Assembly (NCBI GenBank): GCA_950097015.1
Contig: CATNEN010000008.1
Span: 3,782,001 to 3,846,000, forward strand
Direction: 5' to 3'
Source of the DNA: Macrostomum hystrix
Taxonomy: Eukaryota > Animalia > Platyhelminthes
DNA: 64,000 bases
The position numbers and the translations under genes are program-made. The notes below the pieces were generated by a model that had not been told where the DNA came from, did no database searches, and saw only the letters and a program-made list of their open reading frames with translations. Positions 1 through 64,000 of this stretch are shown here, in pieces; within the stretch, counting starts at the first letter, position 1; every line of letters starts with the position of its first letter.

Positions 1-322
1 TGTGCAGGAATGTTCTGGAATGTGCGGGAATGTGGGGGGAATGTGCTGTAACGTGCAGGAATGTTTGGGAATGTGCGAGAATATGTGGGAATGTGGAGGA
101 ATGTGCAGGAATGTTCGGGAATGTACGGGAATGTGGGGGAATGTGCTAGAATGTTCAGGAATGTGGGGGAATGTTTGGGAATGTGTAGGAATGTGGGGGA
201 ATGTTTGGGAATGTGGGGGAATGTGGGGGAATGTGTGGGAATGTTTGGGAATGTTCGGGAATGTGGGGGAATGCGCTAGAATGTGTAGGAATGTTCGGGA
301 ATGTGGGGGAATGTGCTAGAAT
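1..322. repeat. 10-bp tandem satellite (GGAATGTGGG-like), runs off the window start
   Basis: About 32 degenerate copies of ggaatgt(g/t)(g/c)g. Confidence 0.95.
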
Positions 323-799
323 GTGCTCGAGTACTGAAATGCGGCCAGACACTGAAAAACAAACAAGCTGAGATTGAATTTGCGTGGCAGCGCAGGACAG
401 CACAGAGAGGGTGAGAGAAATGGCATCTCCAGATTGATGAAGGCCCGGCACAAGCTACTGAAAGTGCATGTCGTTGCATGAGAGTTCCTGGCCCCATAAC
501 GATTTGAGTAATTGCTGGCTGAGTGAGGCCGATTGGGACATTTATTCACTCGGGTTCACTTCGCAATCAACGGCTATAGTACTGACTGTCTGACTCGCTT
601 CTGCCAGCTAACATCCTGCCGCACTGGCATCAACTTCGAGCTGCTCGAACTTAAAGTTCTCCCCTCTCCGAATTCTCAGCGGTAATTTCTCCCCCTCCCC
701 CGAAATCTCTCACCTTATTTCTCTCCCAAAAAGTATCCCTTTATTTCTGTCCCAAATTTATTAAACTAATTTCTCTTCCAAAAATATCTCTCTTTTTGT

Positions 800-935
800 C
801 TCCCAAAATTATCCCCATACTTTCACTCCCAAAATTATCCCCATTCTTTCACTCCCAAAATTATCCCCATACTTTCACTCCCAAAATTATCCCCATTCTT
901 TCACTCCCAAAATTATCCCCATTCTTTCACTCCCA
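800..935. repeat. 26-bp tandem repeat (TTCACTCCCAAAATTATCCCCATTCT), ~5 copies
   Basis: Units start 26 bp apart (822, 848, ...). Confidence 0.85.
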
Positions 936-1435
936 ATTTTACCCCCAATTGTCTCCCCAAGATTTCTACCCCAATTTCTCCCATTCCATTCTAATCATAA
1001 CACGTGTCCCGCCCCACATTACAGAATTTCTCCCATTTAGACAGTTTACCAAATCCTCATAATAATTCTACTTCCATATTCAGGTGCTAATCTTCTGATG
1101 GTTCAGGCCACAATGAGCTAGCAGGGTCGGATTAGTGGGCCACTAACCCCGGCTTATCTACACGTTAATAAAAGTGCACAACTTAGGAGATTAGTAAAAC
1201 TGCTCAAAAACTAGCTGGCCACGGTTTGACCTTTCGACTTCTACTTTCTGTCAAAAGGCCCTGACCCGTAAAACGAAATATAAAATGTATCCCACGTTTC
1301 TTAGAAAAATCATAACAGGCTGCCTCGCCGAGGAAGACGAGAGTAGGTTGCGCAACTTAATGCTCGACCAAGCCTCTAAAATTAATTGATTTCATTTGGC
1401 CAGCACCAAGTGTGCTCAGAGGTGGAAAGTAGATT

Positions 1436-1967
1436 GGGAGAAGTAGATTATGAGAGTGGACTGAGAGAAGTAGATTATGAGAGTGGACTGAGAGAAGTAG
1501 ATTATGAGAGTGGATTGAGAGAAGTAGATTATGAGAGTGGACTGAGAGAAGTAGATTATGAGAGTGGACTGAGAGAAGTAGATTATGAGAGTGGATTGAG
1601 AGAAGTAGATTATGAGAGTGGACTGAGAGAAGTAGATTATGAGAGTGGACTGAGAGAAGTAGATTATGAGAGTGGACTGAGAGAAGTAGATTATGAGAGT
1701 GGACTGAGAGAAGTAGATTATGAGAGTGGACTGAGAGAAGTAGATTATGAGAGTGGATTGAGAGAAGTAGATTATGAGAGTGGACTGAGAGAAGTAGATT
1801 ATGAGAGTGGACTGAGAGAAGTAGATTATGAGAGTGGATTGAGAGAAGTAGATTATGAGAGTCGATTGAGAGAAGTAGATAATGAGAGTGGATTGAGAGA
1901 AGTAGATTATGAGAGTGGATTGAGAGAAGTAGATTATGAGAGTGGATTGAGAGAAGTAGATTATGAG
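1436..1967. repeat. 27-bp tandem satellite (GAGAAGTAGATTATGAGAGTGGACTGA), ~20 copies
   Basis: Direct tandem units; ORF track shows a 9-aa period (EVDYESGLR). Confidence 0.97.
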
Positions 1968-2574
1968 GGTGGATAAAGAGAAGCAGATTGAGAGCAGAAT
2001 AAGGTTGAGCTGTTTAAGCAGCTGGGCAGGTAGGCAGTGTTTCAAAGTAACACGGGGGGGGGGCACAGCAACACTTATTTGGTGCAGCTCTGTTTGCCAA
2101 CAAAGCGCGTCATCCTCAGACCTGTTCTCACAGGCCTGCTCTGGGTCAAACAAAATAGCTACTCGCCATCATCGGGCAAGGCCTGGCTGCAGGGGAAAGC
2201 TGGAAATGTAGAAAATGCAAATAAATATCGCTACTCCTCTGCCCCTCTGTCTGTCTTCTTGGCTTTCTCTCAATGCTGCGGCAATCAATCACTGCCCTAG
2301 CAGTTGGGGATATCCCTAGGGAAAACGGGTCGAGCCCGGGAATGAAATGAAGAGGAGAGGAGGAATGCAGATTAGGAGGAGGCTGAGCAAGGCTGCTCAA
2401 CAGACTGAGAGAATGCTTGAGTGTCGCTTCTGAGAGAATGGGGTGCTTAGTCCTTCTGTTCGAGCCTACAGTGTCTGCGGATGTATTTTAATGATCCCGA
2501 ATGAGAACAGGATTGAGGAGAAATGAAGATGAGGCGAGGCGGAGAACAGGGACTTAAAAGAGTGAAGGGAGAGG

Positions 2575-3050
2575 GAGAGTAGGTAGGAGAGGCTGAGTAG
2601 GCAGGAAAGGCAGAGTAGGTAGGAGAGGCAGAGTAGGTAGGAGAGGCAGAGTAGGTAGGAGAGGCAGAGTAGGTAGGAGAGGGAGAGTAGGTAGGAGAGG
2701 CAGAGTAGGTAGGAGAGGCAGAGTAGGTAGGAGAGGCAGAGTAGGTAGGAGAGGTAGAGTAGGTAGGAGAGGGAGAGTAGGTAGGAGAGGGAGAGTAGGT
2801 AGGAGAGGGAGAGTAGGTAGGAGAGGCAGAGTAGGTAGGAGAGGTAGAGTAGGTAGGAGAGGGAGAGTAGGTAGGAGAGGGAGAGTAGGTAGGAGAGGGA
2901 GAGTAGGTAGGAGAGGGAGAGTAGGTAGGAGAGGGAGAGTAGGTAGGAGAGGGAGAGTAGGTAGGAGAGGCAGAGTAGGTAGGAGAGGTAGAGTAGGTAG
3001 GAGAGGGAGAGTAGGTAGGAGAGGGAGAGTAGGTAGGAGAGGGAGAGTAG
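2575..3050. repeat. 18-bp purine-rich tandem satellite (GAGAGTAGGTAGGAGAGG), ~26 copies
   Basis: Direct tandem units with a 6-aa period in the ORF track. Confidence 0.97.
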
Positions 3051-4007
3051 TATATTGGATTAGAGAATGAGAGTATATAGAATCGTAATTGATAGTTAAT
3101 AAGATGGAAGTAAGACGGAAATAGACGAACCGAAAACATTGTCGTGGGATGCTGGGTTGGATGGGATATTTCAGGAAGCACCAATAAGGCCTGCGTGGGG
3201 TCCCAATTTGAATCCTAAAATCAGAAGCGATGAGGAAGAAGGGAGACTGGTTGGCTAGCAGGCTGGGCTTGACTGCCAATCAATTGTTATGCCCTAAGCA
3301 AACGTATATTCAATTACAGCTGTCTCATGGTGACACACAGGATGAACCGTCCTCCCCTTGGATCTCTGCAGTTGCAATTAAGTGCTGCAAGATGGCCTCG
3401 ATGTGGTTTTTCCCGCGACTGAATAAACAGTCATATCATACAAAGCTGTGTCTGTGTGTGTACAGCTGAAATTCTGGAATCTATAGGGAGAAGCTGTATG
3501 AGGGAAATTATAGAAAACTGAAATTGCTGAGGAAAGTATTTCTGGTCATTCCGGGAGAAAAAAAGGGAGATTTTAGTCGTGTGAACTTTTTCTTGTAGTT
3601 TCTCCCTGTCGATCGCCTTGGCTCTGTCGCTGTGCACTTGTCTTTTCGGATATTGTTGGGTGCAGTTTGTAGGCCTGAAGGACAGCGGTCTGTGTCCCGG
3701 GCACATCCCTAGGTGGGTTGTGGCTTCGAGGCAGGGGGGTAGAGACGAAACCCAATCCATCGGTGCCGTACCGAAGGCCGAAGACCACTTGATGCACCTC
3801 CTGCTTGCATTGCAGGGGGGCATTCCCTACAATCTCCGTTCCTATTTGGTTAGCTTACCTGGCTCTCTTGTCGGATGCAACAAAATTTGACGTTTGAAAG
3901 TTAACGCTCGCATGACCTTACACTTGTCGAATGCCGACCAATAACCTTTGGCTGCTGTTTCAAAGATATTTTAACTCCCTGTTTGTCTCTTGTTAATTAC
4001 CAAACAG

Positions 4008-7000
4008 TTGTAGCTAGGGAAATTGAAGAAATAGAGGATTCACGACTGAAACAATATCTCAGAAGCAGACAATGCGAGGTAGGGTATGAGAATTTGGAAG
4101 CACAAAATTTACTTTGAGACGTGGACTTATAATTAAATCACAAATTGCAGGAGGGCTGTGGGCAATGGAACATCATTTGGTGACACTAGACCCGCAGCCA
4201 GCGAGGAGGCAATTCTGCCCATTCCTCTGACTCCTGAGCACACACGCACACAGATACTGTACGCAGTCACACGCTCACACAGGTGTGTACATCTGCCCTG
4301 ACTTTCTCATCGTCAGGCAGTGTACACTCTCACTGTGCCTTGGAGGTTGGCCCTCTATGGTGTAAATTGCACGACAAGCCCCCAAGCCTTCTATCCGCGG
4401 CTGCGCCCTAAATGAATGTGGCCTCGCCTCGGAATCGAGCTCAGGGACCTTAACGCGTTAACCGCTCTGACACTCAGCCAGACGTAGACTATGAGAAGTA
4501 GACAGTGAGAAGTAGACAGTGAGAAGTAGACAGTGAGAAGTAGACAGTGAGAAGTAGACAGTGAGAAGTAGACAGTGAGAAGTAGACAGTGAGAAGTAGA
4601 CAGTGAGACGTAGACTATGAGAAGTAGACAGTGAGAAGCAGACAGTGAGAAGTAGACAGTGAGAAGTAGACAGTGAGAAGTAGACAGTGAGAAGTAGACA
4701 ATCTTCACCAACTTGACTCGCACTCGCATAGGCGGCGGCAACAGCTCCGGTGGAGTCGAAAACCACTGGATCCCGCCCTGGCTCGGTGAGCCGCAGCCTG
4801 GAGGGCACGACGCTCCGTCAGACTGCTCGCCAGGCAAATCGGTGCTGATTCTGGTGCCATACAGGCAAAGGGCTGAGCACCTGGCTGCTCTGCTGAGCTA
4901 CCTGCATCCGATTCTGCAACGGCAGAAGCTGTGCTATAGCATTGTGGTTGGAGAACAGGTCAGAGAAAAGTTTGAGTCATTTTGGCGACTTCTCATCTTT
5001 TTCAAGATCCTTTGAGGGTCTGCCACCTCTTCCAGGATCCTTTGACGATCTTTGAGGATCCTTTGACGATCTTTGAGGATCCTTTGACGATCTTTGAGGA
5101 TCCTTTGACGATCTTTGAGGATCCTTTGACGATCTTTGAGGATCCTTTGACGATATTTGAGGATCCTTTGAGGATCTTTGAGGATCCTTTGACGATCTTT
5201 GAGGATCTTTTGACGATCTTTGAGGATCCTTTGACGATCTTCGAGGATCTTTTGACGATCTTTGAGGATCCTTTGACGATCTTTGAGGATCCTTTGACGA
5301 TCTTTGAGGATCCTTTGACGATCTTTGAGGATCCTTTGACGATCTTTGAGGATCCTTTGACGATCTTTGAGGATCCTTTGACGATCTTTGAGGATCCTTT
5401 GACGATCTTTGAGGATCCTTTGACGATATTTGAGGATCCTTTGAGGATCTTTGAGGATCCTTTGACGATCTTTGAGGATCTTTTGACGATCTTTGAGGAT
5501 TCTTTGACGATCTTTGAGGATCTTTTGACGATCTTTGAGGATCCTTTGATGATCTTTGAGGATCCTTTGACGATCTTTGAGGATCTTTTGACGATCTTTG
5601 AGGATCCTTTGACGATCTTTGAGGATCCTTTGACGATATTTGAGGATCTTTTGACGATCTTTGAGGTTCTTTTGACGATCTTTGAGGATCTTTTGACGAT
5701 CTTTGAGGATCCTTTGACGATCTTCGAGGATCTTTTGACGATCTTTGAGGATCCTTTGACGATCTTTGAGGATCCTTTGACGATATTTGAGGATCCTTTG
5801 AGGATCTTTGAGGATCCTTTGACGATCTTTGAGGATCCTTTGAGGATCTTTGAGGATCCTTTGAGGATCTGTCACCTCTTCTCGAATCTTCTCGAATCTT
5901 AATGATATTTTAATATTTCCGCTACCAATTTCACTGCCAATGTATTTGTTATTTTGTATTTGTACAATTCAGCGGATAATTTAGATTATGTGAGCCAGGG
6001 ATAATGTCCCTAGTTTTTATTGGCCCCTAAACCGTTAATCCGCATCCATACCATGCCTAATGAGGCATTCAAAATGAAAGCTTCAGTTTTGCATCAGCCA
6101 GTTGCTATAAAGCCATCGTTAATCCTGGCTTAGCAACTGCTCCCAGTTTAGGTAAAGACTCGGCACTGTTTTGTGACATGACTAGCTGCATGACCGATTT
6201 GCCTCAGAAACAGAGAACGCAATCTATCAAGAGATATAGAAAAGAAACTGAGTTCTAAAGTCAGAATGCAATTTCGTCTATGGCCGAACTACAGGAGGCA
6301 CAGGCTAACCCCTAGATCACCCCTGAATGTCATTGGTCGAAATGTCACTTTATTTTAATGACCAATGATTAATTAAGCGTTCATTACCATGGCTGAGTGT
6401 TTCGACCATAGACAATTCAATCCATGCAGCGAATTTTAGTTAACGGTAGAAAGACCTGGGGAAAAACCACGGGGGATTTCAAATATCCACTGCCTACTTC
6501 ACCATAGCGCCAAAACCAAATGAACGAAATTCGTGAAATTCCACTATTTAAAAAAAAATTTAATCCATATTGGTTAAATAGTATAATAAAAAACAATAGA
6601 ATCAATACAAAATGCAAGTAATTAACAATAATTACCGACGTGGTTACATGATGAAATTTAAGGTGGATTTTTCCTACCTATTACTGGTGGATTTTTCAAC
6701 CAGACAGCCCGACGAGAGTCGTTGAATATCTAGACCAGGGGTCGGCAAACTCCGGCCCGCGGGCCAGATGCGGCCCTCGAAGCTCCCAAATCCGGCCCGT
6801 TGCTCCTTCCGACACCTACATTATACTGTTTTATCTTTCCCCTGTCTTATCTCTCCCGTCTCTCATCTCTCCTGTGTCTCATCTCTCCTCGGTCTCGTCT
6901 CTCCTGTGTCTCATCTCTCCTCGGTCTCGTCTCTCCTGTGTCTCATCTCTCCTCGGTCTCGTCTCTCCTGTGTCTCATCTCTCCTCGGTCTCGTCTCTCC

Positions 7001-10000
7001 TGTGTCTCATCTCTCCTCGGTCTCGTCTCTCCTGTGTCTCATCTCTCCTCGGTCTCGTCTCTCCTGTGTCTCATCTCTCCTCGGTCTCGTCTCTCCTGTG
7101 TCTCATCTCTCCTCGGTCTCGTCTCTCCTGTGTCTCATCTCTCCTCGGTCTCGTCTCTCCTGTGTCTCATTTCTAGTGTGTCTTATCTATTCTGTCTCAT
7201 CTCTCCCCCCTATCTCATATTTCTACAGTCAATGCGGCCCGCTGTCGTCTTTTGGGTTCTCTCTTTGGCCCGCTGACTAGTAAGTTTGCCGACCCCTGAT
7301 CTAGACGATGCCGATGTTTTTTTTTGTCGGATAGAGCGGATGGAATAGTTGCATTTTTGTGAGATACAGAAAGCCCACGAAGTCTTTCCACTTCGTGGAA
7401 ATGACCGAATTGAATATCGCGGGCCATGTGCACTCGTCATCGTGGCCATTAACTTTAATTCCTGCTTCATATTAATCTTCCATTCGGAACAGAGAATATT
7501 ATTTGTTAGGTTTTTAGTTTGTACACAGACGCTTCGCATTGACAGTAATCAGATAAGATAGAATCTGTTTCCACGCGGATGCATCGGCCGATTCTTCTTG
7601 AGCCTGATAACATCTTCCTCATGCAGCGAAGTCCCGCCAGCTCATTCATCCCACAGAATGACACAATAAGTCAATTGCGTGCTTTAGCGAACATAATGAA
7701 ATTCCGGCGACCAAAGGGGGCCGGGCATTAGACTTTCTTTGCTTGGCCTTACAGAGTTGAACTGCTCAACTGAGCTGTCTCGCCTTGTCAGTCTGGATTA
7801 TCTTGATTACTCGAGAGACTCGGGACCTCTTCTTCTAAGGGTCTTCTTTTGCGTATCAACTGCCCACATATCCCACAGTAAGGCAATCGATTAATTGATT
7901 ACTTCGAACAATACTCCATCACTCTGTCAGTCGGACACTGTCTGTCAGTCACTCCGTCTGTCAGTCAGTCACTCCGTCAGTCAGTCACTCAGTCACTCCG
8001 TCATTCAGTCACTCAGTCACTCCGTCAGTCAGTCACTCAGTCACTCCGTCACTCAGTCACTCCGTCAGTCAGTCACTCAGTCACTCCGTCAGTCAGTCAC
8101 TCCGTCAGTCAGTCACTCAGTCACTCCGTCAGTCAGTCACTCAGTCACTCCGTCAGTCAGTCACTCAGTCACTCCGTTCCTATGTCACTCCGTTCCTATG
8201 TCACTCCGTTCCTATGTCACTCCGTTCCTATGTCACTCCGTTCCTATGTCACTCCGTTCCTATGTCACTCCGTTCCTATGTCACTCCGTTCCTATGTCAC
8301 TCCGTTCCTATGTCACTCCGTTCCTATGTCACTCCGTTCCTATGTCACTCGGTTCCTATGTCACTCCGTTCCTATGTCACTCCGTTCCTATGTCACTCCG
8401 TTCCTATGTCACTCCGTTCCTATGTCACTCCGTTCCTATGTCACTACGTCGATTCCGCTCCCGCGCTCTTGTCACTGTGTGATGATGGAGCACAGTTCCG
8501 TACTCATCCTGTTCTCATGCATTTTTTATTAGCTTGACCCTGCTCACTCACGCACTCGCTCAATTTTCTCGACCTGATCTGCTCGCTGCCCCAGATTCCC
8601 CACCGCCTCAAAGTGTGGCATTAATAGGAACTCAGTGCATTAATAATTCACAATAGTACAGAAGGCTGGTGAAGCGATGATTAGCAACCAGTAGCTCAGG
8701 ATAAAACTCAGGGCAAAGGTGGATGTTGTCAGACATCGATGGAAATGTCGTATTCTACTGAGGGAGCCAGTATTACAGTGGTTAGGGCTTCAGACTTCTT
8801 ACCAGGAGGTCGGGGGTTCGATTCCTGACTCCTTTCGAACAATTTCTTTCCTTCAGCAAGACACTTAACTCTGTATTGCTTCAGTTCACCCAGCTGTTAA
8901 ATGGGTTGCAACATTAGCTAGGGTAATTAAGGGTGGGTGTGGCGCCCCCCCCCAGTCCATGGACTGAACAGCTGTACGCAGTCTTCAGATGCGCCGCGCA
9001 ATAGCTGCTGCTGTGCTGTCGTACTAAGGGCAAGTCTGATTAATAAGAATTATTATTAATACTATTATCTACCAAGCTAAACAGCTTGAATATCATCCAT
9101 TCGCCAGTACGGCAACGCCACCTTCAACAAAGCCAAGCTGATGAACGCCGCATTCCTGGAAAGCATGCGCCAACTTCGCCGCTTCGACTGCGTAGTTTTT
9201 CATGACGTGGACCTGCTGCCGACCAATCCGTTTGTGCCCTACAACTGCCCCGCCTACCCCAGACACATCAGCGTGTCCATCGACAAATTCGGCTACTCGT
9301 GAGTGAAGCTCCTGTCACTCCTGTACTCTGTCACTCCAGAACTCTGTCACTCCAGTACTCTGTCACTCCAGTACTCTGTCACTCCTGTACTCTGTCACTC
9401 CAGAACTCTGTCACTCCAGTACTCTGTCAATCCTGTACTCTGTCACTCCAGAACTCTGTCACTCCAGTACTCTGTCACTCCAGTACTCTGTCAATCCTGT
9501 ACTCTGTCACTCCAGAACTCTGTCACTCCAGTACTCTGTCACTCCAGAACTCTGTCACTCCAGTACTGTGTCAATCCTGTACTCTGTCACTCCAGAACTC
9601 CGTCACTCCAGAACTCTGTCACTCCAGTACTCTGTCACTCCAGTACTGTGTCAATCCTGTACTCTGTCACTCCAGAACTCCGTCACTCCAGTACTCTGTC
9701 ACTCCATAACTCCGTCACTCCAGTACTCTGTCACTCCAGTACTCTGTCACTCCAGTACTGTGTCAATCCTGTACTCTGTCACTCCAGAACTCTGTCACTC
9801 CAGTGTCACTCCAAATACATGCCAGGTTGCCCTACAAGCAGCTGGTTGGCGGAGTCCTGGCAATGCCTGTGCGCCACTTCCTGAAGGTGAACGGCTACTC
9901 AAACCTGTTCTGGGGCTGGGGCGGCGAGGATGACGACATGGAGGCCAGGTGAGCAGCTGTTGACGCTTCGTGCTAAGGTCCATGAGCTCGAATCCCCGGC

Positions 10001-10740
10001 GAGGAGGAGAAGGCTTGGGGGTTCAATCTTAAAGGCACAGGAGAGTGAGCACTACCTGACGCTGGGAATGCCGGAGCAGATGTACACACCTGTGTGAGTG
10101 TGTGCGCAGGAGTCAGCGGAATGTGCAGAATTACTCACGGTCGACTGTCCCCTGCAAGTATTATGTTGTTTGAAAGTCCTCTTCTTTTCGACTGATAAAA
10201 AGGTGATTCTAAATCGGGAATTCAATCAGGCCGTTTTATTCGTAAATAATTGAATATTTAGAGCCAGAAAACGATTGACAGAGAGAACTAAATTTAGCTC
10301 AATTCAAGTAATTTATTACTGGCCTCGCCGCGGAATCGAGCTTAGGGACTGTCGGTGCGACAGCCAGTCGCTAAAGTTTTCAGTTAGAAAATATAAAATA
10401 CAGCCAGCGCTTTAAAGCACCATTTCTAGTTGGCACTACTATGAGTAGAGTAATTTGCATATTTAAGCAACGCCTCCGTGTCCGCAGGATTCGCTCGGCC
10501 GGCCTCCTAGTGACCAGGCCGCACCCCCGCCTGGCCCGCTATCGCATGATCCGGCACCAGGCGCGCAAGGAGATCCTCAACGAGGTCCGCTACAAGCTGC
10601 TGTACCTCAGCTCCAAGCGGTATCGGCTTGACGGGCTCAACAGCCTCAATTATACGCTTGTGTCTAGCGAGGTCCGGCCTCTGTACACTCACTTCCTCAT
10701 CGACTTGGGCCAGCCACCGAGGAGCTCGAGCTTCTATTGA
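4008..10740 (+). CDS. Glycosyltransferase family 7 (B4GALT / beta-1,4-GalNAc-transferase-like), 5'-incomplete model
   Basis: Exons: 4008-4078 (tentative), 4698-4958 (5' boundary tentative), 9108-9298, 9826-9948, 10488-10740 (TGA). GT-AG introns with consistent phases. Motifs: GGHDAPSDC..ILVPYRQRAEHL..LHPILQRQ, FNKAKLMN, FHDVDL (DxD), PRHISVSIDKFGYSLPY, WGWGGEDDD, MIRH, DGLNSLNY. Transmembrane/start exon not located. Confidence 0.93.
4146..4470 (-). mobile_element. tRNA-headed SINE family A copy
   Basis: Reverse complement of the 15845-16217 element, including the A/B-box head and 3' end. Confidence 0.85.
4485..4700. repeat. 14-bp tandem repeat (GTGAGAAGTAGACA), ~15 copies, abutting a GT7 exon
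   Basis: Direct tandem units. Confidence 0.95.
5033..5870. repeat. 21-bp intronic satellite (GATCCTTTGACGATCTTTGAG), ~40 copies
   Basis: Direct tandem units starting ~75 bp after the 4959 donor. Confidence 0.97.
6736..7298. mobile_element. hAT-type MITE with internal 32-bp satellite
   Basis: 15-bp perfect TIRs CAGGGGTCGGCAAAC (6736-6750) and GTTTGCCGACCCCTG (7284-7298). Perfect 8-bp TSD ATCTAGAC at 6728-6735 and 7299-7306. Confidence 0.93.
7920..8450. repeat. Compound satellite: TCAG/TCACTCCG mixed array switching at ~8170 to 16-bp TCACTCCGTTCCTATG
   Basis: Direct tandem units. Confidence 0.93.
8762..9050 (+). mobile_element. tRNA-headed SINE family B (CORE-like), near full length
   Basis: Head with A-box-like TACAGTGG and B box GGTTCGATTCC; CORE-like CAGCAAGACACTTAACTCTGTATTGCTTCAGTTCACCCAGCTGTTAAATGGG; AT-rich tail; homologous copies at 24215, 26838 and 38087. 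Confidence 0.8.
9310..9812. repeat. 16-bp satellite (CTCTGTCACTCCAGTA and variants) filling GT7 intron 9299-9825
   Basis: Direct tandem units from ~10 bp after the donor to ~12 bp before the acceptor. Confidence 0.95.
9970..10170 (+). mobile_element. SINE family A, internally deleted copy
   Basis: Matches head (AGGTCCATGAGCTCGAATCC), GAGAAGGCTTGGGGG and CAGGAGTCAGCGGAATG blocks of the full copy. Confidence 0.7.
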
Positions 10741-11759
10741 CATTGTGGCGATCAATTTCAGCGCACAAGTACAAGCTCTCGCAGCATAGTCCTAATAGTT
10801 AAAAATTCCAACGAAATTTGTATTTTTGCTTTGCTATTTTTCCTGTGTCGCATGCAACAATAAAACTCATGTTTGTATTTAGCATGATTTTTCATGTGGT
10901 AAATTGTTTCGTTTTGCATGTGGTACTTTTCAATCAGTTTTGAACAATCACCCAATCACTTATTCACTCATTCACTTAAATAAAATTGTTGAAAAGTAAA
11001 TTACTTGGAGCAATACTGCAATGGAACTAACAGAAACAAACGATTTTCTCTTTATTCAATACTTTTCGTCAATCGATTTCGTATTCGACAAAAAACTTGA
11101 TGGTCTTAAAGTCCTAGCCAATCGAAATTGAACGAATTTGAGACAAATATGGACGAATTGAACGAATATTGAACGAATATGGCCATTAGTGTTTTGGCCA
11201 TAGACACCAGCTTCAGCGGCTAGTCTGGCATTTTATCTATAGCAATATATTTTCAGCTTAAGTTAGGTTTAAAGAACAGCATTGGATTTGCTTTCAATAA
11301 AAAATTATCAACAATTCTATGTGAAAAACATGAAAAGTGCCTATCTAACTAGTGCATTTTTCCGTAAAAATCTGCCTATAATAAATTTTCCAAGAAACGA
11401 AGTGTCCTGGCCTTCTTCTTCTAGTGGTCCTTGGAATAAGCATGAAAGCAAATAACAGAGTGTAGTGGGGCGGGTGATGGGTGGGTAGGTGAGTGCATAT
11501 GAGTTGAGATGTTCATCTTTTGAAAAAAAGTTTGAATCAAAGCAAGAACAAGTGCAAATTAGTTAATTTGATCCCACATTTTAACTTAGTAATTTCCAAG
11601 TGTCGGACAGTGTTTGGCAGTTTCGGACTACCTAAGCAGATATAAACGACAATTTAGTAGTCCGTGTGTTTGTCATGGCTGCGGCTCAACTACATTTTGA
11701 TCCGGACACCGACTCCGAATAACTGCAGACGAGGACAAAGGAAAAGATGAGAACCTCCA

Positions 11760-12210
11760 TCGCCAGCCAAGTTCTTGGGAATGCCCGGCCTGGACCCTGA
11801 CTTGCCGAGACCAGAGATCGCCGATGACGATCCAGCAGCGTTTTTCAAGCCGTTTCTGACCGTTGGCCTGCTGCAACAACACCCCGCGATTGGACCAATG
11901 CGCGGGCGTGGCGTAAATTCGATGAGCTGAAAGCGTCGCTATTGGAGCAAGGCTGATTTCTACGCGACACTTTTTTCAACAAATCGCTTGCCTAACAACA
12001 GACAGCTACCAACAGATCAGTAGCCTACTGCGATTCTATGACCACAACAAATGGCGAGACCACTTATTGCGCGTGTAGCTGAGATTCGTCGCAGTGTTTA
12101 CATGCTAGAAAAGGAAATTAGCGTCGACGAAGAGCTAGTCCTGTACAGGCGTCGCGTCATGTTTCGTCAGTATATTCCATCTAAGAGAGCGCGATATGGT
12201 ATTGTCTTTG
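11760..12210 (+). pseudogene. piggyBac-like transposase relic
   Basis: Broken frames give FLGMPGLDPDLP..DDDPAAFFKPFLT, LLRFYDHN and ISVDEELVLYRRRVMFRQYIPSKRARYGI, matching the piggyBac DDD-domain first-Asp region. No intact ORF or TTAA-flanked ends found. Confidence 0.7.
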
Positions 12211-13581
12211 CGAGGCTAGATCTGGTTGCGTCAGCAACTTCTTAGTACATTCTAGCAGGGCTGAGAAGGAGCGATTCTGCCGAGGTCTCGCGTGTGGCGG
12301 CTTGTCTCTGAGTGAAAGGTTCCTACTGGAAGCAGTTAGGTACGTATTAGATTTAGGATGTCATGTCTTCTGCGGATCGTATCGTCTTGTGATGTATCTG
12401 CTGCAGCGGAGCTGCTGACTTGCACAGTTCGTGCCGATCGCGGTGTGCCAGATGGTCTTCGAGGTATCCATGGAAACCAAGCTCCAGGCAGCTCGTTTAT
12501 GCGCAGAGGAAACGTGCTGGCATTAAAAATAATCGAAAGGAAGAGCTCGGGCCTAAAAAAGTCATTTCCTCGACACACAAGGCGTTGCCCAGCTTCACCT
12601 GAAGGCAGGTCATCGAGCAGAGGCCGCAGACAGTCGTATCATACAACATATTTGTGGGTGATGTCGACAGGCTGGACTCTGCCTTGCAGCCGTACAAACA
12701 AGCACACTATCTTTGCTATATTTGCTCGTGCCTAACTATTTTTGTCTCCAGGTGCAATTTCTAATTTTAGTCCTATTTATTAATGCCAGAAGCTTCTATG
12801 CTGATGCAGTTACAGAGTGAGACTTTTTTGTTTACGCAAATATGTAAGCCTTCTAATCCTAAATATAGATCGAAAATACTGCCTGTTGTTGCTTTTCTGT
12901 CACAAATAGATCCTGGAAATGAGCAGTAAAAATTGAATTAGAAAATATCTGACACCAAATTTGCATTTGAAGTTGCGAATTTCAAAGATCGGGTTGAAAA
13001 CTTGATTTTGAGTGCAAGTATTGAATATCGAGTAGTATTGAATAGTACTGTCTCTAGTAGACGGTCTCTGGGTAGCACTAGCAGTCGCGCCATGTGTCCT
13101 AACCTGTACAGCAATTTCACTTGAAGATGGATTTTAATGAACGCTTCTGTGTGAGCCAAGTTTGTGGGCCAGTGAGGTAAGGGCATAGTTTAGTAGTTAC
13201 GTGTCGCTCAGGTTTGAGACTGGCGCAGGACAATCGAGAGTAGCTCTGTTTTTGTGCAACAACACGTCCAAGGCCAGGAGCAGCCCTAGCTGGTTGACTA
13301 TGTGCAAAATTGCTTTGCATTCGGAGTGGCGCCCAGGTGGGCTGTTGTAAGGAGAGAGAGAATCTACCAATAATATATCCGCCATTCTGCTGCCTCGACT
13401 GTACATCTCTTGCCTTGCTTTCCTCTCTCTCTCACTCCAAGCCCATGGAACTTAAGCTCCGGCCAACACAATATACGAGCTGACACCAAAAAGGCTTCTC
13501 TACTCGTTTTGGAACTCCGAACTCTCTTCAATATTTTCTGTTGGCCTGCTTTACTTTTAGTTATCGACTAAGGAAGTAGCT

Positions 13582-16500
13582 ATGTTGCACGCTATTAAGC
13601 CAATGATTTGGCAGGCCCTGCAGACACTGAAGGAGGCCAATGAGGATACGGTGAAGCGATCCAAACTGCAGGTGAGTCGGCTTTCAAACTCGGTTTGGTG
13701 GGAGTCATCTGGATTTTCAGTCAGTCTAAGGTTCGCCTATTCACTATGGCCTGTGTCGGTTTAGTTTTTCTGTGCTTTCATCGTGTTGGTTGCGAATTAA
13801 GTCTCCCACGTGGTGATTTATAGTCATATTGACAGGGGGCTGTGGGCAGTGAAATAAGTTGAAATTGGGTAATCTAAAATGATTTTGTAAGCCTTCATGG
13901 TTATCAGTATTCGGTAAAATAGATTTTTCTAACCCGCAGGTGTTGTCCCACAACCTGTCAGCTGACGGGGTGCTTTCCGAACTTTTGAGCAAATTCGATG
14001 CCAGCGCTCCAAAAGACATGGAGACTATCGACACCCGTCTGTACATTGACACGGTCATTCACGAAGCCGTCGAGACTCTGGTCAAGAAGACCGAGAAGGA
14101 GCAGAAGATCTGCGTGGAGAGAGTGCACGAGGTGTGCTGGGCGCTGTGCCGGCCGCAGCTGAAGGTCATCCAGCTGTCTATGCTGACGGAGGAGAGCACG
14201 AAGATCTGGTGGAAGATATTCACGACCTTCGCCGAGAGGGACAGCCAGAATGTGCGAACCCTCTATCCGGTGGTCATGGACTGGGAGGAGGTAGACTACT
14301 GGGCCAACGTGGTGCTCAAGGTCATGGCCCTGCCGACCAACACGATGAGTCGGAAGGAGCGAGACGTGATGGGTCATTCGGTGCTGACGTTCCAGGACGC
14401 TCTGGTTCGATTCAACGCCAAGCTGAACGAGAACAACGGCATGTACGTGCTGGATAATGACAAACCGGATCTCAAGTACATCGAAAACGCGATGCAGGAG
14501 CTCAACATCCGCCTGTTCGAGGGCATCCATCTGAATGTAAGTCTGTCACTGTGGTTGGGTTTTATCACCTAGTCAGAGCTCAGAACAAGACCTTGGACGC
14601 TCAACTGTGACGCTGAACGTTTGCTCAACAGAATAAGTTATCGGGACAGTAATTGTGCTTTAGTATGTCTGTTATATCAGAGAATGGTATATTCTGAGGA
14701 TCTGAGAATGGTAGATCAATCTGAGGATCTGAGAATGGTAGATCAATCTGAGGATCTGAGAATGGTAGATCAATCTGAGGATCTGAGAATGGTAGATCAA
14801 TCTGAGGATCTGAGAATGGTAGATCAATCTGAGGATCTGAGAATGGTAGAAATTTAGTACACAGTAGGGGGATCAGTGGCAGAGCGGTTAACGCGTGTGC
14901 CTCTCGCACCAAGGTCCCTGAGCTCGATTCCGTGGCGAGGCCACAATAAATTGGAGCGCAGCAGCGGAGAGAAGGCTTGGGGGCTTTTCGTGCAATTTAC
15001 GCCATTGAGGGCCAACCTTCAAGGCACAAGACACGTGTTCAAGACACGCTTACAAACTTGTGTGAGCGTGTGCCTGTGTACAGTATCTGTGTGCGTGTGT
15101 GCTCAGGAGTCAGCGGAATGAGCAGAATTCCCTCCTTGCTGGGTGCGGGTCTAGTGTCACTAAATGATGCGCCATCGCCCGCAGCCCTCCTGCAAATGTT
15201 ATTATACAACTATTATGTAGACAGTAACAGTATAGTTACGACAAGCATATTTTACACCTGTCCGACTGTGAGCCAGTTCTGCACAAACCCCCAAACTAAC
15301 CCCAGGGCTTCCTGCTGCCAGTGAAGAGGAACCACACGCAGCATCCGAAGTGGTGCGTCCTGTATCAGCTGGGCATGGCGTTCGCGGACAACCCCGCCGA
15401 AGTGGACAGCAGCAACACCAAAGCCTTCATTCCCATTGGAGAGAGCACCGAGGTGACGCCAATCTACGACAAAAACCAGCGCCCGGTCCGCTTCCAGCTG
15501 AAGAACGGCAAAGAGTCTGATCTAATATTTGAGGCTAATAATATTTCCATCAGGAACAAATGGGTTACAGGTTAGAACTAACTAATTATTCTTGGTGTTC
15601 CTTTATTCTTACCCGCGCAAGGTCGAGTCCGACCTAGCCGGGTTGAAATTATTCAGTTTGCACAGGCGACATTCGGCCTCTCAAAAGCATGCCTTAACAG
15701 TAGAAATATCACGGGGGTATTTCAAATACCCACTGCCTACTTCACGACAGCTCCCAAACCAAATGACCCATTTTCGTGAAATCGGTCATTTGGTGGTCTG
15801 ATTGATGGTCTATATTGATAGTCTTTGCTACTAGGCAGCCCGACAGGGGGGGGTGAGTGGCAGAGCGGTTATCGCGTTTGCCTCTCGCACCACGGTCCCT
15901 AAGTTCGATTCCACGACGAGGCCACATTTACGTCGTATTTGGGGCGCAGCCGCGGAGAGAAGGCTTTGTGGCTTGTCGTGCAATTGACGCCCTTGAGGGC
16001 CAACCTCCAAGGCACAGTGAAGTGTACACTGCCTGACGATGAGAAAGTCAGGGCAGATGTACACACCTGTGTGAGCGTATGCCTGCGTACAGTATTTGTG
16101 TGCGTGTGTGCTCAGGAGTCAGCGAAATGGGCAGAATTGCCTCCTCGCTGGCTGCGGGTCTAGTGTCACCAAATGATGTGCCATTGCCCGCAGCCCTCCT
16201 GCAATTATTATTATTATTAGGCAGCCCGACTAGAAAATTTAGAAAACTTTAGGTATTAGAAATAGCCCTGTAGTCTTTCTATTCAAGGTTAATCGGCCAA
16301 TTTAACAAATTATCCCCTTTGTTAGTAAATGAAACTAAAAAAGTAACCCAATGTCTAAAAAGAATCCCATTAGTTATCTAGATCACATGAGTACAATTAC
16401 GGGTAAATAATGTAGTTTTTCATAAGGAATCACATTTTTTTTCATTTTATCCCTGAATTCATTCACCGTCATCCAGCCATCATCTGCCTGAAGCACGGCA

Positions 16501-19500
16501 AGCTACCGGACTACGAGAAGGACTTCATCAACCGCCGGAAGACCCGCATCAGAAACCGCATTTTCGAGGCTGATGCCAAGGAGACAATGCGGCAGCAGAA
16601 GGAGCGAACGAAAAGGGTGAGAAAGTAGCTGTTTAATTTTCAATTTTGTAGCGATCAACTACTGGCAGTAGAAAGTGCAGGAAGGGTCTAGATCAGTGAC
16701 GAGCGAGTCACCCAAGCGGCGCGAACTCGGCGTTTCGTCGACTGCCTGCTGGCTGACGCTGACGCCCCGGCCTCTACCGGTGGTGCGGCCTTTATTCTCG
16801 TCCAGGCTCTGAAGCGCGCCCGGTGACGCTGCCTTTTCAATATTGACAGCGTATATTGTTGTTGCTGTAGTTGTTGTTGGGAAGTGAAGCATTTCAAATA
16901 TCAACAGATTTCTTTTTTCCATATCTCCCAAAATATTCAACCAACACTCACGTGCTCCTTCTCAGGGAGAAATATAGCGTGACCTTTCTACCGTTAAAAG
17001 AAAAACGATTGGACAAACAGACACAGTTTAATTTTTCGCCGTCGGAGTCGATAAGAGCTTCGAGCATCCTCATCCTGACTGCTTACCTGAGCACACAGTC
17101 TCCATCCCTCTCGTGATCCCGCAGCAAGTGGAGGACATGGCCCGCGCCATGGAGCACGAGCGCGAGCTGCACCAGCAGGAGGCAAAGAATCTGCGCGAGG
17201 CCACCACCGAGCAGCTGCAGGAGCGAATCAGAGAGCACGACTGTCGAATGGCGGCCCTGATGCGCCAGATGACGGAACTCGGCGAGCAGTACGCAGCCGA
17301 GCAGGCGTGCCTGATTGATAAGCACGAGCGCGAGATGCAGCAGATGGCGCAGCAGCACGGCGACCAGCTTGTGGTGCAGAACGAGCTGCAACTGGAGGCT
17401 GCCAAACTGAAGGAGCAGCTCGAGGCGGAGCGCCAGGCTCACGAGGTGATTCTTTCACCGGAGCTGATAGCTCTATTATATTTGTTCGGGAAATGGCCAG
17501 TTAGCTGCTTGCCTGGGGTCCGTAAGTTTACCTTGGGTGTCAGGTGTTTACCTTGGGTGTCAGGTGCTGACCTCAGGTACCTTGGTTGTCAGGTGTTTAC
17601 ATTGAGTCTAAGGTGTTTACATTGAGTCTAAGGTGTTTACATTGAGTCTAAGGTGTTTACATTGAGTCTAAGGTGTTTACATTGAGTCTAAGGTGTTTAC
17701 ATTGAGTCTAAGGTGTTTACATTGAGTCTAAGGTGTTTACATTGAGTCTAAGGTGTTTACATTGAGTCTAAGGTGTTTACATTGAGTCTAAGGTGTTTAC
17801 ATTGAGTCTAAGGTGTTTACATTGAGTCTAAGGTGTTTACATTGAGTCTAAGGTGTTTACATTGAGTCTAAGGTGTTTACATTGAGTCTAAGGTGTTTAC
17901 ATTGAGTCTAAGGTGTTTACATTGAGTCTAAGGTGTTTACATTGAGTCTAAGGTGTTTACATTGAGTCTAAGGTGTTTACATTGAGTCTAAGGTGTTTAC
18001 ATGGGGTCTCAGCTTTTTAATTAGGGTGTAAGCCGCAGTCAGTTTTCCTGTAGTCTCAGCTGTTTGCCTATGCAAGTTTATCTTACGAGAAAGTTTAAAT
18101 TTTAGTTTTTTAATATCAAATCACATCGGAACATTCATAATTTGCCTTTCTCCTCGGGGTCAGTGGAATAAGCAGCTACATCAGCTGCAGTGTTACTCAC
18201 CTGGTCAACTCCTCTTGAATTTCAGCGGGAATTGAAGAAACGCGACACCAGAATTGAAGAGCTCGAGAATGAGGTTCTCCGTCTGAACAACCTCTTGGAT
18301 AGTCTGAATAAGCAGAAAGAGGTCAGCCTAAAATGATAAAATGCAAAATATTTATATGACACATCATTTGGAGACACTTGACCCACAGTCAGCGAGGAGG
18401 CAATTCTGCCCATTCCTCTGACTCCTGAGCACACACGCACACAGATACTGTACGCAGGCACATGCTCACACTGACAGGTGTGTACATCTGCCCTGACTTT
18501 CTCATCGTCAGGTAGTGCACATTTCACTATGCCGTGGAGGTTGGCCCTCAATGGCGTACATTGCATGACAAGCCCCTAAAGCCTTCTCTCCGCGGCTGCG
18601 CCAAAATTCAAATGTGGCCTCGCCGCGGAATCGAGCTTAGGGACCTTGGTGCGAGAGTCAAACGCGCCAGACCACTCCGTCACTCACCTCCCTTTATATC
18701 TCTATGCCTTAAAATAATACTCCAAACTCGATGTCTGTCTTAGGAGTCGGACATGCGGCACAGCAATGAATCAAAGAAGGCAGCCTCTGAGCTGGCCGAG
18801 CAGCTTCAAGCCAATCACAAGCTCAGCCAGGAAGCTCAGCAACTGACCATCGAGCTCACGCAACTGCGGGACCAGGTGAAGGAGCTGGATGTGCTACGAA
18901 AGCACAATGAGGAGAGCAAGATCCAGATGGAACAGCTGACCCTGCAGAATGCTGAGCTATCAGAGAGAGCGGAAAAGTTCGAGGTTTGTCATCGATTGAT
19001 TTTTTCATAATCGCAGCGTGATCAATTGGGATCTATCAGATAAAAGAGACTGAAGAATGCCATTTAACTATTTGGGAATTCTCGAGATTAACTCTAAATG
19101 CTTTAAGTGTATAGATAGAATTATATGTATGGGTAGCGTCTGACTCAAGGACGCAAGTTGTTTCAATTTATATGGAATTCGAACTCCTGACCTTAGGGTA
19201 AGACCCCTGAAGTCCTACGCTCTAACCAATGGGCCACAAGGTCTCCATATCAACATTTTAACTTAAGCTACAAAAAATAAAGCTCTCTAAAAAATAAACG
19301 ATTCTGTATAGTTTCAAAAGTTCAGTTAGTAGCATTTTAGCTTATACTAGCTTCAATTCGACACTGATTTGTCACTACTTTATAGCGTTGAACAAATAAA
19401 TTACTGCTTTATAACCTTCAATACTAACAATACTGGATTCTAAAGCCGCTGTTAATTACAATACAAATTTTAAATATCAGTAACTGATTATGCACCGCAA

Positions 19501-20973
19501 TATGAGTAAAAATGATTTTATTTTTACGCGCTTAACAAAAAAAATAAATTGGCAAACACAAAACGCAGACCCAGATACGACAGAGCAGGACAAAGTATTT
19601 CGTCACCTCCCAGATCAGCGACGAGGATTTGGTGAGCACTTTTTAATTATATGAACCATTTAAATGCAACACCTTTCTCATGGAAGAATCTTGCACTAAG
19701 GTCCATGAGCTCGAATCTGCGGCGAGATCACATTCATTTTTGGGGCGCAGCCACGGAGAGATGGCTTTGGAAGGCTTTGCAATTTACGCCCTTGAGGGCC
19801 AACCTCCAAGGCACAGTGAGAGTGTACATTGCCTGACAATACACACCTGTTTGAGTGTGTGCCTGTGCCTGTGTACGGTATCTGTGTGCGTGTGTGCTTA
19901 GGAGTCAGTGCCCACAGCCTCTGCAAAATTAGTACTCATGGCGGGTCCAGTTCATTCTGTTTTGAATTGCATGCGTAACCATTGAAAACCTTATCATTGT
20001 TTTACTCAGATCCTGCAAAATGCGATCTTCAGCGAGACCGGGCTAAACCCGATGGAAAGACTGGTCAACGAGAATGTGAACGATTTCAATATTCAGACGA
20101 GCGGCAACGATGGTGGAACCAACTGAGAGAAACTTACCTGACCTAATTCAGTGTTACCTAACCAGGCGATCCATGCTGTGCTTTTCAGTGCAAACTCAGA
20201 GAGAGAGATCGAGGACATTGTCTGAGCAGGCTCCTGACATGCTCGGAACATGCTCCTGACATGCTCGGAACATGCTCGGAACATGCTCGGAACATGCTAC
20301 TGATATGCTCCTGACATGCTCCTGACATTCTCGGAACATGCTCCTGACATGCTCGGAACATGCTCGGAACATGCTCGGAAAATGCTCCTGACATACTCGG
20401 AATATGCTCCTGACATGCTCCTGACATGCTCCAGACATGCTCGGAACATGCTCCTGAACATGTTCTAGAAGTTTTCGAAACTAAAAGACAAAATGCAAAA
20501 TTATAATTTGAGAGTTTGAGATAGAAGCACTGAATTACATCGCTGATGCCTTGCAACAAATAAATTTCAGCTAAAATGAGTTCTTTGTAATCCTCATTAT
20601 TTCATTGCTTAATCTAGATTTATTTTCGCGTATAGATAACAGTGTTGCCAATAATATCATGATAACTATAGCAACTAATGCCATCATAGAGGTGTACACC
20701 TTTTTAACAAACAAGTTAACAATCATTCGGTAGGAGACCAAGCGAGATCTTCAAGCGGTCAGCAGCGCCAAGGACTCCATGGAGAAGCACTACGAGGCTC
20801 TGTTGTCAAAGTACTCGCAAAATGCCGCTGAAGGTATTGGCCACCGGGGCCCTGGCTTCAGCGCCACGGTGAAGCTGAGAAACAAACCAGAAAACTGAGA
20901 CTGCTGACTTATTTCTCTGACAGGTGTCACTATTAAAAATGCTTATGTTATCCCATCCGAAACTAACATATAA
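13582..20973 (+). CDS. SWAP70/DEF6-like protein (N-terminal EF-like region, PH domain, coiled coil)
   Basis: Exons 13582-13671, 13940-14536, 15306-15570, 16477-16616, 17125-17445, 18226-18321, 18744-18983, optional 20010-, 20734-20833, 20924-20973; phases consistent. IWQAL..RSKLQVLSHNL, VCWALC, LTEESTKIWWKIF and YPVVMDWEEVDY parallel SWAP70 IWHAF..KSQLKVLSHNL, MCWTLC, ITEEDAFKIWVIF and YPLII. PH exon runs GFLL..KWCVL..FEA..RNKWVT; a Q/E-rich coiled coil follows. 3' end ambiguous. Confidence 0.85.
14693..14830. repeat. 27-bp tandem repeat (TCTGAGGATCTGAGAATGGTAGATCAA), ~5 copies, intronic
   Basis: Direct tandem units. Confidence 0.93.
14866..15205 (+). mobile_element. SINE family A copy
   Basis: Head GGGGGATCAGTGGCAGAGCGGTTAACGCG..GAGCTCGATTCC and body colinear with 15845-16217. 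Confidence 0.88.
15845..16217 (+). mobile_element. SINE family A, full-length copy with TSD
   Basis: A box TGGCAGAGCGG, B box AAGTTCGATTCC, (ATT)n tail; 13-bp TSD TAGGCAGCCCGAC at 15832-15844 and 16218-16230. Confidence 0.93.
17590..18003. repeat. 20-bp intronic satellite (AGGTGTTTACATTGAGTCTA), ~20 identical copies
   Basis: Direct tandem units. Confidence 0.97.
18360..18690 (-). mobile_element. SINE family A copy
   Basis: Reverse complement of the family body and head. Confidence 0.85.
19135..19245 (-). mobile_element. SINE family B-like head fragment
   Basis: Reverse strand reads TGGCCCATTGGTTAGAGCG..GGAGTTCGAATTCC..TTGCGTCCTTGAG, like the 38087 copy. Confidence 0.6.
19695..19928 (+). 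mobile_element. SINE family A, degenerate copy
   Basis: AGGTCCATGAGCTCGAATC..GGCCAACCTCCAAGGCACAGTGAGAGTGTAC..GTGTGCTTAGGAGTCAG. Confidence 0.75.
20225..20460. repeat. 11-12-bp tandem repeat (ACATGCTCCTG / ACATGCTCGGA)
   Basis: Direct tandem units. Confidence 0.9.
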
Positions 20974-21418
20974 CTACTATTCTAGGCAATATTCGGATCA
21001 CAAAATCCAAGCTTTAAGCTATATATGACCTAATTTCAACTCTCATGTAATTTCATATCCAGTTCTGTAACGTTTAAAACTGTGTCCATGCAAAAAAGTA
21101 TACTCAAGCGCATAACGAAAACCGACCAACTTCAGGTACTCGTACTTAGTACCAATACTAACGAGTTGTGACTTTATGCTTTTTTGCTAGATTAGCTTGA
21201 CTATAAGACTTAGAAATCTGAAAGGAACTTTCAGCTTTGTACTTTAAAGTACTTTAATGAACTTTAAAAAAACGATGAGATGTAACAAGATGACACATAA
21301 CAATTCGAGAAACGAATGTACACTCTAAATAGAATAAAAATATGCTCGCTTGGAAGAATAAAAGTGAATTGTCTATGGTTCAAATCAAGAAACAACGATA
21401 CCTGTACGACTGAACCAA

Positions 21419-21708
21419 TGACCACTAGAAGAAGTAGGACGGGAAACTTCATTTCTTGGAAAATATATAATAGACTGATTTGCACTAGCGAGATACGAAA
21501 TTTTCAAGTTTGTTTAATGTTGATAACTTTTTATTGGAAGCAAATCAAATTCTGTTCTTTTATTCTTGAAAAACATGTTGCTTCAACAAGTTTTCGAATT
21601 TTTTAGAAAGAAATTTTTCCTATCTCACTTGTGCATTTTCCGTGAAAATCAGCCACTTACAAATTATCCAAGAAACGAAGTGTCCTGTCCTTCTTCTTCT
21701 AGTGGTCC
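21419..21708. mobile_element. Degenerate foldback MITE with long TIRs; solo arm at ~11280-11430
   Basis: GACCACTAGAAGAAG.. (21420) is the reverse complement of ..CTTCTTCTAGTGGTCC (21708), which is followed by TTAA. The same arm occurs at 11340-11430. Confidence 0.6.
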
Positions 21709-21805
21709 TTAAACGGAACGTGCAAGATTGCCAATCCTGTTAAGATTGCAAGAGTCAAACTAAATTTTCGATACTGGTATTACACAAGAACTATAAATAC
21801 AAGCT

Positions 21806-23683
21806 TTAGCTAACATTAGAATCAAAATCCTTCACACTGCTATAGGCTTTATGGTTGCTGGGAGATCGGAGACCTGTGTTCTCATCTTCCATCCCAGAAG
21901 CCACAGACGCCTGTGCCACCTCATCCACTGTCTGCATCATCGGCCTGTCCTTAGTGTCGAATGGAAGCAGAGCAGCCGCGATGGTACCTAGCATCGCAGC
22001 ACCTGCATAGACGAGCAGTCCGGCCATCACTGAGTAGTCGGCCAGCAGCACCTGAGCCACGAAAGGAGACAGCAAGGCTCCGATGCGGGACATTGCGCAG
22101 CAGACTCCCATGCCGAGGGTGCGGATGGTGGTGGGGTAGGCTTCGCTGCTGAAGATGTACGCGCTGATGAATGCAGCCTGGGAGCAGCCGCGACAGAGGA
22201 ACAGCAGCACGGCTAGAAGCTTCGGTGGCATGCAGAACAGCATGCAGACGAGAAGGACTGCCAGCAAGCCAGTGTTTGAGGCGATCACAGCTCGCCTACC
22301 GCAGGTGTCAATGAACAGGACAATAACCAGGTAGCCGAAGAACTCGCCGAGTGTGGCGAAGGCGGCTGTTGCGTAATCGGCGCTGCTCAGAGCCTGGCAG
22401 CAGTCGGAGCTGCTGAGTTTTTCCGGCGAGGCAGGACTAGTTTGAGCCGGATCTTGCAAGCATGCGTGCGGCAGTCCCGGCAGCTCCGTGGTGAGCAAGA
22501 CGACTCCATAGTAGAGAAAGCCGCAACAGAGCCAAAGTACGAGGCACAGCAACGTGAGCCTGTGGATTTCGTTGCAGAGGGAATCAGCCACTGTCCAAAT
22601 GGAAGGTCATAGTCTCAAACTGAAGCACTTGGCCTCCTACAAATCCACAGCCAGTAGACCCAATGCCAGTGAGAGGCAATTCTGCCCCATTCCGCTCACT
22701 CCTGAACATACACATACAGATCCCGTACGCATGCACGCACTCACACAGGTGTGTACATATGTGATTGCTTTCTTGTTGTCAGGCAGTGTACACCCTCGCG
22801 CTGTGCCTTGCCACCAAGTTTCATGACAAGCCACCAATCATTCACAGATTCAAGCTCAGGTACTTTTGTGTGTCCTTTCCCCATTTGTGCACCTGATCAT
22901 GGTTGGATTCGCAAACAGTCCTCTGAGATCCGCCCTTGCTGCCTTGGCTGCGGGACTGATAATTGGCCCCTCCAGTTCTGGACGCCCGTTGCACCTGGCG
23001 ACTCGGTTCAGCTGCTCAAGAGCTCTTTCGGGTCGCCCAGAGGCCAACAGAAACCTTGGCGACCGCGGAAGCCAGGCGAACAGCGGCAGCACGAGGAGCA
23101 TTGGGACCGAGGTGACGGCAAGCATTCTTCTCCACCCGTCAGGCTGCAGAACACCGTCAGAACCGAGGCTAAGCCAGGCGACGAAGACCTCAGCAAGGCC
23201 ACCAAGCGTCCAGAGAGACATTGTGCCCAGGATGAACGAGGCCCGATACTTGACGGGCATGAACTCGCCGGTCAAGGTGGCGTTCAGAGGAACGAGGCCG
23301 CCGATGGCGAAGCCAGCCAGTCCTCGCAGGACTAGGAGCCACGGAAAATTCGGCGACGCGGCCGACAGAGCTCCGTAGTAGGCGATCAGACAGGCGCTCA
23401 GCAGCATCGCATTCCATCGGCCGTATCGGTCGGAGATGCCGCCCAGAACCGGCGCACCGATCATTGCCCCGATGAAGACGCAGGTGGCCAGCCAGGCTAC
23501 CTGATTGGAGGACAGATGCCACTGGCACTGCACACTGCGGCCAAGGAATGACAGCAGGATCATCTCCATGGCGTCGGCAGCCTGCACCGTGCCGCAGACG
23601 GCCACCAGGCCGAGCTGGAAGCGACCGAAGCCGACTCGATCGATTGCTTGGTCAATTGTTAGACCGCGACTGTCTGAGGACAT
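21806..23683 (-). CDS. SVOP/SV2-related MFS transporter, copy A (514 aa)
   Basis: Exons 23683-22893 and 22559-21806, phase-2 GT-AG intron. Motifs IGFGRFQ, ADAMEM..LS, SDRYGR, GEF.P..YRA, LPRSPRFL, DTCGRR, SEAYPTTIR..G.G, PFDTK. Confidence 0.93.
22655..22812 (-). mobile_element. SINE family A fragment in the copy A intron
   Basis: GAGGCAATTCTGCCCATTCC..CACAGGTGTGTACAT..GTCAGGCAGTGTACAC. Confidence 0.75.
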
Positions 23684-24214
23684 CTTGTTAGTTGGAGTCA
23701 GAGCAGATCAGAAAAGGCCCTTTCACAATAGTGAACTTTTCTCGATTTAGTTAAGCTTTAACTGTTTATTGAACCTTTTATTCAGTGAAATGCGGCTCAC
23801 AGAACTCAACAGTTTCAATTCAACGATCGAAATAGAAAATTTGTAAGACTTCGTACCGACGCGCTTCACTGTCCGCTCATGTTCCTCTCAAACAGCTCCC
23901 ACTGAGAAGGCTTTCCCAGTGAGCATAGCCAATTGTACTTGGGTTGAGTTTGTCAGGCTGAATTAGAAAGAATGAATGTAGAGAGTCCCTTAAACAACAG
24001 CTCAAAGTTAAAATCGATCAGTGCTTTCATGAAAAAAGCTTAAGTATTCAATGTCTTATTGCAGGAGTAGTCCAGTTATCATAAACTGAACTCTGTGATA
24101 AAATCATAAATCTAATTCGACACTCCGCTAAGCCAAATGTTCGAGTTTTTTACACTTAATTATCGTGGAATCGTAGAAAGTCGTATCTTATTTTAAGGGC
24201 CAGATTGTATTGCC

Positions 24215-24310
24215 ACTGGCGCCTTCAAAAGCTGCGTACAGCAGTTTAGTCCATGGACTGGGGAGCCTACCCGAATTTCTACCCCAGCTGAGTGAACTGA
24301 AGGTCCCAAA
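24215..24310 (-). mobile_element. SINE family B fragment
   Basis: Reverse complement of CCCCAGTCCATGGACT.AAC.GCTGTACGCAG and TTCAGTTCAC.CAGCTG. Confidence 0.6.
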
Positions 24311-24404
24311 TTATTTCCAATGGCCTGAGATTGGAACTGTCGACCTCTCGGTCAGAAGTGATATATATGTAACTAAGTCTCCTCGCGCACTTGTTAAGTG
24401 GGGT

Positions 24405-24590
24405 ACAGAACAGTCTATGGCTGCTTAAGCAGCAGCATCGGTCAGAACAGTCTATGGCTGCTTAAGCAGCGGCATCGGTCAGAACAGTCTATGTCTGCTT
24501 AAGCAGCGGCATCGGTCAGAACAGTCTATGGCTGCTTAAGCAGCGGCATCGGTCAGAACAGTCAATGGCTGCTTAAGCAGCGGCATCGGT
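24405..24590. repeat. 37-bp tandem repeat (CAGAACAGTCTATGGCTGCTTAAGCAGCGGCATCGGT), 5 copies
   Basis: Contiguous units, no spacers. Confidence 0.93.
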
Positions 24591-24738
24591 CAACTAACAA
24601 CAAAGATAGTTAAAGTACGAGTACAACAATATAGTTTCATGCTGTCACTATGGACATGGACTATCAGCATGGACTGAAATTGCTACAGTTTAGCTTTTAA
24701 ACGTTATTTTGCAAATTGCCGAGCCCAATGCGGCGGAT

Positions 24739-26201
24739 TCAGCCGCGCACGTAGAGAGCCCACTCGGAGCCGCTGAGGGTCGAGGGCGGATAGGCAAACG
24801 GGAGCAGGCGGCAGGCGGGCAGCCTCTGAGAGAACACGACCGCCTGGCAGTTGTCTTTGGCGCTGCACTCGAGCAGGCAGTCGGTGTCCGACTCAGCATT
24901 GGCCGTCCAGAATGACGTCTGTAAGTTCACGGCGTCTACAGCGTGCTTAGCGCCTGTCATCACAGTGTAGACGTTCCTGTCTGAAATTTTAATTAATATT
25001 TATTTCTATCCTATGTTAAACTGTAGCGTTCTCATTGTGTCCTAGTCCTCAGTAGGCTCTCTCTCTAATTTGTTTGCTTGGGTTTTCGCGCGGCCTCTTA
25101 CTTCACTCTTTCATCTCTCTGTCTGTTTAGCTTCTTAGCTAGCCTTCATTTCTCTCTTCTCTTCCTCATCTCTGATAGGACCGTACTTTGTCTCTCTTTC
25201 CTCACCCCCACATTTTAGTATCTTACCCACAGGCCCAACTCACTCCTCTTACCCCCTCCTTATCTCGTGTCGTGTTGGGTCTTGTCTTAGCTAACCTTCC
25301 TTTCTCTCTTCTCTCACTCGTCGCTGATTGGACCACACTTTTGTCTCTCTTTCCTCACCCCACATTTTCATATCTTACCCACAGGCCTAACTCTATCCTC
25401 TTACCTCTCCTTATCTCGTGTTGTTGAGATTTTGAGAAATTATTGACTTATCATCTAAAACTCTAAAGGCTTGTTCACGCAGTCACCAAATACTATTTTT
25501 GTGTAAATTTGTTCGAAAGAGCTCGCGCTCTACCTTTGTTCAGTTCAGAGCTGTAAGCACCATCTCTTACTCCGAATATTCATCGTTTGTGGTAGACATT
25601 ACAATATCATCCTTCTGTTGGCAAATGTCCTCTGAAATTGTATATAATCCATAATTCGGCAATCTCTAATCCTTTTGTTTTATTATTATTTTGATTTATA
25701 TCCCCAAATATCCAAGTCTGCGCGTCCTTGTCTTCAACAAGAGTTTTGATGCTGCTGACTGGCAGCCTTAGTACAGCACACACTGTGTACTCACCAGCGT
25801 AGGTCATGGCATACACGGAGTTGCGATTGAATCCTCCGCAAATCTGCTCCGTGTTTCCTGTACACATTGATGTACACTGACCATCACTGTCGGCGCCCTG
25901 TGAGCCGTAGGAGTTTCCACTCCTGCTTGCCTAATTGCAGGCCAAAGTACGCGAATCCGCCCAATGAGCAGACGCTGCTGCAAAACGCGCTAGACATGAG
26001 ATCAGTACTGACCACACTGCCGTGAGCATAATTAACACTATACTGGCCGATCATTCTGAAGCCAATTAGTCCGTTCAAGTCCCGGACTAAGCTGACGCTA
26101 TCCACGAAGCAGCCTATGTAGGACAGGTTGACGAGCCTCCCAGTTGCACAGGCCAGGAGAGCGCTGAGCAGAACTGCCTGAAGCTGATTCGTGAGATGCA
26201 T
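24739..26201 (-). pseudogene. Secreted WSC-domain + PAN/apple-like protein gene with a frameshift
   Basis: Exon 26201-25795: signal-like N-terminus, YIGCFVD..RDL, FCSSVC..FAYFGLQLGKQ, then frame switch at 25919-25922 to GNSYGSQG..QCTSMCTGNTEQICGGFNRNSVY. Phase-1 intron. Exon 24980-24739: DCLLECSAKDNCQAVVF..CRL (PAN-like). Confidence 0.75.
25130..25430. repeat. Diverged ~150-bp tandem dimer in the WSC-gene intron
   Basis: Two colinear copies (..TTTGTCTCTCTTTCCTCACCCC..ATCTTACCCACAGGCC..CTTATCTCGTGT). Confidence 0.75.
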
Positions 26202-26837
26202 TTTAACAAAAGATAGCGGTCGAAGGATAACTCAGCTATTGCGAGGGAAGTTAGTGTGACAAGTCGGCTTTGTAGCTACTTTCCCACAAGCAAAGAAGAC
26301 AATTCTAGTGACGCAGTCCTTCTGTAAGCAATTTTTCTCTCAATTTTTATGGTTGGCTGACTAATAATGATCTAAAATGAGATTGTATTAAGTCAAGCTT
26401 CATTGTACACGAGTGTTCCAAAAACAGATTTGTGTCAAGGAATGCTGATTGGTTGAAGCTAGTGGGCTTGTGTGTGTATTATCGTCTGGGACATTGCCCG
26501 TTGTCTTTTGCAGAATCGTCCGCCAATCAGACACAAATCTTTCAGGAAGTCTTCATCCGCGCTACAATTTCCTTTCATGAGAAGCAAGATTTGTTTACAC
26601 TTTGAGATCATTTCCTTTTTAGTTTTTTGTTTTGCCGGAAATTTGTAACAGAGTCTTCACAAAGGCAGAAATGCCATCATAGAATCAACATTGACTGCTA
26701 GAAAATGTTTCTGCTTCCATCCACAATGTCTCACCGACAATGCTTTGCATTCTATGGATCGATTGTCTGCAGGTGTGCAGAAAAAAACTGCAGAAAGTTT
26801 CTTACTCTGCATTAAAATGGAAGCTAAAAGACACTTA

Positions 26838-27030
26838 ACTAAACAGTTAGCAAGACACTTAACTCTGCATTGCTTCAGTTCAACCAGCTGTTAAATGGGT
26901 ACCAGCATTAGCTGGGATAATTGAAGGTGGGTGTGGCGTCCCCTCAGTCCATGGACTGAACAGCCGTTTACGCAGCCTTCACATGCGCCGCGCAATAGCT
27001 GCGGCTGTGCTGTCGGCTGCACATCTGGCC
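26838..27030 (+). mobile_element. SINE family B, 5'-truncated copy
   Basis: GCAAGACACTTAACTCTGCATTGCTTCAGTTCAACCAGCTGTTAAATGGGTACC..CAGTCCATGGACTGAAC..GCGCCGCGCAATAGCTGC. Confidence 0.82.
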
Positions 27031-27154
27031 CAATTGGGGCAGGTGAAATCAGTTATTAATATAGAAAAAATTATGTAAAAATTCTGTTTATGATTGGTTC
27101 GCTCGATTTGCTGGATTTGGAGATAGCACGTCAGAGGCGAGAGGCGAAAGTTGC

Positions 27155-27290
27155 CAATTTCACTGACTCCTGAGCACACGCGCACACAGATACTGTACAC
27201 AAACCCCCAAGCCTTCTCTCCGCTGCGCCCCAAATACGAATGCTATAAGAGTGACCTCGGCTAGCAGAGTTGAGCTCAGGTACCTTGATG
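27155..27290 (-). mobile_element. SINE family A, deleted copy
   Basis: CTGACTCCTGAGCACAC..CCCCAAGCCTTCTCTCCG..GAGCTCAGG. Confidence 0.65.
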
Positions 27291-27642
27291 AAATAGGCAG
27301 TCACATTAACCTTCGTGGTTTTACGAATTAAATTTCGTGACGATTGTATCTGTCGATCTATCTACATTTACGAGTATCTTTCATTAGTCACCCATGAAGG
27401 TGAAGAGATTAAAATAACTCTTACAACGATGCTCACTGGAATATTCATTCAGACTTTATTAATACTTGTATATGCTCGTAGATTAGACAAAAAATAATAG
27501 CTAGCTATGGCTGCTAACGGAGCAGTGCGTGAGGTGGCCAAGAACATTGGGGCTAGGACTTTGAAAAAAGCACAAAAGCAGAAATCTGGGAATTTTTTTC
27601 AATGTTTGGCTTTATTAAGTGCTGAACATTCCCTGCGGTTTG

Positions 27643-29360
27643 TCAGGGCCTTGAGGTGTCCTTGCGTCTACCATCTGGCGATTGTGCCGCATCCACGAGC
27701 TCTCCCTCGGTGTCTAAACTTCTGTAGCTGCTCGGCAACTCGTCCATCATCAAGCCGTCATCTTCGGCCGCTGTTGACGTCCCAGATCCTGCGGAGGCAA
27801 GAGCCGCAGCCTCGGTCTCCTCAACTGTCTGGGAGAGCACCCTGCCCTTAGTATCAAAGGGGAACAGAGCGGCGACAACAGTCGCCACAAGAGCAGCGCC
27901 GGCGTAGATGAGCAGTCCGGCCATCACCGAATGGTCGGGCAGCAGCACCTGAGCCACGAACGGAGACAGCAGCGCTCCGATGCGGGACATTGCGCAACAG
28001 ACTCCCATGCCGAGGGTGCGGATGGTGGTGGGATAGGCCTCGTTCGTGTAGATGTAGATCGCGGTGAATGCGGCGCATGAGCAGCCGCGCGCCAGGAACA
28101 GCAGCGCCGTCAGCACCTTCAGCGGCATGCAGAACAGCATGCAGACGAGTAGGACTGCCAGCACGCCAGTGTTTGCGGCCATCACGGCTCGCCTACCGCA
28201 CACGTCAATGAACAGGACTACAACCAGGTAGCCGAAGAACTCGCCAAGAGTTGCCAGGGCCGCTGTTGCATAGTCGGCGCTGCTCAGAGCCTGGCAGCAG
28301 TTGGCGCTGGACTTTCCGGGCTGCGCCTCGCTGAACTTGTTGAGGCTCTGCAGACACCTGTGCGGCAGGCCGGGCAGCTCGGTAGTCAGCAGCACCAGGC
28401 CGTAGTACAAGAAGCCGCCGCAGAACCAAAACACCAGAAGCATTAGTGTCAATCTGTGAGGGATTATTTTGTGAGTAGTGCATTTGAACACCCTGCAAAG
28501 GATATGGTGCCTAACTGCCAGTCAAAGCAACTGGTAATAGTGCTGGATAAGCCATCTGATAATTACCTGGTCATGGTCGCATTAGCAAACAGGCCCCTGA
28601 TGTCCGCTCTGGCCTCCTTTGCGGCGGCATTTGTGATTGGCCCAACCAATTCAGGGCGCCGGTTGGTCCTGGCGGCTCGGTTGAGCTGAGCCAGAGCCTG
28701 CTCGGGACGCCCCGAAGCAAGCAGGAACCTGGGAGATCGGGGCAGCCACAGAAACAGCGGCAGGACTAGGAACAGAGGTACTGACGTGGCTGCCAGCATT
28801 CTACGCCAACCGTCCTTGATCAGCTGTCCATCGAAACCAAGACACAGCCACGCGACTAAGACTTCTAGAAGACCTCCCAGAGTCCAGAATGTCATCATTC
28901 CAACCAAGAAGACTGCTCGATATTTGACTTGCAGGAACTCGCCAGTCAGAGTGGAGGTCAACGGCAAAAGGCCTCCAATGGCGAAACCAACAAAGCCACG
29001 AAGCATCAGGATCCACGGCAGGCTGGGCGCTGCGGCCGACAGAGCTCCGTAGTAGGCGATCAGACAGGCGCTCAGCAGCAGGGCGTTCCACCGGCCGTAT
29101 CGGTCGGAGATGCCGCCCAGAATCGGCGCGCCGATTATGGTTCCGATGAAGACGCAGGTGGCCAGCCAGGCTATCTGATTGGAGGACAGGTGCCACTGGC
29201 ACTGCACACTGCGGCCAAGGAATGACAGCAGGATCATCTCCATGGCGTCGGCAGCCTGCACGATGCCGCAGACGGCCACCAGGCCGAGCTGGAAGCGACC
29301 GAAGCCGATCTTCTCCACAGCATCGTCCACCGTTAGGCCTCCTTTGTCGACGGCTGACAT
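27643..29360 (-). CDS. SVOP/SV2-related MFS transporter, copy B (534 aa)
   Basis: Exons 29360-28567 and 28453-27643; same intron position and motifs as copy A. True start is MSAVDKGG at 29360. Confidence 0.93.
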
Positions 29361-29584
29361 TGAGATGTGTCCTTCTAAAAGATATGTTTTGTTTATTTTA
29401 CTTTTTACCTGCTTTTTGTGGACTATTAAATCCCCATAGAAAAATCTCGACCATATAACATGGGTCATTCGTGAACTGCATAACATGGGTAGTTAGGTGT
29501 GCAGGGTTCTTCTAGCCCAGTGGCAAGAGCTTCGGACGTCTGACGAGATGTCGAGAGTTCGAATCTCAGCCCAACGTATTTTTT

Positions 29585-29925
29585 AATTGCAGGAGGGCTG
29601 CGGGCAATGGCACATCACTTGGTGACACTAGACCCGCCGCCAAAGAGGAGGCAATTTCGCTGCAAAAGCGTAACGCACGCACTGATACTGTATGTAGGCA
29701 CATGCTCACACAGAAATTCTTCCCTGAATTTCAATACCTGAATTTCTCATCGTCAGGCAGTGTACACCATAACTGGGCTATAGAGGTATATATAACTAAG
29801 CCCCCAAGGGCTTAAATTGCACGACAAGCCCCCAAGCCTTTCTCTCCGGGGCTGCGCCTCAAATGATGTGGCCTCGCAGCGGAATCGAGCTCGGGGACCT
29901 CGGTGCGAGCTACCGCCGAGAGGAC
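29585..29925 (-). mobile_element. SINE family A copy
   Basis: Reverse complement from 3' end (TTGCAGGAGGGCTGCGGGCAATGG) to head (GGAATCGAGCTC..CCGCC). Confidence 0.83.
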
Positions 29926-31748
29926 CGCTCTGCCAATCAACCGTAGCCCAACGACTCGTGTTCTTGAGTACGAAACTTAATTCCTTGATAATAATGCTTG
30001 AGATCAACAGGCTAAAAGTGTGTACCAGCAAATAGGTGGGTGTTGCGCCTCGTTAGTCTAGATCTTAATTATCCGTAGCTGTGTACAGCACTGGTGGTCA
30101 GAATGGTTGAAAGTTCCATGCTTCGAGTTAAAAAATGCTTAAAGAACTAGTGGTACATAATAGCGTCCTAGGGGAACAGATGTACATCGATCCAAGAATG
30201 TCTTTGTAGCGTTCGAGTTTTAAATGACAGAATCACTCACAAAAAGCTGTCGCTATGGTTGAGTGTTGTCCATAAGAGTTCGTCTTTATGCGGGCTTACA
30301 AATTCGCCCCAATGCTCTCCATGCGTCCTTTGTAAAATCGTTGTTTTCGCAAGACTGTGCAGAAAGTTGTTATACTGCTCGAATGTATGAGAAGGTTAAA
30401 ATATGAAAACATCGCGTTTGTGTCCTCCATTGTGTCAATTGGTTGAATGTACAGGTGCGGAAAAAACGAGTGTGAACAATGGGCATTGCCGTGAGTGTAC
30501 AGTCTCTGCAATGTGCATCTATTTCTCTGCTCGGTTTGTGCAGACACTGCAGACACGTGCGCTGCGAGTGAAACACGCTTCTAGTGGAGTCAGCTGGGTA
30601 AACGAAAAGTTGTTAGCAAAATTTGTGTGTAATAGTCGTTGAATAGCTCCAGATAATTGTGCAACCATCTTAGAGTCTTATTTATTTCAAGTATTTTTCA
30701 TCAACGAGGTTTTTCGATTTTCACAACAGACAAAACGTTATGAAGACCGAAGAATTGAATATAGAATCGTATTCAGTCCAGAACCGTGCACAATGAACCG
30801 TAACCTCGAAAATAGAGCATATACCGACATGTCCATGGACATAATTTGATTGTACGAAAATTAGTCAGTGAAACTTGATAAATAGATAACGAATAGATAA
30901 AGCAACAATGTGTAAAACCCGAAGCAAAAGAAACACTTAGTATGCAGAAAAATATGTAGAAACAAAAAATCATATTATGCTTTGATCCACGCTGCTTTCA
31001 ATATTTTCTTACGCAATTATCATTCTACGATCTAGAAAAGCAAACAGGGATTCAGTCGCAACAATGCTTAGAAACCTGAACCATCAGATGCATCAGGAAC
31101 TCACAAGAAGCGCTCCCAAGGGTATAAAATCAGAGCTTCACTGAGTGAAGTTTGTCGCAAATTAATCTTTAATTAACAGTAGAAAGACCACGCTATCTTC
31201 CCGTGGGGAAAGTCGGTCGATTTTTCACAGATTTTCGTGAAAGTCCACCATATTGATCAAAATTTTCCTCCCTTTACGATGAACTAACTTTTATAGCCAT
31301 CCGACGTCAGCATCGTCGAGCTTTAATCCTCGAGCTTCCGACGATGCGTCGGAATTACAATGACGATGCTTTGTGATTTTGAAAGCTGTTTCATAGGATA
31401 GATTGGAAAATTTTAGCTTGTGTTTTGAATTCTGATGGCGATTGGTTGACTGTTTTGGAAGATGCCGAAAAAGAGAATACGTGGGTATTAAAAATACTCC
31501 CGCTAACAAATTATAGTTTAAGTACTTCTCTAAGGCTAAAATGGCAAAAGTAGTTCGTATAAAATAACTCGATTACTGAATGATTCTCTATTAGTCTGCT
31601 AAACACACACTCACACAGGTGTCTAAGTCTGACCTGACTTTCTCATCGTCAGGCAGTGAACACTCTTGTTCTTTCTTCATCTGTGCTACGATTAGACAAA
31701 GTAAAAAGCAGCCAGGTCTTATTGCATTTACCCAAAGGGACCAGCCCG

Positions 31749-33989
31749 CTAGCCCTCAGTTTCCTGAATCGGCACATCATTCAAGCTGCTGTATTTCTTA
31801 GGATCGCCGCTCATTCTCAGACCATCGCCTTCCAGTGCTTCAGCGGAGGTCGTCTTCGGAGAAGATTCAGCACTGCCTGCAGGCTCAGCAGCCTCGGCGA
31901 CCTCCTCGACGGTCTGCATCAACGGCCGGCCCTTGGTATCGAACGGTAGCAGCACGCTGGCAACGGTCGCTATGATTGCCACAGCTGTGTACACGAGCAA
32001 TCCGGCCATCACTGAGTAGTCGGCCAGCAGCACCTGAGCCACGAACGGAGACAGCATTGCTCCGATGCGGGACATTGCGCAGCAGACTCCCATGCCGAGG
32101 GTGCGGATGGTGGTGGGGTAGGCCTCGTTCGTGTAGATGTAGAGCGCGGTGAATGCGGCGCATGAGCAGCCGCGCGCCAGGAACAGCAGCGCCGTCAGCA
32201 TCTTCAGCGGCATGCAGAACAGCATGCAGACGAGTAGGACTGCCAGCACGCCAGTGTTTGCGGCCATCACGGCTCGCCTACCGCAGGTGTCGATGAACAA
32301 AATGATGACCAGGAAGCCGAAGAACTCGCCGAGTGTAGCGAAGGCGGCTGTTGCGTAATCGGCGCTGCTCAGAGCCTGGCAGCACTCGGAGCTGGACTTC
32401 TCTAGAGAGGCTGAGCTCATCTGGTCGAGGTTCTGCAGGCACCTGTGCGGCCGTCCGGGCAGCTCGGTGCTTAGCAGCACCAGGCCGTAGTAGAGAAAGC
32501 CACCGCAAATCCAGGACACGATGGACATTAGGGTCAGTCTGGAAGTCAGGCGACAGGTGTAAAAAAATAGCAGCATCGAAGCGCAGAAATGTCAAGCGAC
32601 TAATGGCGAAATTTCTTCGAAGAATTCGAGAGTTAAGTAGTCAACCAACAGTAGTAATTGTCAATCAGTGTCCAACACACGGCTCTGCCACTTGCAGGAG
32701 CGTCCAAATTCAAGTTTCATGCCCTTCCTTACACCGCGGGTCCGTAACCACCTGCCCGCGGGCCAGATGCTCAAAAATCCATCTCCTAGTCCCTTCTTTC
32801 ACATACTCTACTCTTCATCGTCTCTTCCTTTTTCCTCTCTCCGGTCCCATCTCTCCTCAGTCTCATCTCTCCCCTGTCTCATCTCTCCTCTGGTATCGCC
32901 TACCGCAGGTGTCGATGAACAAAACGATGACAAGAACGTCTTATCTCTCCTCTATCTCATCTCTCCCCTGTCTAATCTCTCCTGTCTCATCTCTCCCCTG
33001 TCTCATTCTTCTTCTGTCACATCTCTGCCCTGTCTACTCTCTGCCGTCTCATCTCTGCGACATTGACTGTGACATTTTCAGAGCCACCCACAACCACGAA
33101 TAGTCGAATACCAATTTCCATAAATGGAGATGAAAGTAAAACTGTACACCTGACAAAAGCCAGCCGCTCAAAGGCTTGCGGGACAAAAAGCATACCTGAT
33201 CATAGTTCGATTGGCGAACAGACCCCTGAGGTCGGCCCTGGCAGCTTTCGAGGCAGCGTTCGTTATGGGACCCTTTAGTTCCGGACGTCCGTTGGTCCTG
33301 GCGGCTCTGTTCAGCTGAGCCAGAGCCTGTTCTTGACGTCCCGACGCCAGCAGGAACCTGGGCGATCGGGGCAGCCAGGCGAACAGCGGCAGGATGAGGA
33401 ACAGGGGAACCGACGTTGCGGCGAGCAAGCGTCTCCAGCCGTCTGGAATCAGCGCTCCGTCAGAGCCAAGGCACAGCCATGCGACCAACACCTCGAACAA
33501 ACCTCCCAGCGTCCAGAACGACATCATCACAATGAGAAACGATGCTCGAAACTTGACTGGAAGAAACTCACCAGTCAGGGTTGACGTCAGTGGAATCAGG
33601 CCTCCAATGGCGAAACCAACGAAGCCTCTCAAGATCAGGATCCACGGCAGGCTGGGCGCTGCGGCCGACAGAGCTCCGTAGTAGGCGATCAGACAGGCGC
33701 TCAGCAGCAGGGCGTTCCACCGGCCGTATCGGTCGGAGATGCCGCCCAGAATCGGCGCGCCGATCATCGATCCGAAAAAGACGCAGGTGGCCAGCCAGGC
33801 TACCTGATTGGAGGACAGGTGCCACTGGCACTGCACACTGCGGCCAACGAATGACATCAGGATCATCTCCATGGAGTCCGCCGCCTGCACGATGCCGCAG
33901 ACGGCCACCAGGCCGAGCTGGAAGCGACCGAAGCCGATCTTCTCCACCGCATCGTCCACCGTCAGGCCTCCTTTGTCGACGACTGACAT
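31749..33989 (-). CDS. SVOP/SV2-related MFS transporter, copy C (527 aa)
   Basis: Exons 33989-33196 and 32538-31749; same intron position and motifs. Confidence 0.93.
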
Positions 33990-34587
33990 TGAGATGTCCT
34001 TTCCGAATAGAAAAGTCGAGTTTTTTTGTCAGTTTTTTCTGACTTCTTTTCTTAACCTTGTGAGAATGAATTCCTTAAATAAATCTTTGGATAGGCATTG
34101 ACAACTGAATGACTGTTGCTCACAAGTAGGGAAATTATCATTTTAAACAAGCTTAAAGTACTCACCGAGTGCTGTTATTTACTTGTAATAAAAATATCCC
34201 TATAGTTTTATCGGTCTAAAAATGAATGCGGTATCCCTGTGTCTGTAATTCCTTTATTTTGGGATTTAACTAAACAAAACGAAGCCATTGGGGAGAGGTG
34301 GGTGGACTTGAGTGAGGTTGGAGTCAAGAGTGTTCCGAGCACAGCTGTTGTCTGCGTTTCTTTTCCAAGCCTTTTAGAAGGGCTTGCAGATTATTCAACT
34401 AGGGGAAAAACAGTGTGCGATTAGGGCCTTGGCGTGGAGACTATATGGGCTTACTCAATGTGGATTCTTATCGATCTTTTGCCAAAATCAATGACGGAAC
34501 GCCCCACAACCCACCGTTTCAGTGGTTAGTGGGAGCTGTACATTTTGGACTGAGTATGGCAATTTTAACTCTCAGATTCTATTTCTT

Positions 34588-34958
34588 GTGTGATAACATC
34601 TGAGATTGTGTGATAACCTCTGAGATTGTGTGATAAACTCTGAGATTGTGTGATAACCTCTGAGATTGTGTGATAACCTCTAAGATTGTGTGATAAACTC
34701 TGAGATTGTGTGATAACCTCTGAGATTGTGTGATAACCTCTAAGATTGTGTGATAACCTCTAAGATTGTGTGATAACCTCTGAGATTGTGTGATAACCTC
34801 TGAGATTGTGTGATAACCTCTGAGATTGTGTGATAACCTCTAAGATTGTGTGATAACCTCTAAGATTGTGTGATAACCTCTGAGATTGTGTGATAACCTC
34901 TAAGATTGTGTGATAACCTCGGAGATTGTGTGATAACCTCGGAGATTGTGTGATAACT
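34588..34958. repeat. 20-bp satellite (GAGATTGTGTGATAACCTCT), ~18 copies
   Basis: Direct tandem units. Confidence 0.96.
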
Positions 34959-35127
34959 TAACTATTGATAGTAGAGCATGATGGTTTACCTGCTAGGGGC
35001 AAATTTTCTTATCGACAGCCGAAAGAAAAGAAAGCAATGAAACACCATATTTATTTTTAACCGAAGTCTAATAGTCAAAAGTAGCTGAATATTTTTCATT
35101 AGAAAAGCAAATCGTAGGAGAACAAGT

Positions 35128-37129
35128 TCACGTTTCGTCTCTGGCCAAATATTCCCTGTTCACATAGGCTCGAATATTCAACAGAGCAAAGTAGTGCTCA
35201 ATCTCCGGCAGGATGTCGCCAGCCAGAGTCGCCATTTTCAACGTCGGCACCAGCGGGCTGCGATCGCTAAAGTGCTCCATCACGTCGCTCAGCTTCACTC
35301 TGTCTATTGTAATTAGCCGCTTCAGTTTTGCAATTTGGCGTTCGTTGTACAACTTCTTGCACCAAATCTGAACGATAATAATTATTATTGCTGGGCTGTG
35401 GGAAATGGCACATCCTTTGATGACTCTAGACCTACAGCCAGCGAGGAGGCAATTCTGCCCATTCCGCTGACTCCTGAGCACACGCACACAGACACCGTAC
35501 ACAGGCACACGCTCACACAGGTGTGTACATCTGTCCTTTGACTTTCTCATCGTCAGGCAGTGTACACTCTCACTGTGCATTGGAGGTTGGCCCTCGAGGG
35601 CGTAAATTGCACGACAAGCCCCCAAGTCTTCTCTCCGCGGCTGCGCCCCAAATAAATGTGGCCTCGTTGTGTCATCAAGCTCAAGGACCACCTCTATGGA
35701 TTTTATGATAGTATAGGATAAGTTGCGTCAAAGCAATTCTTACCGCATACAAGTGGACGATATTTTCGAACAGGTCCCTACGATAATAACGAATGAACTC
35801 CAGACTGTAGTCACTTAGAGGGTTGTAGATCAGCCTGCCAGAGTTAGTCTCCAGGTCCTGAGTAAGTGAGCGGTTAACAGCGGAAGCAAGACGGAATCCG
35901 AAGGCATGGGGGCGGATTCTTAGGGCACAGGAGCGGATTTCCTAATCACAGGGGCGGATTCCTATATCACAGGGGCGGATTCCTAGATCACAGGGGCGGA
36001 TTTCCATGTCACAGGGGCGGATTCCTATATCACAGGGGCGGATTCCAATATCACAGGGGCGTATTCCTATATCACAGGGGCGGATTTCCATGTCACAGGT
36101 GTGGATTCTTAAACCACAGGGGCAGATTTCTATATCACAGGGGCGGATTCCAATATCACAGGGGCGGATTCCAATATCATAGGGGCGGATTCGAATATCA
36201 CAGCGGCGGATTCTTATACCACAGGGGCGGATTCCAATATCACAGGGGCGGATTGTTATACCACAGGGTGCGGATTCCAATATCACAGGGGCGGATTCCA
36301 ATATCACAGGAGCGGATTCCAATATCACAGGGGCGGAATTCTTTACCACAGGGGTGGATTCCCATATCGCAGGGGCGGATTTTCATATCGCAGGGGCGGG
36401 TTCCGATGGCGCAGGGGCGGATTCCTATTATCTGAGCGGCGGATTCCTATTATCTGAGCGGCGGATTCCTATTATCTGAGCGGCGGATTCCTATTATCTG
36501 AGCGGTGGATTCCTATTATCTGAGCGGCGGATTCCTATTATCTGAGCGGCGGATTCCTATTATCTGAGCGGCGGATTCCTATTATCTGAGCGGCGGATTC
36601 CTATTATCTGAGCGGCGGATTTCTATTATCTGAGCGGCGGATTCCTATTATCTGAGCGGCGGATTCCTATTATCTGAGCGGCGGATTCCTATTATCTGAG
36701 CGGCGGATACTTATATCACAGGGGCGGATTTTCATATCGCAGGGGCGGATTCCAATATCACAGGGGCGGATTTCCATATCGCAGGGGCGGGTTCCATGGC
36801 GCAGGGGCAGTAGGAAGAAGTGACGAGTTCAGGAACACTGAAAGCCAAGTCACCTGCATGACGTGAGTGTCGACCTTCCAGTAGCAGGGCGGATTTTCCA
36901 GCCAGCAGCCCACGGAAATACCGGGCGGCACCCAGGCGGGGCGGGCGGCGGTTTTTGACTGGCTGGCGGGCCGCTGCGCACTGACATAGCACAGCTCCCG
37001 GATGCCAATCTGTTTACTGTTTTCCAGGACGAGCGAGTAGACTCTGCGGAGGACAGGCGCTGAGCTGGCGGCTGAAACCAGCTTGTTTGAGCCTGTGGCC
37101 GCCTTCTTGTTGTTCACCAGTGGCACCAT
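35128..37129 (-). CDS. Uncharacterised protein, tandem paralog X2 (209 aa)
   Basis: Exons 37129-36854, 35857-35744, 35367-35128; all phase-0 GT-AG introns; open frame; colinear homology to X1. Confidence 0.85.
35385..35672 (-). mobile_element. SINE family A copy in X2 intron 2
   Basis: Body and (ATT)n tail in reverse orientation; head truncated. Confidence 0.85.
35925..36810. repeat. 21-bp satellite (CAGGGGCGGATTCCTATATCA) with nested 22-bp array (ATTCCTATTATCTGAGCGGCGG, ~36425-36710), filling X2 intron 1
   Basis: Direct tandem units. Confidence 0.95.
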
Positions 37130-37316
37130 GATCTTAACTTCTCACTGCTTAGCTAGCGTGGGTGAGCAATTCAAGAGCTGATTGAGAGACTCAACTTATC
37201 GGTCAACCCACTGTCTATGGTACAGCCACCTGGCATGTGAAGCATGACATTTCGCGTAGAACCTTTACTACTTTAAGTACTTCATTAAATTTAGTGAGTG
37301 AGTAAGTAGGTATACT

Positions 37317-37645
37317 AGGGGGTAAGTGGCAGAGCGGTCCAACGGGTTGGCTACCTGAGCGGCGAGGACCCATTAATTTAGGGCGCAGGCTTAGAGAAGG
37401 CTTGGGGGCTTATTGTGCAATTTACGCCCTTTAAGGCCAACCTCCAAGGCACATCGAGAGTGACGATCAGAAAGTCAGGGCAGATGTACAACCCGTGTGA
37501 GCGTGTGCCTGTGTACGGTATCTGTGTGCGTGTGTGCTCAGGAGTCAGCCAAATGGGCAGAATTGCCTCCTTGCTGGTTCCGGGTCCAGTGTCACCAAAT
37601 GATGTTCCCATTGCCCGCAGCCCACCTGCAATAATTATTATTTTT
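37317..37645 (+). mobile_element. SINE family A copy
   Basis: GGGGGTAAGTGGCAGAGCGG head, body, and GCAATAATTATTATT tail. Confidence 0.85.
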
Positions 37646-37796
37646 TTTAAGTAAGTACTTAAGTGAGTTAGTTAGTAATCAAGCATGTCTCTCTAAACCA
37701 AAGAGAAACAATTTTTTTATTTAGATGGTCTGTTTGTGTTTTAAAACACAAATTTTCTCAACTAAAACGTTAGTCTTTTCTCAAGCTTTGAGCAGA

Positions 37797-40255
37797 TCAG
37801 CGAATCTTCTCGATGACCTTGCGATTGATGTACGATCGGACAGTCAACAGCCCCAGGTAGTGCTCGATGTGGGGCAGGATGTCGTCCTCGAAGTTGGCGG
37901 CCTTCAGCGTCGGGGCCACGGGGCTGGACAGGTTGAAGTGCGGCCTGAAGTCCTTCAGCGGCAGTTTCTCAGGCAGAAGCAGCTGGTTGATGTGGGCGAG
38001 CTGGCGTTCTGTGTAAAGCTGCTTGCACCAGATCTGGCCAAGTGGGTGAGGATGAGGACGGCTCGATGTTACCTAAGATTTTACCTAGGGGTTGTAGCCT
38101 AGTGGATAGTGCGTCGGACTCATGGCTTGAAGGTTGGGGGTTCGATTCCCGACTCCTATGTAAAAATTTGCGTCCTTGAGCAAGACACTTAACTCTGCAT
38201 TGCTTCAGTTCACCCAGCTGGTAAAGGGGTACCATCGAGGGTTGGTGTGGCATCCCCCCAGTCCATGGACTGAACACAGAAATCAGTTTTTATCTCCTAC
38301 TATTTATGCGAGTTCAAATGAAAAATAAAATTGAGACGCAAATGAGCTCAGGTCTCACCCGAAACAGCTGGAAAATATTTTTGAACAAGTCGGGCCTGTA
38401 GCAGCGGAGCAGCTCTAGGCTATAGTCAGCCAGAGGGTTATAGATCAGCTTGCCTGCGCTGGTGTCGAGGTCCTGACAATGGCCAACGGTTCTGTAGCTG
38501 AGCACAAGAGAATGGCAGCCTCAAGGACCAGCAGACACAACCTTAAAGACTAGCAGAAACAACCCCTAAGACCAGGAGACACAACCCCAAAGACCAGCAG
38601 ACACAACCCCAAAGACCAGGAGACACAACCCCAAAGACTAGAAGACACAACCCCAAAGACCAGCAGACACAACCCCAAAGACCAGGAGACACAACCCCAA
38701 AGACCAGCAGACACAACCTCAAAGACCAGCAGACACAACCTCAAAGACTAGCAGACACAACCCCAAAGACTCACATACACAACCCCAAAGACCAGCAGAC
38801 ACAACCCCAAAGACTAACAGACACAACCTTAAAGACTCACAGACACAACCTTAAAGACTCACAGACACAACCTCAAAGACCAGCAGACACAACCCCAAAG
38901 ACTCAGACACAGCCCCAAAGACTCACAGACACAACCTCAAAGACCAGCAGACACAACCCCAAAGACCAGCAGACACAACCCCAAAGACCAACAGACACAA
39001 CCCCAAAGACCAGCAGACACAAGCCCAAAGACCAGCAGACACAACCTCAAAGACTCACAGACACAACCCCAAAGACTCACAGACACAACCTCAAAGACCA
39101 GCAGACACAACCCCAAAGTCCAGCAGACACAAGCCCAAAGACCAGCAGACACAACCCCAAAGACCAGCAGACACAAGCCCAAAGAATCACAGACACAACC
39201 TCAAAGACTAGCAGACACAACCCCAAAACTAGCAGACACAACCCCAAAGACTAACAGACACAACCTTAAAGACTCACAGACACAACCTTAAGGACTCACA
39301 GACACAACCTTAAGGACTCACAGACACAACCTTAAAGACTCACAGACACAACCCCAAAGACTCACAGACACAACCTCAAAGACCAGCAGACACAACCCCA
39401 AAGACTAGCAGACACAACCCCAAAGACTAGCAGACACAACCTCAAAGACTAGCAGACACAACCTCGAAGACCAGGAGACACAACCTCAAAGACTAGCAGA
39501 CACAACCCCAAAACTAGCAGACACAACCCCAAAGACTCACAGACACAACCTTAAAGACTCACAGACACAACCCCAAATACTAACAGACACAACCTCAAAG
39601 ACTAGCAGACACAACCCCAAAGACTAGCAGACACAACCCCAAAGACTCACAGACACAACCCCAAAGACTCACAGACACAACCTCAAAGACCAGCAGACAC
39701 AACCCCAAAGACTAGCAGACACAACCCCAAAGACTCACAGACACACCCCCAAAGACTCACAGACACAACCCCAAAGACTCACAGACACAACCTCAAAGAC
39801 CAGCAGACACAACCCCAAAGACCAGCAGACACAACCTCAAAGACCAGCAGACACAACCCCAAAGACCAGCAGACACAACCCCAAAGACCAGCAGACAACC
39901 TCAGTTCTTTCCTCCTGTTCACCTTTAGCGGGTAGACGTTAATCTTCCAGAAGCAGGCGGGCTTCTCATTCCAGCAGTCCTGAGGAATGTGTGCTGGTAC
40001 CCAGAATGGTCGAGCCATTGTAGTTGTCTGGCCGCTGGCAGACCTGCTCAGGTCGACGTAGGACACCTCCTTGATGGCCATGCGTTTCCCGTCTTCAACG
40101 TTAAGTAAGTAAACTTTGCGGATGACTGGTGCACTGTTCAAAACCGGTGGCGCCTGTTTGACTCTGTGCGATGAATCGGCGAGTTTCATATTATTTTGCT
40201 GCATCAATTGGTTGCTAAGCAGTTTCAGACTGCCCTTTTTCTGTTGATGTGACAT
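37797..40255 (-). CDS. Uncharacterised protein, tandem paralog X1 (227 aa)
   Basis: Exons 40255-39923, 38472-38359, 38033-37797; phase-0 GT-AG introns; middle exon is 114 bp, as in X2. Confidence 0.85.
38087..38278 (+). mobile_element. SINE family B copy in X1 intron 2 (3'-truncated)
   Basis: A box TAGCCTAGTGG, B box GGTTCGATTCC, CORE-like CCTTGAGCAAGACACTTAACTCT..CAGTTCACCCAGCTGGTAAAGGGG. Confidence 0.83.
38520..39897. repeat. 21-bp satellite (CACAACCCCAAAGACCAGCAG and variants) filling X1 intron 1
   Basis: Direct tandem units, ~65 copies. Confidence 0.96.
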
Positions 40256-40807
40256 CGTGAAATCGCCAATTTAAATTATATTGTATCTATATTCATAACT
40301 GAGTAGGAGTAGTCCAAATGAAGCGAATGAAGCGCGACAATATCGATAAGTCTTATAGCCATTCAGCCCTTCCGCCATAGACATTGCTTTTTTCTGTCGT
40401 CTAAACGTTCTGCCATAGCGATGCATGTTACTCAAAGTAGACGAAGCGAGTGAGAGTGTCCGAATTTTAAGCCGATTTGTGAACGACTGCATGCTACAGA
40501 GGAAATTTCTGATGGCGATAAAAGGCTTTTGGAGGCCAGGTAAATGTACTGACCCTCTTTCTCACTGTGACAGCACAATTCAGCAACCAGACCTTCAGAA
40601 CCGTTGAGATGCACTAAACATTTTGCGTAGAGCAATATTGAGTCCAAAATGATGATGCAAGCATGCTTCGTAATATATATTTCATTTGAATCCAGCTTTA
40701 AAGATCTACATGCCAAAACCTTACAGATTATTCAAACTATATCTGTCCATCGAGAAACGTTCCGAAAGTGTTGATTTCTAAGCTTCAGCTGAGAACAGTG
40801 CTCAAGC

Positions 40808-43800
40808 TCACAGCTTGTCCAGGAAGCGGTCAAGCGGCGGTATGCCCTCCTGCAGGCCCTTGCGCTTGCGAGTGTCCAACACAATCTGGTAGGGCTTGGT
40901 GCCGCTAGTCAGCGGGTCTCCGGGCATCACCTGCCAGTGGTCGAATACGCACTGCGGGAAGGCCTGGCCGCCCGTGGCCTGGCGCAGGTCGGAGGTGAAG
41001 CCGAAGCTCTCGTTTACTGGCAGGTGGGCCTTCACGATGAACATTGGCGTGCCGGTCACCTGTAAGAATTCGTTGGACGTCAGTTACAAGTATCACCTGG
41101 TTAAAGCTTAGTTCTGGGAATCATGGTATGATGGGAGAGGATCTGGGAGAATTGCATAGGGAACAGATAAGATGGAATTTGAGGAGAGGATCTGGGAGAG
41201 TTGTATGGGGATCAGAGAGTACTGTGACAAAATCTGTTTCACTCGCCTGCTCCTCGGAGAACACGACACCGCGACGACGGTTTAGCACTCCGTAGATGCC
41301 GCCGACGGCGTTCTCCGGGCACTGGATCTCGCACAGGTAGACTGGCTCCAGCAGGGCTGGCTCGGCAGTCAGCACAGCGGCCAGGAAGCAGCGCCTGGCG
41401 GCGGTGATGATCTGGTCACCGCCCCGGTGCGCGGCATCCGAGTGCAGCGTCACGTCAGCGATATCGAAGCGGCAGCCGCGCATGTTCTCATCGCAGAGGA
41501 CGCCCTCCTTGGTGGCCCACTGGAAGGCGGCGACAACGCTGTCCTTGATCTCGGCCAGGTACTGCACACCCTTGGTGACGTCAACAACCAGGTTGGGGCC
41601 GTTGGTGTCCGGGCCGAAGCACCAGATCTTGCGGGCCTCAGTGACGTCCCAGTTGAAGTTTTCAACGAAAATTCGCCCGCGCTCCTTGGCATCCTGCCGC
41701 CAAGAGATTATGCCGTCGTCGATGTCCTTGCAGAGATCTTCATCCATCGGGCGGGCCTTCATGTACAGCCTGTTGAGCTTATTCCTGGATTTTGACAGAA
41801 CCACCTGAAATTAAAAGACGCAAATTAATTTTGGCACTGAGAAATAAAAATCACTGCAATACGCCTCTTTATAACACATATGCACACCTGGTTGCTCTCG
41901 TTGGTGACAGTCTCGCGGTAGGACACCACAGGGTCGCCAGTCTTGATTGGGATCTGAGCGTGGTCCTCCTCCAGATCCCTGAGGCAGATCTCGAGATGCA
42001 GCTCGCCAGCTCCGGCGATGATGTGCTCACCGGACTCCTCGTTGTAGATCTGCACCATGGGGTCGGACTTGGCCAGTCGCTTCAGGCCCTCAACCAGCTT
42101 GGGCAGATCGGACGGGTTCTTGCAGTCCACGGCGACGCGAACGACGGGCGACACGCTGAACTTCATGACGCGCATGTTGTGCGCAGCGGCGAATGTCGTG
42201 ATGGTGCCGGTCTTGACCAGGAACTGATCGACGCCAACCAAGCCGCAGATGTTGCCGCAGGGCACGTCCTCGATTGACTCAGCGTAGCGACCCATCATAA
42301 GAACGGTTGACTGAATGTTCTTCTCGAACAAGTCGTCTTTCTTGCCATGCGTGTAGTTGGGGCCCATGATGCGTACTTTTCTTGCACTCACCACGCCGGA
42401 AAAGACTCGACCAAAAGCGTAGAAGCGGCCCTTATCGGAGGTGGGCACCATCTTGGAGATGTACATCATCAGCGGAGCCTTCGGGTCGCAGGTCTTGATG
42501 CCGACGGCGGCTTCGTCGTCGTGCGGTCCCTCGTACAGCAGCTCCATGCGGTAGCGCTGGGAGGTCACTGGCGATGGCAGGTGGATGGAAATCATCTGCA
42601 GCAGGGTGTCGCCGGCCGGCAGCCACTTGCGCATCATCACCTTCAGCAGAGGCTTGTCCCGCAGCTCGCGCTCCTCAGCGTCCAGCTTGATGTTCATCTT
42701 CTCGGCTAGTTTCAAGGCCTGTTCCGTAGGCTTTTCCATTATAGTTTCAAAAACCTAAAGAGTTTGATAGTAAAACATTATATTGCCTTTGTAGCTCGTA
42801 TTATGAATCATTAACGATACGGTTGACTAGAAAATGTCTATTGACAATGAAGATACTAACTACTTTTACCTCATAGATTGGGTCGAGCACGAACTGGATG
42901 AAGCCGCGAATGCACTTGTCATTCTCGGGTGTCTTTACCCACTTCTTGGTCTCCGAGTTGTAGAAGTTGTCACCCCACAGCCGCTTCATGAGCTTCTGCG
43001 GCTCGATCTTGAACTTGGAGGCGTACATCTCGGCGAACTGCTTCAGCGTGAACGCCCAAGCGTGCAGGCCGGAGCCGAAGCCAACGGTGCCCTTCTCTGG
43101 CGCAACGAAGATGTTGCCCATCGGTCCGCCCTCTTCACCGAACTGGGCGATGATAACGTTGATGTTCTCAACGACGCGCTGGAACTGCTGGTACAGATCC
43201 TCCTTGCCCTTCTTCAGCGTCAGCAGCGAGCAGTCCATCTTGTTCATGAACAGCACCGGCTTGATGCGCTCAGCGATGGCCTGGCGGAGCACAGTCTCCG
43301 TCTGCACGCACACGCCGGAGTTGCAGTCCACAACGACCAAGGCACCGTCAGAGCGGCAGTCACCTGATCAAGATTATAGCATAAAAGTCAGACCGTCGTG
43401 ACAATTCACATGCGAAAAGGGTTTTTTAGCCAACTCACCTCGGAGCTGAAGTCAACGTGGCCGGGAGAGTCGATGAGGTTGATCAGGAAGCCGCACTCGT
43501 CGGTTCCGTCGCTGCGGGTCGAAACCTCCTGCAGGCTCTTAACGTACTTGACATCAGGCTCGGTCAGCTCGTAGTACATGCTCACAGCAGTAGACTTGAT
43601 GGTGATGCAGCGCTCCTGTTCGTCCTTGCGAGTGTCCGTGAACCGGGTCTCGCCAGCTCTAGCGGATGCGATGATGCCGGCCTTGGACAGCAGCGAGTCA
43701 GTCAGCGTGGACTTGCCATGGTCCACATGGGCAATGACGGACATGTTGCGGATGTTCCGCTTGTTGTCCATCATGGCGCGTATTCGGTTCATCGAGATTT

Positions 43801-43979
43801 TCACCTGCGTTTGTTGGCAACGTTTTCAACCTTTGTTTAACAATCTTGGAATCGCTTATCGAGCATGTTATAACTGAAGGGGCAAGTCCGTGTGAGTAAA
43901 GTGCAAAATGTCCAAGTATCTACGCCTATGAAGAACGCCACGCAGTAGGTGTAGCGGTGACAGACCGTCGACTTACCAT
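40808..43979 (-). pseudogene. EEF2: eEF2 paralog (copy 1): divergent domain IV, with a 10-bp frameshifting deletion as assembled
   Basis: Exons: ATG 43979-43977, 43804-43439, 43363-42870 (494 bp vs 504 bp in copy 2), 42754-41888, 41804-41247, 41059-40808. GTPase motifs [13 protein letters not shown] and NKMD present. Pseudogene status rests solely on the deletion at 43350/43351. Confidence 0.75.
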
Positions 43980-44069
43980 CTTTCACTCGGGAGGCAGCTG
44001 CGCGTCGCACAAGCACAGATAGCAAACAGTCAGCAGGTTAGCTAGGCCGATCACATGGTTGGCATGAGC

Positions 44070-44106
44070 GGAGGACTGCAAGGCGCGCGCTCCGAGCGCT
44101 TTTATA
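44070..44106 (-). promoter_or_regulatory. TATA box + initiator-like core promoter of eEF2 copy 1
   Basis: Minus strand TATAAAA (44106-44100), with Inr-like GCAGTC whose A (44077) lies 29 nt downstream, ~100 nt before ATG|GTAAGT. Confidence 0.65.
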
Positions 44107-44949
44107 AGCAATGTCCCCTTCGTACGACCACCTCATGCAGTTGCTCCTGTCATGTCGTCACCACAGCTATTGCTTTGAGTCACGGGATGCATGGCGAAAT
44201 AACAAGCGAAATATAACCGAAGAAGCAATGGCCAATAGATTTTCTACTCTGCAGATGTCCAGGGAGAACACTCGTGAGAGCCTACTGAGTTGAATAGTGA
44301 GTTCGCTGCTTATGCATTCAATCACAAGAAAAATCTGTAAAAAATATATTCAGCAACGTTTGCTTAACTTTGCCTACTTAAGAGTAGCCTATTTGTGTAG
44401 TTCACATTATTTTTTCAGCTCTTAAATATTGCGCAGCCAAGTCGAAATAAACATAGGCTAAAATAAGCCTCAGTGAAAACAAGAGCGATTTCTCACTCTT
44501 TCCCAAACAAGTGTAAGAGAAGAGTACAGGGCAGTGTTGTTTGAATGAATGTACACTGCGGCTATTATCGGACTGCCTCCCTGCTCGCGGGTCTGTGAGT
44601 CAGGGCAGCATGTGTGCTAAAAATAGAACACCCGAGCCAAGCCAAGTAATGCTGCGCACCCGTAGACTCTGCATGGTCACTGCATGGTCACTGCATGGCA
44701 CTGCGTGATTTAAAATAGCCGTTTAGTAGTGCACTTGCACTTTTATTTCATTCTAACAAGGCCCCGCGTGCTATAGAATACTCCTGAATCCCAAATCCTT
44801 AAGATTCTCCTAACCTAACTCCTCCTAGACAGCGTTTCTGTGCTATAGAATCAAAAGTAAACTTAAAGAGTGCATGTAACTCATAAGTGAACTTATAAGA
44901 GCTCATTAAGGTCCGTGGTGTGCTATAGAATTAGGATTGACATCTAGGA

Positions 44950-45345
44950 GCTAGCAGCTAGGAGTTGGTCTTTAGGAGTGATTTCTAGCAGCTAGGAGTT
45001 GGTCTTTAGGAGTGATTTCTAGCAGCTAGGAGTTGGTCTTTAGGAGTGATTTCTAGCAGCTAGGAGTTGGTCTTTAGGAGTGATTTCTAGCAGCTAGCAG
45101 TTGGTCTTTAGGAGTGATTTCTAGCAGCTAGGAGTTGGTCTTTAGGAGTGATTTCTAGCAGCTAGGAGTTGGTCTTTAGGAGTGATTTCTAGCAGCTAGG
45201 AGTTGGTCTTTAGGAGTGATTTCTAGCAGCTAGGAGTTGGTCTTTAGGAGTGATTTCTAGCAGCTAGGAGTTGGTCTTTAGGAGTGATTTCTAGCAGCTA
45301 GGAGTTGGTCTTTAGGAGTGATTTCTAGCAGCTAGGAGTTGGTCT
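44950..45345. repeat. 34-bp satellite (TAGCAGCTAGGAGTTGGTCTTTAGGAGTGATTTC), ~11 copies
   Basis: Direct tandem units. Confidence 0.96.
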
Positions 45346-45629
45346 TTTGGACGTAAAAAGAAAACGGGATAGTTCGCTGTAGTCAAATACTGTGAAATTG
45401 TTTTAAAGTACAACTACTTGGCAACTAAGTCTGTCTGTCCTGCCTACTGCGGTAAAAAGTGCACTTAATTGAATACACAATCGGACCAGACCAAAGCAGA
45501 CGGTTGGAAGTTGCCTGGCAGTGCAATACTCATGCAAACTATACTCAAAAAGTTACCGAGCCTAGAACAGCTAGTTAAGGTTCTACCGGTTTCAAAGCTA
45601 ACTTGAAAGTTAAAATGTATATAAAATAC

Positions 45630-48600
45630 TAGATATGACTATCCATGGATAAAATACTAGATTTGACAATCCACGGATATAATACTAGATTTGACAATCC
45701 ATGGATAAAATACTAGATTTCACAATCCACGGATATAATACTAAATTTGACAATCAATTGATATAATACTTGATTTCACAATCCATTGATATAATACTAG
45801 ATTTGACAATCCATGGATATAATATTAGATATGACAATCCATGGAAAAGAGACTGGATTGGACAATCCATAGATATGAGACTGGATTGGACGATTCATAG
45901 ATGAGAGACTGGATTGGACAATCCATACATAAGAGACTGGATTGGACGATTCATAGATAAGAGACTGGATTGGACGATTCATAGATGAGAGACTGGATTG
46001 GACGATTCATAGATAAGAGACTGGATTGGACGATTCATAGATAAAAGACTGGATTGGACGATTCATAGATAAAAGACTGGATTGGACGATTCATAGATAA
46101 AAGACTGGATTGGACGATTCATAGATGAGAGACTGGATTGGACGATTCATAGATGAGAGACTGGATTGGACGATTCATAGATAAAAGACTGGATTGGACG
46201 ATTCATAGATAAGAGACTGGATTGGACGATTCATAGATAAGAGACTGAATTGGACGATTCATAGATAAGAGACTGGATTGGACGATTCATAGATAAAAGA
46301 CTGGATTGGACGATTCATAGATAAAAGACTGGATTGGACGATTCATAGATAAAAGACTGGATTGGACGATTCATAGATAAAAGACTGGATTGGACGATTC
46401 ATAGATGAGAGACTGGATTGGACGATTCATAGATGAGAGACTGGATTGGACGATTCATAGATAAGAGACTGGATTGGACGATTCATAGATGAGAGACTGG
46501 ATTGGACGATTCATAGATAAGAGACTGGATTGGACGATTCATAGATAAAAGACTGGATTGGACGATTCATAGATAAAAGACTGGATTGGACGACTCATAG
46601 ATAAGAGACTGGATTGGACGATTCATACATAAGAGACTGGATTGGACAATCCATACATAAGAGACTGGATTGGACAATCCATACATAAGAGACTGGATTG
46701 GACAATCCATACATAAGAGACTGGATTGAACGATTCATAGATAAGAGACTGGATTGGACAATCCATACATAAGAGACTGGATTGGACGATTCATAGATAA
46801 AAGACTGGATTGGACAATCCATACATAAGAGACTGGATTGGACAATCCATACATAAGAGACTGGATTGGACGATTCATAGATGAGAGACTGGATTGGACA
46901 ATCCATACATAAGAGACTGGATTGGACGATTCATAGATAAAAGACTGGATTGGACGATTCATAGATAAAAGACTGGATTGGACGATTCATAGATAAAAGA
47001 CTGGATTGGACGATTCATAGATGAGAGACTGGATTGGACGATTCATAGATGAGAGACTGGATTGGACGATTCATAGATAAAAGACTGGATTGGACGATTC
47101 ATAGATAAGAGACTGGATTGGACGATTCATAGATAAAAGACTGGATTGGACGATTCATAGATAAAAGACTGGATTGGACGATTCATAGATGAGAGACTGG
47201 ATTGGACGATTCATAGATGAGAGACTGGATTGGACGATTCATAGATAAGAGACTGGATTGGACGATTCATAGATAAGAGACTGGATTGGACGATTCATAG
47301 ATAAGAGACTGGATTGGACAATCCATACATAAGAGACTGGATTGGACAATCCATACATAAGAGACTGGATTGAACGATTCATAGATAAGAGACTGGATTG
47401 GACAATCCATACATAAGAGACTGGATTGGACGATTCATAGATAAAAGACTGGATTGGACGATTCATAGATAAAAGACTGGATTGGACAATCCATACATAA
47501 GAGACTGGATTGGACAATCCATACATAAGAGACTGGATTGGACGATTCATAGATGAGAGACTGGATTGGACAATCCATACATAAGAGACTGGATTGGACG
47601 ATTCATAGATAAGAGACTGGATTGGACGATTCATACATAAGAGACTGGATTGAACGATCCATAGATAAGAGACTGGATTGGACAATCCATACATAAGAGA
47701 CTATATTGAACGATTCATAGATAAAAGACTGGATTGGACAATCCATAGATAAGAGACTAGATTGGACAATCCATACATAAGAGACTGGATTGGACGATTC
47801 ATAGATAAAAGACTGGATTGGACAATCCATAGATAAGAGACTAGATTGGACAATCCATACATAAGAGACTGGATTGAACGATTCATAGATGAGAGACTGG
47901 ATTGGACAATCCATACATAAGAGACTGGATTGGACGATTCATAGATAAAAGACTGGATTGGACAATCCATAGATAAGAGACTGGATTGGACAATCCATAG
48001 ATAAGAGACTAGATTGGACAATCCATACATAAGAGACTGGATTGAACGATCCATAGATAAGAGACTGGATTGGACAATCCATACATAAGAGACTGGATTG
48101 GACGATTCATAGATAAAAGACTGGATTGGACAATCCATACATAAGAGACTGGATTGGACAATCCATACATAAGAGACTGGATTGAACGATTCATAGATAA
48201 GAGACTGGATTGGACAATCCATACATAAGAGACTGGATTGGACGATTCATAGATAAAAGACTGGATTGGACGATTCATAGATAAAAGACTGGATTGGACA
48301 ATCCATACATAAGAGACTGGATTGGACAATCCATACATAAGAGACTGGATTGGACGATTCATAGATGAGAGACTGGATTGGACAATCCATACATAAGAGA
48401 CTGGATTGGACGATTCATAGATAAGAGACTGGATTGGACGATTCATACATAAGAGACTGGATTGAACGATCCATAGATAAGAGACTGGATTGGACAATCC
48501 ATACATAAGAGACTATATTGAACGATTCATAGATAAAAGACTGGATTGGACAATCCATAGATAAGAGACTAGATTGGACAATCCATACATAAGAGACTGG

Positions 48601-50580
48601 ATTGGACGATTCATAGATAAAAGACTGGATTGGACAATCCATAGATAAGAGACTAGATTGGACAATCCATACATAAGAGACTGGATTGAACGATTCATAG
48701 ATGAGAGACTGGATTGGACAATCCATACATAAGAGACTGGATTGGACGATTCATAGATAAAAGACTGGATTGGACAATCCATAGATAAGAGACTGGATTG
48801 GACAATCCATAGATAAGAGACTAGATTGGACAATCCATACATAAGAGACTGGATTGAACGATCCATAGATAAGAGACTGGATTGGACAATCCATACATAA
48901 GAGACTGGATTGGACGATTCATAGATAAAAGACTGGATTGGACAATCCATAGATAAGAGACTAGATTGGACAATCCATACATAAGAGACTGGATTGGACA
49001 ATCCATACATAAGAGACTGGATTGGACAATCCATACATAAGAGACTGGATTGAACGATTCATAGATGAGAGACTGGATTGGACAATCCATAGATAAGAGA
49101 CTGGACTGGATTGGACAATCCATACATAAGAGACTGGATTGGACAATCCATACATAAGAGACTGGATTGAACGATCCATAGATAAGAGACTGGATTGGAC
49201 AATCCATACATAAGAGACTGGATTGGACGATTCATAGATAAAAGACTGGATTGGACAATCCATAGATAAGAGACTGGATTGGACAATCCATACATAAGAG
49301 ACTGGATTGAACGATTCATAGATGAGAGACTGGATTGGACAATCCATACATAAGAGACTGGATTGGACGATTCATAGATAAAAGACTGGATTGGACAATC
49401 CATAGATAAGAGACTGGATTGGACAATCCATAGATAAGAGACTAGATTGGACAATCCATACATAAGAGACTGGATTGAACGATTCATAGATAAGAGACTG
49501 GATTGGACAATCCATACATAAGAGACTGGATTGGACGATTCATAGATAAAAGACTGGATTGGACAATCCATAGATAAGAGACTAGATTGGACAATCCATA
49601 CATAAGAGACTGGATTGGACAATCCATACATAAGAGACTGGATTGGACAATCCATACATAAGAGACTGGATTGGACAATCCATACATAAGAGACTGGATT
49701 GGACAATCCATACATAAGAGACTGGATTGGACAATCCATACATAAGAGACTGGATTGGACAATCCATACATAAGAGACTGGATTGGACAATCCATACATA
49801 AGAGACTGGATTGAACGATTCATAGATGAGAGACTGGATTGGACAATCCATAGATAAGAGACTGGACTGGATTGGACAATCCATACATAAGAGACTGGAT
49901 TGGACAATCCATACATAAGAGACTGGATTGAACGATCCATAGATAAGAGACTGGATTGGACGATCCATACATAAGAGACTGGATTGGACGATTCATAGAT
50001 AAAAGACTGGATTGGACAATCCATAGATAAGAGACTGGATTGGACAATCCATACATAAGAGACTGGATTGAACGATTCATAGATAAGAGACTGGATTGGA
50101 CAATCCATACATAAGAGACTGGATTGGACGATTCATAGATAAAAGACTGGATTGGACAATCCATACATAAGAGACTGGATTGGACGATTCATAGATAAAA
50201 GACTGGATTGGACAATCCATAGATAAGAGACTGGATTGAACGATTCATAGATAAGAGACTGGATTGGACAATCCATACATAAGAGACTGGATTGAACGAT
50301 CCATAGATAAGAGACTGGATTGGACAATCCATACATAAGAGACTGGATTGGACGATTCATAGATAAAAGACTGGATTGGACAATCCATAGATAAGAGACT
50401 AGATTGGACAATCCATACATAAGAGACTGGATTGAACGATTCATAGATGAGGGACTGGATTGGACAATCCATACATAAGAGACTGGACTGGATTGGACAA
50501 TCCATAGATAAGAGACTGGACTGGATTGGACAATCCATAGATGAGAGACTGGACTGGATTGGACAATCCATGGATAAAAG
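45630..50580. repeat. 28-bp satellite (GAGACTGGATTGGACGATTCATAGATAA / ..ACAATCCATACATAA), ~170 copies, between the eEF2 genes
   Basis: Direct tandem units with variant patterning; AT-richer degenerate units at 45630-45850. Confidence 0.98.
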
Positions 50581-51415
50581 AATCGACCAAGTGACTTATT
50601 CTCAATACATTTTAGATATATATTTCACATTTTCCAGTTTTTTAAGCAATATGATGTGAATTACCATAACTAATTGAGTAAATTATCAAAAAGTCCAAGG
50701 TCACAAGCAATCAGTTAATATGTATTTTTCGCATTTTTTGATCAATTTTATTAAATCATCGGCGGCTTTTCGCTTTCATCTTTGCAGACTGCTCGCTCGC
50801 TGTGCCCACATCACACAATCCATTATATTTGATGTTAATTAGTAGCAGTAGTATGATAGCAGTAGTACTTGCGCCAAGTTTTGCCCCCGCATAAGTTAAA
50901 CAGTTTCACAGGGATTAATGCAATTTAGTTGATGTTGCGCATGGGAGACAAAAAAACGAAAGGAAAAATCTGAACTTAGCCATCATTTATTTCCGTTTCC
51001 ATACAAGTTCCTATTTCTTTGATAGTATTCAAATCGGTTTTTCAGACCAGATTTCCTTTGTATCCAAGCAGTACATTATTCACAACGAAACCATAGCTAC
51101 AATAAAAGTACAAATATTTATTTCACAACTATCTGTCAACGCCTAGGCCAAATGGCACAGGGCCCTTCAACCAGTTAATACAGATTTCCGAATTCATCAA
51201 CTCGACCATGTTAGCGCACAGCAGGAATAACTCACCAAAGGAAATCGGGCCGGCAAAACCCAACAATTTTTCCCAGGCTTGATTGTTTAAAGAGGATTTC
51301 AGAATAACAGAGGTTAATAGAATATTACTTTTCATAAAGCAGGGGAAAACGGCATTCTTCGCCACAACAAGAGTTGGCTCAATTTCTGCCCCAGTTTCGC
51401 TAGCAATCGCTGAGC

Positions 51416-54400
51416 TCACAGCTTGTCCAGGAAGCGGTCAAGCGGCGGTATGCCCTCCTGCAGGCCCTTGCGCTTGCGAGTGTCCAACACAATCTGGTAG
51501 GGCTTGGTGCCGCTAGTCAGCGGGTCTCCGGGCATCACCTGCCAGTGGTCGAATACGCACTGCGGGAAGGCCTGGCCGCCCGTGGCCTGGCGCAGGTCGG
51601 AGGTGAAGCCGAAGCTCTCGTTTACTGGCAGGTGGGCCTTCACGATGAACATCGGCGTGCCGGTCACCTGTAAGAATTCGTTGGACGTCAGTTACAAGTA
51701 TCACCTGGTTAAAGCTTAGTTCTGGGAATCATGGTATGATGGGAGAGGATCTGGGAGAATTGCATAGGGAACAGATAAGATGGAATTTGAGGAGAGGATC
51801 TGGGAGAATTGCATAGGGAACAGATAAGATGGAATTTGAGGAGAGGATCTGGGAGAATTGCATAGGGAACAGATAAGATGGAATTTGAGGAGAGGATCTG
51901 GGAGAATTGCATAGGGAACAGATAAGATGGAATTTGAGGAGAGGATCTGGGAGAGTTGTATGGGGATCAGAGAGTACTGTGACAAAATCTGTTTCACTCG
52001 CCTGCTCCTCGGAGAACACGACACCGCGACGACGGTTCAGCACTCCGTAGATGCCGCCGACGGCGTTCTCCGGGCACTGGATCTCGCACAAGTAGACTGG
52101 CTCCAGCAGGGCTGGCTCGGCAGTCAGCACAGCGGCGTAAAAGCAGCGCCTGGCGGTCGGGATAATCTGACCGCCGCCGCGGTGAATGGCGTCAGTGTGG
52201 AGCGTCACGTCAGCAATGTCGAAGCGGCAGCCGCGCATGTTCTCATCGCAGAGGACGCCCTCCTTGGTGGCCCACTGGAAGGCGGCGACAACGCTGTCCT
52301 TGATCTCGGCCAGGTACTGCACACCCTTGGTGACGTCAACAACCAGGTTGGGGCCGTTGGTGTCCGGGCCGAAGCACCAGATCTTGCGGGCCTCAGTGAC
52401 GTCCCAGTTGTAGGTGTCGGCCAGGATGCGGCCACGGTCCTTGACGTCCTGACGCGGCGCGATCTTGCCATCGTCGATATCTTTGCAGAGGTCCTCGTCT
52501 AGCGGACGGGCCTTCATGTACAGCCGATTGTGCTTGTTGGGTGACTTGGACAGCACCACCTGTGGTTTAGGGAGAGATGGTATACGATTAGATTATAATC
52601 TAATCTAATCACTAACCTCTAATTAGTGATTAATTAGAGTTGCAGCACTGACTTGTTAGTTCAACAGACAACTGATGGATGATTAGGAGAGCACGTTAAT
52701 CATGGTAGATAAGCAAGTAATGGTAATAAGTAAATTCAAGTAAGAAAAACCACGGTTTTCTCTGGGTAATAACCTGGTTGCTCTCGTTGGTGACAGTCTC
52801 GCGGTAGGACACCACAGGGTCGCCAGTCTTGATTGGGATCTGAGCGTGGTCCTCCTCCAGATCCTTGAGGCAGATCTCGAGATGCAGCTCGCCAGCTCCG
52901 GCGATGATGTGCTCACCGGACTCCTCGTTGTAGATCTGCACCATGGGGTCGGACTTGGCCAGTCGCTTCAGGCCCTCAACCAGCTTGGGCAGATCGGACG
53001 GGTTCTTGCAGTCCACGGCGACGCGAACGACGGGCGACACGCTGAACTTCATGACGCGCATGTTGTGCGCAGCGGCGAATGTCGTGATGGTGCCGGTCTT
53101 GACCAGGAACTGATCGACGCCAACCAAGCCGCAGATGTTGCCGCAGGGCACGTCCTCGATCGGCTCGGTGTAACGGCCCATCATGAGGATGGTGCGCTGG
53201 ATGCTCTTCTCGAACAGGTCGTCCTTCTTGCCGGGCGTGTAGTTGGGGCCCATGATGCGCACCTTGTTGGCGCTGACAACACCGGAGAACACACGGCCGA
53301 AGGCGTAGAAGCGGCCCTTATCGGAGGTGGGCACCATCTTGGAGATGTACATCATCAGCGGAGCCTTCGGGTCGCAGGTCTTGATGCCGACGGCGGCTTC
53401 GTCGTCGTGCGGTCCCTCGTACAGCAGCTCCATGCGGTAGCGCTGGGAGGTCACTGGCGATGGCAGGTGGATGGCAATCATCTGCAGCAGGGTGTCGCCG
53501 GCCGGCAGCCACTTGCGCATCATCACCTTCAGCAGAGGCTTGTCCCGCAGCTCGCGCTCCTCAGCGTCCAGCTTGATGTTCATCTTCTCGGCCAGCTTTA
53601 GGCCCTCCTCGGCCGGCTTCTCCATCACCACTTCGAACACCTGGTTAGAGAAGGCAGGGCGGGCCGCATAGATAAGAGTTGAGATGATATATTAGAAATC
53701 TGATTGGCAAATATGCACCTTATCATCAGAAACACTGAATCCTCAACAGAGTCCACAACTGTGGTCCACTCAGCCTGGGGCAGTAAAGGGTCATCACATA
53801 AGAGTTTAGCAGAATCAAAATTTAAGTAGGACACCTAAGCCAGTGAGACCATTTGCAGCTTCATTTGAGAGTGTTCTGATGGCTAAATGTGATATTTTAG
53901 AAAAAAAAGTGTGTTAAAACAATAAAAAAGGCTTCATATGAGTTAAGCACATGAAAATGTATAGCAGAAAAATAGAACAGCATAGTTGTGGTCACAGTCA
54001 CACTGACTTAAGCTTCGTTAGACACACTAAATCAGCAAGTGCATCTATATACTGCATTAGCCTGGGGCACAATGAGTTCAACGACTAATCAAATGCGAAG
54101 CAAAGCTGAAAATTTACAAAGCACTACTCACCTGGTAGATTGGGTTGAGCACGAACTGGATGAAGCCGCGAATGCACTTGTCATTCTCGGGTGTCTTTAC
54201 CCACTTCTTGGTCTCCGAGTTGTAGAAGTTGTCACCCCACAGCCGCTTCATGAGCTTCTGCGGCTCGATCTTGAACTTGGAGGCGTACATCTCGGCGAAC
54301 TGCTTCAGCGTGAACGCCCAAGCGTGCAGGCCGGAGCCGAAGCCAACGGTGCCCTTCTCTGGCGCAACGAAGATGTTGCCCATCGGTCCGCCCTCTTCCC

Positions 54401-57228
54401 CGAACTGGGCGATGATAACGTTGATGTTCTCAACGACGCGCTGGAACTGCTGGTACAGATCCTCCTTGCCCTTCTTCAGCGTCAGCAGCGAGCAGTCCAT
54501 CTTGTTCATGAACAGCACCGGCTTGATGCGCTCAGCGATGGCCTGGCGGAGCACAGTCTCCGTCTGCACGCACACGCCGGAGTTGCAGTCCACAACGACC
54601 AAGGCACCGTCAGTGACGCGCAGAGCGGCAGTCACCTGATCAAGATTATAGCATAAAAGTCAGACCGTCGTGACAATTCACATGCGAAAAGGGTTTTTTA
54701 GCCAACTCACCTCGGAGCTGAAGTCAACGTGGCCGGGAGAGTCGATGAGGTTGATCAGGAAGCCGCACTCGTCGGTTCCGTCGCTGCGGGTCGAAACCTC
54801 CTGCAGGCTCTTAACGTACTTGACATCAGGCTCGGTCAGCTCGTAGTACATGCTCACAGCAGTAGACTTGATGGTGATGCAGCGCTCCTGTTCGTCCTTG
54901 CGAGTGTCCGTGAACCGGGTCTCGCCAGCTCTAGCGGATGCGATGATGCCGGCCTTGGACAGCAGCGAGTCAGTCAGCGTGGACTTGCCATGGTCCACAT
55001 GGGCAATGACGGACATGTTGCGGATGTTCCGCTTGTTGTCCATCATGCCACGAATTTGACTTACAGTGAAGTTCACCTGGATTTAGTTTGAATGGTCGGC
55101 AGAACCTTCTGACATGATGTACTGAATGCTACATGATTTAAATGCTAATGGCAATGATACCAAATGATACCAAAACAGTTGTCTTCAGTCCATCTAGTAG
55201 CTATGATGCCCACATAGAATTTTTAGGGCAATATATAAATATCATCACAATAATGGCTTGTCTAATGAGAAAAATGTTATTAACTTGCCTTAGCAACAGT
55301 ACCAAACAATTTTTTTTTACTTTACAACACATCATTTTTAATAAGATGATAAGTTCTATCTGTTTCTTAGTTTACTACACTTTAAAAAGTTATTTTAAAT
55401 TTTATGCTATTAAATGTTGCTTATTGTATGATATAACAAACTCAGTTCTTTTTTCTCTTCTCAATATGCTGTTTTGTTAATTTAATTTAATTTAATCTGA
55501 TCTGATCATTTAATTTTAAACATTATTTCCTATTATTAACCAAATTCCTGTTCAAAAATGACAAAACAGACATTTTTGGAGTAAAATGTTTAGCTATTCA
55601 AGAATTTTATTATTGCATTAAGTATACTTGACTGAATTCATTTTATTTGCTATAGACAAGATCATTCTTTGTGCCCACAAGAAAAAATAAAGGCTAGAAT
55701 GCATATAAAAAATCTTTTTTGCACACAAAGTTAAAAGCTTTAAAAAGTTTATTGATGCCCATGTAAACACTTAAGTGGACTACAATGGAATGCAACAGAC
55801 CATAAAAGTAGTACAATGGACTGCAATAGACAACAGTAGGACCAAGGCAGTCATTTTTATTTTTTTATGATATGGCTTTAAGAGCACTGCTGATTTCAAG
55901 TTAACCATTTGTTTTAATTTAACTTATTTTCAAAAATTAAAAAGTATAAAAAGTATATATAATTTCAGAAAAAATCAAATAATTTGAACAAAAATAGTTT
56001 CACTGACAGTTTCATGGACATTTTCCACCTACACTTTTCTAAATTGACGAGCATAACTTGCGCCAACAGTTTCACAGACAGTTTCCACTGACAGTTTTCT
56101 AAATTGAGTTTTCTAAACTCAAATGAGTATAACTTGCGCTGACAGTTTCCACCAACAGTTTTCCAAATTTATCCCAAACTGTCAGTGAAAACTGTCTACA
56201 AATTTTTAACCACAGTTTGACCGACAGTTTCCACACTTACAGTTTCAGAAAAAATTCGGAAAACTGTTGGTGGGGTTTCAGACCACTTTGGCAAAAGACC
56301 ACATTGGCGAAAGACACTTTGGCGAAAGCCACTTTGGCGAAGCCACATTGGCAAAAGGTTTTTTTTGCCTTAATGCTTGACCACTTTGGCGCAGTCATTA
56401 CTGTGGTTTTGTTTTACTTTATATCCAATTAACCATTTGAAATATTCAAGTCTCCTCAGTCTCACAAAATTGAGTCCACTGAAATTATGTCCTCAATAAC
56501 ACATGACTGATTTGATGTGTTATTAGCATACTAAATATTCTTGAAAGCCTAAGGGGCGGCTGGGTTGAGAGAAAAACATGACATTTATTTATAATGTCTC
56601 AAATACAAATTAATCGAAAACGAATTAATTATTTGAATATTTCAGATGGTTAATTCTATATAAAGTAAAACAAAACCGTAGTAAAAGGCAAAGAAAAACC
56701 TTTCGCCAATGTGGCTTTGCCAAAGTGTCTTTTGCCAAAGTGGTCGGTACCCATTGGTGGAAATTGTCAGTGAAACTGTTGGTGCAAGTTATACTTGTGT
56801 TTTTATAGACCCAGTTTATTACACATAAAAAAGTTAAATGTCCTAAATAAATTCTAAGTGTTTATACTAATAGCCCTAAGACTTTAGACCAACTGTGAAT
56901 TTTCTAACTCATTTAGTTTTTTTACTTAGGAAATACATAAAAATCTAATTCAAGGATATTTTTATTGAGCTTGCATTTAATGCATGTGTCCATCTCAACG
57001 TCTATGAAGGTCAATGTCAGTTAAGAAGCAATTAGATAAAATAAAAATAATAATTCCACCGAGCGCAAGTGGATAAATTTAATTAGCAATGATTTATAGC
57101 TTAATAAGACAGTGTCTACAGAAACATTTTTAGTCAAATTAAATAAAAACATATTCGACACATTCACAGATTAAATGAGTTACAACAGTAAATAATTGTT
57201 TACAAGAACCGACAAACTAACTTACCAT
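51416..57228 (-). CDS. EEF2: Eukaryotic translation elongation factor 2, canonical copy (copy 2), 849 aa
   Basis: Exons: ATG 57228-57226, 55076-54711, 54635-54132, 53640-52774, 52559-52002, 51667-51416; total 2550 nt, open. Begins M-VNFTV..IR; T56 site [13 protein letters not shown]; SKSPNKHNR; diphthamide loop [17 protein letters not shown]; ends FLDKL. Last intron is GC-AG. Confidence 0.96.
51742..51950. repeat. 49-bp tandem repeat (4 units plus a partial) in the last intron of eEF2 copy 2
   Basis: Units start at 51742, 51791, 51840, 51889 and 51938 (partial). Confidence 0.95.
56270..56752. mobile_element. MITE-like element with imperfect TIRs and subterminal ACCACTTTGGC repeats, nested in a CTGACAGTTTCCAC-repeat foldback in eEF2 intron 1
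   Basis: GACCACTTTGGCAAAAGAC on the left and GTCTTTTGCCAAAGTGGTC on the right are exact inverses; no clean TSD. Confidence 0.6.
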
Positions 57229-58419
57229 CTTTTTGACGTTGCTAGTACTGTATAGTATCAGATATATACTCTAAAGAAATAAATAAATACAAATACTTTC
57301 TGTACTGTAACAGGGGTGAAGACTGTAAAGTAAATATTAGTGAAAGAAAATCCTTTTTGAAATATGCAAACTACAGAATAGTTGGCTTAGGTAAAACAAA
57401 GCTTGTACATATTGTTAAAGGACATAAAGTAACTAATGGTTTTTTATTTGTTAACTGCATTGTAATGAGTTTTCTGTGTGCTTAGTTCTTTCTGAAGTTT
57501 TGCAGGAATTTTGACATTGTGATTGTAGAAATTTTCACCCGTGTTGACACGGTAGTCAGCCTAAGAAACGATTTCGGAGCATGCACGAGGAGCGCATCAT
57601 AGGCTACTCGGCGCATGCTCCGTGTTCTAAGAGCATGCTCTTTCAGTTTAATTAGGCTCGATAGTCCAATTTAATAGGGAGGATCTACGCTACACTGCAG
57701 AAATAGACGCTTAGTATTAGTTATATAGCAAGTAGTTATATAGCAATTAGCTATATATAAATGTATTTTTAGTAGTAGTATTTTAATTTGTACAGTATTT
57801 AAATGTGAGAATCTATTCTAAATGCCAAAAAGACTCTTGACAATTCAAGATAGAAGAGAATCTCTCTACTGCATTATTGTAATCCTTTATGATATCTATT
57901 TAGTGGTCCAATGGTGCACAATAGAATCGATAATTGGCTTGAACAAAACTGTCAGTTAGTTAATAAAAAGGCTAGAACTAGTTTAGCTGCATGCCTGTAT
58001 AGTATTATTTGAACTAAAATTGTATTTCTAGCTGTCTTAAATGGGCAAGTATTAATATTAGGCCTAATATTAGCTAGGCCTATTAGCTTTCTTTTTGGAT
58101 TTAGGCCCAATTTAAATTGTTGATGTACCTGATCCCCTAAATTTATAATTACTTCTATGTATTGACTTGTAAATGAATAATTCAGCTAGCTTACTATCAC
58201 ATACTAGGCTTATAGCTATAGTCAAAGGCTTAAATAAATAACCATAAATTATTCCAATGCCATTGCAATGTCTATATGCATAAGTAACCAAGGCTTTTAC
58301 ATATAATTTATTAAATATAAAATCAAATGTCCATAGCTCTATAATCTATATATACAGTCCATTTCATAAGCTAATATAGCCTGCCTGTCTAAGGCAATAA
58401 ATAGGCAGGGGCTAGATAG

Positions 58420-61400
58420 TAGAGCTTGTAGTAGGCTAGCTGGTAGGGCTAGCTAGTAGGGGCAGGCTGGTAGGGGCTAGATGGTAGAGCTGTTAGGGGA
58501 TAGCTAGTAGGGGCTAGATAGTAGAGCTGTTAGGGGATAACTGGTAGTGGCTAGCATAGGCCTAGATAATAGAGTTAGGGGATAGCATAGTTGGTAAGGC
58601 TAGCTAGTAGGGGCAGGCTGGTAGGGGCTAGATGGTAGAGCTGTTAGGGGATAACTGGTAGTGGCTAGCATAGGCCTAGATAATAGAGTTAGGGAATAGC
58701 ATAGTTGGTAGGGATAGCTAGTAGGGGCTAGATGGTAGAGCTGTTAGGGGATAGCTGGTAGCAGCTAGCATAGGCCTAGATAATAGAGTTAGGGGATAGC
58801 TGGTAGGGCTAGCTAGTAGGGGCAGGCTGGTAGGGGCTAGATGGTAGAGCTGTTAGGGGATAACTGGTAGCCTAGGGGCTAGATAGTAGAGCTGTTAGGG
58901 GATAGCTAGTAGGGGCTAGATAGTAGAGCTGTTAGGGGATAACTGGTAGTGGCTAGCATAGGCCTAGATAATAGAGTTAGGGGATAGCATAGTTGGTAGG
59001 GCTAGCTAGTAGGGGCAGGCTGGTAGGGGCTAGATGGTAGAGCTGTTAGGGGATAACTGGTAGTGGCTAGCATAGGCCTAGATAATAGAGTTAGGGAATA
59101 GCATAGTTGGTAGGGATAGCTAGTAGGGGCTAGATGGTAGAGCTGTTAGGGGATAGCTGGCAGCAGCTAGCATAGGCCTAGATAATAGAGTTAGGGGATA
59201 ACTGGTAGGGCTAGCTAGCCAGTAGGGGCAGGCTGGTAGGGGCTAGATGGTAGAGCTGTTAGGGGATAACTGGTAGCCTAGGGGCTAGATAGTAGAGCTG
59301 TTAGGGGATAGCTAGTAGGGGCTAGATAGTAGAGCTGTTAGGGGATAACTGGTAGTGGCTAGCATAGGCCTAGATAATAGAGTTAGGGGATAACTGGTAG
59401 GGCTAGCTAGCCAGTAGGGGCAGGCTGGTAGGGGCTAGATGGTAGAGCTGTTAGGGGATAACTGGTAGCCTAGGGGCTAGATAGTAGAGCTGTTAGGGGA
59501 TAGCTAGTAGGGGCTAGATAGTAGAGCTGTTAGGGGATAACTGGTAGTGGCTAGCATAGGCCTAGATAATAGAGTTAGGGGATAGCATAGTTGGTAGGGC
59601 TAGCTAGTAGGGGCTAGATGGTAGAGCTGTTAGGGGATAACTGGTAGTGGCTAGCATAGGCCTAGATAATAGAGTTAGGGAATAGCATAGTTGGTAGGGC
59701 TAGCTAGTAGGGGCAGGCTGGTAGGGGCTAGATGGTAGAGCTGTTAGGGGATAACTGGTAGTGGCTAGCATAGGCCTAGATAATAGAGTTAGGGGATAGC
59801 ATAGTTGGTAGGGCTAGCTAGTAGGGGCAGGCTGGTAGGGGCTAGATGGTAGAGCTGTTAGGGGATAACTGGTAGTGGCTAGCATAGGCCTAGATAATAG
59901 AGTTAGGGGATAGCATAGTTGGTAGGGCTAGCTAGTAGGGGCAGGCTGGTAGGGGCTAGATGGTAGAGCTGTTAGGGGATAACTGGTAGTGGCTAGCATA
60001 GGCCTAGATAATAGAGTTAGGGAATAGCATAGTTGGTAGGGATAGCTAGTAGGGGCTAGATGGTAGAGCTGTTAGGGGATAGCTGGTAGCAGCTAGCATA
60101 GGCCTAGATAATAGAGTTAGGGGATAGCTGGTAGGGCTAGCTAGTAGGGGCAGGCTGGTAGGGGCTAGATGGTAGAGCTGTTAGGGGATAACTGGTAGCC
60201 TAGGGGCTAGATAGTAGAGCTGTTAGGGGATAGCTAGTAGGGGCTAGATAGTAGAGCTGTTAGGGGATAACTGGTAGTGGCTAGCATAGGCCTAGATAAT
60301 AGAGTTAGGGGATAGCATAGTTGGTAGGGCTAGCTAGTAGGGGCAGGCTGGTAGGGGCTAGATGGTAGAGCTGTTAGGGGATAACTGGTAGTGGCTAGCA
60401 TAGGCCTAGATAATAGAGTTAGGGGATAACTGGTAGGGCTAGCTAGCCAGTAGGGGCAGGCTGGTAGGGGCTAGATGGTAGAGCTGTTAGGGGATAACTG
60501 GTAGCCTAGGGGCTAGATAGTAGAGCTGTTAGGGGATAGCTAGTAGGGGCTAGATAGTAGAGCTGTTAGGGGATAACTGGTAGTGGCTAGCATAGGCCTA
60601 GATAATAGAGTTAGGGGATAACTGGTAGGGCTAGCTAGCCAGTAGGGGCAGGCTGGTAGGGGCTAGATGGTAGAGCTGTTAGGGGATAACTGGTAGCCTA
60701 GGGGCTAGATAGTAGAGCTGTTAGGGGATAGCTAGTAGGGGCTAGATAGTAGAGCTGTTAGGGGATAACTGGTAGTGGCTAGCATAGGCCTAGATAATAG
60801 AGTTAGGGGATAGCATAGTTGGTAGGGCTAGCTAGTAGGGGCTAGATGGTAGAGCTGTTAGGGGATAACTGGTAGTGGCTAGCATAGGCCTAGATAATAG
60901 AGTTAGGGAATAGCATAGTTGGTAGGGCTAGCTAGTAGGGGCAGGCTGGTAGGGGCTAGATGGTAGAGCTGTTAGGGGATAACTGGTAGTGGCTAGCATA
61001 GGCCTAGATAATAGAGTTAGGGGATAGCATAGTTGGTAGGGCTAGCTAGTAGGGGCAGGCTGGTAGGGGCTAGATGGTAGAGCTGTTAGGGGATAACTGG
61101 TAGTGGCTAGCATAGGCCTAGATAATAGAGTTAGGGGATAGCATAGTTGGTAGGGCTAGCTAGTAGGGGCAGGCTGGTAGGGGCTAGATGGTAGAGCTGT
61201 TAGGGGATAACTGGTAGTGGCTAGCATAGGCCTAGATAATAGAGTTAGGGAATAGCATAGTTGGTAGGGATAGCTAGTAGGGGCTAGATGGTAGAGCTGT
61301 TAGGGGATAGCTGGTAGCAGCTAGCATAGGCCTAGATAATAGAGTTAGGGGATAGCTGGTAGGGCTAGCTAGTAGGGGCAGGCTGGTAGGGGCTAGATGG

Positions 61401-63060
61401 TAGAGCTGTTAGGGGATAACTGGTAGCCTAGGGGCTAGATAGTAGAGCTGTTAGGGGATAGCTAGTAGGGGCTAGATAGTAGATCTGTTAGGGGATAACT
61501 GGTAGTGGCTAGCATAGGCCTAGATAATAGAGTTAGGGGATAGCATAGTTGGTAAGGCTAGCTAGTAGGGGCAGGCTGGTAGGGGCTAGATGGTAGAGCT
61601 GTTAGGGGATAGCTGGTAGCAGCTAGCATAGGCCTAAATAATAGAGTTAGGGAATAGCATAGTTGGTAGGGCTAGCTAGTAGGGGCTAGATGGTAGAGCT
61701 GTTAGGGGATAGCTGGTAGCAGCTAGCATAGGCCTAGATAATAGAGTTAGGGGATAACTGGTAGGGCTAGCTAGCCAGTAGGGGCAGGCTGGTAGGGGCT
61801 AGATGGTAGAGCTGTTAGGGGATAACTGGTAGCCTAGGGGCTAGATAGTAGAGCTGTTAGGGGATAGCTAGTAGGGGCTAGATAGTAGAGCTGTTAGGGG
61901 ATAACTGGTAGTGGCTAGCATAGGCCTAGATAATAGAGTTAGGGGATAACTGGTAGGGCTAGCTAGCCAGTAGGGGCAGGCTGGTAGGGGCTAGATGGTA
62001 GAGCTGTTAGGGGATAACTGGTAGCCTAGGGGCTAGATAGTAGAGCTGTTAGGGGATAGCTAGTAGGGGCTAGATAGTAGAGCTGTTAGGGGATAACTGG
62101 TAGTGGCTAGCATAGGCCTAGATAATAGAGTTAGGGGATAGCATAGTTGGTAGGGCTAGCTAGTAGGGGCTAGATGGTAGAGCTGTTAGGGGATAACTGG
62201 TAGTGGCTAGCATAGGCCTAGATAATAGAGTTAGGGGATAGCATAGTTGGTAGGGCTAGCTAGTAGGGGCAGGCTGGTAGGGGCTAGATGGTAGAGCTGT
62301 TAGGGGATAACTGGTAGTGGCTAGCATAGGCCTAGATAATAGAGTTAGGGGATAGCATAGTTGGTAGGGCTAGCTAGTAGGGGCAGGCTGGTAGGGGCTA
62401 GATGGTAGAGCTGTTAGGTGATAGCTGGTAGGGCTAGTTAGTAGGGGATAGCTAATAGGGGCTAGCTGGTAGGGGCTAGATAGTAGAGCTGTTAGGGGAT
62501 AGCTGGTAGGGCTAGCTAGTAGAGGCTAGATGGTAGAGCTGTTAGGGGCTAGCTGGTAGGGGCTGGAATAAATAAGAGAGTTAGGGGATAGCTGGTTGGG
62601 GCTAGGTAGTAGAACTTTTAGGGGATAGCTGGTAGGGCTACTTAGTAGGGGATAGCTGGTAGGGGCTAGATAGTAGAGCTGTTAGGGGATAGCTGGTAGG
62701 GGCTAGAAAAAAAATAATAGAGTTTGAGGCTAGCTGGTAGGGGCTAGAAAAGATAATAGAGCTGTTAGGGGATAGCTGGTAAGGCTAGCTAGTAGGGGCT
62801 AGCTGATAGGGGCTGGTAGAGGCAAGCTAGTGGGGTTGGTTGGAGCTAGCTTGTAGGGCTGGCAGGGCAGGTTGGGGTTGGGGCTAGCTGGCAGGCTGGT
62901 TGGGGCTAGATGGTAGGGCTTGTTGGGGCAGGCTGGTAGGTGCTAGCAGTATGTGCTGGCTAGTAGGGGCAAGCTGGTAGGGCTGGTAGCTCATAAGGGC
63001 TACTGATAAGGTTAGCTGGTAGGGTCTAGCAGGTAGAGCTTGCTGGCAGGGGCTTGCTCT
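58420..63060. repeat. G-rich complex satellite with higher-order structure
   Basis: Subunits such as GGGGCTAGATGGTAGAGCTGTTAGGGGATAACTGGTA and GCTAGCATAGGCCTAGATAATAGAGTTAGGGG; edges decay to ~12-bp units. Confidence 0.97.
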
Positions 63061-63478
63061 AGCTGTCAGGGGCTAACTGAAATATGGCAAGAGATGCTAT
63101 GAACCTAAGTATGAACCTAACTATGAACCTATGAACCTAACCTAAGCTAGTGGGAACATAAATGGGTTTGGCAAGAACACGGGATGTGGCAGATCGCTGG
63201 AGTGAAAATAGTTTTGCGGAAATTTAGCATCTTTGTTTTTTTACGTCTAGATCTATTTGTGTATTTATAAATTCATTCGTTGTACTTTTACGCTTCTTTC
63301 AGCAAATATGCGCTGGCGAAAGGCATCGGCTTGGAACATTTTTGTTTCCAGGCGCTATAAGCTTATGTCAGGATCATTTGCTGGTTGGTATTTGCTTAAA
63401 TTTGTTTCAACTTTTTATGCAGTTATTTTGTAGACCGTTCTTGTGCACTGGCGCCCAAACTCAATTGCTCATGCTCTG

Positions 63479-63790
63479 TGTAAAGTATGAAGTCCGCTCG
63501 AGAGTAGTTTAGTGTGGTGCGAAGAATCGTAAGGCCCCAGCTGGCCAAGCTTGCGACTTTTTATTTTAGCAAACCGTGGGGTGGTGCAACTATCGATTGG
63601 CATATCGATGTTCATATCGCGTGCATTGGCCCAACCAATTATCTGCCTGCGATATGTACATCGATATGCCAATCGATAGTTGCACCACCCCACGGTTTGC
63701 TCAAATAAAAAGTCGCAAGCTTGGCCAGCTGGGGCCTTACGATTCTTCGCACCACACTAAACTACTCTCGAGCGGACTTCATACTTTACA
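63479..63790. mobile_element. 312-bp hairpin MITE with TGT...ACA termini and 5-bp TSD (Ginger-like ends)
   Basis: 142-bp inverted arms (63479-63620 and 63649-63790; 2 mismatches seen), 28-bp spacer, direct repeat CTCTG at 63474-63478 and 63791-63795. Confidence 0.88.
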
Positions 63791-64000
63791 CTCTGCAAAC
63801 GTGCATCGCTGTTTATATATTAAGTATTGAAATACCAATAGTGTACGCTCGTACAAAATGCCACCCTGTGCCTAGACAAAATTTTAGGTAATCGGCAAAT
63901 GTAAATTTCGAAGCACCTGGAGGCCTTTACATTTCGCTCACATTTAAACACTTCCATTAAAAAAACAATTTTAGTTCGAATTCAAGCGCTCCGAAAGGCT

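Follow-up and report, generated by a model that had tools for sequence, protein, structure and literature searches.

A frameshifted eEF2 copy with old coding islands and altered domain IV tip loops beside the canonical gene of Macrostomum hystrix

Diphthamide is nearly universal in eukaryotic eEF2, and the reason for keeping a modification that toxins exploit is an open question. In the flatworm Macrostomum hystrix, a window of 64,000 nucleotides (contig CATNEN010000008.1, positions 3,782,001 to 3,846,000) carries a tandem pair of eEF2 genes, one of which, called here copy 1, is altered in the loop around the diphthamide histidine and in a second loop of the domain IV tip. This locus raises the question of whether copy 1 is a specialised elongation factor, a gene that has just lost its function or a long-dead duplicate. 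The analysis favours, with a probability of about 0.55, a divergent paralog that was inactivated very recently, or else an allele that is null in the sequenced inbred line.

Structure of the tandem locus and of the lesion in copy 1

Both genes are on the minus strand, copy 1 from 43979 to 40808 and copy 2 from about 57228 to 51416, and a 28-nt satellite occupies most of the spacer between them. The gene structure of copy 1 was modelled by aligning it to copy 2 and locating splice sites.

40808..43979, minus strand: copy 1, variant eEF2 gene, six exons
43977..43979, minus strand: candidate start codon of copy 1 at the end of exon 1 (ATG directly followed by GTAAGT), predicted from sequence only
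43439..43804, minus strand: copy 1 exon 2, residues 2-123, with the P-loop and the DxxG motif
42870..43363, minus strand: copy 1 exon 3, 494 nt long (504 nt in each of copies 2 and 3)
41888..42754, minus strand: copy 1 exon 4, residues 292-580, domains II and III
41247..41804, minus strand: copy 1 exon 5, residues 581-766, domain IV and the start of domain V
40808..41059, minus strand: copy 1 exon 6, including the stop codon
45637..50558, strand not given: 28-nt satellite, 175 units
51416..57228, minus strand: copy 2, intact canonical eEF2
57228-57226, minus strand: candidate ATG exon of copy 2
55076-54711, 54635-54132, 53640-52774, 52559-52002 and 51667-51416, minus strand: exons of copy 2

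The splice sites of copy 1 are all canonical, and a GC-AG intron directly follows exon 5. When the exon pieces were compared with Pfam profiles, GTP_EFTU, D2, EFG_III, EFG_IV and EFG_C were all found above cut-off, which is the five-domain architecture of eEF2, and exon 5 matched solved eEF2 chains at 7.6e-88. The candidate ATG is located 172 nt upstream of the exon 2 acceptor, and copies 2 (57228-57226) and 3 have analogous upstream sites, with ATG followed by GTAAGT. The initiator methionine may come from one of these cis candidates, which all three copies carry, or from a trans-spliced leader ending in AUG, which is found in the genome. An Rfam scan of copy 2 intron 1 revealed no known RNA family.

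The frameshift of the assembled copy 1, already mentioned in the preliminary description of this DNA, was traced to a deletion of 10 bp between 43352 and 43351 in exon 3. This is the only lesion in the gene, it is absent from copies 2 and 3, and a 3-nt microhomology (CTG) stands beside it. The LRVT codons of the switch II segment are lost, the frame through the G domain is interrupted and the GTP_EFTU profile of Pfam matches in two pieces, with the break between its positions 85 and 94.

43244..43246, minus strand: premature TGA, codon 163 of the spliced, frameshifted frame

In any copy 1 transcript the reading frame would consequently close at codon 163, within the part for the GTPase domain and with three exon junctions still to follow. 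Rescue of the frame by a donor 4 nt downstream was considered and rejected, this site being weak (GTTGGC) and its use still replacing the switch II segment. As assembled, copy 1 is predicted to make no elongation factor, and the combination of a frame-disrupting lesion with retained introns is that of a non-processed pseudogene. The source assembly was made from noisy long reads with short-read polishing, which leaves room for an error, but we infer that the deletion is genuine. The sequenced material is the inbred line SR1, with an inbreeding coefficient of about 0.998, so that a private null allele could easily have been fixed.

Old islands between near-identical tracts

The comparison of copies 1 and 2 revealed a mosaic. 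Outside five islands, 99.7% of the coding bases match (6 differences in 2082 bases) and 694 of the 849 codons are essentially identical, whereas 128 of the 465 island bases differ, with 26, 20 and 82 differences at the first, second and third codon positions (64% at third positions). The coding differences, 134 in all, show strong clustering: coding sequence is identical over as much as 573 nt without interruption, whereas 10,000 permutations gave no run longer than 238 nt. Exon 2 is identical to that of copy 2 from residue 12 on and exon 6 differs by one synonymous base; there is no difference in intron 2, and intron 5 differs only in the number of units of a 49-nt repeat. Introns 3 and 4 and both flanks of the two copies are unalignable.

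43775..43801, minus strand: island A, residues 3-11, adjoining the unalignable intron 1
42707..42884, minus strand: island B, residues 287-307, spanning the unalignable intron 3
42275..42418, minus strand: island C, residues 404-451, domain II, inside exon 4
41655..41801, minus strand: island D, residues 582-630, from the first codons of exon 5, adjoining the unalignable intron 4
41382..41465, minus strand: island E, residues 694-721, 84 nt inside exon 5

Three islands adjoin unalignable introns or flank, which may explain their survival; this includes the SKSRNKLNR loop of island D, which is only 3-11 codons from such an intron. Island E, which holds the diphthamide loop, has 189 nt of identical sequence on one side; on the other, identity extends for 45 nt until one synonymous difference is reached. 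This island could have survived by chance or by selection. The mosaic is attributed to gene conversion, in which copy 2 is the likely donor and the direction was probably from copy 2 to copy 1. Repeated and very recent conversion would have overwritten about 82% of the copy 1 coding sequence together with two introns, leaving the five islands, and the microhomology-flanked deletion would then have broken the frame of exon 3. The tract around the deletion is otherwise the same as in copy 2, which makes the deletion younger than the conversion.

The islands carry 78 synonymous differences in 105 synonymous sites and 50 non-synonymous differences in 360 sites. They contain 40 amino-acid differences where 73-80 are expected under neutral decay, and the minimum in any neutral simulation (1000 for each of four mutation models) was 60. 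Furthermore, neither stops nor indels are present in these 465 nt at 28% divergence, the neutral chance of finding no stop being 0.03-0.06. The dN/dS ratio could be bounded only to roughly 0.04-0.2, the synonymous distance being saturated. GC3 in the islands is 0.66 for copy 1, 0.81 for copy 2 and 0.86 for copy 3. In island C alone, synonymous differences number 24 and non-synonymous ones 9. Conserved sites were avoided in islands B and C, replacements being found at 1 of 26 conserved and 11 of 38 variable positions, whereas in islands D and E they were not spared (7/32 and 12/45, respectively), as would be expected either if the function had changed or if a neutral phase had come late.

These data do not show the mark of neutral evolution, that is, dN/dS near 1 with accumulating stops and indels. 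The deficit of amino-acid differences and the lack of stops and indels indicate that copy 1 is an old, once-selected paralog that has been mostly overwritten. The earlier proposal of old variant patches that had been spared homogenisation is in agreement with their near-saturated synonymous divergence between identical flanks. Simple long-running decay, offered as a fallback, is rejected for most of the history of the gene, the observed 40 differences contrasting with at least 60 in every simulation. Decay was also to be recognised by a dN/dS near 1, which was not found, and by a lack of intact orthologs; on this last point, no copy-1-like protein appeared among the best 240 eEF2 fragments listed.

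Altered loops at the domain IV tip

Both tip loops of copy 1 depart from the conserved eEF2 motifs.

41769..41795, minus strand: copy 1 domain IV tip loop SKSRNKLNR (canonical SKSPNKHNR), human P596R and H599L
41397..41447, minus strand: copy 1 diphthamide loop, human I714A, G719D, P723T and T724A

In the first loop the arginine codon is at 41786-41784 and the leucine codon at 41777-41775. In the diphthamide loop, alanine is encoded at 41432-41430 and aspartic acid at 41417-41415, and the histidine equivalent to human His715 is kept at 41429-41427. The canonical strings are found in copy 2 at 52193-52167 and 52550-52533. Alignment to solved human eEF2 chains, by which residue i of exon 5 becomes human residue i+589, confirmed the six substitutions that the preliminary description had numbered by hand, and both copies and every residue that it named were located as described, including the replacement of QRT by QST, which is at residue 440 in island C. 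Its statement that 714 and 719 are sites where mutations block diphthamide formation is borne out by the Ile714Asn and Gly719Arg changes listed for hamster cells (PMC2816718). A further change, Y730L, had escaped it.

Each of the 42 replacements is confined to copy 1, since copies 2 and 3 agree at every such position. Among 120 unrelated eEF2 fragments, none has the copy 1 residue at human position 599, 714, 719 or 723. A concentration of conserved-position replacements in the tip loops was considered and not retained: a hand count gave 5 of 23 in the loops and 3 of 35 elsewhere, a difference roughly estimated as non-significant.

P596 and H599 form a stacking pair that positions a tRNA-contacting lysine (PMC6143161), and this pair would have been lost in copy 1 along with the four changes around the diphthamide histidine. 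Copy 1 is altered at the modification-blocking positions 714 and 719, the match being one of position only as the residues differ. We infer that the former copy 1 protein would have been a poor substrate for diphthamide synthesis. The genome contains two Diphthamide_syn (PF01866) loci of the DPH1/DPH2 type (C7 and C39), so the canonical eEF2 copies are presumably diphthamide-modified and toxin-sensitive.

Fate of copy 1 and likeness to known systems

According to the favoured explanation, copy 1 would be an old tandem paralog of canonical eEF2, long held under selection as a coding gene with a weaker codon bias, and disabled only after most of it had been overwritten. A decay of long standing, with copy 1 a dead duplicate refreshed by conversion from copy 2 and the islands its decayed remnants, would account for the frameshift, the relaxed codon bias, the replacement of near-invariant residues (H599L, I714A, G719D, P723T and the R-to-S change in QRT) and the conserved positions hit in islands D and E. 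It is nevertheless improbable, given the excess of third-position differences in the islands, their amino-acid differences, half as many as expected under neutrality and fewer than in any simulation, their freedom from stops and indels, and the avoidance of conserved positions in islands B and C. Still further down the scale, and highly improbable, is a mosaic or a deletion created by assembly or polishing, with reads of one copy placed on the other. The long identical stretches common to both copies and the short-read polishing would lend themselves to such an error, but misplaced reads erase differences and would produce neither islands of 84-147 nt rich in third-position changes nor a 10-bp deletion absent from both other copies; moreover, 0.92 of the words of the locus were recovered in a DNA run.

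The alternative that copy 1 is a live, specialised and weakly expressed eEF2, with a deletion that either arose in the assembly or is a private null allele of the line, is a possible but unlikely one. The tip would then escape diphthamide and ADP-ribosylating toxins, or have another ribosome-binding role, and selection against overwriting would keep the diphthamide-loop island, which has only 84 nt and lies within an exon between identical tracts. The signature of purifying selection, the intact splice sites, the candidate start exon and the single lesion, younger than tracts that differ by less than 0.3% from copy 2, are compatible with such a gene, as are the inbreeding of the line, the known blocking sites 714 and 719 (PMC2816718) and the DPH1/DPH2-type genes. 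Against it stand the frameshift in a polished assembly and the transcript data. The eight small transcript-like runs contained 0.50-0.56 of the sampled words of the locus, when 0.57 is predicted for copy 2 mRNA alone and 0.81 if copy 1 mRNA is added; copy-1-specific words thus appear to be absent, a weak indication, the word shares coming from assembled contigs, which drop rare variants of an abundant mRNA. The search for relatives points the same way. With exon 5 and part of exon 4 as queries, nothing like copy 1 was seen among the 240 best fragments listed, the best identities being 77% and 85%; these searches covered eEF2 fragments, full-length eEF2 being hidden by a length rule, and say little on orthologs. 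No match was returned by an exact-product look-up of the exon 5 open frame, in a collection from which records of this genome may be missing. A metagenome scan for D-A-x-H-R-G-G-D-Q-I-I gave one match, a plant-like eEF2 pseudogene with stops, which is the only metagenomic eEF2 with G719D. Finally, the chance that an island covers the diphthamide loop is roughly 1 in 20, and the coincidence was noticed post hoc. The more specific proposal that Macrostomum keeps a second, weakly expressed eEF2, predicted to be diphthamide-free and toxin-insensitive, with a tip devoid of the Pro/His lysine clamp and a loop island protected by selection, is considered doubtful.

Some non-processed pseudogenes exchange sequence with functional tandem neighbours by gene conversion. 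Copy 1 resembles them by its retained introns, its long identical tracts that extend into introns, its islands beside heterologous sequence and its one frameshift; it differs in that its islands were under long-term purifying selection, which indicates a working gene until very recently. Human eEF2 P596H of SCA26, which presumably lowers reading-frame fidelity, affects the same proline of SKSPNKHNR, for which the predicted copy 1 protein has arginine together with the loss of its partner His599.

The toxin-resistant eEF2 alleles of hamster and yeast (Gly717Arg and mutations of Ile714 and Gly719) affect the same loop, at positions 714 and 719 as in copy 1, and likewise keep the target histidine; in these mutants the histidine is unmodified and the factor still supports translation (PMC2816718). 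For these alleles Asn at 714 and Arg at 719 are listed, whereas copy 1 has Ala and Asp, two more changes in the loop, P596R and H599L; they are also alleles, and copy 1 is a separate, frameshifted gene. Archaeal aEF-2p and parabasalid EF-2 share with copy 1 altered tip-loop motifs in a conserved five-domain build (PMC6143161). They belong to lineages lacking dph genes and are ancient paralogs, divergent throughout and mostly without the histidine (PMC6143161, Narrowe et al. 2018). Copy 1 does not fall in this class: it retains the histidine, the genome has genes of the DPH1/2 type, and 82% of its sequence is identical to the canonical neighbour.

With copy 1 disrupted in the single assembly examined, its proposed function should be regarded as a lead and not as a finding. 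If true, the retention of the histidine within a loop that is altered at known modification-blocking positions would make this animal gene a natural experiment on why diphthamide is kept, and the gene would also inform on the part that the Pro596/His599 clamp plays in keeping the reading frame. Even if copy 1 is a dying gene, attributing short expression reads or proteomic data to one or the other of such copies can be misleading, and conversion can make a diverged paralog look near-identical to its neighbour, with the old functional differences confined to short islands.

The tandem eEF2 genes and a third canonical copy

The window (G000:C8:3782001-3846000) belongs to a genome of 220,453,370 bases in 42 contigs, that of the inbred Macrostomum hystrix line SR1, which was assembled from PacBio long reads with canu and then polished with Arrow and Pilon (PMC10468722). 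The minus strand carries two tandem eEF2 genes, about 7.6 kb apart, and the spacer between them is mostly a 28-nt satellite. Their models were derived from alignments and splice sites. The product of copy 2 is a canonical, intact eEF2 with 848 residues after the initiator methionine. The same five coding exons were found in copy 1, in which every splice site is canonical and the GC-AG last intron is shared with copy 2.

eEF2 genes of M. hystrix (copies 1 and 2 in window positions)
43979-43977, minus: candidate first exon of copy 1, with ATG/GTAAGT at its end
43804-43439, 43363-42870, 42754-41888, 41804-41247, 41059-40808, minus: coding exons of copy 1
55076-54711, 54635-54132, 53640-52774, 52559-52002, 51667-51416, minus: coding exons of copy 2
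G000:C5:3350272-3353940 (loci L007 and L003): copy 3, intact canonical eEF2

The donor of the last intron (41060-41246 in copy 1, 51668-52001 in copy 2) reads GCGAGT in both genes and GTGAGT in copy 3; within the intron is a minisatellite of 49-nt units, of which copy 2 has 4.7 and copy 1 three fewer. Four tandem arrays surround the pair (45637-50558, 44951-45351, 38522-39897 and 35926-36795), the one between the copies being the 28-nt satellite with 175 units and the others having units of 34, 22 and 21 nt; they give rise to long spurious open frames on both strands.

One more eEF2 gene, copy 3, is present in the genome, on contig C5. Its protein differs from that of copy 2 at 8 positions, with a synonymous distance of 0.33 and a dN/dS of 0.018. 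Copies 2 and 3 share the residue at each of the 42 sites that distinguish copy 1 from copy 2, and therefore every replacement arose on the copy 1 lineage. Identity between copies 2 and 3 is 98.6% in exon 4 and 84-94% in the remaining exons, a contrast which suggests that conversion may have occurred between these two loci too. A 66-nt element in intron 1 of copy 2 (55183-55248, minus) and of copy 3 (G000:C5:3350117-3350183, plus) is 80% conserved while the remainder of those introns is unalignable. A TGATGA box close to the 5' end and a terminal CTGA box on the 3' side give this element the appearance of a C/D-box snoRNA; it had no match in Rfam and is missing from the short intron 1 of copy 1.

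Mosaic structure of copy 1 and age of its islands

The 134 coding differences between copies 1 and 2 are very unevenly distributed. Five islands, A to E in gene order, cover residues 3-11, 287-307, 404-451, 582-630 and 694-721 (155 codons, 465 nt in total), and beyond them only 6 differences were counted in 2082 coding bases. Across 10,000 permutations no identical coding run exceeded 238 nt, whereas the longest one observed measures 573 nt. Intron 2 is identical between the two genes, as is intron 5 apart from the missing minisatellite units, and introns 3 and 4 and both the 5' and 3' flanks are unalignable. Such a mosaic pattern is typical of old duplicates that have recently undergone gene conversion. 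Copy 2 was the likely donor, since the converted tracts of copy 1 resemble copies 2 and 3 both in their codons ending in G or C and in their canonical residues.

The 128 island differences fall at codon positions 1, 2 and 3 in the proportion 26/20/82. Synonymous change is saturated, with 78 differences at about 105 sites, in agreement with the great age that the preliminary description had attributed to the variant loops; 50 differences are non-synonymous, over about 360 sites. When an equal amount of change was simulated neutrally under four mutation models, 73-80 amino-acid differences were expected, with a minimum of 60, against the 40 observed, and the probability of finding zero stop codons was 0.03-0.06. 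No indel was found within the 465 nt. Over the islands, the distance from copy 1 to copies 2 and 3 is about fourfold that between the latter two, and GC3 is lower in copy 1 (0.66) than in copy 2 (0.81) or copy 3 (0.86). Taken together, these values argue for an old paralog that evolved under selection during most of its existence, with a weaker codon bias and probably a formerly lower expression. Constraint on copy 1 was nonetheless looser than on the canonical genes, for which dN/dS is 0.02; its island value is bounded between roughly 0.04 and 0.2. A simple long decay, put forward earlier as an alternative, is opposed for most of the gene's past by the 40 replacements where neutrality predicts 73-80.

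In islands B and C, conserved positions were avoided (1 of 26 replaced, against 11 of 38 variable ones), whereas in D and E they were not (7 of 32 against 12 of 45). The contrast is compatible with a domain IV tip that took on a different role as well as with neutral evolution late in the history of the gene; a neutral phase long enough for the D and E pattern would usually be expected to leave indels or stops.

Heterology halts conversion tracts, and islands A, B and D adjoin the unalignable introns 1, 3 and 4, respectively, so these three need no selective explanation. Only three codons separate the start of exon 5 from the SKSRNKLNR loop, and for this variant loop the escape from homogenisation has a mechanical explanation. 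Islands C and E, of 144 and 84 nt, are intra-exonic, with identical tracts on both sides; E holds the diphthamide loop. By our own estimate, an internal island would fall on the diphthamide loop by coincidence about once in 20, a figure which, spotted post hoc, is suggestive only.

The variant loops

Re-reading of the sequence and comparison of the copies gave the same variant residues and coordinates as the preliminary description, and alignment to the solved human eEF2 (human residue = exon 5 residue + 589) upheld its human numbering. Copy 1 carries P596R, H599L, I714A, G719D, P723T and T724A, and in addition Y730L; His715 is retained. A set of 120 unrelated eEF2 fragments served for comparison: His occupies position 599 in 114 of 115, Ile or Val position 714 in all, Gly position 719 in 118 of 120 and Pro position 723 in 119 of 120; the residues of copy 1 at these four positions occur in none of them. 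When metagenomes were scanned for eEF2 loops that have Asp at 719, a single locus emerged, a plant-like eEF2 pseudogene with many stops (L013:7898-7929, on the AT-rich 91-kb contig Ga0209700_100266). The preliminary description gave G719D itself as a diphthamide-blocking mutation.

Gly717Arg stops diphthamide formation on His715 with translation apparently unaffected, and Gly719Arg, Ile714Asn and Ser584Gly are rarer mutations of this kind (PMC2816718). Copy 1 is changed at the same positions 714 and 719 but to other residues, and the proposed correspondence with diphthamide-blocking sites therefore holds by position, the listed residues being Asn and Arg. In the other loop, a tRNA-contacting lysine is held in place by stacked neighbouring Pro and His (PMC6143161); the human equivalents are K598, P596 and H599, and copy 1 has lost both stacking partners. 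In archaeal genomes that lack dph genes, the tip loops of EF-2 paralogs have degenerated, and in parabasalid EF-2 the Gly two residues past the histidine is replaced by Asn (PMC6143161). Unlike these, copy 1 keeps the histidine and is identical to the canonical copy 2 over most of its length, and DPH1/DPH2-family genes are present in the M. hystrix genome. Among the papers searched, none described a comparable animal eEF2 paralog.

The exon 3 deletion and the status of copy 1

The frameshift reported for the assembled copy 1 was recovered as the absence from exon 3 of 10 bases that are present in copies 2 and 3, between 43352 and 43351, with CTG microhomology at the flanks. It takes out the LRVT codons of the switch II segment, interrupts the Pfam GTP_EFTU match between profile positions 85 and 94 and leads to a TGA at 43246-43244 (minus), codon 163, upstream of three exon junctions. 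A stop so placed usually marks a transcript for nonsense-mediated decay, of which the copy 1 transcript would be a target. This is the sole lesion of the gene. Its surroundings match copy 2 over about 900 bp with a single difference, and therefore the deletion postdates the conversion and is extremely recent.

In a search of sequencing runs, one DNA run contained 0.92 of the sampled words of the locus, and eight small runs from three studies contained 0.50-0.56. The expected share is 0.57 for copy 2 mRNA only, 0.81 with copy 1 mRNA added and 0.66 for copy 2 genomic DNA only. The eight runs look like transcriptomes without copy-1-specific words, a weak indication with guessed run types and contigs that lose rare variants of an abundant mRNA. 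The word shares of these assembled runs thus gave no sign of copy 1 expression. In protein searches that covered eEF2 fragments shorter than the full-length factor, no copy-1-like protein was present among the matches listed and no ortholog was found; exon 4 of copy 1 entered the fragment and Pfam searches as 42086-42754 and 41888-42046. Many exact copies of a Macrostomum-type spliced leader that ends in ATG are present in the genome, one of them followed by a GT donor. The latter, L014, is therefore an SL RNA gene; at L015-L017 the full leader is fused to non-leader sequence, the arrangement that retrocopies of trans-spliced mRNAs should show. On contigs C17, C15 and C42 the leader 3' end is also repeated in tandem about every 11.6 kb (e.g. 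C17:2765, 14410, 26055 and 37700).

In the only assembly available, copy 1 thus reads as broken in its GTPase domain. We favour, with a probability of about 0.55, a divergent paralog that was inactivated very recently, possibly through a null allele fixed in the inbred line. A duplicate dead for a long time is improbable, with islands that were under selection for most of their history and contain neither stops nor indels, and an artefactual origin of the mosaic or of the deletion is very improbable. A live specialised paralog, in which the deletion is an error or a private allele, is a possible but less probable reading: the inbreeding coefficient of the sequenced line is about 0.998 (PMC10468722), and such high inbreeding makes a private null allele plausible, but the broken GTPase domain and the failure to find expression or an ortholog speak against it. 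Whether copy 1 is recently inactivated or live, a diphthamide-free and toxin-resistant function, as first proposed from the sequence, is a reasonable hypothesis for what its protein did or does.
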